DNA of 64,000 nucleotides from Dethiobacteria bacterium (GTDB lineage Bacteria > Bacillota > Dethiobacteria > DTU022 > UBA8154), in NCBI GenBank assembly GCA_050942615.1, contig JBMNNQ010000001.1, positions 12,385 through 76,384 of the forward strand, given 5' to 3'. The translations under genes and the position numbers were made by a program. A model generated the notes under the pieces. That model was not told the origin of the DNA. It searched no databases and worked only from the letters and a program-made list of their open reading frames with translations. Each line of letters opens with the position of its first letter. Positions within the stretch are counted from its first letter, which is position 1. Positions 1-64,000 of the stretch are shown one piece after another.

Positions 1-431
1 GGCTGTAAGGCAGGAAAATCAACGTTTTTTTCGCTAAAAAATTTCTGCCAGGAACTTGTATCTGCAAACACCAGGGCTTGGTAACTGCAACCGCATAAAT
101 CCAAAAAATCTGCTAAATCTGCAGGCAAATACTCCTGAACGACAACTGTTATTTTTACATTTTCCAGTTTGTCCTGCAATAACAGAGGACTAAGGTGGCT
201 TGCCTCCAGGGCTTCCCAGCGCAAGATCTCGTCCTTCAGGTGTGAGGAAGAAAGAAACTGGGTTTCCACTTCTTCCTGATGACGCCGGATTTCATGCCTC
301 AGTTCTTCTATGACAGCAATTTGACTGGTAATAAGGGCCTTTTCTCCCATGGAAGCGCCAAATAAGATGCCAATACCTAGAGCTAAAAAAACAGCTATTA
401 GGAAAACAATGTGATTTTGTTGCTGATCCAT
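1..431 (-). CDS. Partial CDS, N-terminal part of an MctB/DUF3186-like membrane protein; gene continues beyond the window start
   Basis: Manual minus-strand translation from the ATG at 431: MDQQQNHIVFLIAVFLALGIGILFGASMGEKALITSQIAVIEELRHEI... An N-terminal TM helix followed by a coiled-coil-like region resembles the N-terminus of the copper-transporter/MctB family that often neighbours steA-like genes. Absent from the ORF track because it runs off the window edge. Confidence 0.4.
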   Translation of the reverse strand, partial: MDQQQNHIVFLIAVFLALGIGILFGASMGEKALITSQIAVIEELRHEIRRHQEEVETQFLSSSHLKDEILRWEALEASHLSPLLLQDKLENVKITVVVQEYLPADLADFLDLCGCSYQALVFADTSSWQKFFSEKNVDFPALQ

Positions 432-453
432 GGCCTTATCTGCATCCCTTTAT

Positions 454-1608
454 TTAATGTAGTCCCAACTTCCAGGAAAATAGATAGAGAAAATGGCGTA
501 CCAGGGGTGAAAAGGCAGCCATGACAGCTACGGGAAAAAGAGCTGCCGCCAATAAGGCGGTGAGGTGATGCCACTTTAGCCCTCCCTGATATAAATTGGC
601 CAGGCCTTTGGCGTCAACGAGCTTATGCCCGACCTTAAGACGCACTAAAAAGGTGGAGGCCATCCCCTTGCGTCCTTTTTCCATAAAATCAAGCAGGTGC
701 GAATGGGAACCCACGGCGACTATTAATTCTGCTTTTTTTTCATAAGACAATAAAAAGGCTAAATCCTCGCTTGTACCGGGTGCAGCAATAACCTTCGCTT
801 TTAACCCCAGCTGGGAAATACGCGCCATTCCCGGTGCAAAGCCATTGCGATAGGCATGCACCACAATTTCATCCGCTGCTTTTAAGGTCGCATCTGCTAC
901 ACTGTCCATATCCCCGATAATAAGATGCGGCCTTAAACCTATTTCACACAGTGCGTCGCCCCCACCGTCAACGCCGACCAGTACGGGTTTGATATCCCTG
1001 ATATACGAGCGAATCAGCCTTAGATCCTGTTTGTAATTTTTACCCCTGATGACAATCAGGACATGTTTACCGGCAAACTGGGTTTTAAGTTTTGGTATTT
1101 CCAGTTTGCCCAAAATTAAATGTTTTTCCTTCTTCACATAATCAAGGGTGTTTTGGACAAAAAGATCCAGTTGGCGGTCAATATTTTTTTCAGCCAGTGC
1201 TATTTTGTGCTGCAGAAACTCCCGCCTGACGACCCTGCCCTGGCCAACCTTTTTCCCCCGGCAATAAACGGAATTTCCTTCAATTTTGATCGTTTCCCCC
1301 TCCGGGATAAGAAAAAATATTTTATCGCCAACATCATCAAGGGTATAAACGCCTTTTTCCCAAAGGTATTTGGCTCCTTGGGCGGGATATTTCCCGGTAA
1401 AAATGTGAGAGGCATTGATTACGGCTTTAACCTTTTTTTCGACAAGCTCCTGGGCAGCCAGCTCGTCGAGATCCCGGTGTGCGATCAGGGCGATATCCCC
1501 CGGTTGCAGTCTCTTGCAAAGCCTTTTCGTTTTACGATCTTTTTTTAAGACGCCCTGTACAGCTTTGTCTTTTCCCCTAAATATCATCTCTGTTTGACAA
1601 TGCTCCAA
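454..1608 (-). CDS. steA: SteA-like protein with a thiamine-pyrophosphokinase-like catalytic domain
   Basis: 384-aa ORF. The DMDSVAD/GVDGGGD region looks like a TPK catalytic domain and the C-terminus is hydrophobic. It lies immediately downstream of spo0A, as in many Clostridia. Confidence 0.55.
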   Translation of the reverse strand: MEHCQTEMIFRGKDKAVQGVLKKDRKTKRLCKRLQPGDIALIAHRDLDELAAQELVEKKVKAVINASHIFTGKYPAQGAKYLWEKGVYTLDDVGDKIFFLIPEGETIKIEGNSVYCRGKKVGQGRVVRREFLQHKIALAEKNIDRQLDLFVQNTLDYVKKEKHLILGKLEIPKLKTQFAGKHVLIVIRGKNYKQDLRLIRSYIRDIKPVLVGVDGGGDALCEIGLRPHLIIGDMDSVADATLKAADEIVVHAYRNGFAPGMARISQLGLKAKVIAAPGTSEDLAFLLSYEKKAELIVAVGSHSHLLDFMEKGRKGMASTFLVRLKVGHKLVDAKGLANLYQGGLKWHHLTALLAAALFPVAVMAAFSPLVRHFLYLFSWKLGLH

Positions 1609-1806
1609 TGCTCTAGTTGTTTATAGTTAGTATGTATAATTGACCGCCACTTTATAAGAAAAACATAAAAACAGGACACCTTTTGCTAAAAAGTATCCTG
1701 TTTCAGTTTAAAACAAAGGATTATGTAAGCAAAACTAAACTTTCTCAATAAATAAAATATGCTGCCCTGCCAAGCAGTGGCCATTTAAATATATGTCTGT
1801 CGAGAT

Positions 1807-2604
1807 CTATTGCACTTTATATTCATATTTTTTATTCTTCAAACGGATACGATCGGCAATCAGGGCAATGAATTCAGAATTTGTAGGCTTTCCTTTTTCT
1901 GTATTTATTGTATAACCAAAGAACTTCTTAATTGTTTCAACACTGTTTCTGGACCAGGCCACTTCAATAGCATGGCGGATCGCACGTTCCACCCTGCTCG
2001 GTGTGGTTTCAAATTTTTCAGCAATACGGGGATAGAGAACCTTTGTTACCGAACCTAAAAGTTCTATTTCCTCGACGACCATGGCAATAGCATCGCGCAG
2101 ATAAAGGTAGCCCTTTATATGGGCCGGTATACCAATCTCGTGAATTATTTTGGTAATCTCCTCGATGAAGTTGTTTTTTTCCCTTTGCGGGGCCCTTTCC
2201 AAACTTGCAAGCGGGGCCCTTTGAATGTTAATTTGGTTTCTCCCCAACTGCCGGATTCTTTCTGCTAAAACCTCCAGGTTAAACGGTTTAAGGATGTAAT
2301 ATGAGGCCCCCAGTTCCACCGCTCTTTGTGTAATATTTTCATGTCCGAAGGCTGTTAACATAATCACCTTTGGTTTAGGTGATAAATCCATTCTTCCCAA
2401 CTCTTCCAACACACCGATGCCATCAAGATGCGGCATAATAATATCTAAAAGAACAATATCCGGCACATTTTCCTGCAGGAACGCCAAAGCCTCTTTTCCG
2501 TTATAAACATTGCCAATGACTTCGATATCCGGTTCTTTATTGATGTATTCCGATAAAAGTTCGTTAAATTCTCTATTGTCATCTGCAATTAATACTTTAA
2601 GCAT
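1807..2604 (-). CDS. spo0A: Sporulation master regulator Spo0A (response regulator)
   Basis: 265 aa. N-terminal receiver ([13 protein letters not shown]...[14 protein letters not shown]) and the typical Spo0A C-terminal DNA-binding domain ([12 protein letters not shown]...[15 protein letters not shown]). RBS GGAGG lies upstream. spoIVB is adjacent, as in Bacillus and Clostridium. Confidence 0.95.
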
Positions 2605-2662
2605 ATAAAAGCCCTCCTTAAGAAGTTCAAGATAAATTGTTATATTTCTTACTTATAAATTA

Positions 2663-2669
2663 TTCGACA
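2663..2669 (-). promoter_or_regulatory. Spo0A box (TGTCGAA on the spo0A sense strand) overlapping a sigmaH-like -10 (CGAAT), with AGGAATT as a candidate -35
   Basis: Plus strand reads ttcgaca at 2663-2669, about 60 nt upstream of the spo0A start. The minus strand reads AAGGAATTaccttccaattgTCGAATaa. This is consistent with an autoregulated Ps-type promoter. Confidence 0.45.
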
Positions 2670-2745
2670 ATTGGAAGGTAATTCCTTCTTAAAGGAGGAA
2701 TATTTTAGGCTTTTATATAAAAAATAACAGTTTCAGGTAATTTAA

Positions 2746-4071
2746 TTACGAAACCGGTAAAAGTTCCATCTCTTTAACCATCCATTCTGCAAAAATTCCA
2801 TATCCCCGGGAAGGATCATTTACAAAGACATGTGTTACAGCGCCCACCAGACGCCCGTTTTGAATAATAGGACTGCCGCTCATACCCTGTACGATCCCCC
2901 CGGTCTGGGTCAATAGATCCTCATCGACCACCTTGATAATAATTCCTTTATCCACAGGTTTATTTTGATTAAGCACTTTTTCTATTTCCAGGCAAAAACT
3001 CTGTATTTTATTGCCCTCCACCACGGTGAGCATTTCTGCCGGTCCGGGTTCCACTTCAAAACAAAGCCCCAGCGGAATGGGATTTGGATAGGGGGTTTCA
3101 CAGGCGGCAATATTTTTTAGCCTGCCATAAATACCAAAATCGGTATTTTTATTAATAGTCCCCAGGATATCCCTGCCCTCTCTAAAAACCCCTGCCTTTT
3201 CCCCGGGCTGCCCCCGCTGGGCCATTTTTATATTTACGATATCTGCCCGTACAATCAAACCTTCGTCAATTTCCAATATCGTACGGGTGTCACTGTCGGT
3301 GATAATATGGCCCAGCGCCCCGTAATACTCCCTCTCAGGTTCATAAAAGGTCAGGGTCCCTACGCCGGCGGCAGTGTCGCGGATATAAAGACCGATACGG
3401 TACTCCCGGCTGTCAGGGCACATCCGGGGAACAACCTGCAGCTCCAAATTTTCACCTTTTCTTTTCACAAGAAACTTTAAGGCCCCTTTTTGAGATTCTT
3501 TGCCAATCACTTTTGCAGCTTCATCCAAATCCTTGATATTGATACCATTAACTTCTAGAATAGTATCGCCGATCAATATGCCGCTGTCCTCTGCCGGTGA
3601 GAACTTTCTCCCCCCGTCTTCCAAATAAAAATACCCAACGACCAGTGCCCCTTCTGCATGCAATTTTATGCCGATAGAATGGCCGCCGGGGTGCAGCGTT
3701 ATCTCCGGTAAAACGCTGACGGTGAGCTGCCTGATGGGAATTAGACCTTTGAACAGACTAAATTCTAGTTGAACATGGCCTTTGTTTAAACCGCGTAGAG
3801 AAACACCCTTTTGGGAGTGCAGATGACTGAATTCATTGCTGTTAATCATATCGCCGTTGATATTCAATATATCAGTTTTATCGGCTTTGATATAAAGTTT
3901 TAAAGGAGATTTAACCTGGTAGGAATATTCCTGGCCTTCAAAAAGGCGCAGACTGTCTTCTAGATTATTTTTAATTCCTAAAGAAAAAGATACTGATAGC
4001 AACAGCAAAAAAAACACGATGGTGAAGACTATATTTTTTTTGAAAAAATTACGCACAAAAAAACCCCCCAC
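2746..4071 (-). CDS. spoIVB: SpoIVB serine peptidase (S55)
   Basis: 441 aa with an N-terminal signal/TM segment, a PDZ-like region and a C-terminal GGIVQGMSGSPII..GRLVGAVTHV catalytic region. The apparent start is GTG. It sits between recN and spo0A. Confidence 0.9.
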   Translation of the reverse strand: MGGFFVRNFFKKNIVFTIVFFLLLLSVSFSLGIKNNLEDSLRLFEGQEYSYQVKSPLKLYIKADKTDILNINGDMINSNEFSHLHSQKGVSLRGLNKGHVQLEFSLFKGLIPIRQLTVSVLPEITLHPGGHSIGIKLHAEGALVVGYFYLEDGGRKFSPAEDSGILIGDTILEVNGINIKDLDEAAKVIGKESQKGALKFLVKRKGENLELQVVPRMCPDSREYRIGLYIRDTAAGVGTLTFYEPEREYYGALGHIITDSDTRTILEIDEGLIVRADIVNIKMAQRGQPGEKAGVFREGRDILGTINKNTDFGIYGRLKNIAACETPYPNPIPLGLCFEVEPGPAEMLTVVEGNKIQSFCLEIEKVLNQNKPVDKGIIIKVVDEDLLTQTGGIVQGMSGSPIIQNGRLVGAVTHVFVNDPSRGYGIFAEWMVKEMELLPVS

Positions 4072-4199
4072 AGAGCCATAAAGATTTTAGGTTACAACTT
4101 TAAATTGTCTCGAGGAGGGTTTTTTTATCCCTTTTTATTTACATAATAAAATTGTTTTATTTGGCAGTACTGCAATGAGAGATTTTGTCATTTTAAGCG

Positions 4200-5891
4200 T
4201 TAAGCAAGCTCTTGTCCTTTTTTTAAAAGTTCTGCTGCATGTTTTTTGGTAATTTCGTCTATGTTCCCACCGTTTAAAAGGCGTGCAATTTCCATGATCC
4301 TTTTTTCCCCCTGGAGGTAGCGGACAGCGGTGGCTGTGCGCCCCCCGGAAACCTCTTTAAAAATATAGTATTGATGCGCGGCGGCGCTGGCAATTTGCGG
4401 GCTGTGCGTCACACAGATTACCTGGTGTTTTTTACTTAACCCGACCATTTTTTCCGAAATTTTTTGGATGGTATAGCCGCCGATGCCGCTGTCTATTTCA
4501 TCGAAAATAAGGGTGGGAATTTGATCCTGTTCTGCCAAAATGCTTTTTAAGGCCAGCATTACCCGGGCGGCTTCTCCCCCGGAAATAATGCGTACCAGCG
4601 ACTTTGGAGGTTCACCGGGGTTGGCGGAAAAAAGAAACTCTAGCTCCTCTTGACCTTCTGGTCCCGGCGTCTTTTGTGCCCTGAATTGAATGTCAAAACA
4701 GGCACTTTCCATACTGAGTTCTTGTAAGGCTTCTGTAACAAGCAATTTTAAGTTTTGGGCTGTTTTTTTTCTTTGGGTTGTCAATTGGGCGGCAATTTGT
4801 GCGATTTCCTGCCGAAGGTTTTTTTCTTCTGCTTCCCAACGCAAAATTTCTGTTGCACTGTTTTCTAGCACGGTTATTTCCTGTATACATTTTTCCGCAA
4901 AAGAAAGTACCTCTTCCACCGTAGAACCATACTTTTCTTTTAAACGCCGGTAAATTTCCAAGCGGTTTTCTGTTTCTGTTTTTTCTGCCGCTGAATAGGT
5001 CAAACTGTCTAAATAAGTGTAGAGTTCACGGCTTAATTCGGTGAGGCTTGTACTAATTTCCTGTAAAATTTCTACGAAAGGTACCAGCTGGGGGTCAATT
5101 TCCAATAAAGCAGACATCTCTTTTTCGATACTGCCAATTCGATCCACAATCGGGGGCTGCTGCGCACCTTCACTACTATAAATTTCAAAATAGGCCCGGT
5201 TGGCTAAAGTATGCAACTTTTCCATATTATCAAGCAGCAAAAGCCTTTGTTTCAAAGATTCTTCTTCTGCTGCCGAAAGAGAGGCTTCTAAAATTTCATC
5301 CCTTTGAAAAATGAGCAGTTCCAGCTTTCTTTTTCTCTCTTCAGGAGAAGCCCCCCTGGCTTTTAATTTTTTTTGCACCTGCCGCCAGCGGCGGTAGAAC
5401 TCCTGGTAGCTGTATTTTACATTTAATAGTTCCTTGCCGCCAAATTCATCCAAAAAAAACATGTGTTTCTCCGGTTTCAGGAGTGATTGGTGGTTGTGCT
5501 GACCGTGCAGGTCTACAAGCACACTGCCCAACTCTTTTAATAGTGACAGGGGGACAGCCCTGCCATTGACACGGCAGATATTGCGACCGCTACGGGAAAT
5601 TTCCCGCAGGATAATCAATTCCGTTTCCTGCAGCAGACCGTTTTCCGCTAGTATCCCCCTTAACTGTTTATTATCCGGGGCAACAGTAAAGACAGTTTCA
5701 ATAAAGGCTTGTTCGGTGCCGGAGCGGACCTGTTCACTGGAAGCCCTTTCTCCTAAAATAAGATTTATGGCCCCGATCAACATGGACTTCCCTGCACCTG
5801 TTTCCCCCGTTAAAACATTCATCCCGGGAAAAAACTCCAGGGATAAATCATCGATCAGCGCAAAGTTTTGCATATGTAAATATGCAAGCAT
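4200..5891 (-). CDS. recN: DNA repair protein RecN
   Basis: Walker A LTGETGAGKS close to the N-terminus, a long coiled-coil and a C-terminal SMC-like ATPase signature. The start was chosen at the internal MLAYLHMQNF (position 5891); the 37-residue upstream extension to 6002 has no RecN-like sequence. Confidence 0.9.
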   Translation of the reverse strand: MLAYLHMQNFALIDDLSLEFFPGMNVLTGETGAGKSMLIGAINLILGERASSEQVRSGTEQAFIETVFTVAPDNKQLRGILAENGLLQETELIILREISRSGRNICRVNGRAVPLSLLKELGSVLVDLHGQHNHQSLLKPEKHMFFLDEFGGKELLNVKYSYQEFYRRWRQVQKKLKARGASPEERKRKLELLIFQRDEILEASLSAAEEESLKQRLLLLDNMEKLHTLANRAYFEIYSSEGAQQPPIVDRIGSIEKEMSALLEIDPQLVPFVEILQEISTSLTELSRELYTYLDSLTYSAAEKTETENRLEIYRRLKEKYGSTVEEVLSFAEKCIQEITVLENSATEILRWEAEEKNLRQEIAQIAAQLTTQRKKTAQNLKLLVTEALQELSMESACFDIQFRAQKTPGPEGQEELEFLFSANPGEPPKSLVRIISGGEAARVMLALKSILAEQDQIPTLIFDEIDSGIGGYTIQKISEKMVGLSKKHQVICVTHSPQIASAAAHQYYIFKEVSGGRTATAVRYLQGEKRIMEIARLLNGGNIDEITKKHAAELLKKGQELA

Positions 5892-6016
5892 TCCCAAATA
5901 CCCCCTAAGGAAGTTCGGAAGTTTCCCGTAAAACAAATAAATATATAATGGCAAAAATAACCAGGATTTCAGCAGGATGGTATAAGCTGAGGCCGCCGGC
6001 ATAAACCGGCACGTTG

Positions 6017-6865
6017 TCAGATCAGTTTATCGTGCAGCAGTTTATAGAAATTACTTTCGGGAAAGGTAATCACTTTGGTTTTATAGGCGGCCTTTTTCAC
6101 CCGGACATGATCCTTATAATTCAAGGCAAAACCTTCCTGCCCATCCAGGGTTAAAAATATATCGGCGTATTCTGTGGCAATGCTGACCGTAACAACATCA
6201 TTTTTATCCACAATAACAGAACGTTGATAAAGCAGGTGGGGACAGATCGGTGTGACCACCAAAACATTCAAGGCTGGATGGACCACCGGGCCGCCGGCAG
6301 ACAGGGAATAGCCTGTTGAACCGGTAGGGCTGGAAATAATGACCCCGTCCCCGGGGTAGCTTTCCAAAAAATCATCGTTAATATAGGTGTCCAGCTTAAT
6401 AATCCTGGAAAAAGGACCCCTGGAAATAATAACATCATTGAGACAAAGAGCCGAGGCAAAAGTTTTCCCTGCCCTGATGACTTCTGTTTGCAGCATCATT
6501 CTTTCTTCCAGGCGAAAATTTCCGTCAATTAACTGCTGCAGGGAAAAGGTAAGCTTATCCACCTCTATTTCGGCCAAAAAACCTTTATGCCCCATGTTTA
6601 TGCCCAACAGGGGCAGATCTGTAAAAGTCAGTTCCCGGGCCACCCTTAAGAAAGTGCCGTCACCGCCCAGGACAATCACCAAGTCAGTTTTTTGCGACCA
6701 TTCCTGAATTTCTTTGATGGGTGAGGAAAGATATAAAAGAGGGTCTTTTTCAGGAACAACATATACCGGCACGTCATATTTACCAAAAAAATTTTTGATC
6801 TGTTCAATGACAGCATGCATTTTTTCTTTTTGCCAGTTGGGAACAACCCCAATACCCTTAAACAT
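6017..6865 (-). CDS. nadK: NAD+ kinase
   Basis: 282 aa with a GGDGTFLRVAREL motif and NAD-kinase-like architecture. Confidence 0.9.
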   Translation of the reverse strand: MFKGIGVVPNWQKEKMHAVIEQIKNFFGKYDVPVYVVPEKDPLLYLSSPIKEIQEWSQKTDLVIVLGGDGTFLRVARELTFTDLPLLGINMGHKGFLAEIEVDKLTFSLQQLIDGNFRLEERMMLQTEVIRAGKTFASALCLNDVIISRGPFSRIIKLDTYINDDFLESYPGDGVIISSPTGSTGYSLSAGGPVVHPALNVLVVTPICPHLLYQRSVIVDKNDVVTVSIATEYADIFLTLDGQEGFALNYKDHVRVKKAAYKTKVITFPESNFYKLLHDKLI

Positions 6866-6898
6866 TAATGAACCCCCTTTTCAGATTTCCGTCCCCGC

Positions 6899-7735
6899 TT
6901 ACCGCTTCAATATAGAATGGGCTTGGGTAACTACAGCGTCAACTACAGAGGACAGCTCTTCTGTTTTAACCTGTTTTTTTTCTGATTCCAGCGCATTTTC
7001 GGCGCGAAGGTAAAGAAAGTATTCAATGTTGCCCCGGGGGCCTTTTAAAGGTGAAAAAGTAAGCCCTTCCAGCCTGTAGGAAAGCTGCAGTGCCGTTGAA
7101 ATAATCTTTTCCAAAACCTCCCGGTGGACAGCAGCATCCTTGACTACACCTCTTCTCGCTACTTGTGCGGGTTTTGCTTCGAATTGGGGTTTGATAAGGC
7201 AAATAATTTCTGGAACAAAAAGGGCTGCCACTACGGGTAAAACCAGGCTTAAAGAAATAAACGAAACATCAATTGTTGCCAAATGCGGCCGTTCCTGCAG
7301 ATCTTCCCTTTTCAGGTGGCGGACATTAAAGCGTTCCATGTTGATAATGCGCGGTTCATGGCGTAACTTCCAATCCAGCTGACCGTAGCCGACATCAAGG
7401 GCATAAACCTTTTGGGCCCCGTGTTTTAAAACACAATGTGTAAAGCCCCCTGTGGAAGCGCCGATATCCAAAACAATTTTATTTTCAAGCTTCAGGCTAA
7501 ATTCACGCAGGGCTTTTTCCAGTTTAAGTCCGCCCCGGCTGACATAAGGGTTTTGGGTGGCCAGAATTTCAATTTTTGCCTGAGAAGAGACAGCTTCACC
7601 GGGTTTGTCCTTTTTTATACCGTTAACCAGGACGTTCCCGGCCATAATTTCTGCCCTGGCCCTGCTGCGCGTTGCTATTAGATTTTTTTCAACAAGGAGC
7701 AGATCCAGTCTTTTTTTACTTTTTTCCTTTTTCAT
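6899..7735 (-). CDS. tlyA: TlyA-family rRNA 2'-O-methyltransferase (S4 domain plus FtsJ fold)
   Basis: 278 aa with an N-terminal S4 RNA-binding motif (RLDLLLVEKNLIATRSRARAEIMAGNVLVNG) and an LDIGASTGGFT SAM-binding motif. Confidence 0.85.
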   Translation of the reverse strand: MKKEKSKKRLDLLLVEKNLIATRSRARAEIMAGNVLVNGIKKDKPGEAVSSQAKIEILATQNPYVSRGGLKLEKALREFSLKLENKIVLDIGASTGGFTHCVLKHGAQKVYALDVGYGQLDWKLRHEPRIINMERFNVRHLKREDLQERPHLATIDVSFISLSLVLPVVAALFVPEIICLIKPQFEAKPAQVARRGVVKDAAVHREVLEKIISTALQLSYRLEGLTFSPLKGPRGNIEYFLYLRAENALESEKKQVKTEELSSVVDAVVTQAHSILKR

Positions 7736-9642
7736 CAGTATGGGTAACCTTCATAGACCTTTTCTTTTAGCCGGCAAAGTTTTAATGCCTCGCGGGCGAT
7801 GCCTTCCCCTGAAAGACCGTGCAGGTTTAATAAAAAGTCTCTGCTTCCCTGACCTGTATAAGCATTGGGCAGCCCCAGCCGCTTCAGGTTTATTTCCTGC
7901 AGCTCATTGTCGGCAAACGTTTCCAGGACAGCGCTGCCAAAACCCCCGCTTAAAATATGTTCCTCCACCGTCAAAACCCTGCCGCATTTTTTGGCCCAAT
8001 AACAGATTAGTTCTGTATCCAAAGGTTGAATAAAGCGGGAATTGATGACGCAACTTTCGATGCCCATTTTTAAAAGCAGGGCATGGGCTTCCAAAGCCGG
8101 TAAAACCATGGAGCCGACGGCTAAAATGAGTAGGTCAGGGCCTTCCCTTAAAAGCTGGGCTTTCCCCGCAGTTAAAATACCTGTTTCCGGTGATGAAAAC
8201 GCGGCTGCCTCTCCCCGGGGATAGCGGAGCGCTACCGGGCATTTTAAGGAAAAAGCCATTTTGAGCATTGCATCCAGCTCCCGACCGCTGGCCGGGGCCA
8301 TGAGGACAAGATTGGGCAAATGCCGCAGGTAGGCAAAATCAAACAAGCCGTTGTGGGTTTCCCCGTCTTCCCCCACCAGGCCGGCCCGGTCAACGGCGAA
8401 GACAACAGGCAGGTTTTGCAAACAAACGTCATGCAGGATCTGATCATACGCCCTTTGTAAAAAAGTGCTGTAAATAGCCACCACCGGTTTAAGGCCTTCT
8501 GCAGCCAACCCCGCGGCCATGGTGACAGCGTGTTGTTCGGCAATACCCACGTCAAAGAAACGTTGCGGCCACCGGTGGGCAAAAGGTTCCAAGCCTGTAC
8601 CTGCAGCCATCGCGGCGGTGATCGCAACAATGGAACGATCTTCCGCAGCCAGTTTTTCCAAAGAAGTGCTGAAAACCTTGCTGTATGCCGGTTGATTTTT
8701 TTTATTTACAGCAAGGGGTTCACCGGTCTTTTTACTAAAGGGCCCCACACCGTGAAAAACAAGGGGATTTTTTTCAGCAGGAGCATAGCCCCTGCCTTTT
8801 TTAGTAACAGCATGTATTAAAACCGGTCCGTGAACACTTTTTATTTCACGAAAAAGATTCACCAGTTTGGGAATGGAATGACCATCAATCGGCCCTAAAT
8901 ACTTAAAGCCAAGCTCTTCAAAAAGCATACCGGGTACTAACAGATATTTTAAGCTGTCTTTGAGGCGTTCAGCAGAACGAAGCACGGTCCGGCCAATGGC
9001 CGGTATGCGTTCCAAAATATGTTCTAGGTCTTCTTTCAGGCGAAAATACTTGGGGTCGGTGCGCAGTTTGGCCAGGTAGGAAGGAAGCCCCCCGATATTT
9101 TGGCCGATAGACATTTCGTTATCATTAAGAATAACCAATAGATCAGTTTTTTTCTCCCCTGCAAAATTAAGCGCCTCCAAGGCCATCCCGCCCGTTAAGG
9201 CGCCGTCACCAATAATATTAATGACAAAATTGTTTTTTCCCAGTAAGTCCCGGGCCTGGGCAATCCCCAGGGCTGCTGAAAGGGAGGTGCTGCTGTGCCC
9301 CACACCAAAAACATCGTACAGGCTTTCCCTTCTTTTAGGAAAGCCGCTTATGCCATTATAGCAACGAATCCTTGAAAAATGTTCCTGCCGACCGGTAAGA
9401 ATTTTATGGGTATAGCACTGGTGCCCCACATCCCAAAGAATCTTGTCGTGGGGAGCATTAAAAACAAAATGAAGGGCGATGGTCAGTTCAACAACCCCTA
9501 AGCTGGAGGCAAGATGGCCCCCTCTTTTGGAAACTACCTCAATCATAAATTCCCTTATTTCGCCGGCCAACTGTTCCAATTCTTTTAAAGACAACTTTTT
9601 CAGATCAGCAGGTTCATGAATTTTTTCAAGAATAACACCCAA
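7735..9642 (-). CDS. dxs: 1-deoxy-D-xylulose-5-phosphate synthase
   Basis: 635 aa with a TPP-binding GDGALTGGMA motif and a Dxs-specific N-terminus (LKELEQLAGEIREF...GGHLASSLGVVELTIALH). The apparent start is TTG. Confidence 0.93.
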   Translation of the reverse strand: MGVILEKIHEPADLKKLSLKELEQLAGEIREFMIEVVSKRGGHLASSLGVVELTIALHFVFNAPHDKILWDVGHQCYTHKILTGRQEHFSRIRCYNGISGFPKRRESLYDVFGVGHSSTSLSAALGIAQARDLLGKNNFVINIIGDGALTGGMALEALNFAGEKKTDLLVILNDNEMSIGQNIGGLPSYLAKLRTDPKYFRLKEDLEHILERIPAIGRTVLRSAERLKDSLKYLLVPGMLFEELGFKYLGPIDGHSIPKLVNLFREIKSVHGPVLIHAVTKKGRGYAPAEKNPLVFHGVGPFSKKTGEPLAVNKKNQPAYSKVFSTSLEKLAAEDRSIVAITAAMAAGTGLEPFAHRWPQRFFDVGIAEQHAVTMAAGLAAEGLKPVVAIYSTFLQRAYDQILHDVCLQNLPVVFAVDRAGLVGEDGETHNGLFDFAYLRHLPNLVLMAPASGRELDAMLKMAFSLKCPVALRYPRGEAAAFSSPETGILTAGKAQLLREGPDLLILAVGSMVLPALEAHALLLKMGIESCVINSRFIQPLDTELICYWAKKCGRVLTVEEHILSGGFGSAVLETFADNELQEINLKRLGLPNAYTGQGSRDFLLNLHGLSGEGIAREALKLCRLKEKVYEGYPY

Positions 9643-9742
9643 AAAACCACCGCTTCCCGCATAAATTTGGAGAAATAGTATCTAAACAGTTCTGGACAGC
9701 TTTCATGGTGAAGCGCAGCTTCAAAGGTGTACATGAAATTTT

Positions 9743-9778
9743 CATTATTGTTTCCAGTGTACGCTGGAAACAATAATG
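9743..9778 (-). other. Perfect 15-bp inverted repeat (stem-loop with a 6-nt loop) in the oapA-dxs intergenic region
   Basis: cattattgtttccag tgtacg ctggaaacaataatg. There is no adjacent U-tract on the minus strand. It could be a processing, stability or attenuation element. Confidence 0.5.
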
Positions 9779-9812
9779 CCGGATATAAAGTATTATTTTT
9801 AGCAGGACAATG

Positions 9813-10451
9813 CTATGCATTCCTCTTCCAGATAGAAATGCGCTCCAGGGTTGTTAAAAAACGGGCTACAAATAACACTACATCCGTTGGTCTGTTAATA
9901 GCCAGTGTTTTACCCAATGCCTTGCCGCCCACTGTTAAAGCGGATACCGCTCCTGCCAAAAAAATACTCAAAATAACTTCACTTAGTATTGGGTTACCCC
10001 GGACAAGGTTAACCACGATCACTGTCCCAATGATGCCGCTTACTATGCCGCTGATGTCCCCGATGACATCATTACAAAAGCTGGCCACCAGATCTGCATG
10101 GCGTACGAGAAAAATGCTTTTTTTTGCACCATAAATTTTTTTAGCCGCTTTGGCATGAAAAGGTATCTCCTCTGCCGCAGTAACGGCAGTGCCAATCACG
10201 TCAAAAAAAATGCCCATAAAAATAATGAAAATGAGAAGCATAAAGGAAATCAGCATGGAATGCAGGTTTTGCAACAAGGAGTGTGTGATCAGGGTAAGGG
10301 CTATGGCCAAAAAAAAAGTCCAAATACTGACTAAAACCACCCAGCGTTTATTATTTTTACTTTTCCATTGTTTTTGCCGTTGTTTTTTTGTGCCCAATAA
10401 TATTACGCTCGCTGCCATATAATATGATAATGATAAAAGTGGCAGCTCCAT
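9813..10451 (-). CDS. oapA: OLE-associated membrane protein OapA-like (multi-TM). Start uncertain: 10451 or 10499
   Basis: Polytopic membrane protein encoded immediately downstream of the OLE-like RNA and upstream of dxs. This is the conserved ispA-OLE-oapA-dxs arrangement. Sequence identity to characterised OapA could not be checked here. Confidence 0.6.
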   Translation of the reverse strand: MELPLLSLSYYMAASVILLGTKKQRQKQWKSKNNKRWVVLVSIWTFFLAIALTLITHSLLQNLHSMLISFMLLIFIIFMGIFFDVIGTAVTAAEEIPFHAKAAKKIYGAKKSIFLVRHADLVASFCNDVIGDISGIVSGIIGTVIVVNLVRGNPILSEVILSIFLAGAVSALTVGGKALGKTLAINRPTDVVLFVARFLTTLERISIWKRNA

Positions 10452-10454
10452 GGG

Positions 10455-11065
10455 TAAACTTTGCGGCTTAAGGTCCAGCAGGTTTTCCCAAATGTTCACC
10501 GGCTTGTCACCAAGCGGCAGTTTCCTATTAAGAACATCTCTGCTGTGTTACCACCAACAGGGCTGGATTACCACTTAGACCACACCTTAATCCCCATGGA
10601 GCCTCCCTACGACGGGGAACAGCCTAGGAGTTTTCCTCAATGCCGCAACATCGTTTTCTATCCTTTTTTGCAGCCCTGGTTTCCTAAGGGATGTTCCCTT
10701 CCTCCCCCAAAGCCACTCAAGGCAGGCTACACTGTGCACAGTTTTGACCACACACAGGTTCTATCCTAAGCCGTAACCTTTTACCCCTACAGTAATACGC
10801 CACCAACTTAGGTCTCCACGAAGGCAGGGTCAACGCCTACATGCCTTTGTAGATCGCCCCGTCCTTCTTAACCCCCAGCACCGACCCCCGTCTGGGCTTC
10901 GGCCGCCGGCACCAGGAACTTCATCGATATGCCTTGAGCGGTTTTTCCCGCCCGCTTTCAAAAACGCTTGCGGCAACTAGGATACTGCACCACTATGTCC
11001 AGTTAAATTATAGCATATCATCCCTGGCAACTCAACGCTATTCCCCGGGCGAAAAGTCTAGGGGT
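10455..11065 (-). ncRNA. ole: OLE (ornate, large, extremophilic) RNA candidate
   Basis: About 600 nt with no protein-coding capacity in any frame, GC-rich with many short complementary segments. It lies exactly between ispA (stop at 11066) and a multi-TM gene followed by dxs, which is the diagnostic genomic context of OLE RNA in anaerobic Firmicutes. A TATAAT-like element sits near 10995-11010 on the minus strand. RNase P and tmRNA motifs were not found. Confidence 0.7.
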
Positions 11066-11983
11066 CTAGTAGTCCCGATAGAAAGCCCGGCGGGTAATTT
11101 TCTTCAGGGAAAAACTCTTTTCACCGAATATAGACAGCTCCCCGACGGCCTGTTCATATAGTTGGTCCCTTTTATTTTTTGCGGCAGCCAGACCGTAGTA
11201 GGAAACATAGTTGGCCTTTCCTCTTTGTGCATCCTGCCCACAAATTTTCCCCATTTTTTCAGTGTCACCTTCAACATCCAGCAGATCGTCAACAATTTGG
11301 AAGCCCCTGCCTAACAGGCGGGCATAGGCGGTCAAACCGGCCAGCTCGGCGGCTGTGGCTCCACCCAACAAAGCGCCGGCACGCACAGAGGCTGTGAGCA
11401 GCTTTCCTGTTTTATGGGTATCAATGTATTGCAGGGTTTCCAGGTCAACGGATTTACCTTCGGAGTCAAGATCAACTGCCTGTCCCCCAACCATACCCTG
11501 CACCCCGGCTGAGGTTGCTATTTCCCCGATTATTTTTAATTTAATTTCCGGGCTGGTTTCTAACTGATAATAATTGCAAAAAGCATTTTTCTTTTGCCTG
11601 TCCACAGCCAAAACTTCAAAGGCCAAGGTTAACAATGCATCCCCGGCCAGTATAGCGACGGCTTCACCAAAGACCTTATGCGAAGTGGGCTGCCCCCGCC
11701 TGTAGTCATCATCATCCATGGCCGGCAGATCGTCATGGATTAAGGAATAAGTATGCATGAATTCGAGGGCACAGGCTACCGGCAGGGCGTTTTTCCAGTC
11801 TGCCGTAAAGAGCTCCATTGTGAACAGGACCAGCAGCGGCCGAAGACGCTTGCCGCCGGCAAAAACACTGTAACGCATGGCACGGTGAATGCCTTCGGGG
11901 TACTGATCTTCAGCCGGCAAATAATAATTCAAAGCACTGTCAATTAAAGTTTTTCTGGTTTCCAATAATTCATCAAACTTCAT
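11066..11983 (-). CDS. ispA: Farnesyl diphosphate synthase / (2E,6E)-farnesyl diphosphate synthase
   Basis: First and second aspartate-rich motifs (LIHDDLPAMDDDDYRRG and FQIVDDLLDVEGD). The start was chosen at MKFDELL, which lies downstream of the xseB stop. Confidence 0.9.
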   Translation of the reverse strand: MKFDELLETRKTLIDSALNYYLPAEDQYPEGIHRAMRYSVFAGGKRLRPLLVLFTMELFTADWKNALPVACALEFMHTYSLIHDDLPAMDDDDYRRGQPTSHKVFGEAVAILAGDALLTLAFEVLAVDRQKKNAFCNYYQLETSPEIKLKIIGEIATSAGVQGMVGGQAVDLDSEGKSVDLETLQYIDTHKTGKLLTASVRAGALLGGATAAELAGLTAYARLLGRGFQIVDDLLDVEGDTEKMGKICGQDAQRGKANYVSYYGLAAAKNKRDQLYEQAVGELSIFGEKSFSLKKITRRAFYRDY

Positions 11984-12041
11984 TTTTGGACTCCCCGGCC
12001 AGTTTTCAGCCTCTTTGATTATCTGAGGCACCTTTTAGTAT

Positions 12042-12284
12042 TTATTCTTCTTCAAATACTTCAAATGCCGTTAATTCACCATTTTGTAGTAACGTTTCCA
12101 CCTTATATTCTGCTTTGCTAAGCAGCTTTCGGCAATGCTGGGCCAGCTTCAACCCTTCTTCCAGATGTTGAAGTGACTTTTCCAGGCTAAGTTCACCTTT
12201 TTCCATTTGTTCGCTAATAGCTTCTAACTTTTGTAAGGCTTCTTCAAACTTTAAATTCAAATCCTTGGGTTTTTCCGGGCGCAC
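12042..12284 (-). CDS. xseB: Exodeoxyribonuclease VII small subunit
   Basis: 80-aa helical protein (FEEALQKLEAISEQMEKGELSLEKSL) directly downstream of xseA. Confidence 0.9.
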   Translation of the reverse strand: MRPEKPKDLNLKFEEALQKLEAISEQMEKGELSLEKSLQHLEEGLKLAQHCRKLLSKAEYKVETLLQNGELTAFEVFEEE

Positions 12285-12298
12285 TTTTAAACCCTCTT

Positions 12299-13528
12299 TC
12301 AGCCGTCCTGTAATTTTTTTCTGTGTATATCCTTAACCTCACAATCTGCTTGGCCATCGTGAAAAACAACGTGAATCCTTTGCCCTTTTTTTAGAAAATT
12401 GATGCTGTCTACCGGCAAGCTGTGCTGATCGTTGATCAGAGTAAATCCCCGTTTTAGAACATTTGCAGGATCCAGGGCCTTCAGTTTTTCCTCCGCGCTG
12501 TAAAGTGCCGATTTTTTAAATTTTAAACTGTAGGCCAGGTTTTGTTCCAATCGCTGTCCTATTTCATCAATACGCTGGTAACCCTGGTTAATTCTTTCCT
12601 TTAAATACCTTAAATGTACTGCCGGTGAAAGATTTTTCAGGATAAGCCTTTTTCCCCGCAGGAAGCCTTGCCAGCAGCTTAGCAATTGACGCTCCTGCAT
12701 TTTCAAGTGCTGTAAAAGATCTTTTTTCCGGGGGGCAATTAACTCCGCTGCGGCCGTGGGCGTTGAGGCTCTGATATCTGCTACAAAATCGGCAATTGTA
12801 AAGTCTGTTTCGTGTCCGATAGCGCTGATGACAGGCGTTTTCAGTTTATATAGAGCATAAGCCAGCGCTTCATCGTTGAAAGGCCATAGTTCTTCCAAAG
12901 AACCGCCTCCCCTGGTGATAACGATGACTTCCACACCTGCGTAATCGTCCAGTTTTTTCAAGGCATCTATAATCTGCCCGGGGGCCTCGGGCCCCTGAAC
13001 GGTTACGGGATAGAAAAGAACATGAACACAGGGGAACCTTCTTTCCAAAGTTGTTAAGAAGTCTTTAATTGCCGCCCCGGCAGGGGAGGTAACCAACCCG
13101 ATGCAACGCGGCAGGCGGGGTAAGGATTTTTTCCGGCCGGTATCAAAAATCCCTTCTCTTTTCAGTTTTTCTTTTAACTGTTCAAACGCCAGGTATAGTG
13201 CTCCAATGCCTTCCGGCTTCAATTCTTCAACATATAGTTGGTAATATCCGCTTCGTTCATAAAGTGAAACGTTCCCCCTGGCGACAACCTTCATTCCTTC
13301 TGTCGGCATAAAATTTAACCTTCTATTTTTACTGAGGAAGAAAACGCAGCGGATAACACTATTTTTATCTTTTAAAGTAAAATAAATGTGCCCCGAAGGG
13401 CGGTGACGTTTAAAATTTGAAATTTCACCTAAAATTGAAATGTTTTGCAGCAATCCATCCTGGAACAACAGGCCTTTTATATATCCGTTTACCTGGGAAA
13501 CGGTGTAGATACCTTTTTCCGGGGTCAT
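12299..13528 (-). CDS. xseA: Exodeoxyribonuclease VII large subunit
   Basis: 409 aa with an OB-fold N-terminus (YTVSQVNGYIKGLL...ISNFKRHRPSGHIYFTLKD). Its start overlaps the stop of the third folD paralogue. Confidence 0.9.
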   Translation of the reverse strand: MTPEKGIYTVSQVNGYIKGLLFQDGLLQNISILGEISNFKRHRPSGHIYFTLKDKNSVIRCVFFLSKNRRLNFMPTEGMKVVARGNVSLYERSGYYQLYVEELKPEGIGALYLAFEQLKEKLKREGIFDTGRKKSLPRLPRCIGLVTSPAGAAIKDFLTTLERRFPCVHVLFYPVTVQGPEAPGQIIDALKKLDDYAGVEVIVITRGGGSLEELWPFNDEALAYALYKLKTPVISAIGHETDFTIADFVADIRASTPTAAAELIAPRKKDLLQHLKMQERQLLSCWQGFLRGKRLILKNLSPAVHLRYLKERINQGYQRIDEIGQRLEQNLAYSLKFKKSALYSAEEKLKALDPANVLKRGFTLINDQHSLPVDSINFLKKGQRIHVVFHDGQADCEVKDIHRKKLQDG

Positions 13529-14382
13529 GATGTTCTTGCCGCCGTATCAAGAAGGTTTGTAAGCAACATGGAAATGGTCACCGGGCCAACCCCTCCCGGC
13601 ACCGGTGTTATCCAACCGGCAACTTTTTTTACACCCCAGTAATCGACATCTCCTACCAAACGGGTTCCGATCAAATTAACACCGACATCGATCACAATGG
13701 CACCCTTTCTAACCATTTCAGCGGTAATCAGGCGTGGGTTACCGGTAGCCACAACGAGCAGCTCTGCCCTTTTGGTAAAGGGGATTAGGTCCGGAGTTTG
13801 GGAATGACAGATACTGACGATTGCTTTTTTATTCAAAAGCAGGGCGGCTACAGGTTTGCCGACAAGCTCACTGCGCCCGACAACGACAGCCTGTTTGTTT
13901 TCCAGGTTTACCTCTGTAGCTTCAATTAATTTCATAATCCCTTTGGCTACATAGGGTACCAGCGGAGGGTTGCCCCTGCAAAGGTTCCCCATATTTTGAA
14001 AATGGAGACCTTCAATGTCTTTATGAGGAGCGACCAGTTGAGAAATATATGTGAAGTTAAAATGGGGGGGGAGCGGATGAATATTAATACCGTGGATCCC
14101 CGGGTCAGCGTTTAGCCGTTTAAGCAGTTGGCTGAGCTCTTCTTTGGTGGTTTCTTCCGGCAGGCAATGGATCTGGCAGTTGATACCAAGTTGCCGGCAG
14201 GCCCTTTCTTTCAAGCGGGCTACATGGATGCGGGCGGCAGGATTTTGAAGAACAATGATCGCCAGGCCGGGTGTTGTTTCTTTTTTCTTCAAGGTTGCAA
14301 TTTTTGTTCTTAACTCTTCCCGTACTTTCCTGGTGATCTGAACACCGCTGATTACCCTTGCAGACAAAATTTTCCCCTCCAT
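13525..14382 (-). CDS. FolD-family paralogue 3 (divergent methylene-THF dehydrogenase/cyclohydrolase-like)
   Basis: FolD fold with GLAIIVLQNPAA, DIEG (canonical DVDG) and a conserved PVPGGVGPVT. The catalytic YxxxK region is altered (RIHVARLKER). The start was chosen at MEGKIL. Confidence 0.7.
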   Translation of the reverse strand: MEGKILSARVISGVQITRKVREELRTKIATLKKKETTPGLAIIVLQNPAARIHVARLKERACRQLGINCQIHCLPEETTKEELSQLLKRLNADPGIHGINIHPLPPHFNFTYISQLVAPHKDIEGLHFQNMGNLCRGNPPLVPYVAKGIMKLIEATEVNLENKQAVVVGRSELVGKPVAALLLNKKAIVSICHSQTPDLIPFTKRAELLVVATGNPRLITAEMVRKGAIVIDVGVNLIGTRLVGDVDYWGVKKVAGWITPVPGGVGPVTISMLLTNLLDTAARTS

Positions 14383-14476
14383 AACCATCCAACAAAGTGG
14401 CTGTTTCAAAAAAATAAATAAGGGAAAGAGCACAAGCTATTAACGGGGCAAGTTCTCAATGCTCCTTCCCGCATCA

Positions 14477-15343
14477 TTAGTGTTGCATGCCGAATAATGT
14501 TTGTTTAAAGGCTTGTAACGTATTCTTCATCAGCATGGTAATGGCTAGGGGGCTGTCTTCACCTGCCGGCAGGGTAAAGATACAACCTGCCACTTTTTCA
14601 ACCTCTTTTAGAACAAACCCACTGGCCTGTTCTGGGCCGTCAGGGGTTGTCCCGATGTCCATGACCATGGCTCCCGGTTTAACCCAGTCGCCTTTAATCA
14701 GCCCCGGTTTCCCTGTTTCGGAAACAAGTATATCTGCAGTACGGCAAATTTTGGGCAGATCGCTGCTTAAAACAGGGCAAAAAGTTACCGAAGCATTTTT
14801 TTTGAGCAATGCCAAGGTTAAAGGCCGGCTGACAACGCCCCTGCGGCTGATCAGTACCGCTGTTTTACCCCCGATGGGCTGCCCGGCAAAGTCGAGCACC
14901 TGCATCAGGGCATAAACGTTACAAGGTAAAAACCCTTCGTTTCCACTGAATAGTTTCCCGGCATTAATCGGGTGCCTGCCGCCGACATCCTTCCCGGGAT
15001 CAATAGCGGCTAAGATCTCTCTTTTCTGCAGGGTTTCCGGCAGGGGCAGTTGGCAGAACAGACCCTGAACCCGGCTTTCCTTGTTTAGCTGCCGTATGGT
15101 TATACAGATATCATCCTGGGAAGCAGTTGCAGGTAAATAACGTATATCAGCATAGAAACCTAATTTTTCACATTGTTTCTCTTTACAACGAACTGAGGCT
15201 AAGGAGGCAGGGTCTTCACCCACGACAACCATGCCCAGACCAGGAGCTTTGTCTGTTTTTTGCTTTAGCTCCTTTAATTCTGCGATGATCCCAGCGCAGA
15301 CCTTGCCCCCCACTTCCGCCTCTTTAAGTAACTTCACAGGCAT
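14477..15343 (-). CDS. FolD-family paralogue 2 (highly divergent; catalytic motifs degenerate)
   Basis: 288 aa. GLGMVVVGEDPAS is conserved, but DVGG replaces DVDG and PAGEDSPLAITM replaces PGGVGPMT. The conserved catalytic-motif Tyr is replaced (ASVRCKEK). Confidence 0.65.
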   Translation of the reverse strand: MPVKLLKEAEVGGKVCAGIIAELKELKQKTDKAPGLGMVVVGEDPASLASVRCKEKQCEKLGFYADIRYLPATASQDDICITIRQLNKESRVQGLFCQLPLPETLQKREILAAIDPGKDVGGRHPINAGKLFSGNEGFLPCNVYALMQVLDFAGQPIGGKTAVLISRRGVVSRPLTLALLKKNASVTFCPVLSSDLPKICRTADILVSETGKPGLIKGDWVKPGAMVMDIGTTPDGPEQASGFVLKEVEKVAGCIFTLPAGEDSPLAITMLMKNTLQAFKQTLFGMQH

Positions 15344-15370
15344 AGTAGTTTACTGCCTTGCTTTTTATTT

Positions 15371-16255
15371 TTAGCCTTCGTTCAGTCTGATGGCTGCTTC
15401 AACAGTGTTATAAAGAAGCATGGTTACCGTCATGGGGCCTACGCCACCGGGGACGGGGGTGATAAAGGATGCTTTTTCCTTCACTGTTTCAAAGTCCACA
15501 TCACCGGCCAGGCGGAAACCGCTCTTCCGGGATTCGTCAGGAATTCTGTTTACGCCCACGTCAATCACTACGGTTCCTTCTTTCACCATGTCAGCGGTGA
15601 TGGCATTGGGCCTGCCCATGGCTGCAATCAGAATGTCAGCTTGTTTTGTAAAGTAAGAAATGTCTTTGGCGCCGGTATGCACAACAGTGACCACAGCGTT
15701 GGCACCTTCAGCTTTTTGCATCAGAATTGCGGCCAGCGGTTTGCCGACAATGTTGCTGCGGCCACAAACAACAACGTGTTTGCCTGCCGGATCGTTGCCG
15801 GAACGGAAGAGCAGCTGCTGGACGCCGTGGGGTGTACAGGGCAGCGGGCAGGGCTCGCCCCTGAGCAGTTTACCCACGTTTACCGGGTGGAAACCGTCGA
15901 CGTCTTTTTCCGGGGAAATGAAGCTGATCACTTTTTCAACGCTGATATGATCGGGCAGGGGAAGCTGTACCAAGATGCCGCTAAATTTGGGATCCTTATT
16001 TAGGCCGTCGATAACCTTAAGCACTTCTTCCTCGGGTACATCAGCCGGGAGACGAATTGTTTCTTCAAACATGCCAATTTCCTGGCTGCCCTTGGCTTTA
16101 CTGGTTACATAAGAAATAGATGCCGGATCTTCCCCCACCAAAACCACACCCAAGCCTGGAACAATGCCCTTTTCCTTTAATTCGGCAACCTTTCCTTTAA
16201 GCTCCTGCCTGATCTCCTTGGCCACTTCGTTTCCAGAAATAATCTTTGCCGTCAT
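15371..16255 (-). CDS. folD: Bifunctional 5,10-methylene-THF dehydrogenase / 5,10-methenyl-THF cyclohydrolase (canonical)
   Basis: 294 aa with all FolD hallmarks present: GLGVVLVGEDPASISYVTSKAK, DVDGFHP and PVPGGVGPMTV. Confidence 0.92.
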   Translation of the reverse strand: MTAKIISGNEVAKEIRQELKGKVAELKEKGIVPGLGVVLVGEDPASISYVTSKAKGSQEIGMFEETIRLPADVPEEEVLKVIDGLNKDPKFSGILVQLPLPDHISVEKVISFISPEKDVDGFHPVNVGKLLRGEPCPLPCTPHGVQQLLFRSGNDPAGKHVVVCGRSNIVGKPLAAILMQKAEGANAVVTVVHTGAKDISYFTKQADILIAAMGRPNAITADMVKEGTVVIDVGVNRIPDESRKSGFRLAGDVDFETVKEKASFITPVPGGVGPMTVTMLLYNTVEAAIRLNEG

Positions 16256-16366
16256 ACTAGTATAACCTCCTTATAAAATATCTTAAAAGCCTGGACTAGA
16301 ATACCTTGCATAATACCTGTAAAACCGATCATGCCTGCCGCATAATATTACTATAATGTTTTTAAA

Positions 16367-17785
16367 TTATAATGTTTTTAAATATTCATCCATTGCCCGG
16401 GCCGCGACCTTGCCGGCGCCCATGGCCAGGATTACTGTTGCCGCCCCTGTAACGATATCACCGCCGGCGTAAACCCCTTTGCGGGAGGTGGCTCCTACTT
16501 CGTCAGCCTCGATTGTTCCCCAACGGCTGATTTCCAGATCAGAGGTGGTCTGCGGAATAAGCGGGTTGGGACTCTGGCCGATGGCAATGACAATTGTATC
16601 CACATCAAAAATAAATTCTGAACCTTTAATGGGGACTGGACGTGCCCTGCCGGAATCGTCCGGTTCACCCAGTTCCATCTTGATGCATTCCATACCCTTT
16701 ACCCAACCGTTTTCATCACCGATAATCTTGACGGGGTTGGTTAACAGGTTGAAGACAACGCCTTCTTCTTTAGCGTGTTCAATTTCTTCGGCACGGGCCG
16801 GCATTTCCTTATCTGAACGGCGGTATACAATGTGCACCTCTTCGGCGCCCAGCCGCAAGGAGGTGCGGGCGCTGTCCATGGCTACGTTACCCGCCCCGAC
16901 CACAGCTACTTTTTTACCCAGTTTGATCGGTGTGTCATAGTCGGGGAATAAGTAGGCCTTCATCAGGTTTGCCCTGGTTAAAAATTCGTTTGCAGAAAAA
17001 ACGCCGTTTAGGTTTTCCCCCGGAATGTTCAGGAACATGGGCAATCCTGCCCCGGTGCCGATAAAAACAGCCTGGAAGCCCTCTTCATCAAAGAGTTCAT
17101 CAATTGTTATGGTTTTCCCTACAACAACGTTTGTTTTAATATCAACACCCAGGCTGGCAATATAATCAACTTCCCGCTGGAGAACTTTTTCCTTGGGCAG
17201 CCGGAATTCAGGGATGCCGTAACGGAGGACCCCGCCTGTGGCATGGAAAGCTTCAAAAAGAACAACTTCATGTCCCATCCTGGCTAAGTCGCCGGCAGCA
17301 GTCAACCCGGCTGGGCCGGCACCGACAATGGCCACGCGCTTACCGGTAGAGGGCGGCTTGGGAGGCGTTTCCACCCCTTTGGCCAGTTCATAATCTGCCA
17401 GAAAGCGTTCCAACCGGCCGATGGCCACCGGTTCGCCTCTTTTACCGCGCACACAAAAGGATTCACATTGGCTTTCCTGGGGACAGACACGCCCGCAGAC
17501 TGCCGGCAGGTTATTTTTTTCTTTCAGCTTTTTAATGCCCTCGTCAAATTTTCCTTCAGCAACTAAACCGATAAAACCGGGAATATCCACTTCCACCGGG
17601 CAACCTTCAACACATTCAGCCTCTTTACACTGCAGGCAGCGGTTGGCTTCCTTTATTGCTGTTTCAGCATCATAACCAAAGGGCACCTCATTATAGTTTT
17701 TAACACGATCCTGGGGTGTCTGTTCGGGCATCGGATGCTTTTCTTTCATTCTGCGTAATTGCTTAATTTGGTCTTTGTCCAACAT
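16367..17785 (-). CDS. nfnB: NfnB/SudA-like NADPH-dependent oxidoreductase large subunit (GltD-like, 2x[4Fe-4S] + FAD/NAD(P))
   Basis: CLQCKEAECVEGCP and CGRVCP...C cluster motifs, two GxGxxG dinucleotide folds. The ATG at 17785 overlaps the nfnA stop (TAATG) and follows a GGAGGTG RBS. Confidence 0.8.
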   Translation of the reverse strand: MLDKDQIKQLRRMKEKHPMPEQTPQDRVKNYNEVPFGYDAETAIKEANRCLQCKEAECVEGCPVEVDIPGFIGLVAEGKFDEGIKKLKEKNNLPAVCGRVCPQESQCESFCVRGKRGEPVAIGRLERFLADYELAKGVETPPKPPSTGKRVAIVGAGPAGLTAAGDLARMGHEVVLFEAFHATGGVLRYGIPEFRLPKEKVLQREVDYIASLGVDIKTNVVVGKTITIDELFDEEGFQAVFIGTGAGLPMFLNIPGENLNGVFSANEFLTRANLMKAYLFPDYDTPIKLGKKVAVVGAGNVAMDSARTSLRLGAEEVHIVYRRSDKEMPARAEEIEHAKEEGVVFNLLTNPVKIIGDENGWVKGMECIKMELGEPDDSGRARPVPIKGSEFIFDVDTIVIAIGQSPNPLIPQTTSDLEISRWGTIEADEVGATSRKGVYAGGDIVTGAATVILAMGAGKVAARAMDEYLKTL

Positions 17786-18633
17786 TAACGCCCACCTCCA
17801 CTTCTGCATTCATGTTCATATTTATCCACAGCAACTTTTTCTTCCTGCAGGTACATCTGCCCACGGCGGGTCAGCTCTACAAAATCAACCTCATGTGCAT
17901 CAAAAACAGGGCCGTCCACACAGGTAAACTTGGTCTTGCCGCCAACTGTCACCCGGCAACAGCCGCACATTCCCGTTCCATCCACCATAATGGGGTTTAA
18001 ACTGACCATGGTTTTAACCCCGTACGGTTTTGTTTGGTTGGAAACGGCGCGCATCATGGGCAGCGGTCCGACAGCAATTATTTCGTCTATTTTTTGGCTT
18101 TTATCATCGAGAAATTTTTGCAGGATGTCAGATACAAAGCCGTGATGGCCTTTTGTTCCGTCATCTGTACAAACATGGAGTTCTTTGCTGACCGCCCGCA
18201 TTTCATCCTCTAAAATAAGCAGATCGGCTGTCCGCGCCCCAATAATGGAGATTACCTCCATACCGGCCTCGTGAAAAGCCTTTACCTTCGGGTAGACCGG
18301 GGCAATGCCCACGCCGCCGCCTACAGCGATAATCCGGCCTGTGGTGGGCAATTCCATAGCCTGGCCCAGCGGCCCTACAAAGTCATTCAGGTAATCCCCT
18401 TCTTCAAGAGCCCCCAACTGCATGGTGGTTTTTCCAACTTCCTGGAAGATGATTGTAATGGTTCCTTTTTCCTTATCACTGTCGGCAATGGTTAAAGGGA
18501 TTCTTTCACCATTATCATCAACCCGTAAAATAATAAACTGCCCGGGTTGTGCCTTGCGTGCTACAAGCGGTGCTTCAACTTCCATGAGCTTGGACACATC
18601 GGCTAAAACTCTTTTTTTAACTATTTTGAACAT
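17785..18633 (-). CDS. nfnA: NfnA/SudB-like ferredoxin-NADP+ reductase small subunit (PyrK-like, [2Fe-2S] + FAD)
   Basis: PyrK-like FAD/NAD-binding domain (GRIIAVGGGVGIAPV) and a C-terminal CGCCRV...C cluster. Start at MFKIVKK, preceded by GGAGG. Confidence 0.8.
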   Translation of the reverse strand: MFKIVKKRVLADVSKLMEVEAPLVARKAQPGQFIILRVDDNGERIPLTIADSDKEKGTITIIFQEVGKTTMQLGALEEGDYLNDFVGPLGQAMELPTTGRIIAVGGGVGIAPVYPKVKAFHEAGMEVISIIGARTADLLILEDEMRAVSKELHVCTDDGTKGHHGFVSDILQKFLDDKSQKIDEIIAVGPLPMMRAVSNQTKPYGVKTMVSLNPIMVDGTGMCGCCRVTVGGKTKFTCVDGPVFDAHEVDFVELTRRGQMYLQEEKVAVDKYEHECRSGGGR

Positions 18634-18784
18634 ACAAAAACCTACCTCCTTTACAATGCCCTTTTTTACGATTAGATTCGCCATGATTATAATAAAGTCC
18701 TTTACCAAAAAGGTTGAAAAGAAATATTTATTAATACTGAATATTCTTATAATCAAAAAAACCTTCCTTGCCAGTTGGTTTTTG

Positions 18785-19228
18785 CTAGCAGGAAGGTTTC
18801 GATTCCTGATTTGTTTTCCAGATATTGTCCAGCATACCGTTTACAAAGCGTGCCGCCTCTTCATCCTGGTAAGTTTTGGTCAGCTCTATGGCTTCGTTGA
18901 TGGCCACAGCCGGAGGAGTTTCACCCAAGTAAAGCAGTTCGTAAAGTGCCAGGCGCAGTATATTGCGTACCACTGCTGACAGGCGATCAAATTGCCAGTT
19001 AATCAGGTACAGGGAAAGTGTTTTGTCCAGTTCCCCCCTTTCCTCCAGAACACCTTCGACCAATGATCTGCAAAAAAATTTTTCCTGGTCAGAAAAACCA
19101 TCATCGCCAAGCAGGTAATGAAGCGCGCAAGCAGGGTCATTTTTGCCAACTTCAATCATAAACAGTATTTTAAAGGCGTACTCCCTGGGCAACCTTCTTT
19201 TCAAAGCCTGTACCCCTTTCCAGGGCAA
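18785..19228 (-). CDS. nusB: Transcription antitermination factor NusB
   Basis: About 147 aa. The REYAFKILFMIEV N-terminus and the position downstream of asp23 match the yqhY-nusB-folD order of B. subtilis. Confidence 0.85.
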   Translation of the reverse strand: MPWKGVQALKRRLPREYAFKILFMIEVGKNDPACALHYLLGDDGFSDQEKFFCRSLVEGVLEERGELDKTLSLYLINWQFDRLSAVVRNILRLALYELLYLGETPPAVAINEAIELTKTYQDEEAARFVNGMLDNIWKTNQESKPSC

Positions 19229-19256
19229 GTAGTTTTTGCATACACCAAATTAAAGA

Positions 19257-19517
19257 TCAGTCACGTTCACGTTTAAACCAGAGTTTTTCCAGGTAATTTT
19301 GTATAACTTGGTTCTTTTCTTCCCTGGCGCCCAAATAGATCCCGGCCCCCACGCAAAATAAAACAAAAATCCCCCGCCAAAAACCAAAAGCCATCAGGAT
19401 AATGGCTACCAGCAAGCCCAGAAAACCGCCCAAAATTTTGCCAAGGTTTTCGTTAACCAGCTTTAAAAAATTGTTTCTGTTTAGCATATTCACACCCTCA
19501 ACGAACCTTTTTTTCAA
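19257..19517 (-). CDS. Small integral membrane protein (DUF2273-like) of the asp23 operon
   Basis: 86 aa with two TM helices (ILGGFLGLLVAIILMAFGFWRGIFVLFCVGAGIYLG). It overlaps amaP by 20 nt. Confidence 0.6.
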   Translation of the reverse strand: MKKRFVEGVNMLNRNNFLKLVNENLGKILGGFLGLLVAIILMAFGFWRGIFVLFCVGAGIYLGAREEKNQVIQNYLEKLWFKRERD

Positions 19518-20034
19518 TTGTTTCCTGGGCGATATTCTCCACCAGCACCTTTACCTCGGCTACATTTGCCCCGCTAATTTCCTGCACATAGCGGCGCACT
19601 TTTTCCTGCAGTTCACTTACCAGAGCAGGGACAGGCAGATCGGGAATAATGCGGATGCGCAGGTAGATAACCAGGCCCTGTTCTGTAAAATTAATGCGGG
19701 TGTTAACCTCCCTGATGCCTTTGATTTTGCGGGAGGCCGTTAAAACCATATTTTCAATCGCGCGGAAGGAGATACGGATCTCACCAACTTCTGAAAAGTT
19801 AACGATATTTCCATTTTTTTCTTTTTCCCGGCCCTGTGCAGAAAAAATCAACAAAATAACTCCCACAATTAAAAGCAGGAAACCTGCAAGGGTATAACGC
19901 AGGTCACCGGTAAGCTTGTTAACAAAAAGAAAAAATTCTGTTGTAAAATACCCCAGCGTGATCAAAGCGAGAAAAAGCCCACCCAAAACACCACCGATTC
20001 CCAGAACAGCCAGGGTAATACGTCTTCCCCCCAT
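19498..20034 (-). CDS. amaP: Alkaline-shock-response membrane anchor protein AmaP-like
   Basis: 178 aa with N-terminal TM segments and a soluble Asp23-binding-like domain. It is adjacent to asp23. Confidence 0.65.
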   Translation of the reverse strand: MGGRRITLAVLGIGGVLGGLFLALITLGYFTTEFFLFVNKLTGDLRYTLAGFLLLIVGVILLIFSAQGREKEKNGNIVNFSEVGEIRISFRAIENMVLTASRKIKGIREVNTRINFTEQGLVIYLRIRIIPDLPVPALVSELQEKVRRYVQEISGANVAEVKVLVENIAQETIEKKVR

Positions 20035-20118
20035 TAGAAAAAACCAGCCTCCTTCTACAAAGCAGGAAAAGCTAACCCCCTGTTAAAAAATATTTACAGG
20101 AGGTTAGCCCTGAAAGCG

Positions 20119-20505
20119 CTATTTAGATTCTTCCTCTTCCGATTTTTGTTGTGGAAAACTGACACCCTGAATATGAACATTCACTTTGACAACCTTTAAA
20201 CCCGTCATGTTTTCAACCGCTTTTTTGACATTTTCCTGTACATTCCAGGCCACATCGGGGATGCGGGAACCATAGCCGACGATCATGAACAAATCTACGG
20301 CAGCCTCTTCTTCCCCGACTTCCACTTTTACTCCCTTGGATAAATTTTTACGCCCCAGGGCTTCGGCAATACCCCCGGCAATACCCCCGCTCATGCTGGC
20401 CACGCCATCAACTTCTGTAGCTGCCAACCCGGCAATAATTGAAACAACCTCATCAGCAATGCGAATTGATCCCAGTTCAGAAGGAAGAGCACGGTTTTCA
20501 GTCAT
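20119..20505 (-). CDS. asp23: Asp23/Gls24-family alkaline shock protein
   Basis: 128 aa (IRIADEVVSIIAGLAATEVDGVASMSGG). Confidence 0.85.
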   Translation of the reverse strand: MTENRALPSELGSIRIADEVVSIIAGLAATEVDGVASMSGGIAGGIAEALGRKNLSKGVKVEVGEEEAAVDLFMIVGYGSRIPDVAWNVQENVKKAVENMTGLKVVKVNVHIQGVSFPQQKSEEEESK

Positions 20506-20646
20506 TTTTATTCCTCCTTTTTTAAACCTTTAAATCTAGAAGACTCATTTTTAATTATACCAAATATTAACTACATTTATCAAATAAATATTTCCTTAAG
20601 TTACAGCTTTCCCGGCATTTTTATGAGAAAAACAAAGAATGTATGC

Positions 20647-21177
20647 CTATTTGTGTTGTATAACCTGTACCTCTTCCCGGGGAATTTCAATGGTTGCGGC
20701 CACCGTTTCGGTGACTCGCAAAAAATCCTCCGCCTCCAGTTTTTCAGTTTCAACCATCACTATTGTACCCTTCCTGCAGGAAAATAAAAGGGCGTCTTTA
20801 TACCCCTGCGCCTTAAGCAGGTTTTCAGCAAGCAGTTCTTTTTCCATCAAATTGACCAGTTGTAAAAGCTGTTGTTCCGCCTCCAGCCTGGCTTCCGATC
20901 CCACCTGGGGATTGTTGATCATTTCGTTGAGCATTTCTGTTTCCTGGCTCCTGATCCGCTCCCTTTCCAGGCGGTATTCCATAAAAAATTCCTGGGAACT
21001 GTCAAAACTCCAACTTTCCGGTCCAGCGTTAAGGCCCGCAGTGGTCAGAGGCTGAAATACTTCTTCATCAGGTATTATCTCTATCCTGCACATTTCCTTT
21101 TCTACCCCGCTTAAGAACATATAGGTTACAGCTGCCACCAAAAGGAGACTAAAAACCCAAACCATTTTCCTGTTCAT
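20647..21177 (-). CDS. spoIIIAH: Stage III sporulation protein AH
   Basis: 176 aa with an N-terminal TM helix and a YscJ/FliF-like C-terminal domain. It is the last gene of the spoIIIA operon. Confidence 0.8.
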   Translation of the reverse strand: MNRKMVWVFSLLLVAAVTYMFLSGVEKEMCRIEIIPDEEVFQPLTTAGLNAGPESWSFDSSQEFFMEYRLERERIRSQETEMLNEMINNPQVGSEARLEAEQQLLQLVNLMEKELLAENLLKAQGYKDALLFSCRKGTIVMVETEKLEAEDFLRVTETVAATIEIPREEVQVIQHK

Positions 21178-21205
21178 TGTTTTAAAAATTCACCACCTTT
21201 TATTT

Positions 21206-21838
21206 TCAGTTCTTGCCCAGGGGTAAAACAGCTATCCTGTGTACCGGCAGGTTCAAAACGCTTTGGATGGCGCGGATTACCCTTAAACGCAGACCACTGT
21301 TTTCCACGCCCTGCGCTACCACCAGCACTCCCGTAATCCGGGGCATACTTTCACTTAAAAGCAGGGGTTTTTCCCCCCCGTTTGCTTCCCGTAACAGGAT
21401 ATAATTTTCTTTACTGTTGTTTTCCAGGATTTCTCTTTGCCCCCCCTCCCGATCACTTTCTGCGGTTTGCTTACTGTTTTCTTCATGAACCAGGCCATAG
21501 GTTGACTCCTTACTACCGGCAAAATTGATAAATACCTGTACCTGACTGATTCCATCTATATGCTCCAGGACCTGTTGTAATGATTGGCACAAATCTTTTT
21601 CATATGTATTTGCAACCATGAAGGAAACCTCTGTTTCTTCCGGTGGTTGCCCGTTGGGTAAAGAAGCTTTTTTGAACGGCGTAAAAAGTGAACCGGCAAA
21701 CATTAGTATTATCCCCAGGAGGAGTAAGGATAATAGAAAATAATTTTTCCTTTTATCCCTGAAAAATTTTCCCGTAAAAAAATCCTTGAACAAAGCAAAC
21801 GTCTTATTTTTGGGTTCTTTACTGGACATGGTCCCCAC
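21206..21838 (-). CDS. spoIIIAG: Stage III sporulation protein AG
   Basis: 210 aa with an N-terminal TM helix; assigned by operon position. Confidence 0.75.
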   Translation of the reverse strand: MGTMSSKEPKNKTFALFKDFFTGKFFRDKRKNYFLLSLLLLGIILMFAGSLFTPFKKASLPNGQPPEETEVSFMVANTYEKDLCQSLQQVLEHIDGISQVQVFINFAGSKESTYGLVHEENSKQTAESDREGGQREILENNSKENYILLREANGGEKPLLLSESMPRITGVLVVAQGVENSGLRLRVIRAIQSVLNLPVHRIAVLPLGKN

Positions 21839-21841
21839 CTT

Positions 21842-22519
21842 TCAAGGCCGAATTTCGACTTCAACATTTTCAGGGGGAAGTCGAAAATAGGCGGCCAGAT
21901 ACTTTTCAACTTCCCTTGTTTGGCCCCCGTTGCTGCCCGGGGAAACCCTGCCTTCACCTGTATTGTTTACGCTGCTGTTTTCCCGGGAGGCCCCTTTGTT
22001 TGAGGAGGCCACCTCCACAGCAATATTTACCTCCTCAAATTTTCCGGGGGCAGAAACCTCCTTGACAAATTTTTTTTCCTGCACAACTGCATAAATATGT
22101 TTGAACAAACCAAATTCCTTGCTGTCAGGGTTATCCTCCGTTGTAATCTGCAGGTCAAGTAAATCCTGTTGAAATTCCCGGGCCAGCTCCGCTGTTAATA
22201 GGTCGTATACTTTGGCTTGGTATTCTTCCAGGGCATTTTTCATTTTTTCTTTATACAGCTGTTCTCCACGACCCAGGATCGCCTCCAATTCTGCCCTGTT
22301 TTCATTTTCCATATTGTTCACCAGGGGAGGAATTTCCCAATATGGTGCCAGGTGCATTATTTTTTGCAGGGGGGTGATCAGTGTAAAAATAAGCAGTATC
22401 CCGATGAGCATGCGTAAATAACGGCGAAAAACCCCTTGCGGCAAAATCATTTCCAAAAGGGTGCTGATAAAAATGAGGATGACAATGTAACGGATAAGCC
22501 CCCCGATTGTTTCCATCAT
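21842..22519 (-). CDS. spoIIIAF: Stage III sporulation protein AF
   Basis: 225 aa with two N-terminal TM helices; assigned by operon position. Confidence 0.75.
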   Translation of the reverse strand: MMETIGGLIRYIVILIFISTLLEMILPQGVFRRYLRMLIGILLIFTLITPLQKIMHLAPYWEIPPLVNNMENENRAELEAILGRGEQLYKEKMKNALEEYQAKVYDLLTAELAREFQQDLLDLQITTEDNPDSKEFGLFKHIYAVVQEKKFVKEVSAPGKFEEVNIAVEVASSNKGASRENSSVNNTGEGRVSPGSNGGQTREVEKYLAAYFRLPPENVEVEIRP

Positions 22520-22545
22520 CTTTATTCATCCTTCCAGCCGGTTTT

Positions 22546-23772
22546 TCAGCGCAGCATGATCGTGGCGTTACTGATGCCGATGATGATGGCCACACCGATA
22601 AAAAAGACGAGGGCTACCGCGGCTACAGCAGCAAAAATCATCGTCAGGCATTTGCTCATGGATTCCAGGGCACCGCCCAGGGTAGTTTCCCCCAGGGGTT
22701 GAATTAAAGCGCTGCAGACCTTGTAGATACTGATGACAGCCAGTATTTTCAGTAAGGGAAAAACCGTAATCAGGGCCAATATAACCAGGCCCATAATAGT
22801 TGCACTGTTTTTAATTAACATGGAATAGCCAAGGACGGTTTCTATTGCATCGGCAAGCTTGCCTCCCACTACCGGAATAAAAGCACCGGTCATAAATTTA
22901 GCTGTTTTCAGCGTCAAGGCATCACCAATGCCCCCGGCTACCCCCTGAATAGACATAAAACCGGTAAATAGTGTTAACAAAAGCCCCAAACTTATGATAC
23001 TGATATCTTTAAATAGATCAGCCAGGCGGTTGATCTTGAAATGCGGCGAAAAATGATCTACCAAGTACAGAATAGTTGCCAGGAAAATCAGGGGAAAAAT
23101 TATATTATTAATCAGGGAAGCGCTGAAATTAACGGCAAAGATGATCAAGGGATGAAAAAGGCTGACCGAGGCAACATGGCCCAAGGAGGCCATTAAAGTT
23201 AACAAAACCGGCAGCAGGGCAAGCATAAAGTTTACCATGTTTTCTACAGTATGTTTCCCGGTTTCAGCAACCATTGTAAAACTTTTCATAGCCAGTCCCA
23301 ACAGCACGAAAAAGGCAACGGCTTCCGTCAACCGTGCAACTTCTTCAGAACTAAAAGCCCCCTGCAAACTTTTTAAAAGTGCGGCAGCTACCGCTAAAAA
23401 AAGGAGCTGGCCCAGCAGGCCCAAGTTGGTGATTACCTCTGCCAACAGGTAGCGGCCCAGTCCTGCGCATATTTCCCGAAAAGGAACCAGGCCCCCCTCC
23501 CCCTTTTTCCAGATATCCCTGATGTTCCAGGAGGGTAAAAATTCGCCCATTTCGTCTTCCAATTCATACCAATATTTTTCTACCTGCTCCCAACCTTCCA
23601 AAGGAGGGGCCTCTTCATCCTCGCCTGCCATCAAAACACCTGCCGGGGCCGCCCCCTGCCGGGCCATAACCCCCCCGGGGGATGTCCAAATCAGCACCAC
23701 TAGAAAAAAGGTCAGGAAAACTTTTGTCGGTGAAAATTTTTCCGTACCCATCCTGTTGCACCCTGCCTCCAT
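22546..23772 (-). CDS. spoIIIAE: Stage III sporulation protein AE
   Basis: 408 aa with a signal peptide and a polytopic membrane domain. Confidence 0.85.
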   Translation of the reverse strand: MEAGCNRMGTEKFSPTKVFLTFFLVVLIWTSPGGVMARQGAAPAGVLMAGEDEEAPPLEGWEQVEKYWYELEDEMGEFLPSWNIRDIWKKGEGGLVPFREICAGLGRYLLAEVITNLGLLGQLLFLAVAAALLKSLQGAFSSEEVARLTEAVAFFVLLGLAMKSFTMVAETGKHTVENMVNFMLALLPVLLTLMASLGHVASVSLFHPLIIFAVNFSASLINNIIFPLIFLATILYLVDHFSPHFKINRLADLFKDISIISLGLLLTLFTGFMSIQGVAGGIGDALTLKTAKFMTGAFIPVVGGKLADAIETVLGYSMLIKNSATIMGLVILALITVFPLLKILAVISIYKVCSALIQPLGETTLGGALESMSKCLTMIFAAVAAVALVFFIGVAIIIGISNATIMLR

Positions 23773-23779
23773 ATTTTAC

Positions 23780-24166
23780 CTATGGTATAAAATTGATAAT
23801 TCCTTCTAAAATAGCCACAAGTATAGGTATGGCCATGATTAAAATCAGTATTTTGCCGGCGAATTCAATTTTAGCAGCAATGTTAACGTCACCTGCATCT
23901 TTACATATCTGTGCCCCAAATTCAGCAAGGTAGGCGACACCGATTACACGCATCAGAATTCTTAAAAAAACAGTATTTATTTCCGCTTGCAGGGCTAAAT
24001 CAGTTATTACATCAATAATCATTTTTAAATACCCTAAAACGTATACAACAATTGCTATTCCTACGCCGATCGATAATAGCTGGGCCAGTTCGGGCCGGCT
24101 TTGACGAATAAAAAGGATAAAAATTGTGGCGATTACCCCAAATACCATGACCTGTGCAATTTCCAC
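23780..24166 (-). CDS. spoIIIAD: Stage III sporulation protein AD
   Basis: 128-aa four-TM protein. Confidence 0.85.
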   Translation of the reverse strand: MEIAQVMVFGVIATIFILFIRQSRPELAQLLSIGVGIAIVVYVLGYLKMIIDVITDLALQAEINTVFLRILMRVIGVAYLAEFGAQICKDAGDVNIAAKIEFAGKILILIMAIPILVAILEGIINFIP

Positions 24167-24183
24167 GGAGCAGCAACACCCAC

Positions 24184-24390
24184 TTAATATAAATTAAAAA
24201 TGTCGCGGATACTGGTAAAAAGATCTCCCAAGAGTTGTAAAACCAGGAGAAGCACAATTACGACACCAACCAAGGTCAGCATTTGTGCCTGTTCCTCCTT
24301 ACCGGCTTGTTTGAGGACAATGTTTAAAACAGAAATAAAAATACCAATGCCGGCGATCTGAAAAAGGAGATCGACCCTCAAAACATGCAT
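24184..24390 (-). CDS. spoIIIAC: Stage III sporulation protein AC
   Basis: 68 aa from the ATG at 24390 (MHVLRVDLLFQIAGIGIF...), similar to B. subtilis SpoIIIAC. Confidence 0.85.
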   Translation of the reverse strand: MHVLRVDLLFQIAGIGIFISVLNIVLKQAGKEEQAQMLTLVGVVIVLLLVLQLLGDLFTSIRDIFNLY

Positions 24391-24453
24391 TTTCAACCCC
24401 CTTCCTCCCTGCAAAGCCCCGGGTTTTAGACACCCGGGCTGTTTGCCCGGCCC

Positions 24454-24978
24454 CTAAAGAAGAAAAATAACCAAAGTGATACCGCCCAGCAACCCTAAAT
24501 ATTTCCAAACCTTATCATTCTTTTGTAGTTCATCCTGTGCCTCCCGGTGAACCTGCCGCAACAGCTCTTTAACTAATTTAATTTGTCGCAGTTGATCATT
24601 TTTATCGCCCTTTCCCCAGGCCAGTCCCAGTCTTTCCAACAGCTGGCTGCCGGCAGGGGAAAGGGATAAGCGGGCTGCGCTGTTTTTCAAGGCCTTTTGC
24701 CAGCATTCCCCGGCACTCAGGCCCCTGTTTTTTTGCATTTCCCCGGCTGCATCACGAAAGACAGCCCCCACCGGCCCTTTCAATTTTGCGCCGATGTTTA
24801 TAAAAGCCCGCGGCAGGGGGGTCAGACCATAGCTTACTTCCGTGGAAAACAGTTCCAACCCGACCAGGAGTTCTTCCAGTTGAAGAACGCGCTGCCGGTA
24901 ATAAAAAGAAACGCCATTTCCATAAAGATAGGCAGCAGTAATAATCAAAGCTGCTCCCAAACCCTTGAGGTAGATCAT
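24454..24978 (-). CDS. spoIIIAB: Stage III sporulation protein AB
   Basis: 174 aa with a GspF-like fold. Confidence 0.8.
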   Translation of the reverse strand: MIYLKGLGAALIITAAYLYGNGVSFYYRQRVLQLEELLVGLELFSTEVSYGLTPLPRAFINIGAKLKGPVGAVFRDAAGEMQKNRGLSAGECWQKALKNSAARLSLSPAGSQLLERLGLAWGKGDKNDQLRQIKLVKELLRQVHREAQDELQKNDKVWKYLGLLGGITLVIFLL

Positions 24979-25982
24979 TTGGCTTTTTCTTCACCCCCGT
25001 AGCGGGCAGAATAAAGGGGCAGTCCTTTTTCCCCTTCAATGATCATCTCCAGGGTCCCCGGCCCCTTGTTGTTATTCAGGAAAATAAGGCGTTCAAAAAT
25101 ATTTTCCTGTAATAGTTCACCTAGAACGGGCCGTTGGCAGAGCTCCTCCAGCGAGGAACCATGGACAGAAGCAATAACGGATACCCCTGCAGATACAGCC
25201 TCAGCAAGAGCCTGTACATCCTCTTCCCTGCCGATTTCATCTGTAATAATTACCTGTGGTGAAAGTGAACGCAGCATGAGCATAATTCCTTCTGCTTTGG
25301 GGCAGGCGTCCAAAACGTCTGTCCTGATGCCAACATCCAACTGCGGAACCCCCTGGAAACAGCCGGCAATCTCGGAACGTTCATCAATAACGCCCACTTT
25401 TTGCCCCGCTTGGCCCAAAATCCCGGCACCGTTGCTGATTAAGCGAGCTAAATCCCTGAGCAGTGTTGTTTTCCCCCCCTGGGGAGGAGAAATAATCAGG
25501 GTATGAAAAATACGCCAGGTTTGCCGGTCAAACAGAAAACCGAGCACTTTTTCGCCCGCCCCTTTGATCTGACGAGCTACACGAAAATTAAGGGAACTGA
25601 TGTCCCGCAAGATCCTGATCTTGCCATTTTCCAGCACTGCCCTTCCGGCCAGGCCTACACGGTGCCCGCCAGGAAGGGTCAGGTAACCCTGTTTTAGTTC
25701 TTCCTCAAAGGCATAAAGGGAATAACTGCTGATCAGTTCTACTGTCTTCTCTAAATCCTCACCAAAAACATGGTAAGCCTCCTTGGCTGTCAGGACAGGC
25801 CCCTTTGTCCCAAGAAAGACTTCCCCCCCCGCCCAATAGATAATAAGAGGCCGGGAATGCCGCAAACGTATTTCTTCTGTTTTATTTAAAACCTCCGCCG
25901 GCAATTTTTCGATAATAGCGCGGATCGGCAGGGTCAGAAAAGGGCAGATCTGTTTTATAATATTATTCCGGGCTTTCCCCAT
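24975..25982 (-). CDS. spoIIIAA: Stage III sporulation protein AA (secretion-type ATPase)
   Basis: 335 aa with Walker A PPQGGKTT. Confidence 0.9.
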   Translation of the reverse strand: MGKARNNIIKQICPFLTLPIRAIIEKLPAEVLNKTEEIRLRHSRPLIIYWAGGEVFLGTKGPVLTAKEAYHVFGEDLEKTVELISSYSLYAFEEELKQGYLTLPGGHRVGLAGRAVLENGKIRILRDISSLNFRVARQIKGAGEKVLGFLFDRQTWRIFHTLIISPPQGGKTTLLRDLARLISNGAGILGQAGQKVGVIDERSEIAGCFQGVPQLDVGIRTDVLDACPKAEGIMLMLRSLSPQVIITDEIGREEDVQALAEAVSAGVSVIASVHGSSLEELCQRPVLGELLQENIFERLIFLNNNKGPGTLEMIIEGEKGLPLYSARYGGEEKAK

Positions 25983-26145
25983 TTATAATTTCACCTTTCA
26001 AAAACTAATGGCAGCAAAATGTTTACCTTATAGAAATAAGTATTGCAGAAAAGATCTGTTTATGAATGGCAAACCGGTTTTTTTAAAATAAATCCTTCGG
26101 GAAAAAATATTTGTTTGGCAGCTGGTTGCCAATTACTGCCATTAA

Positions 26146-26245
26146 AAAAGCCGGGAAAGGAAAGTTTCCTCCGGCTGACTAATATTTTTTACACACCTTG
26201 AAACCAAAAAACTCCCGGTTATGAAATTAAACCAGGAGTTTAATA
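26146..26245 (-). terminator. Two tandem intrinsic terminators downstream of the acidic Zn-ribbon gene and upstream of the spoIIIA promoter
   Basis: Minus-strand hairpins ACUCCUGG...CCGGGAGU followed by UUUUUUGG (26206-26245), and AGCCGG...CCGGCU followed by UUUUUUAA (26146-26180). Confidence 0.55.
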
Positions 26246-26403
26246 GCAATAAAAATTAGTCAGATATTTGAATGAAAAAACGGGTTAAATAAAAATGTTT
26301 AGCTCTGTTTTACCGGCCAAAATTAGCTTACAGAAACTACAGTTCTGCATGAACTATATTTGTTGGGAATCAGGATGCAGATCCCCTTGGCTAAACAGTT
26401 TGC

Positions 26404-26940
26404 TTATGCTTCCGGAGGATGGTTCTCTCCCTCGTCATTTATTTCTTCCAGCTCTTCTTCCCATTCCTCATCATTGATAAAAACAACTTTCCCGCAGTTA
26501 GGGCAGAGTACCTCCAGGGAATCTTCATTTTCCAGGATATCGTTGTCAATTGGCACCTCCTGATGACATTCCGGGCATTCTATTGAAAAGCTGACTTCAT
26601 ACTCATCAAGATCGTCCAAGTCATCGTGATCATCAGGATCGCCATCGTCGTCAAAATCGTCAAAATCATCGAAGTCGTCGTCATCGTCATCAAAGTCATC
26701 ATCGTCATCGTCATCATCGTCAAAACTGTCATTTTCCAGGTCGGTCAGATCTTCATCAATGGCTTCAACATAGGAAAAAAGTTCTTCATAATCATCTTTT
26801 AAGGTATTGATAGAGCTGACAATATCATCGAGCACAGCTATGATTTGGTGAAAAACCTTGCCTTCTTTTTTGTCATCCGAAACCCCCAGCCCTTCGACCA
26901 AACCCTTTAAGTATCCCATCCTGGCATCAAGATTTTCCAT
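26404..26940 (-). CDS. Highly acidic poly-Asp protein with a C-terminal double CxxC zinc ribbon (CD1247-N-domain-like)
   Basis: 178 aa. A run of more than 40 Asp-rich residues (DDDDDDDDDFDDDDDDFDDFDDFDDDGDPDDHDDLDD) and C-terminal CPEC...CPNC. RBS AAGGAGGG. It occupies the slot between efp and spoIIIAA. Confidence 0.7.
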   Translation of the reverse strand: MENLDARMGYLKGLVEGLGVSDDKKEGKVFHQIIAVLDDIVSSINTLKDDYEELFSYVEAIDEDLTDLENDSFDDDDDDDDDFDDDDDDFDDFDDFDDDGDPDDHDDLDDLDEYEVSFSIECPECHQEVPIDNDILENEDSLEVLCPNCGKVVFINDEEWEEELEEINDEGENHPPEA

Positions 26941-27027
26941 TTAAAAACCCTCCTTAGATATAATCGGGAGATATAATCGGGCAAAAATAAAAATTACCGC
27001 CCTGGGTAGCTTTTTCCCCTGTCTATG

Positions 27028-27585
27028 TTAAACACGTTCTATATAGGTGCCATCACGTGTATCAATTTTCAGTAAGTCCCCTTCGCTAATAAAAAAGGGC
27101 ACCTGCACAACAAGGCCTGTTTCCAGCTTGGCAGGCTTGCCACCGCCGGCAGCGGTATCCCCCTTAAAACTAGGATCAGTTTCAGCCACCTTCAGCTCTA
27201 CAAAGTGGGGCAGTTCCAGGCCGATAACCTCATTCTTGTAAAAAAGCACCTGTAAGCGCAGGTTTTCTTTTAGGTAGTTAATGCTATCTTCAACTTGCCG
27301 GCGATCCAGGGAAAGCTGTTCATAGCTTTCCGTATCCATAAAAATATATTCTTCCCCGGTATTATAAAGATATTCCATTTCCTTCCGTTCAATAATGGCC
27401 CGGGGGACCTTTTCCCCTGCCCGAAAGGTTTTTTCCACGACTGCCCCGCTGCGCATATTTTTTAAACGGGAACGCACAAAAGCAGAACCTTTACCTGGTT
27501 TAACGTGCTGGAATTCTACAACTGTAAAGATATTCCCCTCCAACTCGATTGTTAACCCTGTATGAAAGTCATTACTGGATATCAT
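27028..27585 (-). CDS. efp: Elongation factor P
   Basis: 185 aa with a [15 protein letters not shown] loop and a three-domain EF-P architecture. Confidence 0.95.
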
Positions 27586-27647
27586 CTCCGCATCACTCCT
27601 TGCTTGCTAATACCTTGCGGGCTATTTTACCTCCATAGTTTCCATAG

Positions 27648-28733
27648 TTAATATACAAATTTTTTTTCACTGTTTGTCAAAACCTGTACCCCGTCAGCAC
27701 GCAGAACAACCAAGTCTTCGATCCGGACCCCTCCCCAATTTTCAATATAAAGGCCCGGCTCGATAGTAAAGACCATTGTTTCTGCCAACACACCCTGTCC
27801 CCGGGGCGCCAGGGTCGGCAGTTCATGGATTTCCAGCCCCACACCATGGCCCAACCCGTGGCCAAAATATACACCGTAGCCCTCCTGTTGAAAATATTGG
27901 CGCACCATCGCGTCCAGGGCAGCACATTCCTGCCCGGCCTTTGCTGCCCGCAGAGCCATTTCCTGGGCGGCCAGCACCAGGTTATAAATTTCAGACTGCT
28001 TGGCAGTCGGCTCGCCAAAAATAAAGGTCCGGCTCATATCAGAAGAATAGCCGTTATAAACTGCTCCAAAGTCAACAGTAACCAGTTCTCCGGCAGCAAT
28101 TGTTTTAGAACTGGCTACGCCATGGGGCAAGGCAGAACGTTCTCCGGAGGCAACAATGGTTTCAAAAGCCAATTTTTCCGCACCCAATTTACGCATCTGA
28201 AATTCCAGTTCGTCGGCCACCTCCCGTTCACTGATGCCCGGTTTGAGCAAAGGCAGCACCCTTTGCCAGGCATCGTCTGCTATGCGGGCGGCCCCGGCAA
28301 TCAGTTCAATCTCGGCTTCTTCTTTTTGGGCCCTGATTTCTTCAAAAAAATTATAAACAGGCCGGAGTTCGCTGCCGGGAACAGCTTTTTGCAGGATCCG
28401 GTATTCCCGCCAGGATAAATATGCTTCTTCCAATGCGATTTTTTTAAAACCCTTTTGGCTGATAAACCCAGCCAGTTTGGAATAATCCATGCTGCCCCCC
28501 ACAGGCACAATTTCAAAGGCGGGGGCTTCCTGGCCGGCCTGTTCCAAATAACGAAAATCGGTATAAAGCTGCGCTTCCCGGCCGGTTAGCAGTAAAAAAC
28601 CGCTGCTGCCGGAAAATCCGCTGAGATAGAAAATATTGGGATGGTGGGTAACCAGAACAGCTTCAAGGTTGTTTTCCTCCATTTTTTGACGGGCTTTTTT
28701 CAGTCTGTTTAAAATAACGCCACCTCCACACAC
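27648..28733 (-). CDS. Xaa-Pro aminopeptidase / M24 family peptidase (YqhT-like)
   Basis: M24 metal-binding residues (HGLGHGVGLEIHE, ...IEPGLY) and a creatinase-like N-terminal domain. The exact start is uncertain. Confidence 0.85.
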   Translation of the reverse strand: MCGGGVILNRLKKARQKMEENNLEAVLVTHHPNIFYLSGFSGSSGFLLLTGREAQLYTDFRYLEQAGQEAPAFEIVPVGGSMDYSKLAGFISQKGFKKIALEEAYLSWREYRILQKAVPGSELRPVYNFFEEIRAQKEEAEIELIAGAARIADDAWQRVLPLLKPGISEREVADELEFQMRKLGAEKLAFETIVASGERSALPHGVASSKTIAAGELVTVDFGAVYNGYSSDMSRTFIFGEPTAKQSEIYNLVLAAQEMALRAAKAGQECAALDAMVRQYFQQEGYGVYFGHGLGHGVGLEIHELPTLAPRGQGVLAETMVFTIEPGLYIENWGGVRIEDLVVLRADGVQVLTNSEKKFVY

Positions 28734-28982
28734 TTTTTGCGTTAAAAAAGATCAGGGGTGTTGCTGTGATTAAATCATCCTGCATTTATTATTTACTATT
28801 TTTTCGCAAGCACTCTTAAAATTTAAGCCTTATTGCGGTTAGTTCCACTTTCAGGGAAAAAATCCTGCCTTGACCGGTAAAAATAAATAAACTTACCTTG
28901 TTTCCTTTTGTGCAAGCGCGGGCGCGGGTAACAAGCGCTGCTGCAGTCTGCAGAATCTAGGCCCGCCTTTAATACTTTAATG

Positions 28983-29504
28983 CTACCAATTTGCAGGGGG
29001 ATTCCGGGAAACCCTGACCCTGCCGGTTACAGGTAGAACTATAACATAAAGTTTATCCCCTTTTTCAGATTTTAAAACAACTGTCCCACCACCGCTGCGG
29101 CAGGGATGCCCTAAATTATTGAAGGCTGCAACAGGAGGATTGCCACCGAAAGTGGTTAATCCTTCAAAATAAATACCCTCCGGCAAATTAATAAACAGCT
29201 GTCTGTTTTCCGGCAGCAAAAGCTGGTAGCGCTCTGTTTTAATAAGAAATTTTACCAGGCACTCTTCTCCGCTGGTAATTGCCTCCTGGCGCAACAGGCG
29301 CAGATCACTCCTTAAATTATGGGCTGCCGCCTCCAGTTTCCAGCGCGCAGAGATGTCCAGGCGGGGCAGGAGCAACCCTGCAAAAAGAGAAATGATAGCC
29401 ATCACTGCCAGCAGTTCAACAAGCGTGAAACCGCCGCTGGCGCAGCAATGTTTATTTATCGGAAATATTTTGTCTGATTTGCGACATTGCACCGGGTTTT
29501 GCAC
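28983..29504 (-). CDS. Pseudopilin with a prepilin-type N-terminal cleavage/methylation domain (GspH/FimT-like)
   Basis: Contains GGFTLVELLAVMAIISL. Confidence 0.7.
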   Translation of the reverse strand: MQNPVQCRKSDKIFPINKHCCASGGFTLVELLAVMAIISLFAGLLLPRLDISARWKLEAAAHNLRSDLRLLRQEAITSGEECLVKFLIKTERYQLLLPENRQLFINLPEGIYFEGLTTFGGNPPVAAFNNLGHPCRSGGGTVVLKSEKGDKLYVIVLPVTGRVRVSRNPPANW

Positions 29505-29553
29505 TTGGAATCACTGCTCCTGCTATTTTCTACATGCCCTGTTGGGGGGGGAC

Positions 29554-30093
29554 CTAGTAACCGTAAAACCCATGGATAATAATGCCTGTTTCTGCAGTAT
29601 CATCGTTTTCTTCCCCATTTTCCTTCTCAACAATGTCTATAAATATTTTGATGACAGCCTGCGCGCTTCTTTCCCCGGGGGCAGATCTGTAATAACCGCG
29701 CACAACAAGTGTGTGGTAATGCTCGTAACCGTATAAATGACCCGGGGGCAGCCACTCCAGGGTAAAATATTCTTCTGCCGGCCCAGTACCGACATAAACC
29801 GGCATCCCCCCGGTATTATGCAGAAAGTATTCCGGCTGTTCATTTAAGAGGGCCAGGGCCGCCTCTACCCCTGCTTCGGCAATATAGTGTGCCTTAATTT
29901 TTTGGGTGTAACCTTTGGCAATGAACCTTTCCTGTTGGGAACCTTGCAAAAAAACAGCCCCGAGCAGCAGCAGTGCAGTAGTTATAAATATAACTAAAAA
30001 TAATATAGAGCCTTTTTCTTCTTTAAGGAAAAGAAAAATTGTTTTTTTTGTCTGGATAAGGTTAAGATTAAACCTTTTACACAGGTGGAACAT
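29554..30093 (-). CDS. Minor pilin / pilus assembly protein (ComGG/PilX-like; no canonical G-F-T-L-x-E motif)
   Basis: N-terminal hydrophobic anchor (SILFLVIFITTALLLLGAV) and operon position. Confidence 0.5.
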   Translation of the reverse strand: MFHLCKRFNLNLIQTKKTIFLFLKEEKGSILFLVIFITTALLLLGAVFLQGSQQERFIAKGYTQKIKAHYIAEAGVEAALALLNEQPEYFLHNTGGMPVYVGTGPAEEYFTLEWLPPGHLYGYEHYHTLVVRGYYRSAPGERSAQAVIKIFIDIVEKENGEENDDTAETGIIIHGFYGY

Positions 30094-30109
30094 TTTTTTG
30101 CTTCCCCCG

Positions 30110-30757
30110 TCACTTGATCGGCAAAACCAGATTCTGCAACCGCACTACGCTTTGCAAAACGCAGGAAACCCCGCGGGCCGGATCCGGATCCTTTTCCTGT
30201 ATTCTTAAAACCACCAAAATCATGGGGGGTAAGTCCAGGCTGTTGCCCGCCTGTGAATCCTCCGGGGGAAGGTAACGGAAAAAATCAAGCCCGGCTATAC
30301 AGTAGGCAATTTCATTATATGGTCCTGTTCCACTTCTGAGTTCAAGGGCTTTTTTTGTTTTGTTAAATTTAAGGGTATAAGTGGTAATTACTTTTTCTTC
30401 GTTTTTTTTGGTAAATCCGGTCAAAGTCAGGCTGGCAGCCCCCTGCTGCAGTTCATCACCGGGGCAGTATAAAGGGAGGGCTTGGACGTCTTTTAGGGTG
30501 CAGGCATAACGCAGTATCCCCGTTATTTTATCCATGGCAATCCTGGCATTTTGCTGGACATCCACGGCGGCTAAACTGCGCTTATAGCCTTGCAGGTTGC
30601 CGTAATAAAAAGTCAGCAGAGTTGTCAGCAACAGACTAAAAATAGCTGTTGCCAAAACAATTTCTATTAAGGTGGCACCATGTTCCAGCCCCAACCTTTT
30701 TTTCCAAGCCTGCCAGGTTTTCAGGAGCCGCCCCGGCGCAATTTTACCACAAGTCAT
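30110..30757 (-). CDS. Pseudopilin (prepilin-type N-terminal domain, GspJ/PilW-like)
   Basis: Contains HGATLIEIVLATAIFSLLL. Confidence 0.65.
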   Translation of the reverse strand: MTCGKIAPGRLLKTWQAWKKRLGLEHGATLIEIVLATAIFSLLLTTLLTFYYGNLQGYKRSLAAVDVQQNARIAMDKITGILRYACTLKDVQALPLYCPGDELQQGAASLTLTGFTKKNEEKVITTYTLKFNKTKKALELRSGTGPYNEIAYCIAGLDFFRYLPPEDSQAGNSLDLPPMILVVLRIQEKDPDPARGVSCVLQSVVRLQNLVLPIK

Positions 30758-30793
30758 GTTATACCGCCAAATTTTATTTTCAAGGCCATCTGA

Positions 30794-31417
30794 TCAACAT
30801 TTCATGATCAACGTCCCTACATTTTGAAACCTTCTGGAACCCCCTGGAAATATTTTAAGCCTTCCTGAACCCTCTGGAATCTTAAAACTGTACCTTTTTT
30901 TGGCATTAAAAACCTTTAGGGAAATCCCCCCGGCTGTGGCCCTACAGGTTTTAGTTTCAGTTTCGATTTCATCAATGTCAGTATCAGAACCAGTTTTTGC
31001 CTTGCAACCTTCCCCTAAATAAGAAACCAGGGAAACAGTACGGGGGTTTTCTGAATTCCCCCAGGAAACGAGTACCTTCAGAAATAATATTTCCCCCACT
31101 GCATCGGGGAACAGGTCTGATAAAGGTACAGGCATAATTTTTGTTTCCCGGGTATAATCCCCTCTTGCTTCTTGCCAGCAGGCTTCTTCTTCCCCCTGCA
31201 GGCAGTTTTTAAGCGCTGCATAACCCCTGCCCTTGAGTATCTCCATCCCCTCCTGGGCCAGAGTTGCAGCCTCTGTTTCCTGGCGGCTGAAACGAATGAA
31301 GGCTGCAGAACTTGTAAACAGGGAAGAAATGGGCATGATCAGGATGCCCACCATGGCAACTGCCGCCAGAACTTCAATTAAACTGAAACCATCCTCTTTT
31401 TTCAAGAAAAAAAACAT
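30794..31417 (-). CDS. Pseudopilin (prepilin-type N-terminal domain, PilV/GspI-like)
   Basis: Contains DGFSLIEVLAAVAMVGIL. Confidence 0.7.
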   Translation of the reverse strand: MFFFLKKEDGFSLIEVLAAVAMVGILIMPISSLFTSSAAFIRFSRQETEAATLAQEGMEILKGRGYAALKNCLQGEEEACWQEARGDYTRETKIMPVPLSDLFPDAVGEILFLKVLVSWGNSENPRTVSLVSYLGEGCKAKTGSDTDIDEIETETKTCRATAGGISLKVFNAKKRYSFKIPEGSGRLKIFPGGSRRFQNVGTLIMKC

Positions 31418-31423
31418 TTTTCC

Positions 31424-31951
31424 CTATTCCGCAAGGTAAATATAAATATTGTTGTGGTCATCCCCTGTTGCCTTGGTAACATCTTTTCCGAGTTTATCTT
31501 CTAGTTTGTCAACAGCACTTTCAGGCACCTTACTTAATTTTAGGTACAGTTTGTCCCCGTTGCCCCCACCTTCCTCACCTTCTACATTTTTTGTTAACGT
31601 ATAGGTGCCGCCCCAGGGGTTTTTTTCAGGCCATCTGTCCAGGTAGGGGCCGTTCCAACCTTCGAGATCTGAACCTTCACTAGGCTTTTCAGCAAGGCCG
31701 GGATCCTTTCCCCCGGTTTCACCGCTTTCACCGCTTTCACTGCTTGCGGTGCTTTCCGGCCACGCTCCGGTATCGGCATGGTAGGCCAGGGCTGCGCTTT
31801 GAATGCTTTTGCTGTCTGCCACCACCGCAACCACCCGGCTGCTTTCAATGGCCTTCAAAATATTGGGGGTTACTACAGCTCCTAAAATAGCAATAATGGC
31901 TACCACAATAATCAGTTCGATCAGGGTAAAACCATCCTCTTTCCTTAACAC
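31424..31951 (-). CDS. Major type IV pilin / ComGC-GspG-like pseudopilin
   Basis: Contains EDGFTLIELIIVVAIIAILGAVVTPN followed by a Gly/Glu-rich variable region and an NPWGGTYT motif. Confidence 0.8.
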   Translation of the reverse strand: MLRKEDGFTLIELIIVVAIIAILGAVVTPNILKAIESSRVVAVVADSKSIQSAALAYHADTGAWPESTASSESGESGETGGKDPGLAEKPSEGSDLEGWNGPYLDRWPEKNPWGGTYTLTKNVEGEEGGGNGDKLYLKLSKVPESAVDKLEDKLGKDVTKATGDDHNNIYIYLAE

Positions 31952-32034
31952 CTGTATACAACCTCCTTATTTTAATTTATTTCCCTGCAGAAACAGGCAG
32001 GAAAAAAGTTTAAGCAACTAATAATTACAGTTTG

Positions 32035-33114
32035 CTAAAGTATCTGGTAGATCTCAAAGACAGGCAAAATAACAGCCAGGACAATAAAAGTAACTATTGT
32101 CGCCATGACCAAAATCAGCGCCGGTTCCAGCATGGCATGCAGGCGTGAAACGGCGTAGGAAACGTCCATTTCATAAAATTCTGCTGTTTTTAAAAGCAGG
32201 TGCCCCAGGTTGCCTGTCTGTTCCCCGATATGAACTTTTTCTACAAGCATTGGCGGGAAAAAATTGAAGGTTGCTAAATTTTCAGCTAGGGAGCGCCCCC
32301 GGACAACGCCCCTTTCAACCTGCTTGATATTTGCAGAAATAATCCTGTTTTCCATAACTGCCTGAAGCAAATTCAATGCGGGCAACAAAACCATGCCGCT
32401 TTCCAAAAGGGTTCCCAGTATCCGGCAAAAACGGGCCAACATGATTTTCCTATAGACAGAACAAAAGAAAGGAAAGTCAAGGCGCAGCCGATCAGCCAAG
32501 TGGGCACCCTGTTCTGTCTGCAGGCACCTTCCCAGGATCAAACAAAATATCATTAACACCAGTAAAAGCAGATACCAGTGGGCTACGAAAATTCTGCCCA
32601 GGCTAAAAAATACTTTTGTAAGCAGCGGTATTTCCAGGCCCAGGTTTTCAAAAACCCGCATAAAGTTGGGTAAAACAAACACCAATATAAAAATTACAAT
32701 TAAAAAAACAACCCCCACTAAAAATTTGGGGTAGAAGGTGGCCGTCTTGATTTTTTGTTCCAAATCATACTGTTTTTCAAAATGCCGGGCCAGTTGTTCT
32801 AAAACAGTATCTAAAACTCCCCCCTCTTCACCGGCCCTTACCATGCTGAGCAGGATGTCCGGAAAAATATCACTGTGTTCAGCCAGAGAATCAGCCAAGA
32901 GATGCCCGCTTTCCAGCCTTGCGGCTACTATCCGCAGTCTTTCCCTGATTACAGGCTGTTCTGTTTGTTCACCCAGCAGCTGCAGGCTGTGGAGAAAGGT
33001 AATCCCGGCAGCATTCAGAACGGCAAGCTGCCGGCAAAATGTCATCAAGTCCCTGGTTTTCGGACGGGAATGAAAAAAGAAAGGACTGTGTTTATGTTCA
33101 GCATTGAATGACAT
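32035..33114 (-). CDS. Type II secretion / type IV pilus platform protein (GspF/PilC/ComGB family)
   Basis: 359 aa with a duplicated GspF domain and three TM helices. Confidence 0.85.
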   Translation of the reverse strand: MSFNAEHKHSPFFFHSRPKTRDLMTFCRQLAVLNAAGITFLHSLQLLGEQTEQPVIRERLRIVAARLESGHLLADSLAEHSDIFPDILLSMVRAGEEGGVLDTVLEQLARHFEKQYDLEQKIKTATFYPKFLVGVVFLIVIFILVFVLPNFMRVFENLGLEIPLLTKVFFSLGRIFVAHWYLLLLVLMIFCLILGRCLQTEQGAHLADRLRLDFPFFCSVYRKIMLARFCRILGTLLESGMVLLPALNLLQAVMENRIISANIKQVERGVVRGRSLAENLATFNFFPPMLVEKVHIGEQTGNLGHLLLKTAEFYEMDVSYAVSRLHAMLEPALILVMATIVTFIVLAVILPVFEIYQIL

Positions 33115-33209
33115 CTCATCCCCCCCTCCAGCCTGTAACAGCGCCTAAACGACAGACCAGCCAGATCCACTAAAAAAGTTAAAATATTCTGCCTTATAAA
33201 AACCTGTTT

Positions 33210-34526
33210 TTAGAGAACTGTGTAGGTCACCTGCAGCACCTCCTGCAGGGTGGTCAGGCCTTCCCGGACCCTGTCCAGTCCATCCTGTAAAAGCGTTTGC
33301 ATGCCCTGGTTAACGGCATGGTGCCGGATTTCTTCTGTGCTGCCGGACCTAAGAATAATTTTGCGCATTGTATTGTCTACCGGCATGACCTCATGTATAG
33401 CAGTTCGCCCGGCATAGCCGGTAAAATGGCACCTTTCACACCCCTTGCCTTTGGTAAAGATTATATTTTGCACACTGTTGCCGCCGGCTTCTTCATAAAA
33501 AGCCAGTTCTGCAGCAGGGGGGGTATATTTTTCACGGCAATAGTTACAGGTAAGGCGGCATAAACGTTGGGCAACTACTCCGACTAAGGCAGAGGCCAGC
33601 AGAAAGGGCTTCACGCCCATATCCAAAAGACGGGTTGCGGCTCCCGGGGCATCATTGGTATGAAGGGTGGAAAATACCTGGTGGCCGGTCAGAGCTGCCC
33701 TGGTGGCAATTTCAGCTGTTTCATTGTCACGGATCTCACCGAGCATCACAATGTCAGGATCCTGGCGCAAAATATGGCGCAACGCCCGGGCAAAAGTCAG
33801 CCTCACCTTGTCGTTTACCTGGACCTGGTTAATACCGTCCAGCCTGTACTCCACGGGATCTTCTATAGTAATGATATTACGACTGGGGTTGTTGAGGTGG
33901 TGCAGGGTGGAATAAAGGGTTGTCGTCTTGCCACAACCGGCTGGCCCGGTAACCAGCACCATGCCGTGGGGGCTTCTGAGAAAACGAAGGTAACTGCAAT
34001 ATTTTTCATCTTTGAAACCCAAGGCATCAAGGGGTATCACAATTTTATCCGGACGGAGCAGGCGTACCACTATTTTTTCACCATGAATGGTTGGCAGGGT
34101 GGAAAGGCGAACGTTTACGGTCAGTTCACCCCACTGTACCTGAATGTTTCCGTCCTGGGGCAGCCTTTTTTCCGCAATGTCCATCCCGGCCAGTATTTTC
34201 AGGCGGGAAACAACTAAAGGAGCAATTTCCCAGGAGAATATATCCAACCCCCTTAGTTTACCATCCACGCGCATCCGGGCCCGTAAACCTTCCTCTGCCG
34301 GCTCCAGGTGAATATCGCTGGCATCCTCGTTTATGGCAAGGGTTAACAAGGAATCAGTCAGCTGTGCTGCAGAAAGATCACTACTGTCTTCAGTCTGGTA
34401 AACTACAGCGCTTTCTTTAATTTCAAGCGGTAAACGCATGGGGAACGAATTTTTTTTGCTGCGCTGTTCGGAATGTTTTACAGAATGCCCCCACAGTCCC
34501 CCTTTTAAGGTAAAGGTTTTTTCCAT
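33210..34526 (-). CDS. Type IV pilus / T2SS assembly ATPase (GspE/PilB/ComGA family)
   Basis: Walker A VLVTGPAGCGKTT and the tetracysteine motif CxxC...CERCHFTGY. Start at MEKTF, preceded by GGAGG and immediately after the peptidase stop. Confidence 0.9.
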   Translation of the reverse strand: MEKTFTLKGGLWGHSVKHSEQRSKKNSFPMRLPLEIKESAVVYQTEDSSDLSAAQLTDSLLTLAINEDASDIHLEPAEEGLRARMRVDGKLRGLDIFSWEIAPLVVSRLKILAGMDIAEKRLPQDGNIQVQWGELTVNVRLSTLPTIHGEKIVVRLLRPDKIVIPLDALGFKDEKYCSYLRFLRSPHGMVLVTGPAGCGKTTTLYSTLHHLNNPSRNIITIEDPVEYRLDGINQVQVNDKVRLTFARALRHILRQDPDIVMLGEIRDNETAEIATRAALTGHQVFSTLHTNDAPGAATRLLDMGVKPFLLASALVGVVAQRLCRLTCNYCREKYTPPAAELAFYEEAGGNSVQNIIFTKGKGCERCHFTGYAGRTAIHEVMPVDNTMRKIILRSGSTEEIRHHAVNQGMQTLLQDGLDRVREGLTTLQEVLQVTYTVL

Positions 34527-34552
34527 ATAATTACCTCCCCACCTTATAGAAT

Positions 34553-35083
34553 TTAAAGAAAAGATAGATACCACTGCCAGATCTCTCGTCCCCAAAAGGC
34601 TGTTAAAAAATAGGCCAGTGAAAGAATAGGGGCAAAAGGCAACGCAGCATGCCATGTTTTCTTTTTAAAAAGAAGTAACACCATCCCGATTACGGCGCCG
34701 GAAATAAAAGCTAACATAAAAACAAGCAGGACAGAAGGCCAACCGATGGCCAGACCTAGAACAGCCGTCAACTTAACGTCTCCCGCCCCCAGGCCACCCT
34801 TGCTTAAAAAGGCAACCAGATAAAAAAGGCCGCCCCCGGCCAGAAAACCTGCCAAGGATGACCCATGTGGAAAGCGGGGACAAAGGAGTTGCCAGAGAAA
34901 AACCCAAAAAAAAAGCAACAAAACCAAAAAATTAGGGATCATCATTTTTTGCAGATCCTTTACAGATATTAAAAACAGAAAAAGCAGGATTATAACATCA
35001 CGCAAGAAATTTGCAGCAAAAAAACTGGTACACAAAAAAGATTCCCCCTTGATAATTTTCCTTCCCGCCTCCCTGCGGCCCAA
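34553..35083 (-). CDS. A24-family prepilin peptidase, short form (no N-terminal Zn-binding or methyltransferase domain)
   Basis: Catalytic Asp motifs ...VKDLQKMMIPN and GGLGAGDVKL. The start is uncertain. Confidence 0.75.
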   Translation of the reverse strand: MGRREAGRKIIKGESFLCTSFFAANFLRDVIILLFLFLISVKDLQKMMIPNFLVLLLFFWVFLWQLLCPRFPHGSSLAGFLAGGGLFYLVAFLSKGGLGAGDVKLTAVLGLAIGWPSVLLVFMLAFISGAVIGMVLLLFKKKTWHAALPFAPILSLAYFLTAFWGREIWQWYLSFL

Positions 35084-35435
35084 GTTTCAGGGTCTACCAT
35101 CTATAACCAATACACCCTGGAACCATGCTATCTTTAGCAGCAACCAGAAACCTTACCATAGGCGTTATTTTACGCTTTTTACGCTAATAAATTACAAAAA
35201 ACGGTGGTTTTATTACTATTAATTCAACACAAATAGACCTTTTCCTTTTTTTATAAATTTTATTAAGAAGATTCTTTTCTTTTTTTACCCTGTAACTTTT
35301 TAAAGAAGTATTTTTTATTTACATTTTGTGGACATAATATGAGCAAAAGCATAGCCTCTAGGGCGGATTCCCTATTTAACCTTTTATTTTTCTGTTAGTG
35401 GCAGCAATGAAATAATTCAATAAAGGGGGTTTAAA

Positions 35436-35669
35436 ATGAAACGATTGGAACAAAATGTTGTCAGCAAAGAATTGGCACCCTATCTTAAAGGGAAGGGAAT
35501 TAAGGATGCCGGTTCCCTGTTAAAAATAGTCCGCAGGGCGCTGGAAGATATAAAAAAAGAAGAGCCCTGCCTGGCAGAGCTGAATATCGGTGAAATTTCC
35601 TTTTTGCAGGATCAAAAAAGCGGGATCACCTTGAAAGTATATTTTGATGATTACCCTCCGGGTTTTTAA
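35436..35669 (+). CDS. Hypothetical small protein (77 aa)
   Basis: Strong RBS AAAGGGGG at the right spacing from the ATG. It is one of only two plus-strand genes in the window and is divergent from the pilus operon. No recognisable domain. Confidence 0.45.
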   Translation: MKRLEQNVVSKELAPYLKGKGIKDAGSLLKIVRRALEDIKKEEPCLAELNIGEISFLQDQKSGITLKVYFDDYPPGF

Positions 35670-35696
35670 TACCTCCCGCCGGCATTGCCCGGCAGG

Positions 35697-36269
35697 CTAT
35701 TCCAAATAACCCTTGCGCTTGAGGCCGGAAAGCACAATTTTTTCAACCTTGCGCACACACATTGTCCCTAAAAATTCACGTTTATTGATAGGATGGACAA
35801 GTATTGTATAGAGCCCCAAACGGTTTCCCCCCAGGATATCGGTAAAAATCTGATCTCCGACCACTGCCACCTGCGGCGGCGTAAGTTCCATCAGGGCCAG
35901 CGCCTTGCGAAAAGTGCGGCGACGTGGTTTTACTGCCTTCCAGAAAGCCGGTAAATCAAATATTTTCTGTACTTTCTCACCCCGGCGGGCATCGTTGTTG
36001 GAGACGATGCAGGCATTGAAACCCGAATTTTTCACTTCATCAATCCAGGATCTTACTTCTGGAAAAACAGCGTGTTCGTTCCAGGGCACAAGGGTATTAT
36101 CTAAATCCAAAATCAGTCCCTCAATGCCTTTTCCTTTTAAATTCTGCAAATCTATTTGATGAACATCCTTGACAAACTGTTTGGGACACAAGTAACTTAG
36201 CACTGCCATAATCCTCCTAGAATCCACAAGCGCACTTTCCTTATAAAATGAAAAATGCACTAAGAGCAT
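35697..36269 (-). CDS. yqeG: YqeG-family HAD-IIIA phosphatase
   Basis: HAD motifs LILDLDNTL and VVGDQIFTDILGGN. Confidence 0.75.
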   Translation of the reverse strand: MLLVHFSFYKESALVDSRRIMAVLSYLCPKQFVKDVHQIDLQNLKGKGIEGLILDLDNTLVPWNEHAVFPEVRSWIDEVKNSGFNACIVSNNDARRGEKVQKIFDLPAFWKAVKPRRRTFRKALALMELTPPQVAVVGDQIFTDILGGNRLGLYTILVHPINKREFLGTMCVRKVEKIVLSGLKRKGYLE

Positions 36270-36540
36270 GCTGGTTTTCTTATTTTAGAAACTGCCGCTT
36301 ACCAGTATACCAGAAAAAAAACCTTTAACAAAGACGAGCAGGAAAGTAAAACAGGCGGAAAATTTATAGGGTTTAGGGGGGGCTACCCATTATTTAGCAG
36401 TACCCAAAAGCAGAAGAAAGAGGTGATCTACAAAACAGGGTAAAAGGACATCCACCGGGTGGATTTAAACCGTTTTGGAGATCATTTTGTTTTGAAGATC
36501 ATTTTCCGGGTAATAGTGTTTGTTCGACATTTTGCAGGTT

Positions 36541-37230
36541 TTAAGGCTGAAATTCTTCAGCAATCTGGCCCAGGATCCTTTTTTCGATCCGGGAAACATA
36601 AGAACGAGAGATGCCCAACTCGCCGGCCACTTCACGCTGTGTATATTTCTTCCTGCCCTCCAGTCCGTAGCGCATCACTAAAACTTTCTGATCCCTGATT
36701 TTTAACTTTTTAATAATTCTCTTCAGTTTTTCATTGAAAAGGATTATCTCCACTTCATCCAACACTATTTCCGGGCTGCTGCCCAGGATATCCTCAAAGG
36801 TAATTTCATTGCCGTCTTTATCGGCGCCAATCGGTTCGCTGATGGAGACCTCCTGCCTGACCTTCCTGTTGGCCCGGATGTGCATCAAAATTTCGTTCTG
36901 AACACATTTGGCAGCATAAGTAGCCAGACGGGCCCCCTTGGTGCCATCATAGGTGTTAATCGCCTTAATAAGGCCGATTGTACCGATCGAGATCAGATCA
37001 TCCTTGCTTTCCCCCGTATTTTCAAATTTTTTTACCACATGGGCTACCAGCCTTAAGTTACGTTCGATCAAAACCTGCCGCGCTTCCCTGTTTCCCCTGC
37101 TTAAAAGTTCCAGGTAATGTTTTTCCTCCTGTTTGTTCAGGGGCTGGGGAAAAGAATCGCTGGTGATGTAAGACACAAGAAGCATGATGCCCCTTAGAAC
37201 CAGGGCAACTGTTGCCATTAAAGAAAACAT
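36541..37230 (-). CDS. sigK: Sporulation sigma factor SigK (pro-sigmaK, uninterrupted)
   Basis: Pro-sequence junction ...SYITSDSFPQPLNKQEEKHYLE (B. subtilis has YVKNNAFPQPLSSSEEKKYLE). Regions 2.x and 4.2 match sigmaK closely, including ELGISRSYVSRIEKR. Confidence 0.85.
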   Translation of the reverse strand: MFSLMATVALVLRGIMLLVSYITSDSFPQPLNKQEEKHYLELLSRGNREARQVLIERNLRLVAHVVKKFENTGESKDDLISIGTIGLIKAINTYDGTKGARLATYAAKCVQNEILMHIRANRKVRQEVSISEPIGADKDGNEITFEDILGSSPEIVLDEVEIILFNEKLKRIIKKLKIRDQKVLVMRYGLEGRKKYTQREVAGELGISRSYVSRIEKRILGQIAEEFQP

Positions 37231-37314
37231 CCCTTTTTTCCCACCTTCTCATAACTTAAAAGGTCACCTTTTAAGTATATGGGTTAAAAAGGGATTTCGT
37301 GCGTGTCCAAATTG

Positions 37315-38214
37315 TTAAAGCCCGCGTAAATATTCCGGCCGCAGACTGCCGGTATCTCTTTGTTGATATACTGCGTCCAGGGCTTGCAGCAGTGCTTTTT
37401 TGTCCCGGGGCAGGGTGCCCTTCAGGGGCAGGTAATTGGAGGCATGGTTACAGCGGAAAACACAGTTGGAAAGCGCCAACGGTTCCAACATCAGCCTGAT
37501 TTCATGCAGCATTTCCAGCGGTGCCAGCACTGCAAACTGTCCCCTTTCCACCCGTCTGGCCAGCGGTGTGTTCTGGCAAACCATCAGGGTTAGCAGGCCC
37601 AAATATTCGGGATCGATCTCATTTAAAAGGGTAGCTGTATCATGCGCATGGGCAGCCATCTTTTCATAACCGCCCAGGCCGTTGATAACGGTCACAGAAA
37701 GCGTCAGGCCCGCCTTCCGGGCGCGCTGCCCGGCCTTGCTAACCTCTTCCCGCGTGGCTCCCTTGCGGATCCAGGCTAAGAGTTCTTCATTTCCTGTTTC
37801 CACACCCATGTAGACAATGCCCATCCCCGCCTTTTTCAAGGCTTCCAATTCCCGGGGCTCTTTATGCAAAAGATCCTGGGGCGTAGCATAAACACTGACC
37901 CGTTCCAGCTGGGGAAAGGTTTTGTAAAGCTTGTTCAAAATGGCCAGTAACTTGGGGGCATCCATGGCCATGGCATTGCCATCAGCCAAAAATACCCGTC
38001 TGATGTTTCGGTAATAACCGGCGGCACTGTCTATGTCTTCAAAAATATCCTGTAAATCCCTCTCGCGGTATTTTTTATCCTTAAAAGTGATACAGAATAT
38101 GCATTTATTGTGAGAACAGCCAATTGTCGCCTGCAAAATTAAACTCCCGGCTTCACTGGGTGGACGATATATTGCACCTTCGTAACGCACTAAGCTTAAA
38201 CCCCCTTCAGGCAA
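37315..38214 (-). CDS. Radical SAM domain protein
   Basis: 299 aa with cluster motif GCSHNKCIFC (Cx4Cx2C spacing) and TIM-barrel-like glycine motifs. Confidence 0.7.
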   Translation of the reverse strand: MPEGGLSLVRYEGAIYRPPSEAGSLILQATIGCSHNKCIFCITFKDKKYRERDLQDIFEDIDSAAGYYRNIRRVFLADGNAMAMDAPKLLAILNKLYKTFPQLERVSVYATPQDLLHKEPRELEALKKAGMGIVYMGVETGNEELLAWIRKGATREEVSKAGQRARKAGLTLSVTVINGLGGYEKMAAHAHDTATLLNEIDPEYLGLLTLMVCQNTPLARRVERGQFAVLAPLEMLHEIRLMLEPLALSNCVFRCNHASNYLPLKGTLPRDKKALLQALDAVYQQRDTGSLRPEYLRGL

Positions 38215-38383
38215 AAAGCTGCCAAATCCATTTATAATATTATATCACAAATTTTACAAAATGTTAGGCAGCTTTTAAAACCGCCCATTTACCTTGTCAG
38301 CGGTCCTTTGGAAACCGGCATTAGCCAGGCCGCCCGTTTCATCCGCCAGGTGCCCGGGGAACAGTAGGGCCTGCGGTTGGGAT

Positions 38384-41300
38384 TTAAAGGCTGCCGTCCA
38401 CGGCAACAACCTTGGGGCCCCGGAAAAAATAAAGATACTTCCCCTTGATTTTTTCTTTCCAGATTGTCTCCAGGGCCTGTGTATAATATTTCATCTGCAG
38501 CCGGTAACGTTTTTGGAGTTCTTCTGCTGTCAGGCCGGCAATATAATCAGTTTTGTAATCGATCAGCAGCAGCCCGTCCTTTTCCCAGGCTAGGCAGTCA
38601 ATTACGCCCTGGATGAGCACCGGCTCCTGTAAGGGCAGTAAGCTCCCAGGATCCACACCGGTTTCATTGCCGGGCGGGCCGGGATATACTTCGGACGCCG
38701 GCAGCGCCAGGCTGAAGGGTATCTCCCGCCGGATACGGGTTGCCTGCAATACCCTTTTCCCCAGCGCGGTGTAAAAAAATGCTGCGATGGCCGCCGGATC
38801 GACGGTTTCCTTTTCTTCCCCGGTCAGGTAGCCTTGTGCGACCATTTCTTTTAACTGCCGGGAGACATTTGCTTCGTCCGGAAAGGGTTTGAATTTCAGG
38901 TGCTGCATCACCGTGTGATAAGCTGTACCCCGTTCCGTGGCGGTCAGCCTGCTTTCTCCTAAAAAACGCGGGTTCGGCCCCCCGGCAAAAGCGGGTTCCA
39001 GCCAAGGCGCGGTCTGGGCATTTTCCCCCTCCAGGCCGGCAGCAAAAAGTTTTTGCAGTTCAGAAACAGAAACCTTGACAAAAGAGGACTCTGCTGTGCG
39101 GTGGGGGTAGCGCCACGCAAGACGCCGGTCAACTTCCCCGGCCCAGCGGCTGCTGCCTGCAGCAACTGTTTCCAGGCGGGCAACTTTTGCAGCAAGGTCT
39201 GTCTGTTGTGCACTGTCCAAAACCCTTTCCGCCGGTTCTGTTGCCGCTGTTACTTCCCGGGCGGCAATGACCTTCACGTTCCAGGCAGCAGGTTCTTCTT
39301 CTGTCAGGCAGGGAACACTGCCCGGCTCTTTTAGCATGGCCCGCAGCGGGGATGCCCCGGGGTGCCGCAGTAAGGCCGGCCCCAACCAGTCCAGGCATCT
39401 CTTGGCCCGGCGGCGTTCATAGGCCGGCAGGAGCAGCTCCCCGGCAGAAGCACATTCTGCCCAGCGTTGCACCTCCCCGGCCAGGTTATTGACAGTCGCC
39501 ACCAGGAAAAGTTTTTCCTGGGCCCGCGTTAAAGCTACATATAGAATGCGCAGTTCTTCAGCCAGCAGTTCCAGGTCCAGCCGGTTGTTTATCGCCAGCC
39601 AGGGCAGGGTGGGATAGATCTGGCGCGACGCAGTATCGATATACTTGGGGCCAAAACCCAGCTTTTTATGTAAAAGAAAGTTCTGCCTGAGGTCCTGCCG
39701 GTTAAACTGTTTGGCCAGCCCGGCCACAAAGACGATCGGAAATTCAAGCCCCTTGCTTTTATGCACAGTGATAATGCGCACAACATCCTCCTGTTCACCC
39801 AACGCCCGGGCCACCCCTAAATCACCGCCCTGTTCCTGCAGCCGTTCAATGAACCGCAGGAAGCGGAACAGACCCCTGAAAGAAGTGGCTTCATACTGGC
39901 GGGCGCGATCATACAGGGCCCGCAGGTTGGCCTGGCGCTGGTTTCCCCCGGGCATACCGCCGGCCAAGTCATAATAGCCGGTATCCCTGTAGATCTGCCA
40001 GATTAACCCGGCCAGGGAACCTTCCCGGGCCTCTTCTCGCCAGCGCAGCAGGTTTTCCCTGAAAAGGGCCAGGTGCGCAAACAGCGCCGGTGCATGGTCA
40101 TCTGCCTTCCGGGAACAAAAAAACTGCAGGGCTTCGTAGTAATTTACCCCGGGGGCGGCAGCACGGATTTGGGCCAATTCTGTGGCGTCAAGCCCGACTA
40201 AAGGCGAACGCAGCACGGCCGCCAGGGGAATCTCCTGGTAGGGGTTGTCGATGACCTTTAAAAGGGAAAGCATTACTTCAACCTCGGTCGCCGCAAAGTA
40301 ACCTGTGCCCAGTTCGGCATAGGCGGGAATCCCGGCCCGGCGCAGCTCTTCCAGGATGGGGATGGCCCAGTGGCGTGCAGTGCGCAATAAGATTACAATA
40401 TCCCGGCAGGCAGCCGGACGCATTTTTCCTGTTTCCCGTTCATAAATGGCGAAAGGTTTTTTACCGCTCGCCCCCAAAAGTTCTTTGATTTTGCCTGCCA
40501 GCAGGCGCCCTTCCAGCTCCGCCCGGTCCAGTTCTTCCTCCTCCCCCGTTTCTTCATCAAATTCCTTTTCACCCGGCGAAAAATTTCCGGCTTCCCCGGC
40601 TGTATCTGCTACCGGAATTTCATTTTCCCCGCCTGTTGCCGTGCCGTTTCCATTTACACCGTTATCCTCAGCGGTGCGGGTAATAAAAATAGCTTCCAGC
40701 GCCCGGGGGTTGGAAACAGTTTTTCCCTCTTCGGCAGTAGGGGGTTCAGCCGGGCAGGCAGCGGGATAGGCAGCACCGTAATGCAGCCAGGCCTCCCGGT
40801 CATAGGCCATCTCCCCGACAGCCTCGTCCATAATTTGACTGAAAAGAAAATTTACCCCCGCCAGGATCTCCCGCCGGCTGCGAAAATTATGCATCAGGGC
40901 CAGGCAGGTTCCCGGCAGGGTCCCTTTGTTATAGGCGTGGTATTTCTCTAAAAACAGCTCCGGTGCAGCCAGGCGAAAGCGGTAAATACTCTGCTTGACA
41001 TCCCCGACCATAAAAGTATTTCCCCCCGGTTCCGGCCGGGAAGCCAAGGTTAAAATAGCCTCCTGGACCGGGTTAATATCCTGGTACTCATCGATCAGCA
41101 CCTCGGCAAACTGTGCCCGGTATTGCAGAGCTGCTGCCGAGGGTAAAAGGCTGCCGGCGGTGCTTTCCGGGCAGCTTAGAATTTCCAGGGCATAATGTTC
41201 CAGATCGTTAAAATCAAGGGCGCCTTTTTCCGCCTTGGCCCGGCGATAGCGCCGGGCAAAGTCCTCCACAATTTCCACCAAAAAATGGTACAGGGGTGCC

Positions 41301-42343
41301 AGCGAACCAAGTTCTGCCGCCTGTTCCGCCAGCGGGCGCTGAAAAAGTGTTTCTTTCAGTTTCTGCAGCTCTTCCTTGCATGCGTTGCGCTTTTGTTGCA
41401 CACTTTCGATTAAAAACTGGCTGTAGTTTTCGCCGCGGCAGGGTTTCAACCGCGCAAAAACCGGCCGCTGCAGCGCTGCGTAAAGCTCTGTCCAGGAGCG
41501 CTGTGCCGCATTTTCGATCTGCTGCAAGGCAGACAGTTCTGTCTGCAGGTTGGCGAGATAGGGCGCCGGGCCCTCCGGCCTGCCGGCCAGCGCCAAGGCC
41601 TCCTGCAGACGGCCTGCCAGGCCTGCTGTTGCCTGCCGGCAGTGCAGCAGCATTTCTCCGGCCCAGGGGGTCTGCTCCAATTCTGCAGCCCCCTCCACTG
41701 CAAAAGCGGCGGCCTGTTCCTGCAGCCACAGATCTGGCTGCCGGTGGCTGCGGGAAAAGCTGTAGAGGCGCAACAGCAACGCAGACAGGGCCTCATCCCC
41801 GCGGTGGCTGCTGTACATGTCCACCAGGCGGTAAAAAAGGCTATCGGCTTCTTCCCGATCATAATAGGTTTCCAGTACTTCCTCTATAACTTCCTGCTGC
41901 AGGAGTGCAGCTTCTGTTTCTTCCAGAATGCGGCAGGAGGGATCAAGATCCCGCAGGTAATAGTAGCGCTTAATCACCTGCAAACAGAAAGAATGGACGG
42001 TGCTGATCGCCGCTTTGTTCAGAAGTAAAAGCTGGCGGCGTAAAAAAACCTGGCGCGGGTTTTTCTGCAGGGCCTTTTCCAAGGCGGCAGCAAGGCGCTG
42101 TTTCATTTCCGCAGCGGCGGCTTTAGTGAAGGTGACCACCAATAACCGGTCGATCTCCACCGGATTTTCCCGGTCCATAATGTGCTGCAGAATCCGTTCC
42201 ACGAGCACGCTGGTTTTACCTGAGCCGGCCCCGGCGGTGACCAGCACATTTCCCCCCCGGCAGGTAATGGCCTGCCATTGTTTGTCCGTCCAGTTGCTGC
42301 CCGCCGGTTTTGGCTGCCGGTTTTTATTTTTCCCGTTCTGCAC
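38384..42343 (-). CDS. addA: ATP-dependent helicase/nuclease subunit A (AddA)
   Basis: 1319 aa with UvrD-like motifs (TAGAGSGKTS, DEYQDINPVQ) and a C-terminal RecB-type nuclease (GVIDCLAWE...IDYKTD). It carries an acidic low-complexity insertion of about 55 aa at residues ~557-610. Confidence 0.93.
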   Translation of the reverse strand: MQNGKNKNRQPKPAGSNWTDKQWQAITCRGGNVLVTAGAGSGKTSVLVERILQHIMDRENPVEIDRLLVVTFTKAAAAEMKQRLAAALEKALQKNPRQVFLRRQLLLLNKAAISTVHSFCLQVIKRYYYLRDLDPSCRILEETEAALLQQEVIEEVLETYYDREEADSLFYRLVDMYSSHRGDEALSALLLRLYSFSRSHRQPDLWLQEQAAAFAVEGAAELEQTPWAGEMLLHCRQATAGLAGRLQEALALAGRPEGPAPYLANLQTELSALQQIENAAQRSWTELYAALQRPVFARLKPCRGENYSQFLIESVQQKRNACKEELQKLKETLFQRPLAEQAAELGSLAPLYHFLVEIVEDFARRYRRAKAEKGALDFNDLEHYALEILSCPESTAGSLLPSAAALQYRAQFAEVLIDEYQDINPVQEAILTLASRPEPGGNTFMVGDVKQSIYRFRLAAPELFLEKYHAYNKGTLPGTCLALMHNFRSRREILAGVNFLFSQIMDEAVGEMAYDREAWLHYGAAYPAACPAEPPTAEEGKTVSNPRALEAIFITRTAEDNGVNGNGTATGGENEIPVADTAGEAGNFSPGEKEFDEETGEEEELDRAELEGRLLAGKIKELLGASGKKPFAIYERETGKMRPAACRDIVILLRTARHWAIPILEELRRAGIPAYAELGTGYFAATEVEVMLSLLKVIDNPYQEIPLAAVLRSPLVGLDATELAQIRAAAPGVNYYEALQFFCSRKADDHAPALFAHLALFRENLLRWREEAREGSLAGLIWQIYRDTGYYDLAGGMPGGNQRQANLRALYDRARQYEATSFRGLFRFLRFIERLQEQGGDLGVARALGEQEDVVRIITVHKSKGLEFPIVFVAGLAKQFNRQDLRQNFLLHKKLGFGPKYIDTASRQIYPTLPWLAINNRLDLELLAEELRILYVALTRAQEKLFLVATVNNLAGEVQRWAECASAGELLLPAYERRRAKRCLDWLGPALLRHPGASPLRAMLKEPGSVPCLTEEEPAAWNVKVIAAREVTAATEPAERVLDSAQQTDLAAKVARLETVAAGSSRWAGEVDRRLAWRYPHRTAESSFVKVSVSELQKLFAAGLEGENAQTAPWLEPAFAGGPNPRFLGESRLTATERGTAYHTVMQHLKFKPFPDEANVSRQLKEMVAQGYLTGEEKETVDPAAIAAFFYTALGKRVLQATRIRREIPFSLALPASEVYPGPPGNETGVDPGSLLPLQEPVLIQGVIDCLAWEKDGLLLIDYKTDYIAGLTAEELQKRYRLQMKYYTQALETIWKEKIKGKYLYFFRGPKVVAVDGSL

Positions 42344-45300
42344 CCTGTTCCCCTCCTCCCTGTTCTTTTTCTTGGTCGTCTTTTTTTACGGAAGCCCCGG
42401 CTAGTTCAGACCAGATTTTGGCCGCCGGTTCGTTTGTAAAGATACGAAAATCATTTTCCTGCAGCGCCAAATCAAACTGGCAGATGGCCCGGTGGGGACA
42501 ATAGGTGCAGGCTGTATTTTTTCCCAGGCGGTAAGGGGCAATGGCCACTTCGCCCCCGGTGATGGCCTCTGCCGTTGTTTTCAGCAGCCGGCGCAGGTAG
42601 TCCCGCAGCAGGGCATAGTGTTCTGCCTGAAAAATTGCTGAATTGCGGTAAAAACCGCCCTTTTTATTTAGTCCCACCGGGATAAATGCTGAATGCCCTG
42701 TCTGCAGAGAGCTGTCCATCAAACGGGCCACCTCTGTATCTTGCAGGATGAGGCCCTTCATCTTATATGCTTTACGGATTTCTTTTTCAACTGCCGGCGG
42801 TGACAAGGGATGCGGCGTGCTGATCAGGGGGGCGTGCACCCGAAAATAAAGGATGCCGCCCGGCAGGGCCTCTACCTGCAGCCATTCCGGGGTAGAATGC
42901 AATACCACATCCAAATAGGTAAACAGCTGCAGGGCCAGCCCGTGATAGACCTCTGCTAAATGAAGCCCGGTTGGCCCTGTTTTATAGTCAAGGATGCGTA
43001 TGTAGGCCCGGCCCCCCCGATCAAAAGCCAAGTCCACACGGTCGATGCGTCCGCTCAGCTCCATCCGGCGGCCCGCAGACAGCTTCAGGTTTATTCCGGG
43101 CAGGGTTCCCCCGCTGCCAAAGGAAAGCTCTGCCCCCACGGGTTTAAAACTGCTGCACCGATCCTGTTCTCCCAAGATCAGGGCGGCCTCACCCACCGTC
43201 TCTTTAAGTTTCCCGGCCAGGTAACGGTAGCGTTCGGAACTAAAAAGGATCCTTTGCTGCAGTTTGGGCATCAGTTGTTCAACCTCTGTTTCCACCAACT
43301 GCAGGCACTCCTCCTTGCTGAGTTCTCCCCAGGTGAGGTTTTGTTTCTGTAAAGAAAGGGTGAAATTGCGCAGGACTGCGTGAAAGAATCGCCCGACATC
43401 CGGTGCCTCCAGGCGGTAAACCTGCCGTTCCCGCAGGCGCAGGCCATAGGTTACAAAATGAGCAAAAGGGCAGGCCCGGAACAGCTCCAGGCGGGATATA
43501 CTGGCCTGCAGCGCTGCCCCGTAAAGCTGCAGGCCGGCAGTAGCGTGCAGCGGTTTTTCCCTGTTCTGATAAAATATTCCGCCCAGCAGCCTGCTTGCCC
43601 CGGCATGCCAGGATTTTTCAGCAGCATACCAGTTGTAAACAGCCCACCAGAAAGGGTGCAGGGCCGCCCCCTTTTGCCACCGGCTAAGCTGTACCGCCAA
43701 GTGCGAAAGTGCCCGGCGGGGATGGGCCAAAAAGGGCAGTAAAGCAGTGGCGGGGTATTCCAAGCCGCCTGTGGTCTCTTCAACCCCCCCGGGGCAGGGT
43801 TCCAGGGCCAGGGATTCCTCCGGCAAAGACGGGAACAGCTCCTGGAAATGTGCAATTAGCAAAGAGGGCAGCAGCGCCCGGCCCTCCTCATCGGCCAGGG
43901 GATAGCTGACCCAGAGGCCGTCCGTAGCCTGGGTCAGTGCCCTGTAGATAAAGAACTGCCCGTCCAAAAGGCGGCGTCGCCCCCCGGCGGCCAGTTCCAG
44001 CCCCCAACGGCCGGCGATCTCCCGTTCTTCATCAGAAAAAATGCCGTCCTCCGGAGGAGGGGCGGGCAGCAAGCCCTCATTGGCCCCTAAAAGGAAAACA
44101 AATTTTACCGGACCGGGCCTGCTGCGCTCCAAATCCCCCACAAAGACCTGGTCCAGGGAAGGCGGCACCAGGGTCAGTCGCAGGTTTTCCAGCCCCGTTT
44201 CCACGAGGCGTGCGTAAAGGGATACAGTTATCCTTTCTTCACCCATAATTTCCACCAGCTGATCAAAAAGGTCGATTACCCCTTTGTAAACCTGCAGGTG
44301 GGCACGGGCCTTCTCCGGGTTTCCCCTTTCCAGGGCCTGCTTGCTCCAAAACTCCAGGCGCTCCCAGGCACCGGTTTCCATTAAAAGTTCATAGAGGGCG
44401 GTTGTCTTCCCTTTAACCGTGGGCGAGGTTTTAAACTTTTCTTCCAGGCGCAGCAGCGGCCTGCTAAGTTTTTCCCGCGTGGTCTGCAGCAGTTGCAGAT
44501 ATGCTGCCTCTGCCTTCCCGGGCGCCTCCCCCGCCCGTTCTTCCACAGCATCTATGGTATCGCGTCCCCAAAATCCCCAGGGCGCCTCTGCGCGCCAGAG
44601 CCCCCCCTGTATGCCGAAGGCCAGCACATAATTTTCCAACTGGTCTGTTCTTTCCCGCCACTTTTGCTGCACCGCCTCATCCCCGGCTGAAGGGAAAAGA
44701 AATTCCGTTTTAAAACAGCGGAAAACAGCGCTGTAACGCCAGTTGCGGTTGATAATCTCCAGGGCGGAACGCATAAATTCAACAAGCGGGTGGTGTAAAA
44801 CAGTGCGCTTTTGATCAAGAAAAAAAGGAATATCGTAGTCGCCAAAAGTGGTGGCGATCATGTCCCGGTAGTTGTCCAGGCCGCTGCTGATGACAGCCAT
44901 GTCCCGCCAGCGGTAACCCCCGTCCCGGCAGCGCCGGATCATCTCCCGGGCCAGGGACTCCACTTCACAGCGGCGGTTGGGGGCGGCTGCTAAATATAGG
45001 GAATCCGGTTGTTCCCGGTAAGCCTTTTCCGGATAACGAAACAGGTTTCGTTCCAAATGGGCCAGCGCGGGGTGATCGTTAAAACGGGAGTAGTGGCGAT
45101 CTTTAAGGAAAATTTTCTTTACGGGGATGCGGGAATCCAGGGCCTGCTGCAGCAACTTCCGGCAGGTCAGGGCTGCAGGGTAAAAAGGATCGAGCTCGTC
45201 CAACTCCTCGCCGGGCAAAACCTCACGATCAAGACAAAGCGAAACCGTCACCGCCCGGGAAATGCTTAACAATGCTGCCAACACGCTATGTTCCTGGTTG

Positions 45301-45941
45301 CTAAAGTGTGCAAAACCATCTACCCAGAGCGCAGCCCCTTTTAAAAGAGAGGAACGTGCAGCCTGTGCAGCCAGTAAATCCAGATAGTCTTCAGCATCCC
45401 AGTACTGAGCGCCCATTTCTTTAGCGGCTGTTTCCAGGATGAAAAGCAGGTCGCCAACTTTTTCCTTAAATAAAACCGGCAGTTTTCCCCCGGCCCGGAT
45501 GCGCTGTTCATAGGTTTGCCTGAACTGTGCAACGGTAATGCCGGCACGCTTCAGCTCGTTGGCTACCTCCACAAGGTTTTCTAGCACCCCGCCCTGTTCC
45601 CCGGCATGCTTGAAAACCCGCAGTGCAGAGCGGTGTTTTTCCAGCACCTTGCGCAAAACCATACTTTTGCCCAGGTCATCAATAAAAAGACGGTTGCCCC
45701 CGCCAACCTCCTGCAGCACTTTCCAGGCCAGGCGGCGAAAGCTGAGCACCTGCGCCCGCATGGCCCCGCCCAACCCGGAGGCGGCAAACAGGGCATATTC
45801 CGCCTGAAAAGTGGCCTGTTCAGGCACGATGTATAAAAGCGGGTAACCCGCCTGGCTTTTCCTTAATGCCGCAATAATTTCCTGCCGGCAAAGCCTGCTC
45901 TTGCCCATCCCGGCCCGGCCGTAAACAAGCCGCAGACCCAT
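42324..45941 (-). CDS. addB: ATP-dependent helicase/nuclease subunit B (AddB)
   Basis: 1205 aa with N-terminal Walker A GRAGMGKS and a C-terminal Fe-S nuclease (...ACTYCPHRAICQFD). It overlaps addA by 20 nt. Confidence 0.92.
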   Translation of the reverse strand: MGLRLVYGRAGMGKSRLCRQEIIAALRKSQAGYPLLYIVPEQATFQAEYALFAASGLGGAMRAQVLSFRRLAWKVLQEVGGGNRLFIDDLGKSMVLRKVLEKHRSALRVFKHAGEQGGVLENLVEVANELKRAGITVAQFRQTYEQRIRAGGKLPVLFKEKVGDLLFILETAAKEMGAQYWDAEDYLDLLAAQAARSSLLKGAALWVDGFAHFSNQEHSVLAALLSISRAVTVSLCLDREVLPGEELDELDPFYPAALTCRKLLQQALDSRIPVKKIFLKDRHYSRFNDHPALAHLERNLFRYPEKAYREQPDSLYLAAAPNRRCEVESLAREMIRRCRDGGYRWRDMAVISSGLDNYRDMIATTFGDYDIPFFLDQKRTVLHHPLVEFMRSALEIINRNWRYSAVFRCFKTEFLFPSAGDEAVQQKWRERTDQLENYVLAFGIQGGLWRAEAPWGFWGRDTIDAVEERAGEAPGKAEAAYLQLLQTTREKLSRPLLRLEEKFKTSPTVKGKTTALYELLMETGAWERLEFWSKQALERGNPEKARAHLQVYKGVIDLFDQLVEIMGEERITVSLYARLVETGLENLRLTLVPPSLDQVFVGDLERSRPGPVKFVFLLGANEGLLPAPPPEDGIFSDEEREIAGRWGLELAAGGRRRLLDGQFFIYRALTQATDGLWVSYPLADEEGRALLPSLLIAHFQELFPSLPEESLALEPCPGGVEETTGGLEYPATALLPFLAHPRRALSHLAVQLSRWQKGAALHPFWWAVYNWYAAEKSWHAGASRLLGGIFYQNREKPLHATAGLQLYGAALQASISRLELFRACPFAHFVTYGLRLRERQVYRLEAPDVGRFFHAVLRNFTLSLQKQNLTWGELSKEECLQLVETEVEQLMPKLQQRILFSSERYRYLAGKLKETVGEAALILGEQDRCSSFKPVGAELSFGSGGTLPGINLKLSAGRRMELSGRIDRVDLAFDRGGRAYIRILDYKTGPTGLHLAEVYHGLALQLFTYLDVVLHSTPEWLQVEALPGGILYFRVHAPLISTPHPLSPPAVEKEIRKAYKMKGLILQDTEVARLMDSSLQTGHSAFIPVGLNKKGGFYRNSAIFQAEHYALLRDYLRRLLKTTAEAITGGEVAIAPYRLGKNTACTYCPHRAICQFDLALQENDFRIFTNEPAAKIWSELAGASVKKDDQEKEQGGGEQGAEREK

Positions 45942-46119
45942 AGGTATGTCCTCCTTTGACCGATTTTAAAGGGTGCTGAAAATTACCCGGCACCCCTGTT
46001 TGTGCTCAAACAGTGTTAACCATGATGAATGATGAAAATGCAGGCTGCAAGACAGTGCCCCTTTGGGTATGACATTTTCGTGTGAACAACACCTGCGGTT
46101 AATTTAAAATGCAGTTATT

Positions 46120-47589
46120 TTACGAAGTCACAAAATGAAAATAAAAGGTTGTGCCCCGGCCGGGTTCGCTGCGCACTTCTATGGTGACGCCGTGTCTTGC
46201 AGCAATCTGTTTGGCAATTGCCAGGCCCAACCCGGTACCGGTTTTATTTTCTTCCGATCGCTGCCGATGAAAACGCTCGAAAATATGGGGCAGTTCAGCA
46301 GGCGGTATGCCGGGGCCGTTATCATGGACAGAAAGTGTAAAGCCTTTTGCCGCTTGTTTTATTTGCAGGCCCACTGTTGCACCGGCCGGTGAAAACTTGA
46401 TGGCGTTGTCTAATACAATCATCAGCATCTGCCGCAGCCGGCCGTAGTCACCCTGCAGGGTAAAACCCCCGCCGTTTGTATCCAGTTCCTGTTTTAGTGC
46501 CACATTTTTTGCCTGGGCCCCGCGCCTCATGCCCCGCAAAGCATCGGCAGCTATTTCCGGCAGGTTAACCGCCTGCATATCCATTACAAAATCAGGGTTT
46601 TGCAGCCGCGCCAAATTAAGCAGATCGGTAATCAGCCGTTCCAGGTAGATGCTCTCTGTCAGCATCTGCCGGTGATAATCGGCCACCGTATCCGGTTCCG
46701 AAACCACACCATCGTGCAGGGCCTCCAGCGAACCGCGGATAACAGTAACCGGCGTACGCAGTTCATGGGAAATATTAGCCACAAAATCCCGCCGCAGCTT
46801 TTCAAGCTTGGCGCTTTCCCGGGAAGCAAGGTCTAACTTTGCCGCCATCCTGTCCAGGGCGCCGGCCAGCTCGCCGATTTCGTCGTCCTGGGCCACACCG
46901 GTTGCAGCCCGGTAGTCACCGCCGCTAATTTTCAGGGCAGCAGTTTTCATTTTGCGCAGCGGTCTTGTAAAGTGCCGCGCCAAAATACCGGCGATGAAAA
47001 AGGAAACGACAATTGCCGTCCCCATGCTGAACAGCAAAATGAGCAGGCCGCTTCTGGTTGTCTGCCAAATACTTTCGATCTGTTCGTGCAACACCACAGC
47101 ACCGGCGATTTCACCGCCGGGCAGGATAATGGGCGTCGCTACCGTAAGGGAAGGTTGGCCTAAAAACGCCCCGAAATTTTCACTAAATGTAGGGCGGCCG
47201 TCCAGCGCCGCCAAAATGACATTTTCAGCCCCGGGCGGCAAGTCCTGGTAGGCGAGGCTTGCCTGCCCGTGACCGCGCTCAATCTGTTTTAAACTGAGAT
47301 CGACAATCCACACATCGGCCTCGGTGAGATCGTTTAAAAACCGGAGATGACTGCCATAACCCCGGCCCCGGCCCATTTTACCGTGATTCGGCCCGTGTTC
47401 CGGGCTGTCCGTTTCCAGCCCGGCCAGAGAATGGGCAATGCGCCGGGCTTGATTTCCCAGTTCAGTTTTATGAAGATCCATGCTGTGGCGTGAAAAAAGG
47501 GAAAAAAATACGAGGCCGATCAGGAGTGAAAAGGTCAGCAGCGATCCTGAGAAATACAGCAGCAGGCGAAAATAAATTTTATTTTTCAC
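46120..47589 (-). CDS. Sensor histidine kinase (TM-sensor-HAMP-HisKA-HATPase)
   Basis: H-box ISHELRTPVT and N/G1/G2 boxes. Confidence 0.9.
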   Translation of the reverse strand: MKNKIYFRLLLYFSGSLLTFSLLIGLVFFSLFSRHSMDLHKTELGNQARRIAHSLAGLETDSPEHGPNHGKMGRGRGYGSHLRFLNDLTEADVWIVDLSLKQIERGHGQASLAYQDLPPGAENVILAALDGRPTFSENFGAFLGQPSLTVATPIILPGGEIAGAVVLHEQIESIWQTTRSGLLILLFSMGTAIVVSFFIAGILARHFTRPLRKMKTAALKISGGDYRAATGVAQDDEIGELAGALDRMAAKLDLASRESAKLEKLRRDFVANISHELRTPVTVIRGSLEALHDGVVSEPDTVADYHRQMLTESIYLERLITDLLNLARLQNPDFVMDMQAVNLPEIAADALRGMRRGAQAKNVALKQELDTNGGGFTLQGDYGRLRQMLMIVLDNAIKFSPAGATVGLQIKQAAKGFTLSVHDNGPGIPPAELPHIFERFHRQRSEENKTGTGLGLAIAKQIAARHGVTIEVRSEPGRGTTFYFHFVTS

Positions 47590-48281
47590 AGCGTCGCCTC
47601 AAATTTATAGCCCACGCCCCAGACGGTTTTAATTTCCCAGTTTTCGTGAGAAACCTGTTCCAATTTGGCCCGCAACCTTTTAATGTGGGAATCAACCGTG
47701 CGGGTATCTCCTGCATAGTCATAGCCCCAGAGGCTGTTTAACAGATTATCGCGGGTAAACACCTTATCTTTGTTGATCGCCAGCGTCCACAAGATTTCAG
47801 TTTCCTTTTTGGTGAGGGGAATGCGGGTACCGTCAATTTCTGTACGGTATTCATCCAGGTTGATCAGCAGGTTCCCAAAGGTAAAAATTTGTGCCTGCGT
47901 ATCATCTTCCTGTGCAACGCGGCGCAAAACGGCCCGCACACGCGCCATCACCTCAGCCGGCGAAAAAGGTTTGACGATATAATCATCGGCACCAATATCC
48001 AAACCCATGATGCGTTCAAAATCTTCTCCCCGGGCCGTAATCATAATCACAGGCACACTGCTCTGCCGGCGAATTTCCCGGCAGACTGTAAAACCATCCA
48101 GGCCGGGCATCATAACATCAAGCAGGATTATGGCAAAGTTTCCCGCGCGTGTTTTTTCCAGCGCACCGGTTCCGTCAAAGGCTGTCGTGACAGTAAAGCC
48201 TTCCTTGACAGCGTAGGCCTTTAAGACCGCAACGATCTGCCGGTTGTCGTCAGCGATTAGCATTTCCAGCACCGCCCTCAC
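47586..48281 (-). CDS. OmpR-family response regulator
   Basis: Receiver domain (ILLDVMMPGLDG) and winged-helix C-terminus (TRTVDSHIKRLRAKL). Confidence 0.9.
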   Translation of the reverse strand: MRAVLEMLIADDNRQIVAVLKAYAVKEGFTVTTAFDGTGALEKTRAGNFAIILLDVMMPGLDGFTVCREIRRQSSVPVIMITARGEDFERIMGLDIGADDYIVKPFSPAEVMARVRAVLRRVAQEDDTQAQIFTFGNLLINLDEYRTEIDGTRIPLTKKETEILWTLAINKDKVFTRDNLLNSLWGYDYAGDTRTVDSHIKRLRAKLEQVSHENWEIKTVWGVGYKFEATL

Positions 48282-48609
48282 CCCCTGTATAATAGCATGG
48301 GCAAAGCATTATGTAAAAAACCCCTACACTCCCGCCTTAACAGCAACGGCCCTCCTTGCTATTAAACCGGTGGTTCATTTTATCCCTTGCCGGTTTGCTT
48401 TCTGCCCATCAGACTGTATGCCTGAAGTTGGGCAGGAAAAAATGTTCTTATGGTTTTTGTTACAGATACTGTTTATGGAAATTATTTTTAATGGGCTGAT
48501 TATAACTATTTTAACACGAAAAAAAGTTTAAAAAACACACTTTTGTCAAAACTAAGGGCTATGATCAGCTTTGCAACAACAAAAAATAAGGTTGAAAGGA
48601 GGTTGGAGC

Positions 48610-49191
48610 ATGAAAACTATAAAAAAATTTGTAATTGCCGGTATTATGGTGTTGGTTTTACTGGCCGGCACGGTTGCAGCATTTGCCACCGCACAGTACG
48701 CCACTCCGGCAGAGGCAGTTGCCGGGTTAACGGGGCGGGAGGTGCAATCCGTTAGCGACGAACGTGCACAAACAGGGAAAACCTATGGCACCATCGCCCG
48801 GGAGGCGGGTGTCCTGGCTGCATTTAAAGCCGAAATGCTGGAGATGAAAAAGGATACACTGGCCGCGCGCGTCGCCGAAGGCCGGATGACCCGGGAACAA
48901 GCTGACGCTGTCCTTGCTAAAATAGTTTCCCACCAGGCTACCTGTGACGGCAGCGGTGCAGGCTGCGAACTGCACGGCGCCGGCCTGGAAGGCGGGGCAG
49001 GCTTTGGCCGGGGCTGCCAGGGCCGGGCTGAGAAGCAAGACGGCCGGAACCCTGCACAACACGGCCTGGGCCGGCAACAGGAAAGCCGGGGGCAGGGACA
49101 AGGCACACATAACTGCCGGCAACAGGGCTGTGGGCAAGATGGTCAGGGCCACGGCCACGGCCTGCGTGACGGTTCCTGCCTGAACAATTAA
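48610..49191 (+). CDS. Secreted DUF2680-like helical protein with a Gly/Gln/His-rich C-terminal tail
   Basis: Start at the ATG at 48610, preceded by GGAGG. Signal peptide MKTIKKFVIAGIMVLVLLAGTVAAFA. Divergent from the two-component operon. Confidence 0.6.
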   Translation: MKTIKKFVIAGIMVLVLLAGTVAAFATAQYATPAEAVAGLTGREVQSVSDERAQTGKTYGTIAREAGVLAAFKAEMLEMKKDTLAARVAEGRMTREQADAVLAKIVSHQATCDGSGAGCELHGAGLEGGAGFGRGCQGRAEKQDGRNPAQHGLGRQQESRGQGQGTHNCRQQGCGQDGQGHGHGLRDGSCLNN

Positions 49192-49223
49192 TAGAAACTA
49201 AGCCGAAAAGCCGAAATATCAAG

Positions 49224-49260
49224 CTGTGCCTGCCCGGCGGAACAGCCCGGGCAGGCACAG
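49224..49260. terminator. 14-bp perfect inverted repeat (ctgtgcctgcccgg...ccgggcaggcacag) about 30 nt after the DUF2680-like gene; putative bidirectional intrinsic terminator
   Basis: GC-rich perfect stem with a 9-nt loop and a modest U-content on both flanks. Confidence 0.5.
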
Positions 49261-49486
49261 CTATGTCTTTAAAAGATTATGGTTTCAAAATGTAGTCATC
49301 AATTTTTTTATCCAGAAGGCCGTCACCTGCGTGCGCGGTAATTATAGTAACTGCATCCCCGTCCATGAACTTTTCCAATTGCCCGGGCGCAGGGTGCAGG
49401 TTCTTCCCGGTAAAACTTTTTGTTTTTCGTGCCCGGTCTATAGTTTATTCTGTCTTTACGCTTGCTATGGCCTTTTTAATTGCTGT

Positions 49487-50692
49487 TTATCTTGCAAGGA
49501 AATGATCCATTAAGGTGTAGCCTCTAGCGATGTATTTCCCTTGGGCTGCAAAACTTTCATTGAATGCACCCTGCGGATTTTTTAAGGAGTCCCCTTTACG
49601 GTAGATGCAATAAGGCACGGGATCTGCGGTGTGGGTACGTAAACGCACGGGGGTGGGGTGGTCTGCCAAAACCATCAGCTTATAATCCTGAAATTCCTCC
49701 AACCCGCTGAGTATTTCCCCAATAACCTGGTCTTCAATAGCCTCTATGGCCTGCACCTTAACCTTAAATTCCCCTTGGTGACCGGCCTCGTCCGGGGCCT
49801 CTATATGGATAAAAACAAAATCACAGCCTTCCTGCAACGCCTTCAGGGCTCCCCGAGCCTTGCCCTTAAAATTGGTATGCATATTTCCCGTAGCACCGGG
49901 AACCTCCACCACCTTCAAACCTGCTAACATCCCCAGGCCTTTAATCAGATCCACGGCGGAAACTACCGCGCCTGCCAGGCCATATTTGACTGCAAAACTA
50001 TCCAGGTGGGGCTTGCGGCCCTCACCCCACAACCAGATGGAATTTGCCGGCTGCAGCCCCCGGGCCCGGCGTTTCTTATTGACGGGGTGATCAGGTAAAA
50101 AAGTGCTGCTTGTTTGCATAAATTTACTTAACAGCGGGCTGTTTTTACCCCGGGGCAGGTAGGCGGCAATTTTTTGCCCTGTAATATCATGGGGTGGTGT
50201 CAGCCTAAAACCGTCAGCCCCGCCCCGCCAGACCAGAAGGTGCCGGTAGCTTACCCCGGCGTGGAAATGAAAGGTTCCGCTGCCAAGTTTTTGCCTCACG
50301 GTGATCAGCAGCTCACCGGCCTCAGCGGTACTGATTTCACCAGCGCTGTAATCCAGCATCCTGCGTTCTTCATAAGGTTCCTCTTCCGAAAGTGTCACTA
50401 AGTTGCAGCGCAAAGCCAAGTCATCTGCAGCCAGTTCTACACCCATGGCCACTGCTTCCAAAGGTGAACGCCCTGTATAATATTTTTCCGGATCATACCC
50501 CAGTACCGCCAGATTGGCCACGTCACTTCCCGCCGGCATCCCTGGCGGCACAGTCCGTGCCAGGCCTACTTCACCGCAGCGGGCCAGCTGATCCAACCGG
50601 GGCGTCCGGGCATATTGCAGGGGTGTTTTTCCCCCTAGTTCCTCCAACCTTTCATCAGGCATACCATCCCCCAGAACCACTGCATATTTCAA
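49487..50692 (-). CDS. apgM: Cofactor-independent phosphoglycerate mutase, archaeal-type (ApgM family)
   Basis: 401 aa; the N-terminus MKYAVVLGDGMPDE...TPLQYARTP and overall conservation match the ApgM family. Confidence 0.8.
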   Translation of the reverse strand: MKYAVVLGDGMPDERLEELGGKTPLQYARTPRLDQLARCGEVGLARTVPPGMPAGSDVANLAVLGYDPEKYYTGRSPLEAVAMGVELAADDLALRCNLVTLSEEEPYEERRMLDYSAGEISTAEAGELLITVRQKLGSGTFHFHAGVSYRHLLVWRGGADGFRLTPPHDITGQKIAAYLPRGKNSPLLSKFMQTSSTFLPDHPVNKKRRARGLQPANSIWLWGEGRKPHLDSFAVKYGLAGAVVSAVDLIKGLGMLAGLKVVEVPGATGNMHTNFKGKARGALKALQEGCDFVFIHIEAPDEAGHQGEFKVKVQAIEAIEDQVIGEILSGLEEFQDYKLMVLADHPTPVRLRTHTADPVPYCIYRKGDSLKNPQGAFNESFAAQGKYIARGYTLMDHFLAR

Positions 50693-50828
50693 AGTAAAAC
50701 CCCTTTCCCTTCCCTTTTAAACTTTCCTTAGACGGTTTACAAAAATTATATCACTTGTCCTGTAGGAAAAAAAGCCCTCCAGCAGCAAACTGCTTTGCTA
50801 GTCAGGCTTCTGTTTGAACAGTAATTTT

Positions 50829-50861
50829 ATTTTTTTAGAAAAAAGTAGCAAGCGTCTGCTA
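50829..50861 (-). terminator. Putative intrinsic terminator at the end of the Tad operon (5-bp stem plus U6, overlapping the DUF192 stop)
   Basis: Minus-strand uagca-gacgcu-ugcua followed by cuuuuuucu. Confidence 0.35.
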
Positions 50862-51224
50862 GCTTCCCCATTTCTCCAGTTTTATTTGATCACCGCACTG
50901 TGTTTGTGTTTGCCGGAAGGTACCTGCAGTGGCTTCAATCACATAACCTGCCTTTTTAATTACCGGGCTGCAGCGGCAGGGACCCATCCCTTCCATCAGG
51001 TAACAGATACAATCCCCCGGGTCTACAAAAGCAACATCCAGGGGAAAAAACATGCCCCAGGTATGCACTGCCTGGCAGGGTCTGATGATCAGGCCCTCCC
51101 CCGGCAGGAGGCCTTTACAGCCCAGTAAGCCCCGGAGGCGTTGAAAAAAAGTGTCTGCCACTGCTGCCTTCTGTAAAATAACAGTATTTCGGGAAAGGTT
51201 GACTACCTGTACCTTTTTTGTCAT
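50859..51224 (-). CDS. DUF192 (COG1430) domain protein
   Basis: 121-aa ORF with no recognised catalytic motif, directly downstream of tadC; the DUF192 (COG1430) family assignment is a recollection and could not be checked here. Confidence 0.6.
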   Translation of the reverse strand: MTKKVQVVNLSRNTVILQKAAVADTFFQRLRGLLGCKGLLPGEGLIIRPCQAVHTWGMFFPLDVAFVDPGDCICYLMEGMGPCRCSPVIKKAGYVIEATAGTFRQTQTQCGDQIKLEKWGS

Positions 51225-51234
51225 TAAAAACTCC

Positions 51235-52155
51235 TTACATACTTTGAAATGTCTGCATAATACGAATTAAGGCCGGCCCCAACAGAACAACAAACAGGGT
51301 TGGAAAAATAAAAAATACCAGGGGGAAAAGCATTTTGATCGGTGCTTTCATCGCTGCCTCTTCAGCACGCTGGCGCCGTTTTCGCCGCATGGCTTCAGCC
51401 TGGATACGCAAGGTGTTGGCAATGTTACTGCCTAATTGTTCAGACTGAATTACAGCGCTGATAAAGCTGCTCAGGTCCTGCACCCCCGTGCGCCCGACGA
51501 TGCTGCGCAGGGCCTCTTCCCGGGTCTTGCCCAGCCGCATTTCCTCCAGGGCCCGCGCTATTTCCTGGCCCAGAATACCGGGCGCCTGTTCAGTAACCCG
51601 CTTCAAAGCCATATCAAAACCCAACCCTGCTTCCGCACTGACCAACAGCAGGTCAAGGGTATCCGGTAAACTTTTTTGAATTTCATGCTGGCGCTTTGCC
51701 GCCCGTGAATTTAGCAGTCCCACGGGCAGCGTTGCCCCGCTGGAAAAGGCCAGGAACAAGAAAAACACAGTTCTTTGTTCCCCCCAACCGGCAAGCCGGA
51801 TCGCCATCCCCGCCAGGAAAACAAAAAAAACAGCCAGCAGGGCCTGCAGGGAAATTAAACTGTTAAAGTTCATCTTGCCGGGGTTTCCCGCATAGCCGAT
51901 CTTTTTTTCCAAACCCTGGCGGATTTCCCGGGGAGTTAAATTGCCCAAAGCGGCACCTAGTTTACGGAAGACTGGTTGAATTATTCTTTCAAAAAACGGT
52001 TTCCGCAGCTCATCTTCTGTGGCATTTTCTGCCATTTTCCTAATGGTTTGCAGCCGCAGGGCAACCTGTTTTTGGGGGCCCCAAAAAACTTCATAAAAAG
52101 CAGTCACCAGGAGAACAACGGTGGCAAAAAGCAGAACGTTGACCAGCAATAACAT
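51235..52155 (-). CDS. tadC: Tad pilus platform protein TadC (GspF family)
   Basis: 306 aa with three TM helices and a GspF-like domain. Confidence 0.8.
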   Translation of the reverse strand: MLLLVNVLLFATVVLLVTAFYEVFWGPQKQVALRLQTIRKMAENATEDELRKPFFERIIQPVFRKLGAALGNLTPREIRQGLEKKIGYAGNPGKMNFNSLISLQALLAVFFVFLAGMAIRLAGWGEQRTVFFLFLAFSSGATLPVGLLNSRAAKRQHEIQKSLPDTLDLLLVSAEAGLGFDMALKRVTEQAPGILGQEIARALEEMRLGKTREEALRSIVGRTGVQDLSSFISAVIQSEQLGSNIANTLRIQAEAMRRKRRQRAEEAAMKAPIKMLFPLVFFIFPTLFVVLLGPALIRIMQTFQSM

Positions 52156-52170
52156 TTTTTCACCCCTGAA

Positions 52171-53139
52171 TCAAACTTCGATATTGACAATTTTACGAAT
52201 CACGATAATCCCGGCAATTTGCAACACCACAGCCAAACCCAACAGGATCAGGCCCAGTGTGTCCCGGACCAGCGTCAACATATATTCCGGGTTCATAAGC
52301 ATCAGAAAAGCAGCCACACCAAGGGGTAACAGGATGATAATCAGGGCCGATAACCGGCCTTGTGCGGTCAGTGTTTTAATTTCCCCCTTAATACGTACAC
52401 GTTCACGGATAGTCTGTGAAATATTATCAAGAATTTCTGCAAGGTTGCCCCCAACCTGCCTTTGAATAAGCAAAGCGGTAATCATTAAGTTAAGATCCTC
52501 ATTCCCGGCTCTTTCCCCAAGGTTATGCAGCACTTCTTCCAAAGGTTTGCCCATCTGGTTTTCCCAGATCGCCCGGGAAAATTCCTCCCCTATTGGCGGT
52601 CCCATTTCCCGGCCGACCACGGACATTGCCTGGGGAAAACTATAACCGGCCCGCAATCCGTTGGAAACTATCGTCAGCGCCTCCGGCAACTGTTGGGTCA
52701 AAGCATTGATGCGCCGGCTTCTTTTCATCCCGATGACAAGATCAGGAACTTTGTAACCCACCAACCCGGCCGGTAAAGCCAAAAAAAAGTGTCCTGTAAT
52801 CAGGTAAAAGAAAATAAAAACGGCTGTTCCAACACAGACTGCCAAGCCGATAAGCTCTTCTGCACGCATTAAGACATGAGCCTGCAGCAGTTTTTGCTGT
52901 ATACCCTGCAGATTGGCCCGGCGCGAGGGCATGGTTCCCAATAGCCTCAAAAAACGCCGAAACCCTTTTTTTAAACCTTCGGCCCCAGCCTCCTCCGGTT
53001 GCTGATAGTCCGGAGACAATATGCCGGTTTTTAATCTTTCCAAAACAAGGTTACGGGAGGCAAACAACGTATAATAAAGACCTGTAAATAAGAAAACCAC
53101 AGTTAGAAAAGCGCCGCCCAGAACAGCTAGTTGCAACAT
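52171..53139 (-). CDS. tadB: Tad pilus platform protein TadB (GspF family)
   Basis: Start at MLQLAVLGG. GspF-like domain. Confidence 0.8.
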   Translation of the reverse strand: MLQLAVLGGAFLTVVFLFTGLYYTLFASRNLVLERLKTGILSPDYQQPEEAGAEGLKKGFRRFLRLLGTMPSRRANLQGIQQKLLQAHVLMRAEELIGLAVCVGTAVFIFFYLITGHFFLALPAGLVGYKVPDLVIGMKRSRRINALTQQLPEALTIVSNGLRAGYSFPQAMSVVGREMGPPIGEEFSRAIWENQMGKPLEEVLHNLGERAGNEDLNLMITALLIQRQVGGNLAEILDNISQTIRERVRIKGEIKTLTAQGRLSALIIILLPLGVAAFLMLMNPEYMLTLVRDTLGLILLGLAVVLQIAGIIVIRKIVNIEV

Positions 53140-53140
53140 T

Positions 53141-54526
53141 TCAGTGCCTCCTAAAGGCCGTTTCAAAATTTTTCGCCCCGAATAAGCCCTTGGGTAGCTT
53201 TTCCCCAAAAGTTTGCAGTTTTTCCATGTTGCGGGGAATAATGCCGGTGGGCACATGTTTTCCGGCAATGCGGCCCCTTTCATTAAATCCCGTTTGTTCA
53301 AAAATAAAAATGTCCTGCAAGGTAATAATATCCCCCTCCATCCCTGCTACCTCCGATACTTTGACAATCTTGCGGCTGCCATCAGGAAGGCGGGACTGTT
53401 GAATAATCAGGTCAATAGCCGAGGCAACCTGCTCACGGATCGCCCGCAAAGGCAGGTTTATGCCTGCCATAAGCACCATGGTTTCCAGGCGCGCCAGCGC
53501 GTCCCGGGGGTTGTTGGCATGCAGGGTGGAAATGGAGCCGTCGTGGCCGGTATTCATTGCCTGCAGCATGTCAAGTGCCTCGCCTCCCCGCACCTCTCCA
53601 ACCACAATGCGGTCCGGGCGCATACGCAGTGAGTTAATCACCAGATCACGAATTGTGATTTCCCCATGGCCTTCAATGTCTGGAGGGCGGCTTTCCAGGG
53701 TAACAACATGTTCCTGATGCAGTTGTAGTTCTGCGGCATCCTCGATGGTTACAATTCTTTCCTGTTCGGGGATAAAACCGGAGAGCACATTTAAGGTCGT
53801 CGTTTTGCCGCTGCCGGTCCCCCCGGAAACAATAATATTGAGGCGGGCCAGCACTGCAGACTTGAACAGGCGGGCAATCTCCCCGGTCATGGTCCCGAAA
53901 TTAATCAGATCCCCGGGGGTCAAGGGCTTTGCCGCAAACTTACGGATAGTCAAGGCAGGCCCTTTTAAGGCCAACGGCGGAATGATGGCGTTAACACGGG
54001 AACCGTCCGGCAGGCGGGCGTCAACCATGGGCGACTTTTCATCCAGCCTTCTGCCCAAAGGGGTTACAATTTTATCGATAGTTTCAAGCAGATGTGCATT
54101 ATCACAAAAAGTAATCCCTGTTTTGATGATCTTCCCCTTTTGCTCCACATAAACCAACCCGGGGCCGTTAACCATAATTTCTGAAATGGTGGGATCCCGG
54201 AGCAGCGGGTTAATTGGCCCGTAACCACAGGCTTCGTCATAAATATGCCCGGCAATTTTTTCCTTGTCAGCCCGGGAAAGTTCAAGCCCGGAATCTTTGA
54301 GTACCGCTTCCAAGGCTACACTGATCTGCGCTGAATACTTTATTTTCTGTTGGGCATCCATTTTTCCGACAACAGGTGTCTTGCCTGGGCTTTCAAGAAC
54401 CCTGCGCAAAGTTGCGGTGATCAGGCCCTCCCATTCCTTTTTCCTGTTGAGGCCGTAATTTTCAGTTACAGGTTCTTTCCCCCCAGGGGCGAAGGCCCAT
54501 TGTGGCGGCAATTTCATTTTTCTCAC
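53141..54526 (-). CDS. tadA: Tad pilus assembly ATPase CpaF/TadA
   Basis: Walker [13 protein letters not shown], Asp box, Walker B and His box ([15 protein letters not shown]). Confidence 0.92.
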
Positions 54527-55728
54527 CTTTCCATTTCCTTTACTTCTGCAGCCTGCTTTTCCAGCCCTTCTGCTACCACCTGGCGTGCCAGTCTTATAAA
54601 GCCGCGGCTGACTTTGGATCGGGGGAAAAGCATTACTGCCGGAATACCTTTATTCAAGGACGAAGAAGTTAACCTGTATTCAGCCGGCAGAACGCCAAAA
54701 AGATCTTGTTCAAGGGTTGTTTCCACATCCCGCCTTTTGATTTCACTGCGGGATACTGCCTTGTTCAGCAGTAACTTAATCTTCTGCCGGGGGTAATTCA
54801 GGGAGTCAAGCATTACCCGGCAGGCTTTAACATTGCGGATGGCAGCCACATCCTGGGTGGTAACCAAGAGGAGCAGCCCTGCCTCCTGCAGGGCCGGATT
54901 AACTGGTTCAGAAAAACAGGCCGGCATATCCACCACTACATATTCAAAATTATTCTGCAGCGCTTGCAGAATCAGTCTGACCTGTTCTGCGTTAATAAAC
55001 CCGGCTGCCTGCGGGTGTGCTCCGGATGCCAACAACTTGATTCCGGAGCGGTGTGCAATAAGATATTCACCGATCAAATCCTGATCAGGATTATGAATTT
55101 CATTAAGTACATCATAGATCGTATAACGGGGAAGGATGTTTAAAGCCAAGGCTGCATTACCAAAATCCAGATCCAGATCGACCAGTGCAACTGTATTTTT
55201 GGTGTGCTGTGCCAAAGCTATTGCCAGGTTTGTGGCAATAAACGTTTTTCCCACACCCCCTTTGGTGCTGAAAACTGTTACAATTCTGCCCTGGCGGGGT
55301 TTTTTAGGCCCGACAGGTCTATTGTTCTGCAGGCTGGCCAGTTTTTTTTTCGCAGACTGGTAACAGTGGTAGATGGAAGCAGCCAGTTCAGCCGGTGTAA
55401 AGGGTTCGACAAGCACATCGCCGGCCCCGGCCAGGATGGCTTTGCGCATCGATTCCCCCTGGAGTTCAGTTTCCAGCAGGATCGGGGCGATCCAGGGGTA
55501 AACAGTGGCGATTTCTTCCGACAGCAAGTATCCATTGCCTGCTACAAGGCGCCCGATGACCAGTACGTCGGGTTCAAGCTCTTCAACTCCCTCTAAAGCC
55601 TCTTCCCTCGCTTCTGCTCCACCGATCACCCGTATATATTCCACTGCAGAAAGCGCTCCTATAATATCGGATCTTTTTTCATCGTCTTCCTCTACTACCA
55701 GTACTTTGATATGCTCCATATTCATCAC
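54523..55728 (-). CDS. tadZ: CpaE/TadZ: receiver-like domain fused to a ParA/MinD-type ATPase
   Basis: Deviant Walker A FSTKGGVGKT and an N-terminal REC-like fold. Confidence 0.85.
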   Translation of the reverse strand: MMNMEHIKVLVVEEDDEKRSDIIGALSAVEYIRVIGGAEAREEALEGVEELEPDVLVIGRLVAGNGYLLSEEIATVYPWIAPILLETELQGESMRKAILAGAGDVLVEPFTPAELAASIYHCYQSAKKKLASLQNNRPVGPKKPRQGRIVTVFSTKGGVGKTFIATNLAIALAQHTKNTVALVDLDLDFGNAALALNILPRYTIYDVLNEIHNPDQDLIGEYLIAHRSGIKLLASGAHPQAAGFINAEQVRLILQALQNNFEYVVVDMPACFSEPVNPALQEAGLLLLVTTQDVAAIRNVKACRVMLDSLNYPRQKIKLLLNKAVSRSEIKRRDVETTLEQDLFGVLPAEYRLTSSSLNKGIPAVMLFPRSKVSRGFIRLARQVVAEGLEKQAAEVKEMER

Positions 55729-56447
55729 CTTTCCCGGAAAGAACCTAGGTTGGCAGCATTGTAATGCTGTAAGTGCATTTTTTCCTCATCCAAAGGTGAA
55801 CGCAGAGTAAAATAAAAAGAGCCTTTCAGCTGGGCATAGGCCAAAACTTCAGCCTGTCCCGGTGTCACAGCCAGGGTGATGGTGCCAACCGGCTGCTGTT
55901 CGTCAGTATCCTGTTCCCGGGTAAGTTCCCCTGCAGCCATCACAGGGGCGTTTTGTATAATAGTATAGGTTACGGCAGCGCCACCGTTAATTTCTTCATC
56001 AGAATAGGTTACCAGCACGTCAACCTTGTCCCCAGGGGAGATATACCCTGAGACCCCTGTAATTTCATTCACGGGAAGCGAGATCGCCCGCCTTTTTTCA
56101 GGTACCCGGTAAGAAAAACTGCCCTGTCCCTCCATAGCTATCCTGGCAGTCAACAGCTGTTCCCCCTCCACGATTTCAGCGCGGGAAATGCTGCCTGCTG
56201 CTGCCTCCAAATCCCCAAAGGCCTCCGGATGAACGGCCCCCGCGGGGAGGGATTCCACTGCAAGCATCTCTGCCGTAATCCGGGTATGTTTTGGAATAGT
56301 ACTTTTAGCTACAACTACATCTGTATAGGCCGTTACCTCTACAGCCTGTGCACCGGAGGCAAGACTTTGCAGGTAGCAATTCAGAGCCAGGACGGTGCCC
56401 AGAGCAAAAATAACAGCCGCCAAAAGAAGAAGCCTGCCGTTTTTCAA
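55725..56447 (-). CDS. cpaB: Flp pilus assembly protein CpaB (SAF/RcpC domain)
   Basis: N-terminal TM helix, SAF domain and a conserved C-terminus (GTITLAVTPGQAEVLAYAQLKGSFYFTLR). Confidence 0.85.
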   Translation of the reverse strand: MKNGRLLLLAAVIFALGTVLALNCYLQSLASGAQAVEVTAYTDVVVAKSTIPKHTRITAEMLAVESLPAGAVHPEAFGDLEAAAGSISRAEIVEGEQLLTARIAMEGQGSFSYRVPEKRRAISLPVNEITGVSGYISPGDKVDVLVTYSDEEINGGAAVTYTIIQNAPVMAAGELTREQDTDEQQPVGTITLAVTPGQAEVLAYAQLKGSFYFTLRSPLDEEKMHLQHYNAANLGSFRER

Positions 56448-56519
56448 CGTACTTACGCCCCTCTCAAAAAAACAGTTTCCTGATTGAACTGCTCAACTAG
56501 TACTTGGTTTCCAAACAAA

Positions 56520-57530
56520 TTATTCTATTAACCGGGCGGCACGCACCCCGTCTGCAGGCAGTTCATCATCAGGTGCTGCTGCCTCAACAATTGTTTTGGT
56601 TCCCGGTGGCGGGGCAATTGATAAAAACCGGCCCTGCACCTTACATTCATTTCCCGACCCCACAGATTTCTCAAGAAGCATGGCCGCAAACCTTGCTATT
56701 TCCACTTCGTCCCTGCCCCTTAAATCTGCCGGTTTATATACCGGTACAATAATCACCCGCGGGCAATCCGGGTGATAGCCGCCGTCGTATGTACATTTAG
56801 GCGTATGCGGGCATTGATCAAGGCGATATTGTATACCCCCCCGAGTCATCCTGGACATATTTCCGGGCTCTGTGGTAACTAAGGATCCCACACTTAAAAC
56901 GCCCTTATAACCATACCTAATATTATATCCATAGTTTCTTGCACCCCTGCCCCCCAGGGCAAGACCACCGAAGTTACCGTGAATTTCAGGAATCCCGGCA
57001 CCAAATTTAAGCATAACCTCTTCCCCGGGTTGGAATCCCCCGGCACGATCTGGAACGCCAAAAGGAACCAGCGGTGAACATGCACACTCGCTGCAGTCAA
57101 TTATAGTTGCAGTACCAAAAACAGCCTTGGCCCCGGCTGTCACCACCCCGGTGTTCACCCCCAATACCCGTGCAAACGTCAAATCTTTATTACATGCAGA
57201 GGAAACCCCAACCATTTTTGTAGACATATCCACTGTAATTGCCGGCGTTTCATTAATATTATTATTTTCCAGGTATTCCACAGCCTTCTGGCGTGTCGAG
57301 GATTCGTCTCCGGTATAATATAATTCCTGCGCAGCAGCCAATGCTGCTGCATCACAAGCATTCTGCAGTCGCCTTTTTTCCAGTGCCAGGATGCCCGTAT
57401 CAACCACAAGCGCCGTCATCCCCAGCAGGGCCAGCATTCCTGCAGCAACAAAAACCATTGCCAAACCGTCCTCTTCACCTAATAAAGTTTTTACTTTTTT
57501 ACAAACAAGCCGGAACAACTTAGCAAGCAT
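56520..57530 (-). CDS. tadG: TadG-like pilus-associated protein (Tad_N / TadE-G-like N-terminal segment)
   Basis: N-terminus ...EEDGLAMVFVAAGMLALLGMTALVVDTG and a Cys-rich C-terminal domain. Confidence 0.65.
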   Translation of the reverse strand: MLAKLFRLVCKKVKTLLGEEDGLAMVFVAAGMLALLGMTALVVDTGILALEKRRLQNACDAAALAAAQELYYTGDESSTRQKAVEYLENNNINETPAITVDMSTKMVGVSSACNKDLTFARVLGVNTGVVTAGAKAVFGTATIIDCSECACSPLVPFGVPDRAGGFQPGEEVMLKFGAGIPEIHGNFGGLALGGRGARNYGYNIRYGYKGVLSVGSLVTTEPGNMSRMTRGGIQYRLDQCPHTPKCTYDGGYHPDCPRVIIVPVYKPADLRGRDEVEIARFAAMLLEKSVGSGNECKVQGRFLSIAPPPGTKTIVEAAAPDDELPADGVRAARLIE

Positions 57531-57619
57531 ATCATTTCTCCCGCAATGATCTATTTGGTACAGATACAAGCCCGGTAAACAAAGTTGGCTGCTAAAGCCG
57601 CAAAAAGGCGCACTGTGTG

Positions 57620-58045
57620 TTAATCAGGCACGGGGTAAGATTCGCACCGCATCTCGGCCTTGGCAGACAAAATGAACAGATCCTTGTTAAGAACCCGGTC
57701 AAAAAAGGGCACTGCCCCGACAGCAGCAGTAAATTCCACTGTAACATCCCCATCCTCATACCTGGCTGCAGGCGCCGGTTCTATTTCTATCCCGGCCGGG
57801 TCGATTCTGATAAAAGGCATCAGTGAAGAAACTGCCATTACCTTGTCCTTTACTGCAGCGTCTGATTTACCTACAACAGCCAGCCTCGCCCCTTCCTTAG
57901 CTGCGCTGGCAATGACAATCTGGCCGCTGAAAATCATGGCAAACTGAATCAGACCCAATACCGCTAATAGCATTATCGGTAAAAGGAGGGCTGTTTCCAC
58001 CAGAGACTGGCCTTTCTTGTTATTATTAAGACGACTGACAGCCAT
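57620..58045 (-). CDS. tadE: TadE/TadF-family pseudopilin
   Basis: Contains GQSLVETALLLPIMLLAVLGLIQF. Confidence 0.75.
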   Translation of the reverse strand: MAVSRLNNNKKGQSLVETALLLPIMLLAVLGLIQFAMIFSGQIVIASAAKEGARLAVVGKSDAAVKDKVMAVSSLMPFIRIDPAGIEIEPAPAARYEDGDVTVEFTAAVGAVPFFDRVLNKDLFILSAKAEMRCESYPVPD

Positions 58046-58082
58046 TTCATGCTTTCTCCTAACCGGGACGTTAATCAAAAAA

Positions 58083-58490
58083 TTAGAATGGGTTTTGAAT
58101 GCGCATGGTACATTGGGCGCACAGGGGATATACCCTGTTGCCTTCCTTACCTAAGAAGGGCATGATCAGATCTGCATTGGCCGGAACAGTAACGGTGATC
58201 GCTTGTCCCCCGGCAGCTAGCACCTCAATTGGTCTCCCGGCATCCGGTTCCAAAAAAGGGGTGGAGGCAATAGTATTGTTAATCTTCGTTTCAACCGCTG
58301 TGTCAGGTTTCCCCACCGCAGCCATGCGTGCCCCTTCCCTCGCAGCACCGGTAATTGCTATCTGCCCGTAAAACAAAATACCACATTGCAAAACGCCCAG
58401 GATTAACAATAGAATCAGGGGTAAAGACAGGGCAAATTCCACCATGGATTGGCCCCTTTCATTTTTTATGGAATGAAAAAACCTGGACAA
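58083..58490 (-). CDS. tadE: TadE-family pseudopilin
   Basis: Contains GQSMVEFALSLPLILLLILGVLQ. Confidence 0.75.
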   Translation of the reverse strand: MSRFFHSIKNERGQSMVEFALSLPLILLLILGVLQCGILFYGQIAITGAAREGARMAAVGKPDTAVETKINNTIASTPFLEPDAGRPIEVLAAGGQAITVTVPANADLIMPFLGKEGNRVYPLCAQCTMRIQNPF

Positions 58491-58536
58491 AGGATCTCAC
58501 CTGCAAAATAAAAATTTATAATAAACCGGTATTATT

Positions 58537-59130
58537 TTAAAACAGGGCAGCCAGCGGCAAAATTCGTTCCCCAAAGCTGCTAATAACAAGTAATGTTCCC
58601 ATTACAATGGCCACACCGTAAGGCATGTAGACCTTGTTCCCCGGGTTATTACCCCTGCAGGAAAAAAAATAGAAAGAAAACCTGTTTAAAAAAGGGTAGC
58701 CATACCGGAAATAAAGCACATTAAAAAAGGGAACAGCCACAATGCCTATGATTTTTTTCAAAGTGTTCCCCAGCTGCCTGTTGACCAACAGATAACCCAG
58801 GGCCAAAATTCCCCCGCAAAAAGCGGTAAAAAGTGCAACCTGAAAAACAAACTGTACACCCTGCAGCGCCCCGATAGCCCCCATCAGCTTCACATCCCCA
58901 CCGCCCATACCCCCCAGTATAAAAGGGATAAAAAAAAGGGCCAACCCCAACAAAAGGCCATAAAGGCCGAACAAAAACCCTGCCCCTCCGCCCATAATTG
59001 TATTGGCAACCAACCCCCAAAGCATAACCGGGAAAGTCAGGAAGTTAGGTATTCTTTTCTGTATCAGGTCGAAATAAAGGGTTAGTAGCAGCAAGGTTAA
59101 AAGAAGGTAATTATTGAGTTGAATAAACAT
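58537..59130 (-). CDS. tadV: A24-family prepilin peptidase TadV/CpaA (short form)
   Basis: Catalytic Asp motifs YFDLIQKRIPN and GGMGGGDVKL. Confidence 0.85.
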   Translation of the reverse strand: MFIQLNNYLLLTLLLLTLYFDLIQKRIPNFLTFPVMLWGLVANTIMGGGAGFLFGLYGLLLGLALFFIPFILGGMGGGDVKLMGAIGALQGVQFVFQVALFTAFCGGILALGYLLVNRQLGNTLKKIIGIVAVPFFNVLYFRYGYPFLNRFSFYFFSCRGNNPGNKVYMPYGVAIVMGTLLVISSFGERILPLAALF

Positions 59131-59487
59131 TTTTTCCTCCAAAGAATTTATATAAAATGACTGTGTACAGTAAAAATTCAATAATAAACTGTATTAAATG
59201 TAACTATAACTACCACCGTAAACAATAATATACTGCTGTTTTAATAATGATTCCGAACTATTTTCTGCAAAAAAGATTAAAGTATTATTATCTGAAATAC
59301 AATAATTATTTACCCTATAAAAAGAAACACCTGCTGTTTATAATCAGCACATTCCTTCTATATCCTTAATTTATTTGTTTAAGGCCTGCCCAAGGGAACC
59401 TAACTCAAAAGGTAAAAGCTGGTTCCCTTGCAGGTTCTATCTTTTGTAGAAAAGCCTTTGTTATGTTTTAACCTGTTTGTTTAACTG

Positions 59488-59679
59488 TTATTCACTAAAG
59501 TCGACTCCTACCCCCTTTATTCCTTCCCCGATTGTCTTAAATTTATCAGCAATATTTGTACCCAATGCTCTCAAACCAACAATAACAACCGCAGCAATTA
59601 GGACTATAATTAAAGCATATTCTACTAAACCTTGGCCTTCTTCGTCCTTAATAAACCTAGTAAAAAGCTGCTTTAGCAT
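59488..59679 (-). CDS. flp: Flp-family type IVb pilin
   Basis: 63 aa. GGAGG RBS. Flp motif ...EEGQGLVEYALIIVLIAAVVIVG with the processing site after G. Confidence 0.85.
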   Translation of the reverse strand: MLKQLFTRFIKDEEGQGLVEYALIIVLIAAVVIVGLRALGTNIADKFKTIGEGIKGVGVDFSE

Positions 59680-60031
59680 TTTAGTTTGCCTCCAATTCAA
59701 AGATAAATTAAAAATCAGGCCTTTATAAAAATCTACCTTTCACCTGCCCCCTTTCTTCCTTACTGCTGGCGAATACTTCCCCCCTACCGTTTTTTCCCCA
59801 ATTGTACACCCCCCAACAAATAACTTAGCAAAGCATTGATAAAATTTGCCGCCTTAATAACATTTATGAAAAAAATTGCTAAGCTTTGAATTTGCATTAT
59901 CACCTAGAACTTTTTTGTAAAATGTCAACATTACATAAATTATTTACAGGATAAATCACCCGGGTGTTTCTTAATGCTGAAAATATGTAAAAAAACCTGC
60001 TTCAAATGGTTACCTTTTCACTACCGCCTTG

Positions 60032-62450
60032 TTACACAGGCTTCCCCACCGGACACAGGGTCAGGTAAAAAACACCCTGGAAACAGGCGTAGGCGAGCAG
60101 TTCGGCTTGGGCAGGGGTTACCGCCAATGTTATGGAACGGGGGGCGGATGGGTTGTTTTCTACATTGTTTTGAATGTTGTTTCTTGGGATTTCCAGCACG
60201 ACAGCATTTTGGGCAACGGTGCGGGCAGCCTGTTGCATGTGGGCTGCCTGGTTGTTATAGATTACTAGGACGTCAACCTGATCGCCCGGCTGTAGATGAC
60301 TGTAAAGTCCGCCGCTTTCATTTATGGGCAGAGCCATGCCCCGCCGGCCGGGTGGTATGGAAACGGCCCAGCCGTTTGGCCTTCTTACATCTGCCGCAGC
60401 ATTTTTTGCAGGGGCAGCTGAAGCTGTGTTTTGCGTCTTTGCCGCTCTGTCAGCTGGCATGACTGCATATTCTGCTGTCGTAGCCAATCTGGCATCCTCT
60501 TCTTTCCAGGTGTTTGTCCCCTGCTTTACATCCGACGGATGGAATCCACCTTCCCCTTTTTCCCCCATAGCATCCCCGGACCGGCTTTCACTTTCCTTTA
60601 CCTTCCCTGCAATATCCAACGGCTGATCTTCGTTGTCCTTTACCTCCCCTGCAAACCCCTGCAGCAGGAGCCTCCTTGACCCCCTTTTTTCCGCAGTAGC
60701 GGGCTCAAAGGCCTCTTCCTCACTATAATTAACTGTGGGCTGAGGGCCTGCACCTGTTTTAGCCGCAATATCCCCTGAACTATGGGCATAATTGCCGGGG
60801 ATATCTGCCAGAAAACCAATCCTCCTTTCTGGAATTTTTGTTGCATAAACTGTATTTTCAGTTGAAACAGCAACATCACTGAGTATCAGATTGTTAGCAG
60901 TCAGCACTGCAGCACTGCCTGCCCTTTTTTCAGCATCCGTTCCCAACCCTTTTTCTATTAATGGATATTTCTTTTTTAAGTCCCCTTTCAGGGCAGGGAA
61001 GCTCTCTTCCGGGGTGGGGTAGGCAAAGGTCCCGTCTGTAGCGATCTCTTCCCCACAGGCCTTCAGTTTTTCCAGGCAACGGGGCACGACACCTGTGGGT
61101 CGGTATTCACCTTTGATGCGCCCCTCTTCATCTATGGATGACTGCTGAAAAACAAAGATATCGTTGACTACCAATTTGTCTTTCTTCAGGCCTGCTACTT
61201 CGCTGATTTTTGTGATTTTACGGCTGCCGTCACTAAGGCGGGACTGTTGCACAACTAGCTCCACCGCCGAGCCAATCTGTTCACGGATGGCCCGCAGGGG
61301 CAGTTCGATGCCCGCCATGAGGATCATGGTTTCCAGCCTCGCCAGGGCATCCTGGGGGTTGTTGGCGTGCAGGGTGGATATAGAGCCATCGTGCCCGGTG
61401 TTCATAGCCTGCAGCATGTCAAAGGCTTCGCCGCCCCGGACTTCCCCCACGATTATCCGATCCGGGCGCATACGCAGGGAATTGATCACCAGTTCCCGGA
61501 TGGTAAACTGCCCTTTGCCTTCAATGTTTGCCGGGCGGCTTTCCAGGGTAACAAGGTGATCCTGCTGCAGCTGCAGTTCGGCGGTGTCTTCAATAGTGAC
61601 AATACGTTCACTGCCGGGGATAAAACTGGAGAGGACGTTTAAGGTTGTAGTCTTGCCGCTGCCGGTTCCACCGGAAACTACGATGTTAAGCCGTGCCCGT
61701 ACACAGGCGGCCAGGAAGCGGGCCATTTCCCGGCTCAGCGTACCAAAGTTAATCAGGTCGTCGGCAGTGAAAGGATCGGCAGCAAACTTGCGAATCGTCA
61801 GGGATGGGCCACGCAGGGCCAGGGGGGGGAATGATAGCATTTACCCGGGAACCATCAGGCAGACGGGCGTCAACAGTGGGGGAACTTTCGTCAATCCTTC
61901 TGCCTAAAGGGGTAATAATCTTATTAATAACATGCAGGACATGGTTGTCATCACGAAAGGTTGCCCCTGTTTTGCTGATTTTTCCCTTCCGTTCAACGTA
62001 AACATTGGCATAGCCGTTGACCATAACCTCCGTTACACAGGGATCCTGCAACAGAGAGGTTATCGGCCCATAGCCAAATATTTCATCAGCAACATATTCG
62101 ATAACCTTTTTCCTGTCATCCTGAGAAAGAAGCTGTCCACTTTCTTCCAGCAGCCCCGCAAGGGTATTACAAATCTGTTCATCAAACTGTTTTTTTTGAA
62201 GGGGGTTCAGTTTATCCAGTTCCAGCTGCTTATCAAAGCTGTCAATTACCCGCCGCAAGGTTTGGGCAGCAATCTCCTCTAACCTTTTTTTCTTGCTCAC
62301 ACCCTTTTTGGGAATTGATGATGCCTTTGCCCGGGTTTTTGCAGTGCTGTTTCGTCCTGGAAGTATAAACACTTTTTTATGCCACCTTTTCAGCCCCCTA
62401 ATACCCCCAGGGCTGATTTTTTGAAGGTAAGAATTAAAATGAAAACACAA
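60032..62450 (-). pseudogene. Second cpaF/tadA-like ATPase gene split by a +1 frameshift in a C8 homopolymer (G8 on the plus strand, 61822-61829). Its downstream reading frame continues without a stop into a complete CpaB-like SAF domain that lacks a TM helix
   Basis: ORF 61749-62450 encodes the CpaF N-terminus and ends ...[15 protein letters not shown] 60032-61840 starts ...[15 protein letters not shown] with Walker [10 protein letters not shown] and the full ATPase core. Removing one C from the tract restores IIPPLAL, identical to the intact tadA at 53141-54526. The C-terminal ~300 aa align to CpaB (...[28 protein letters not shown] versus TITLAVTPGQAEVLAYAQLKGSFYFTL). Confidence 0.6.
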
Positions 62451-62483
62451 AAATCCCTGGTTGCCGGGTATGCGAACCAGGGA
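62434..62483 (-). terminator. Intrinsic terminator (10-bp stem AUCCCUGGUU...AACCAGGGAU followed by UUUUUGUGUUUUCAUUUU); likely the expression platform of the upstream riboswitch
   Basis: Perfect 10-bp inverted repeat at 62452-62483 and a U-run of about 5 followed by GUGUUUUCAUUUU on the minus strand that extends into the first codons of the downstream ORF. Confidence 0.7.
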
Positions 62484-62524
62484 TCAAGATACCAAAAGGT
62501 GCAGAACGACACAATCGTTCTTAT

Positions 62525-62645
62525 TTAGAACCCTGTCTTCGGCAGCCTGGCAATCCTAGCCTGCTTTGGCAGGCCTTAGACCCATAGCTTTGCGTCCCTT
62601 TCTTTCAAAAGGTTTGCCTTTATCGGTCAGTAAGCTGGTTACTTT
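62525..62645 (-). promoter_or_regulatory. GEMM-I (c-di-GMP-I) riboswitch aptamer candidate
   Basis: Minus strand reads AAAGGCAAACCUUUUGAAAGAAAGGGACGCAAAGCUAUGGGUCUAAGGCCUGCCAAAGCAGGCUAGGAUUGCCAGGCUGCC. This matches the GEMM-I core GGCAAACC-(GAAA hairpin)-GGGACGCAAAGC (compare Vc2 GGCAAACCAUUCGAAAGAGUGGGACGCAAAGCC) and is followed by a second hairpin and then a terminator. Located 5' of the tad/flp genes. Confidence 0.65.
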
Positions 62646-62842
62646 TGTAAGTCAGGTGAATGGTCTTATTTCAACAAAAGTTGTTTTTGGACATTTGCTC
62701 CTAACAAAACTGGTAATTTCTACACAGTTCTACAAAGAAGTTCTACATGGATTTGGTTTTTCCTGCAAATAATAATAATTTTTCATAATAAATTTATTAA
62801 AATTTGATAACATGATTGTCTTTACTACATTGTTTAAAAACA

Positions 62843-63874
62843 TTATAGCCGGGGGTTCCGGGCAGGAAGGTTAACTTCTAGGGCTATTTCTGCAACCTGT
62901 GGATCAAATTGGGTGCCGGCACAGCGGCGCAGCTCCTCCCGTACCTGCACCGGGGTTTTTGCCGGGGCATAGGGTCGGTTGGAAAGCATGGCATCAAGGG
63001 CATCGGCAACGGCAATAATCCGTGCCCCGTAAGGGATCTGTTTGCCCCGGAGACCTTCCGGGTAACCTGTCCCGTCAAATTTTTCATGGTGATAGAGGAT
63101 GATGGGCCGTTCTTTCTGCAAGAACCCAACAGGGGAAATGATTTCTGCGCCGATGACAGGATGTTGTTTAATAATTTTAAATTCCTGTTCTGTCAGCCGG
63201 CCGGTTTTTCTAAGAATCTGTTCGGGCACACCTATTTTTCCGATGTCATGCAAAATTGCTGCCTGCCATAAAACCTTTTTTTCCTCCTCCGGAAGGCCTA
63301 TTTTCTCCCCCAGGATCCCTGTAAAAAAAGCAACCCTTTCCTGATGCCCTTTGGTATAGGAATCTTTGGCATCAATTGCAGCCACCAGGGATCGCACTGT
63401 TTCCAGGTAATGATTTTGGATGTTCTGGCGGGCATTATCTATTTTTGTCCGGAGGGAGGCGTTGACCACCTGCAGCTCACTCTGCTTTTTCAACAGGGCA
63501 GCCTGCCTGGTACGGCGAACCAGCCCTTTTTTAACAACTTCTTTCACCGCACTACTGTCAAACGGTTTGATCAGATAATCCAGGGCACCCCGGCGCAGGG
63601 CGTTGGTGGCCGTTTCCACAGAAGCATAGGCGGTAATCATCACCACTTCTGTTTCCGGCACCTTGCTTTTGACCAAGGCAAGAAGATCTATGCCGTTAAT
63701 GTCGGGCATCCTGATATCCAGGATCACCAGATCAAATTCCTCAGCATCCAAATGGGCCAAAGCCTCGGCGCCACAGCTCGCCGTAGAAACTTCATAGTCA
63801 TCCCGCAGGATCATTTTCAGGGCTTCCCTAGGGCCCAGTTCATCATCAACAACCATTATTTTGGGGGTATTCAT
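62843..63874 (-). CDS. Response regulator with an HD-GYP c-di-GMP phosphodiesterase domain
   Basis: Receiver domain (KIMVVDDE...DLVILDIRMPDING) and an HD-GYP domain (HDIGKIGVP...HHEKFDGTGYPEGL). Start at MNTPKIM, preceded by GGAGAGGAG. Confidence 0.85.
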   Translation of the reverse strand: MNTPKIMVVDDELGPREALKMILRDDYEVSTASCGAEALAHLDAEEFDLVILDIRMPDINGIDLLALVKSKVPETEVVMITAYASVETATNALRRGALDYLIKPFDSSAVKEVVKKGLVRRTRQAALLKKQSELQVVNASLRTKIDNARQNIQNHYLETVRSLVAAIDAKDSYTKGHQERVAFFTGILGEKIGLPEEEKKVLWQAAILHDIGKIGVPEQILRKTGRLTEQEFKIIKQHPVIGAEIISPVGFLQKERPIILYHHEKFDGTGYPEGLRGKQIPYGARIIAVADALDAMLSNRPYAPAKTPVQVREELRRCAGTQFDPQVAEIALEVNLPARNPRL

Positions 63875-64000
63875 CTTTCCAGCACTCCTCTCCGGAAAAG
63901 ATCGGTAAAAATACTTCAATTTCAAGGTAATGATCCCTTGTTAAGGAGGCCCTGACCTGCCCGCCGTGATCCTCAATAATTTTTCGGCTGACCGGCGGCC

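Follow-up and report, generated by a model that had tools for sequence, protein, structure and literature searches.

In a stretch of 64,000 nucleotides from a Dethiobacteria bacterium (hereafter the window), the minus-strand gene cpaF2 is broken by a frameshift in a run of eight cytosines. The frameshift is real and specific to its lineage, and the length of the run is polymorphic (8 or 9 C, with C9 in one assembly). A frameshift alone is ordinary; less so is the gene that it interrupts, a riboswitch-linked fusion of a Tad motor ATPase with an RcpC domain that is conserved in relatives. The explanation that we tentatively put first, and to which we give slightly less than an even chance, is that cpaF2 is a young loss-of-function allele made by slippage, whose run length may still be drifting while the canonical tad operon has been kept.

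In the ORF list, cpaF2 appears as two ORFs in different frames (61749-62450 and 60032-61840). The gene map thus confirms the first-pass annotation, which had been made from the sequence alone, in placing a second cpaF 5' of flp and in describing it as split between two frames at an 8-nt homopolymer. On the minus strand, the site reads ATC ATT CCCCCCCC TGG, with the 8 C at 61829-61822. The zero frame at C8 is CCC CCC CCU GGC (I-I-P-P-P-G), whereas the same site with 7 C would read I-I-P-P-L-A-L. The upstream ORF comprises 233 aa when counted from a nominal TTG, and the downstream ORF of 602 aa carries the ATPase core and the tail and is devoid of an evident translation start of its own. Removal of one C from C8 yields a single ORF of 805 codons from the nominal TTG or of 779 aa from the likely GTG, in keeping with the approximately 800 aa that had been forecast. 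In the restored protein, Pfam assigns residues 127-402 to T2SSE and residues 695-798 to RcpC, and there is no intervening stop. It had also been claimed that a 7-nt tract restores IIPPLAL as in the intact paralogue cpaF1; this is correct, but around the break the identity between cpaF1 and the restored cpaF2 is limited to this heptapeptide.

The GTG at 62372 is likely to be the start of cpaF2 and the TTG at 62450 merely the first in-frame start codon, because the deposited gene calls P0008, P0283 and P0284 begin at the GTG, which also aligns with the N-termini of the orthologues (MFPGRN or VFMFPGRN). The product of 207 aa that results from this start has been recorded in identical form in other assemblies. 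The supposed overlap between the U-tract of the terminator and the gene start therefore applies to the nominal TTG 62450 but not to the likely GTG 62372, which lies clear of it. Further downstream, flp heads a canonical tad operon that consists of cpaA, two copies of tadE, tadG, cpaB, tadZ, cpaF1, tadB and tadC and reaches 51235. The canonical cpaB and cpaF1 (53141-54526) are both unbroken at this locus.

Table 1 Features of the cpaF2 locus in the window
Feature	Position	Strand	Basis and remarks
Aptamer, c-di-GMP-I (RF01051)	62538..62628	-	cmscan 85.8 bits (gathering 35), E 1.5e-15, full model 1-87
Terminator-like hairpin (AUCCCUGGUU...AACCAGGGAU), 11 bp, and U-run	~62441..62484	-	MFE and centroid folds
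Likely RBS AAGGTGG (62388-62382) and GTG start (62372-62370)	62370..62388	-	Sequence, deposited calls, orthologue N-termini
cpaF2 N-terminal ORF, 207 aa	61749..62372	-	CpaF N-domain; after the run 24 out-of-frame codons and TAA stop
C8 homopolymer (plus-strand G8), frameshift site	61822..61829	-	Direct sequence reading
ATPase core to end of CpaF homology	61046..61822	-	Pfam T2SSE (PF00437), E 1e-64; downstream frame
Linker, ~226-230 aa (678 nt), A/E/G/K-rich, hypervariable	60368..61045	-	No Pfam match
RcpC domain (C-terminal ring domain of CpaB/RcpC)	60056..60367	-	Pfam PF16976, E 9e-19
Stop codon of core and tail ORF	60032..60034	-	Read from sequence
flp pilin gene	59488..59700	-	Pfam Flp_Fap; directly downstream of cpaF2

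The translation of the restored protein reveals the Walker A motif, the Asp box, the Walker B motif and the His box of the ATPase. The tail can be assigned by several approaches. BLASTP aligns the RcpC domain with residues 111-215 of the CpaB encoded in the window, at 43% identity, and a profile built from the tails matches the RcpC protein of PDB 9gzr (E 2e-6). Moreover, the AF2 model of the RcpC domain has a pLDDT of 85-97, and a Foldseek search with this model returned 9gzr as the sole significant match, with a probability of 1.00. The final 60 residues of the linker ahead of RcpC were also modelled and are predicted to be disordered (pLDDT ~50). A SAF domain (PF08666) was not matched by Pfam in the restored protein at E values up to 1, and the BLASTP alignment with the CpaB of the window covers only CpaB residues 111-215, while a weak match (E 0.11) touches the SAF end. 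The maximal Kyte-Doolittle hydropathy over 19 aa is 1.1-1.7 in five fusion proteins, as compared to 2.49 for the CpaB anchor, which bears out the view that the tail is devoid of the N-terminal transmembrane helix. Judged by these comparisons, the end domain consists of RcpC alone, with neither SAF domain nor transmembrane anchor. Hence, the proposal that CpaF runs into a full CpaB/SAF domain holds as to the missing stop and the CpaB-type domain, but only the RcpC half of CpaB is present and SAF is absent.

Fusions of this kind, for which the first-pass annotation had suggested a BLASTP search, do exist in related Bacillota. CpaF, a long linker and RcpC are encoded by an intact single ORF of 926, 803/805, 630 or 1195 aa (L085, P0134/P0286, P0137, P0139 and L093), among them the 926-aa protein of L085 and the 630-aa fusion of Ca. 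Contubernalis alkalaceticus (P0137; WP_320415602.1). Thus, an uninterrupted CpaF/TadA reading frame is found in L085, P0134, P0137, P0139 and L093, but not in the window and its conspecific alleles. The orthologues of L086 and L087 are unbroken at the site and incomplete further on. At the position of the break, the distant orthologues have CCA CCT CTG or CCG CCC CTG, that is, no C run, and are in frame, from which it follows that the lesion is specific to the lineage. The same frameshift in orthologues had been named as the mark of a fixed pseudogene; it is indeed shared by all conspecific alleles, whereas the distant orthologues are intact at the site. The fusion gene is also located directly upstream of flp in L085, L093 and L172, and in L003 and L004 the flp-upstream position is taken by ORFs with an RcpC tail that extend beyond the beginning of the contig. 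In L003, a frame change within the linker was set aside as uninterpretable at 5x coverage. In one complete genome, the fusion gene stands alone with the riboswitch and tad genes are absent nearby. The linker ranges from ~90 to ~700 aa among the relatives and is also widely divergent in sequence.

In an exhaustive search, the CpaF-RcpC type was limited to P0001, P0134, P0137 and P0139 among the long multi-stretch matches, most of which turned out to have tandem T2SSE or other C-terminal domains (TPR, L-PSP). A scan of metagenome contigs revealed mostly ordinary CpaB, with the fusion type only in L091-L095, and a scan of genome contigs with the 602-aa ORF revealed, among the matches listed, that the FDMLQAMN pattern is widespread in generic CpaF. 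The one apparent core and tail match among them, L041, was rejected because it consists of adjacent cpaB and FHA-cpaF genes and no fusion. A profile search with the tail alignment yielded few proteins and missed known members, and is no census. Taken as a whole, the comparison indicates that the CpaF-RcpC fusion is real and conserved in relatives, and is rare rather than an accident of the frameshift. The architecture had been called unusual, which is apt as to its rarity, but it is conserved as intact ORFs in related Bacillota. We found no paper on a CpaF-RcpC fusion or on the Tad system of Dethiobacteria in a literature search of incomplete coverage, which is weak evidence of novelty.

An aptamer of the same c-di-GMP class is also found ahead of the orthologous genes in L172, L171 and L087 and ahead of the operon that contains the L086 orthologue, where the end of the contig truncates this orthologue; the aptamers of these orthologous leaders score 60-88 bits. 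The riboswitch link of the fusion gene is thus conserved in relatives. The hairpin and the U-run between aptamer and gene are predicted to be the expression platform of the riboswitch. A consensus terminator scan missed this hairpin, whose loop exceeds 8 nt, and MFE folding of the leader, folding of the transcript truncated before the 3' arm of the terminator, and inspection gave several competing helices. A precedent from the Firmicutes is a class II c-di-GMP riboswitch with a terminator that leads a T4aP pilin gene (2015, PMC4325102, as cited in PMC6916266). cpaF2 resembles this system in that a pilus gene is led by a c-di-GMP riboswitch and a terminator, but differs in that its leader is of class I (GEMM-I) and precedes an accessory Tad ATPase.

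Comparison of close relatives revealed how the run varies. C8 is shared by four data sets that were assembled independently and are distinguished by SNPs. Besides the window, it was found in L002 (SRR31357141), L088 (SRR11702766) and L090 (GCA_046128275.1), which show 23-44 substitutions relative to the window. More split products have been deposited, one of them on a contig of 93 kb from a Dethiobacteria MAG. L089 carries C9 and shows 0 substitutions and no other indel relative to the window across 7.36 kb, although the C9 comes from this one assembly and could be a consensus error there. Among the 11 homopolymers of at least 7 nt in this overlap, the C-run alone varies. The change in run length is also the only 1-nt indel in the 7-13 kb that were compared, and the one further indel among the alleles is an in-frame 3-nt insertion at 61003, in the linker. 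The conspecific alleles are frameshifted throughout: searches of 5.8e9 clusters with the tail and the N-domain uncovered no in-frame allele, and an exact look-up of the restored protein in the protein collection gave no match. An acquired stop or secondary lesion was found in none of the 5 alleles. When these alleles are read in the restored frame, the ATPase core has 4 synonymous and 0 non-synonymous polymorphisms, for which the probability under neutral transitions is ~0.015 (small counts), while the linker has 4 synonymous and 10 non-synonymous ones. The N-domain (0 synonymous to 1 non-synonymous) and RcpC (0 to 2) do not add to this signal of constraint. The 4:0 count of the core is weak evidence that cpaF2 may still be constrained.

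According to the explanation that we favour, cpaF2 would be one of a rare group of accessory Tad ATPases, in which a CpaF/TadA motor, a long linker and an anchorless RcpC domain stand behind a c-di-GMP-I riboswitch. In this Dethiobacteria lineage, two synonymous choices at third codon positions would have produced CCC CCC C where Pro-Pro-Leu is encoded. Since Pro is most often encoded by CCC (36%), a C7 precursor needs no selection and is expected by chance. Replication slippage would then have inserted one C, leaving the 207-aa fragment and the 602-aa ORF without an evident start, so that the gene would be genetically OFF and the full-length protein would be absent. The run would go on slipping, as suggested by C8 in four haplotypes and C9 in a genome with no other difference from the window, and the genome would retain its own CpaF and CpaB in the full canonical tad operon. 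A fixed lesion is favoured because all conspecific alleles are frameshifted and none is in frame. Three observations do not sit easily with a dead gene. Death before the four haplotypes diverged should have left a more neutral pattern, although the counts are small. The sole other indel is in frame and the alleles are free of stops. Moreover, variation in the length of a G/C run within the coding sequence of a pilus gene, between genomes that are otherwise the same, would also be in line with a contingency locus.

A slipped-strand switch, in which the C-run turns the accessory ATPase ON at 7 or 10 C and OFF at 8 or 9 C on top of the riboswitch and the sampled populations are mostly OFF, is the next possibility, and a somewhat less probable one. 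It is kept alive by the C9 on an otherwise identical haplotype and by the synonymous-only polymorphism of the core. The location of a G/C homopolymer of 8-9 nt within a gene for pilus biogenesis, the variation of this homopolymer and of no other long one, the in-frame indel of the linker and the integrity of the 5 alleles beyond the run point in the same direction. However, the ON allele is absent from the deposited assemblies searched, and the exact length of 8 in all four diverged haplotypes speaks against fast switching. The run is also missing from all more distant orthologues and is thus not a conserved device, codon usage leads one to expect a C7 run by chance, and the single C9 could be an error of one assembly. 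Phase-variable surface genes that depend on homopolymers (SSRs) are known in host-adapted bacteria, for instance the G-run of Neisseria pilC. cpaF2 shares with them a G/C run within the reading frame of a gene for pilus biogenesis, with a length that varies between near-identical genomes, but it differs in the absence of an observed ON allele, in the lack of conservation of the run among orthologues and in its host, an environmental member of the Bacillota. We know of no SSR phase-variation mechanism that has been documented for such environmental Bacillota.

It is improbable that C8 itself is decoded into a low level of full-length protein, either by +1 slippage of tRNA-Pro at a stalled PPPG or by RNA-polymerase slippage. 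The zero frame indeed encodes PPPG, and +1 re-pairing of tRNA-Pro on CCC CCC C would give exactly IIPPLAL; C8 has been retained in four haplotypes, and the core downstream has changed only synonymously. However, spontaneous frameshift rates at such sites are low, the orthologues are in frame and lack the run, which leaves nothing programmed at the level of the family, and the C9 allele would require the opposite shift. The flanking RNA also folds no better than shuffled sequences (z-scores 0.73, -0.53 and -0.03), and an SD-like element is absent upstream of the run. Poly-proline on slippery Pro codons is a +1-prone context that is normally suppressed by EF-P (PMC7577736). An artefact, as the first-pass annotation had considered, in which the additional C arose in base calling or assembly and the organism itself has an intact gene, is very improbable: indel errors are typical of homopolymers and the canonical cpaF of L085 has a suspicious G6/G7 split, but the same C8 occurs in four independently assembled data sets with different SNPs and in further deposited gene calls, and the two other ORF-internal 8-nt G/C runs of the window, in the intact folD and spoIIIAA genes, are in frame, so that the frame break is not a habit of the assembly.

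Whether or not it is a slippage-made OFF allele, cpaF2 can be compared to two known components of Tad machines. CpaF of Caulobacter is the bifunctional extension and retraction motor of the Tad pilus (PMC11300603, PMC12637624). Like CpaF/TadA, cpaF2 has the full set of T2SSE ATPase motifs, a CpaF-type N-domain and a place in a tad locus beside flp; unlike CpaF/TadA, it is a second copy with a C-terminal linker and RcpC domain and a c-di-GMP riboswitch of its own, and it is frameshifted in the window. CpaB/RcpC is a ring protein of the Tad 'alignment complex' and, in Caulobacter, builds the lower ring in the periplasm (PDB 9gzr; PMC12637624). The tail of cpaF2 is a genuine RcpC domain by Pfam, by the PDB sequence profile and by its predicted fold, but it lacks the N-terminal transmembrane helix and the SAF domain of CpaB/RcpC and is tethered to a cytoplasmic ATPase. 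Because of this tether, the RcpC domain of cpaF2 should lie across the membrane from the canonical CpaB. To our knowledge, all RcpC domains described hitherto lie on the outer side of the cytoplasmic membrane. Our working guess is that a cytoplasmic RcpC could help the additional motor to oligomerise or to dock on the cytoplasmic side of the machine. It is conceivable, though rather unlikely, that CpaF-linker-RcpC is an undescribed accessory motor of the monoderm Tad system, in which RcpC builds or docks a ring at the inner face and the supply of the motor is gated by the c-di-GMP riboswitch as the signal and, in this Dethiobacteria lineage, by chance as well, through a reversible C-run switch or low-level decoding that depends on slippage.

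If functional, the fusion would raise the question of the binding partner of RcpC and would bear on the assembly of Tad machines in single-membrane bacteria and on c-di-GMP control at the level of the motor. How Tad machines are held together in bacteria with a single membrane is an open question (PMC6916266). Such questions could be addressed with the C-run, which provides a naturally occurring OFF allele and may be a naturally occurring switch. Finally, these genes are not annotated consistently by current pipelines, which label them TadA, CpaB or 'EcfA2' or break them up into two or three pieces.

A complete tad (Flp pilus) locus is encoded on the minus strand of the window, and its second cpaF-like gene, which was correctly recognised in the first-pass annotation as a duplicate directly 5' of flp, is split at a homopolymer. 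At 61829-61822, the gene reads ATC ATT CCCCCCCC TGG. Beyond this C8 run, the upstream frame has 24 further codons before a TAA stop (61749). The downstream frame stays open between 61840 and 60032, and removal of one C creates a single ORF across both frames, as had been proposed. The nominal TTG start at 62450 indeed lies inside the terminator U-run, but it is merely the first in-frame start codon. By contrast, the GTG at 62372 is preceded by AAGGTGG nine bases upstream, is the start chosen in the deposited gene calls of the N-terminal fragment (P0008, P0283 and P0284) and aligns with the N-termini of orthologues (MFPGRN, VFMFPGRN). With the GTG taken as the start, the restored protein comprises 779 aa.

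Features of the tad locus and its upstream region in the window
Feature	Position	Strand	Remark
REC + HD-GYP-type (HD_5/HD) response regulator gene	62843-63925	-	immediately upstream of riboswitch
c-di-GMP-I riboswitch aptamer	62628-62538	-	85.8 bits
Terminator-like hairpin + U-run	about 62484-62441	-	
Split cpaF-like gene	62372-60032	-	
flp	59700-59488	-	
Prepilin peptidase gene, two tadE-like genes, tadG		-	downstream of flp
Normal cpaB	56447-55725	-	TM + SAF + RcpC
tadZ		-	between cpaB and normal cpaF
Normal cpaF	54526-53141	-	
tadB, tadC		-	after normal cpaF

The frameshift is real and not an artefact. Three further contigs that span the site and were assembled independently, L002 (Logan SRR31357141), L088 (Logan SRR11702766) and L090 (NCBI GCA_046128275.1), also have C8; relative to the window, they carry 23-44 substitutions. 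Assembly quality was checked on the remaining two 8-nt G/C runs inside window ORFs, both of which are in frame (intact folD and spoIIIAA). Moreover, both fragment products occur in the protein collection from further contigs, one of which is a 93-kb contig named Dethiobacteria bacterium MAG at NCBI; the pieces are annotated variously as CpaF, CpaB and even EcfA2. A fifth allele, L089 (JGI 3300065678), carries C9. Over the 7.36 kb shared with the window, which contain eleven 7-8-nt homopolymers, L089 shows no substitution and no other indel, and thus the C run is the sole differing site. An in-frame allele was not recovered: the exact restored sequence is absent from the protein collection, and among the close relatives retrieved by tail and N-domain searches only split products were found. 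Three more 8-nt G/C runs are present in the window (14064-14071, 25823-25830 and 29544-29551), two of them in folD and spoIIIAA and one intergenic.

The gene is conserved, whereas the frameshift is not. A frameshift shared by orthologues, which had been envisaged for a fixed pseudogene, was not found in the nearest of the more distant orthologues: the site reads CCA CCT CTG in L085, CCG CCC CTG in L086 and L087 and CCG CCG TTG in the paralogous normal cpaF, and all four are in frame and lack a run. Among the three orthologues, only the L085 gene is complete because L086 ends at the contig edge and L087 is truncated further downstream. Since CCC accounts for 36% of the proline codons in the window, more than any other, a CCC CCC C precursor needs no special explanation; the additional C arose as a lineage-specific event. 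As a homopolymer lesion, the frameshift is ordinary, and only the variation of the run between 8 and 9 C in otherwise identical sequence is notable. In the first-pass annotation, the relatives were taken to be Peptococcaceae/Clostridia; the closest named records are the Dethiobacteria bacterium MAG and Ca. Contubernalis alkalaceticus (Dethiobacteria being a class of Bacillota). The 71%-identical orthologue P0010 (L087, 1370-2257) becomes unrelated in sequence from about residue 245 onwards (after ...PFTVED) and ends at 295 aa, with an opposite-strand ORF at the contig end; possible causes are an insertion, a truncation and chimerism of the contig. In the L085 genome, the canonical cpaF (8001-9376) was called as two pieces. 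The break lies at GGTCCGGGGGGCGAAG, where G6 is found and G7 is required to restore the reading, which is either the reciprocal of the situation in the window or a long-read homopolymer error.

The architecture of the restored protein, a CpaF ATPase followed by a linker and RcpC, is not an accident. The suggestion that such fusions might exist in relatives was borne out by intact single ORFs of 926 aa (L085, on a 519-kb metagenome contig, where the ORF immediately precedes flp within a syntenic tad locus), 803 and 805 aa (P0134 and P0286, flp next), 630 aa (P0137, WP_320415602.1, from the complete genome of Ca. Contubernalis alkalaceticus), 1195 aa (P0139, with DUF7507 repeats in the linker) and at least 745 aa (L093, flp next). 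A partial copy is carried by L095, and tail-only fragments occupy the same position upstream of flp at the edges of four contigs (L003, L004, L091 and L094). When 1.84 billion cluster representatives were searched exhaustively, the best 150 matches included only four clusters with the CpaF-RcpC architecture; the remaining long matches are tandem ATPases or carry unrelated tails. The Ca. Contubernalis gene is an orphan standing alone with its riboswitch (L171 7785-9893, CP054699.1), and no flp or tad genes were found within 8 kb. The 196-aa 'RcpC/CpaB family' protein P0287 is the differently annotated C-terminus of this 630-aa ORF. The DUF7507 repeats of P0139 (residues about 900-1070) are Ig-like and of surface-protein type, which is odd for a predicted cytoplasmic protein.

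The end module had been described as a TM-less, full CpaB/SAF domain. It does lack a TM helix, but it is an RcpC domain alone on a linker of ~230 aa. Pfam detected T2SSE (E 1e-64) and RcpC (PF16976, E 9e-19) in the restored protein, nothing between them and no SAF match. A BLASTP alignment of the tail with the CpaB of the window covered CpaB residues 111-215 only, that is, the RcpC half, at 43% identity, which suggests that the end domain was captured from a cpaB gene. A profile built from six fusion tails matched PDB 9gzr, the Tad 'alignment complex protein RcpC' (E 2e-6), which was also the single significant Foldseek match of the tail model. In the AlphaFold2 model of the last 172 residues, the final ~110 residues have pLDDT values of 85-97, and the preceding part, including the 60 linker residues adjoining RcpC, is predicted to be disordered. 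None of five fusion proteins tested has a TM-grade hydrophobic window (maximum 1.1-1.7 vs 2.49 for the CpaB anchor). A linker stretch (about 60830-60935, minus strand) weakly matches CpaB residues 79-118 (E 0.11), the SAF end and first RcpC strand. Its motif P-x-R-[RK]-IGFLADI recurs in the L085 linker and may be left over from the SAF/RcpC junction of the captured cpaB.

Synonymous and non-synonymous changes were counted by segment in the five alleles. The N-domain (543 nt) has 0 and 1, the ATPase core downstream of the break (777 nt) 4 and 0, the linker (678 nt) 4 and 10 and RcpC (333 nt) 0 and 2 (N to D, V to I), respectively. The linker also has one 3-nt insertion, which is in frame, and no allele has a new stop. 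In the restored frame, none of the four changes in the core alters the protein, an outcome with a chance of about 0.015 if transitions are random. This hints at continuing constraint on the motor domain, with small numbers to which the N-domain and RcpC add nothing. The linker (60368-61045, minus strand), with 14 substitutions and one indel, has about 2% polymorphic sites, compared with 0-1.2% in neighbouring genes (none in 1.46 kb of cpaA-tadE), and thus evolves faster than the local synonymous rate.

We tentatively favour a young loss-of-function allele made by slippage, whose run is drifting in length. A genuine reversible phase switch, as also considered in the first-pass annotation, is somewhat less probable; fast switching is at odds with four diverged haplotypes that have exactly 8 C, none of them in frame. 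Functional recoding is unlikely. The zero frame CCC CCC CCU GGC (P-P-P-G) combines a poly-proline stall motif with a slippery Pro run, a setting known to promote +1 slips that are normally suppressed by EF-P (PMC7577736), and some leaky full-length product from the C8 allele is possible. However, the orthologues do without a shift, the RNA around the site shows no better folding than shuffled sequence and the C9 allele would need the opposite shift. The sequencing error proposed earlier is highly improbable given the recurrence of C8 in diverged, independent assemblies.

CpaF is the cytoplasmic hexameric Tad pilus motor, and in Caulobacter it powers extension as well as retraction (PMC11300603; PMC12637624). 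CpaB/RcpC has its anchor in the cytoplasmic membrane, and in models its SAF and RcpC domains form the lower periplasmic ring (PMC12637624); the solved RcpC entry 9gzr has twelve chains. Lacking a TM helix and joined to a cytoplasmic ATPase by a long flexible tether, the RcpC domain of the fusion should remain cytoplasmic and would therefore have no access to the external CpaB ring. Most simply, the tethered RcpC might oligomerise, or it might dock the extra motor to a putative cytoplasmic partner. All parts belong to known families (T2SSE/CpaF, RcpC and the c-di-GMP-I riboswitch). Their combination, an accessory CpaF that ends in a cytoplasmic RcpC domain and has its own c-di-GMP riboswitch, heading a flp operon or standing alone, seems to be undescribed; no description was found in the searchable literature, the coverage of which is incomplete.

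Association of the fusion gene with a riboswitch is a conserved trait: in the window, L172, the orphan locus L171 and L087, an aptamer of the c-di-GMP-I or c-di-GMP-I-GGC type lies ahead of it. In L086, the aptamer precedes a small operon of transglutaminase, EAL/HDOD and the orthologue, the C-terminal end of which lies beyond the contig, and in L093 it is located between the fusion gene and flp. The aptamer position varies among the relatives (L093 2376-2463, L086 795-892, L087 1287-1390), and L086 and L087 have the GGC variant. The response regulator gene upstream of the riboswitch is preceded by two PAS/GAF histidine kinase genes in L089 (3-3857) and L090 (3278-8884), and this module probably represents c-di-GMP-degrading signalling beside a c-di-GMP-sensing RNA. 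The window also encodes a full-length OLE (ornate large extremophilic) RNA (10423-11009, minus strand, 443 bits, model positions 1-616), which fits an anaerobic or extremophilic Bacillota host.

Follow-up and report, generated by a model that had tools for sequence, protein, structure and literature searches.

A probable sigma-H-type promoter ahead of a c-di-GMP riboswitch and Tad pilus genes in a Dethiobacteria bacterium

The 64,000-nt stretch of DNA from a Dethiobacteria bacterium that was analysed here (hereafter, the window) contains, between a gene for a REC-HD-GYP response regulator and a c-di-GMP riboswitch, three direct copies of the heptamer TGTAGAA. We consider it probable, at roughly 60%, that the first of these copies belongs to a sigma-H-type promoter, of which it would be the -10 element, that the riboswitch transcribed from this promoter stands before Tad pilus genes, and that the second and third copies are lineage-specific. 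The proposed promoter would read GCAGGAAAA, followed by 11 nt and GTAGAAC, and would be served by sigma-H, the transition-state and early-sporulation factor. Its transcript would begin with a leader of ~105 nt, after which would come a c-di-GMP-I aptamer and an expression platform of the terminator type; read-through past this platform would reach the genes for the CpaF-like protein and the Tad pilus. The REC-HD-GYP protein, as the output of a two-kinase operon, would lower the level of c-di-GMP that the riboswitch senses, and copies 2 and 3, which overlap the predicted start of transcription (-3 to +15), might form a weak tandem operator at which a repressor would occlude the promoter.

The repeat and its conservation in related loci

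On the plus strand, TTCTACA occurs at 62718-62724, 62728-62734 and 62741-62747, exactly the three positions, spaced 10 and 13, that the initial annotation of this DNA had claimed. The genes that neighbour the repeat all lie on the minus strand; read on this coding strand, the units are TGTAGAAC at 62747..62740 (copy 1) and again at 62734..62727 (copy 2), and TGTAGAAA at 62724..62717 (copy 3), that is, TGTAGAA followed by C in the first two cases and by A in the third, with start-to-start distances of 13 and 10 nt. It is unlikely that the TGTAGAA triple arose by chance: when spacers of 214 nt and 27% GC were simulated with a first-order Markov model, a non-overlapping triple of any heptamer within 31 nt turned up in 226 out of 100,000, and when all 64 kb were simulated 100 times, 6 of the runs contained a triple of any heptamer within 31 nt. 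TTCTACA itself is found 12 times in the window, as against 4.7 expected. Both strands of 2.2 Mb, comprising the window and related loci, contain no further cluster of TGTAG (at least three within 45 nt), other than those of the orthologues and one coding-region site.

The window was compared with four orthologous loci obtained by look-ups of individual HD-GYP homologues, namely L087, L088, L089 and L173, whose HD-GYP proteins are 87%, 88%, 80% and 77% identical to that of the window, respectively; the spacers of the same-species assemblies L001-L006 are almost identical to that of the window and hence uninformative. In all four orthologous loci, an aptamer of the c-di-GMP-I type lies 3' of the HD-GYP gene. 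The mean column identity in the alignment of the five spacers is 53%, and from the stop codon to the aptamer a single block is invariant, GCAGGAAA.A..AAA....TGTAGAA, which takes the form TTGCAGGAAAAACCAAATCCATGTAGAAC in the window, TAGCAGGAAAAACCAAACCTGTGTAGAAT in L087, TAGCAGGAAATATTAAACTTTTGTAGAAT in L088, TAGCAGGAAAAACTAAACTTATGTAGAAT in L089 and TAGCAGGAAAAACTAAACTTTTGTAGAAT in L173. Copy 1 is kept in all five species-level loci, each time with AGGA 17 nt 5' of GAA(T/C).

Of the four relatives, only L087, the nearest, has retained copies 2 and 3. L089 has copy 1 alone, with no further TGTAGAA, and all that is left beyond copy 1 in L173 is GGAATTACCAG, a remnant of copy 3. The units of L088 differ: TGTAATA at +10 and GGTAGAG at +27 are found along with a perfect tandem duplication of the 14-nt CTTGTAGCATTTTT, and altogether four further TGTAG-like units follow one another at intervals of 10-16 nt. 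The conservation in orthologous loci that an operator would lead one to expect is thus not seen for the triple, which is absent from L089 and L173 and has different units in L088. Within the lineage of the window and L087, copies 2 and 3 appear to be under constraint, as judged from this single pairwise comparison: none of the 21 core positions has changed, compared with 5 of 13 spacer positions (Fisher p = 0.0046, or p = 0.016 when only copies 2 and 3 are counted), and the segment 62739..62700 is identical at 38 of 40 positions, against a background of ~70%, being conserved like the aptamer (88 of 91).

These figures bear on the possibility that copies 2 and 3 have no function of their own and arose when the -10 region, within an AT-rich spacer, underwent slippage or was locally duplicated in tandem. 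Duplication does occur at this very place, the 14-nt repeat of L088 being not only perfect but evidently recent; moreover, the extra copies are dispensable in L173 and L089, and the leader varies in length among relatives from about 68 to 157 nt. The preservation of the heptamers amid changing spacers, the aptamer-like conservation of the whole segment and the low chance of such a triple, ~0.2% per spacer, all speak against this neutral origin, which we regard as quite unlikely.

The predicted promoter

The invariant block can be parsed as a promoter, GCAGGAAAA-ACCAAATCCAT-GTAGAACTT. The predicted -35 element, GCAGGAAAA (62758..62766 on the minus strand, with AGGA at 62764..62761), of which GCAGGAAA is invariant in all five loci, matches the AGGA of sigma-H promoters and conforms to AGGA(A/T)(A/T)(A/T). 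The predicted -10 element, GTAGAACTT (62738..62746, with GAAC at 62743..62740), is overlapped by copy 1 (62747..62741), whose TGTAGAA is likewise invariant in the five loci. AGGA and GAAC are separated by 17 nt (62760..62744), which falls within the 17-18 nt of sigma-H promoters. The sigma-H consensus of B. subtilis is RnAGGAwWW-N11-12-RnnGAATww; its strict version, RnAGGAwWW-N11-RnnGAATww, is matched exactly by L087 and L173 and has three occurrences in 571 kb of related loci (both strands), two of which are the riboswitch promoter. For SigH promoters, PMC12456013 describes a -35 AGGA and a -10 GAAT separated by 17-18 nt, with a resemblance to their counterparts in B. subtilis and C. difficile. 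With respect to RnnGAAT, the four orthologous species have GTAGAAT, and the window has GTAGAAC, as do 6/6 same-species assemblies; the GAAC of the window's own species should weaken a sigma-H promoter.

An internal control is provided by the promoter of spo0A (2660..2688, minus strand), GAAGGAATT-ACCTTCCAATT-GTCGAATAA, which precedes the ORF at 1807..2604. This ORF encodes Spo0A (TIGR02875, 393.7 bits as against a cut-off of 200) and is adjoined by the genes for SpoIVB and RecN. With 11 nt between its two elements and AGGA to GAAT at 2686..2662, the spo0A promoter block has a geometry identical to that of the riboswitch promoter block. Passages in PMC11599450 (citing Predich 1992) and in PMC3485338 present spo0A as a classical sigma-H-transcribed gene. 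The conservation of copy 1 and AGGA in a sigma-H geometry, as at spo0A, makes it most likely that copy 1 is the -10 element of a promoter of the sigma-H type. Counted from the -10 element at 62746..62738, transcription would start at ~62731, so that copy 2 (62728..62734) would span about -3 to +4 and copy 3 (62718..62724) about +8 to +14; both the start site and the sigma-H dependence are predictions from sequence. The earlier suggestion, which placed the repeat within the probable promoter for transcription of the riboswitch, is supported. The organism itself is presumably an endospore-former, since it encodes Spo0A and SpoIVB; the sequence covered by the analysis contains no sigH gene. TGTAGAA is invariant at more positions than RnnGAAT requires; therefore, a DNA-binding factor could read copy 1 as well.

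Several other sigma factors were considered and rejected. As a sigma-A promoter, the conserved block would have a poor -35 element (TTGCAG here, TAGCAG in the relatives) and, in the species of the window, would lack the T at -7; the SigD-like CCGATAA at 62626..62620 would place the start inside the aptamer; and the consensus sequences of sigma-54, ECF and sigma-E/F/G/K promoters are, on inspection, unlike the block. A weak sigma-A-like match, TTAATA-17-TATTAT, is found upstream at 62800..62772, and the AT-rich tract upstream of the conserved block is consistent with an UP element. Terminator-like sites were sought on the minus strand 3' of the HD-GYP gene, and none was found; therefore, transcription reading through from the kinase operon into the riboswitch region is also possible.

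In more distant relatives (L009, L010, L011, L092, L093, L094, L175 and L177), clear sigma-A promoters, e.g. TTGACA-17-TAATAT, occupy the equivalent position, and sigma-A promoters likewise accompany, among the matches listed in HD-GYP alignment scans of genome and metagenome contigs, those of mostly <=74% identity. Hence, a dedicated promoter in this spacer appears to be the rule, its type having turned over. This change from sigma-A to sigma-H type among close relatives, in front of a conserved riboswitch, is, together with a poly-C tract of variable length in the first downstream gene (see below), the most interesting by-product of the analysis.

Possible roles of the second and third copies

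The initial annotation took the repeat for a typical operator of a winged-helix response regulator. More broadly, all three TGTAGAA could be an operator for a DNA-binding response regulator, be it a winged-helix protein of the OmpR/PhoP/WalR type or Spo0A, either activating or repressing, and the conservation of copy 1 would thereby be explained too. The adjacent response regulator is not the binder of the repeats because it lacks, by Pfam, a DNA-binding domain, its output being the enzymatic HD-GYP domain; the window encodes, in addition, a putative candidate, an OmpR-family response regulator (47586..48281) paired with a histidine kinase (46120..47589). The non-randomness of the triple in simulations and the conservation of its cores relative to the spacers in L087 fit an operator, and the fact that L088 has gained TGTAG-containing repeats independently hints at selection for the repeat itself. 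However, L089 and L173 do without copies 2 and 3 although both have kept the promoter block and the riboswitch, there is no second such site on either strand of the 2.2 Mb, and the co-conserved AGGA 17 nt upstream is left unexplained. Activators of the OmpR type sit upstream of the -35 element. Operators of the OmpR/PhoB type are direct repeats with a period of ~10-11 bp that overlap the -35 element or lie upstream of it and are conserved in orthologous loci; the copies here are spaced 13 and 10 bp, which is not a regular helical repeat, extend from -10 to +15, the wrong place for a class I or class II activator, and are conserved across all five loci only in the case of copy 1, together with AGGA. 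The claim of a typical winged-helix operator, with copies 2 and 3 at or downstream of the predicted start, is therefore not supported. Two specific sites were also tried and rejected: the SinR site, GTTCTYT, since the units of L088 keep TGTAG and not GTTCT, and the WalR site, TGTWAH-N5-TGTWAH, which fits neither G as the fifth base nor a period of 10 bp.

As for Spo0A, it is literally true, as had been pointed out, that TGTAGAA is one mismatch away from a Spo0A box, being the C4A variant of TGTCGAA. Within the core of the box, G2, C4 and G5 are contacted; all three copies read TGTAGAA, and TGTCGAA does not occur in the spacer, the promoter of spo0A itself having a perfect 0A box, TGTCGAA, at 2669..2663. 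The replacement of the contacted base in C4A lowers the affinity of the C. difficile Spo0A DNA-binding domain ~10-fold, although near-consensus 0A boxes can be legitimate low-affinity targets (PMC3485338). Taken together, these observations make an operator made up of all three copies unlikely.

A narrower role for copies 2 and 3, compatible with copy 1 as the -10 element, can be envisaged. In the operator of abrB, tandem 0A boxes lie 10 bp apart, downstream of the start. Because copies 2 and 3 are C4A variants of the 0A box, arranged head-to-tail 10 bp apart on the predicted start as at abrB, our best guess, of low confidence, is that they are a weak repressor operator, for instance for Spo0A~P. 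By this analogy, Spo0A~P acting on low-affinity 0A boxes of the C4A type would be the most concrete candidate for the occluding repressor. The repeated units of L088, which keep TGTAG and not GAAT, argue against a purely sigma-H-related role of the extra copies and mildly favour a DNA-binding factor.

Copies 2 and 3 could also act in the RNA or in early elongation, either by forming a transcript-stabilising 5' hairpin (AGAACUGUGUA / UACCAGUUUU) or as -10-like sequences of the non-template strand causing sigma-dependent promoter-proximal pausing. A hairpin of -8.1 kcal/mol is indeed predicted at the extreme 5' end of the predicted transcript, but it is no better than those of shuffled sequences (z = -1.45; 16 of 200 shuffles fold as well), and the fold of the whole leader is likewise unremarkable (z = -0.71). 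The placing of -10-like elements at about +1 to +15 recalls the sigma-70 pause of lambda PR'; we know, however, of no precedent for sigma-H-dependent pausing, and the L088 units keep TGTAG and not GAAT, the sigma-H determinant. A role of this kind seems to us highly improbable.

Should sigma-H and the C4A-type 0A-like boxes both prove functional, the sporulation phosphorelay would be tied to riboswitch-gated Tad pili, whose expression would set in at the transition state, be adjusted by c-di-GMP and cease at high Spo0A~P, with a phase-variable poly-C tract as a third layer of control; this full scheme is speculative, and we consider it doubtful. The more limited proposition, that the promoter is sigma-H-dependent, would suffice to bring the c-di-GMP riboswitch and the Tad operon into the transition-state/sporulation regulon of an uncultured, OLE-RNA-bearing anaerobe and, thus, to link second-messenger and developmental control.

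The riboswitch, its neighbours and known systems

The aptamer, at 62538..62628 on the minus strand, is a c-di-GMP-I riboswitch (RF01051): the match covers model positions 1-87 with a score of 85.8 bits, as against a gathering score of 35 (E = 1.5e-15). From the repeats to the aptamer runs an AT-rich 5' leader (62629..62717), which shows little conservation and no significant fold. Downstream, the expression platform (62440..62486) contains an intrinsic-terminator-like hairpin, whose 10-nt arms are 62484..62475 and 62462..62453, and after it a U-run. Constrained thermodynamic folding did not discriminate between an ON and an OFF response to c-di-GMP, and a pairing between UAGAAC and GUUCUA of the platform was discarded, finding no support in minimum-free-energy folds. 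The first gene after the riboswitch (60032..62315, minus strand) encodes a CpaF-like (T2SSE) ATPase fused to an RcpC/CpaB domain and is split by a run of eight C (61822-61829); this poly-C tract is length-polymorphic. Downstream of the split gene follow flp, a prepilin peptidase gene, tadE, cpaB/E/F and tadB/C, and the window contains no second riboswitch before flp.

On the other side of the repeat, the gene at 62843..63874 on the minus strand encodes a 343-aa REC-HD-GYP response regulator of the RpfG type, with Pfam matches to Response_reg (7.5e-28) and HD_5/HD (1.5e-36) and with both motifs of the HD-GYP domain, HDIGK and HHEKFDGTGYP. Across 28 homologues, there is no variation at the receiver residues D10, D11, D53, T81 and K103. 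In L001, two sensor kinase genes overlap the response-regulator gene on its upstream side and, therefore, form one operon with it, in the order histidine kinase, histidine kinase, response regulator. The placing of this gene immediately upstream of, and co-oriented with, the riboswitch and the tad genes, as initially annotated, is confirmed by the domains, the RF01051 match and the strands.

At least 12 further related loci likewise have the HD-GYP gene next to the riboswitch; what varies is the gene that follows the riboswitch. Specifically, in L010, L011 and L092 the first riboswitch is followed by genes for a transglutaminase and an EAL-HDOD protein and by a second riboswitch (RF03167 in L010 and L011), after which, in L011, where the sequence continues, there is a CpaF-type ATPase gene. 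L089 has an EAL-HDOD gene between its two riboswitches, and L009 has a HisKA_3 kinase and a REC-GerE regulator there; in the window, a lone riboswitch directly precedes the CpaF-like gene. It is plausible, judging from this gene neighbourhood, that the HD-GYP protein, as a putative phosphodiesterase, sets the level of the ligand sensed by the riboswitch. The notion of a c-di-GMP control module for the Tad locus is only partly apt: in the window the riboswitch precedes Tad genes, but in relatives an EAL-HDOD gene or other genes come first.

These findings do not overturn current knowledge. They do contain a lesson of method, namely, that a short direct repeat beside a response-regulator gene need not be the operator of that regulator, since here a core promoter element accounts better for one of the copies.

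When compared with known systems, each part of the arrangement has familiar counterparts. GEMM-I riboswitches before pilus or tad genes and the c-di-GMP-II switch of pilA1 in C. difficile are known cases of riboswitch control of pilus genes, which the window resembles in having an aptamer and a terminator-type platform directly before genes of pilus assembly; unlike the pilA1 switch, the one described here belongs to class I, and the window has a single riboswitch, whereas relatives have an RF01051 riboswitch followed by one of RF03167, the two being separated by an EAL-HDOD gene. The putative promoter has in common with the sigma-H promoters known from Bacillus and Clostridia (spo0A Ps, spo0F, kinA, spoVG) an AGGA(A/T)3, a distance of 17 nt to the -10 element and AT-rich sequence upstream; the -10 element conforms to (R)nnGAAT in the four orthologous species but is GAAC in the window species, and a transcript composed of a c-di-GMP riboswitch and a pilus operon is not a known member of the sigma-H regulon. 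Copies 2 and 3, as direct head-to-tail heptamers 10 bp apart on or downstream of the start, are similar to the abrB boxes, from which the repeat differs in the A for C at position 4 of all three copies, in the additional 13-bp spacing and in being unconserved beyond the nearest relative. Like RpfG-type phosphodiesterases, the response regulator combines HD and GYP motifs with a receiver whose phospho-acceptor aspartate is conserved, and its operon also encodes cognate sensor kinases; its phosphodiesterase activity is putative, and its link to a riboswitch is one of conserved gene neighbourhood. Thus, what is seen is a fairly ordinary combination of a promoter and a riboswitch, assembled from parts of known kinds: a probable promoter of the sigma-H type, a riboswitch of the GEMM-I class and a response regulator like RpfG.

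Promoter turnover upstream of the first riboswitch

Judged from sequence, the type of promoter that precedes the first c-di-GMP riboswitch has turned over among the relatives of this bacterium. In eight loci of more distant relatives (L009, L010, L011, L092, L093, L094, L175 and L177), clear sigma-A promoters are found before this riboswitch and 3' of the HD-GYP gene, consisting of TTGACA or TTTACA followed, after 17 nt, by TAATAT, TATTAT or TATAAA. In the window and its four species-level orthologous loci (L087, L088, L089 and L173), the sigma-A promoter is replaced by an AGGA-N17-GAAT block. Directly upstream of the predicted -35 element of this block in the window lies an AT-rich imperfect inverted repeat (62766-62806) with 17-nt arms that are 82% complementary and 7 nt apart; this repeat could be a UP-element-like tract or a binding site.

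Riboswitches in series and a split ATPase gene

The window contains a single c-di-GMP riboswitch, whereas five of the related loci (L009, L010, L011, L089 and L092) carry two in series, an RF01051-type element followed by the RF03167 'GGC' variant (for example, 6251-6352 and 7762-7852 in L089). The genes enclosed by such pairs encode EAL-HDOD, transglutaminase, or HisKA_3 together with REC-GerE proteins, and the tad ATPase gene comes after the second riboswitch.

In the window, the first gene 3' of the riboswitch encodes a CpaF-like ATPase and is split by a homopolymeric C-run (61822-61829; G8 on the plus strand, C8 on the coding strand) into two minus-strand pieces, 61749..62315 and 60032..61840, with an RcpC/CpaB domain fused to the C-terminal part of the ATPase. 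Shortening the run to C7 would restore the frame and give the reading found in the second cpaF, which is intact (53141..54526). Three same-species assemblies (L001, L002 and L003) share the C8 of the window, a fourth (L005) has C9, and in the more distant L011 the run is interrupted (CCGCCCC); the run represents a phase-variable tract or else an assembly error at a homopolymer.

Regulatory genes and the spo0A promoter

A few kb past the tad genes, an OmpR-family response regulator (47586..48281) and a sensor kinase (46120..47589) are encoded on the minus strand. The pair is PhoPR/WalRK-like, with scores below the equivalog cut-offs. Of the ten proteins from the window that were scanned, only this regulator was identified as a DNA-binding response regulator of the winged-helix type. 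Within the whole window, the only other 7-mer triple inside 31 nt is GTCATCA near 26686, apparently in coding sequence.

The minus strand also carries a full-length OLE (ornate large extremophilic) RNA (10423-11009; 443 bits), at a distance of some 6 to 9 kb from recN, spoIVB and spo0A (1807..6002). Upstream of spo0A (1807..2604), the minus-strand element GAAGGAATT-N11-GTCGAATAA (2660-2688) is, by its sequence, a textbook sigma-H-type promoter. Since a perfect 0A box, TGTCGAA (2669..2663), falls inside its -10 region, this arrangement suggests that Spo0A autoregulates at its own sigma-H promoter.
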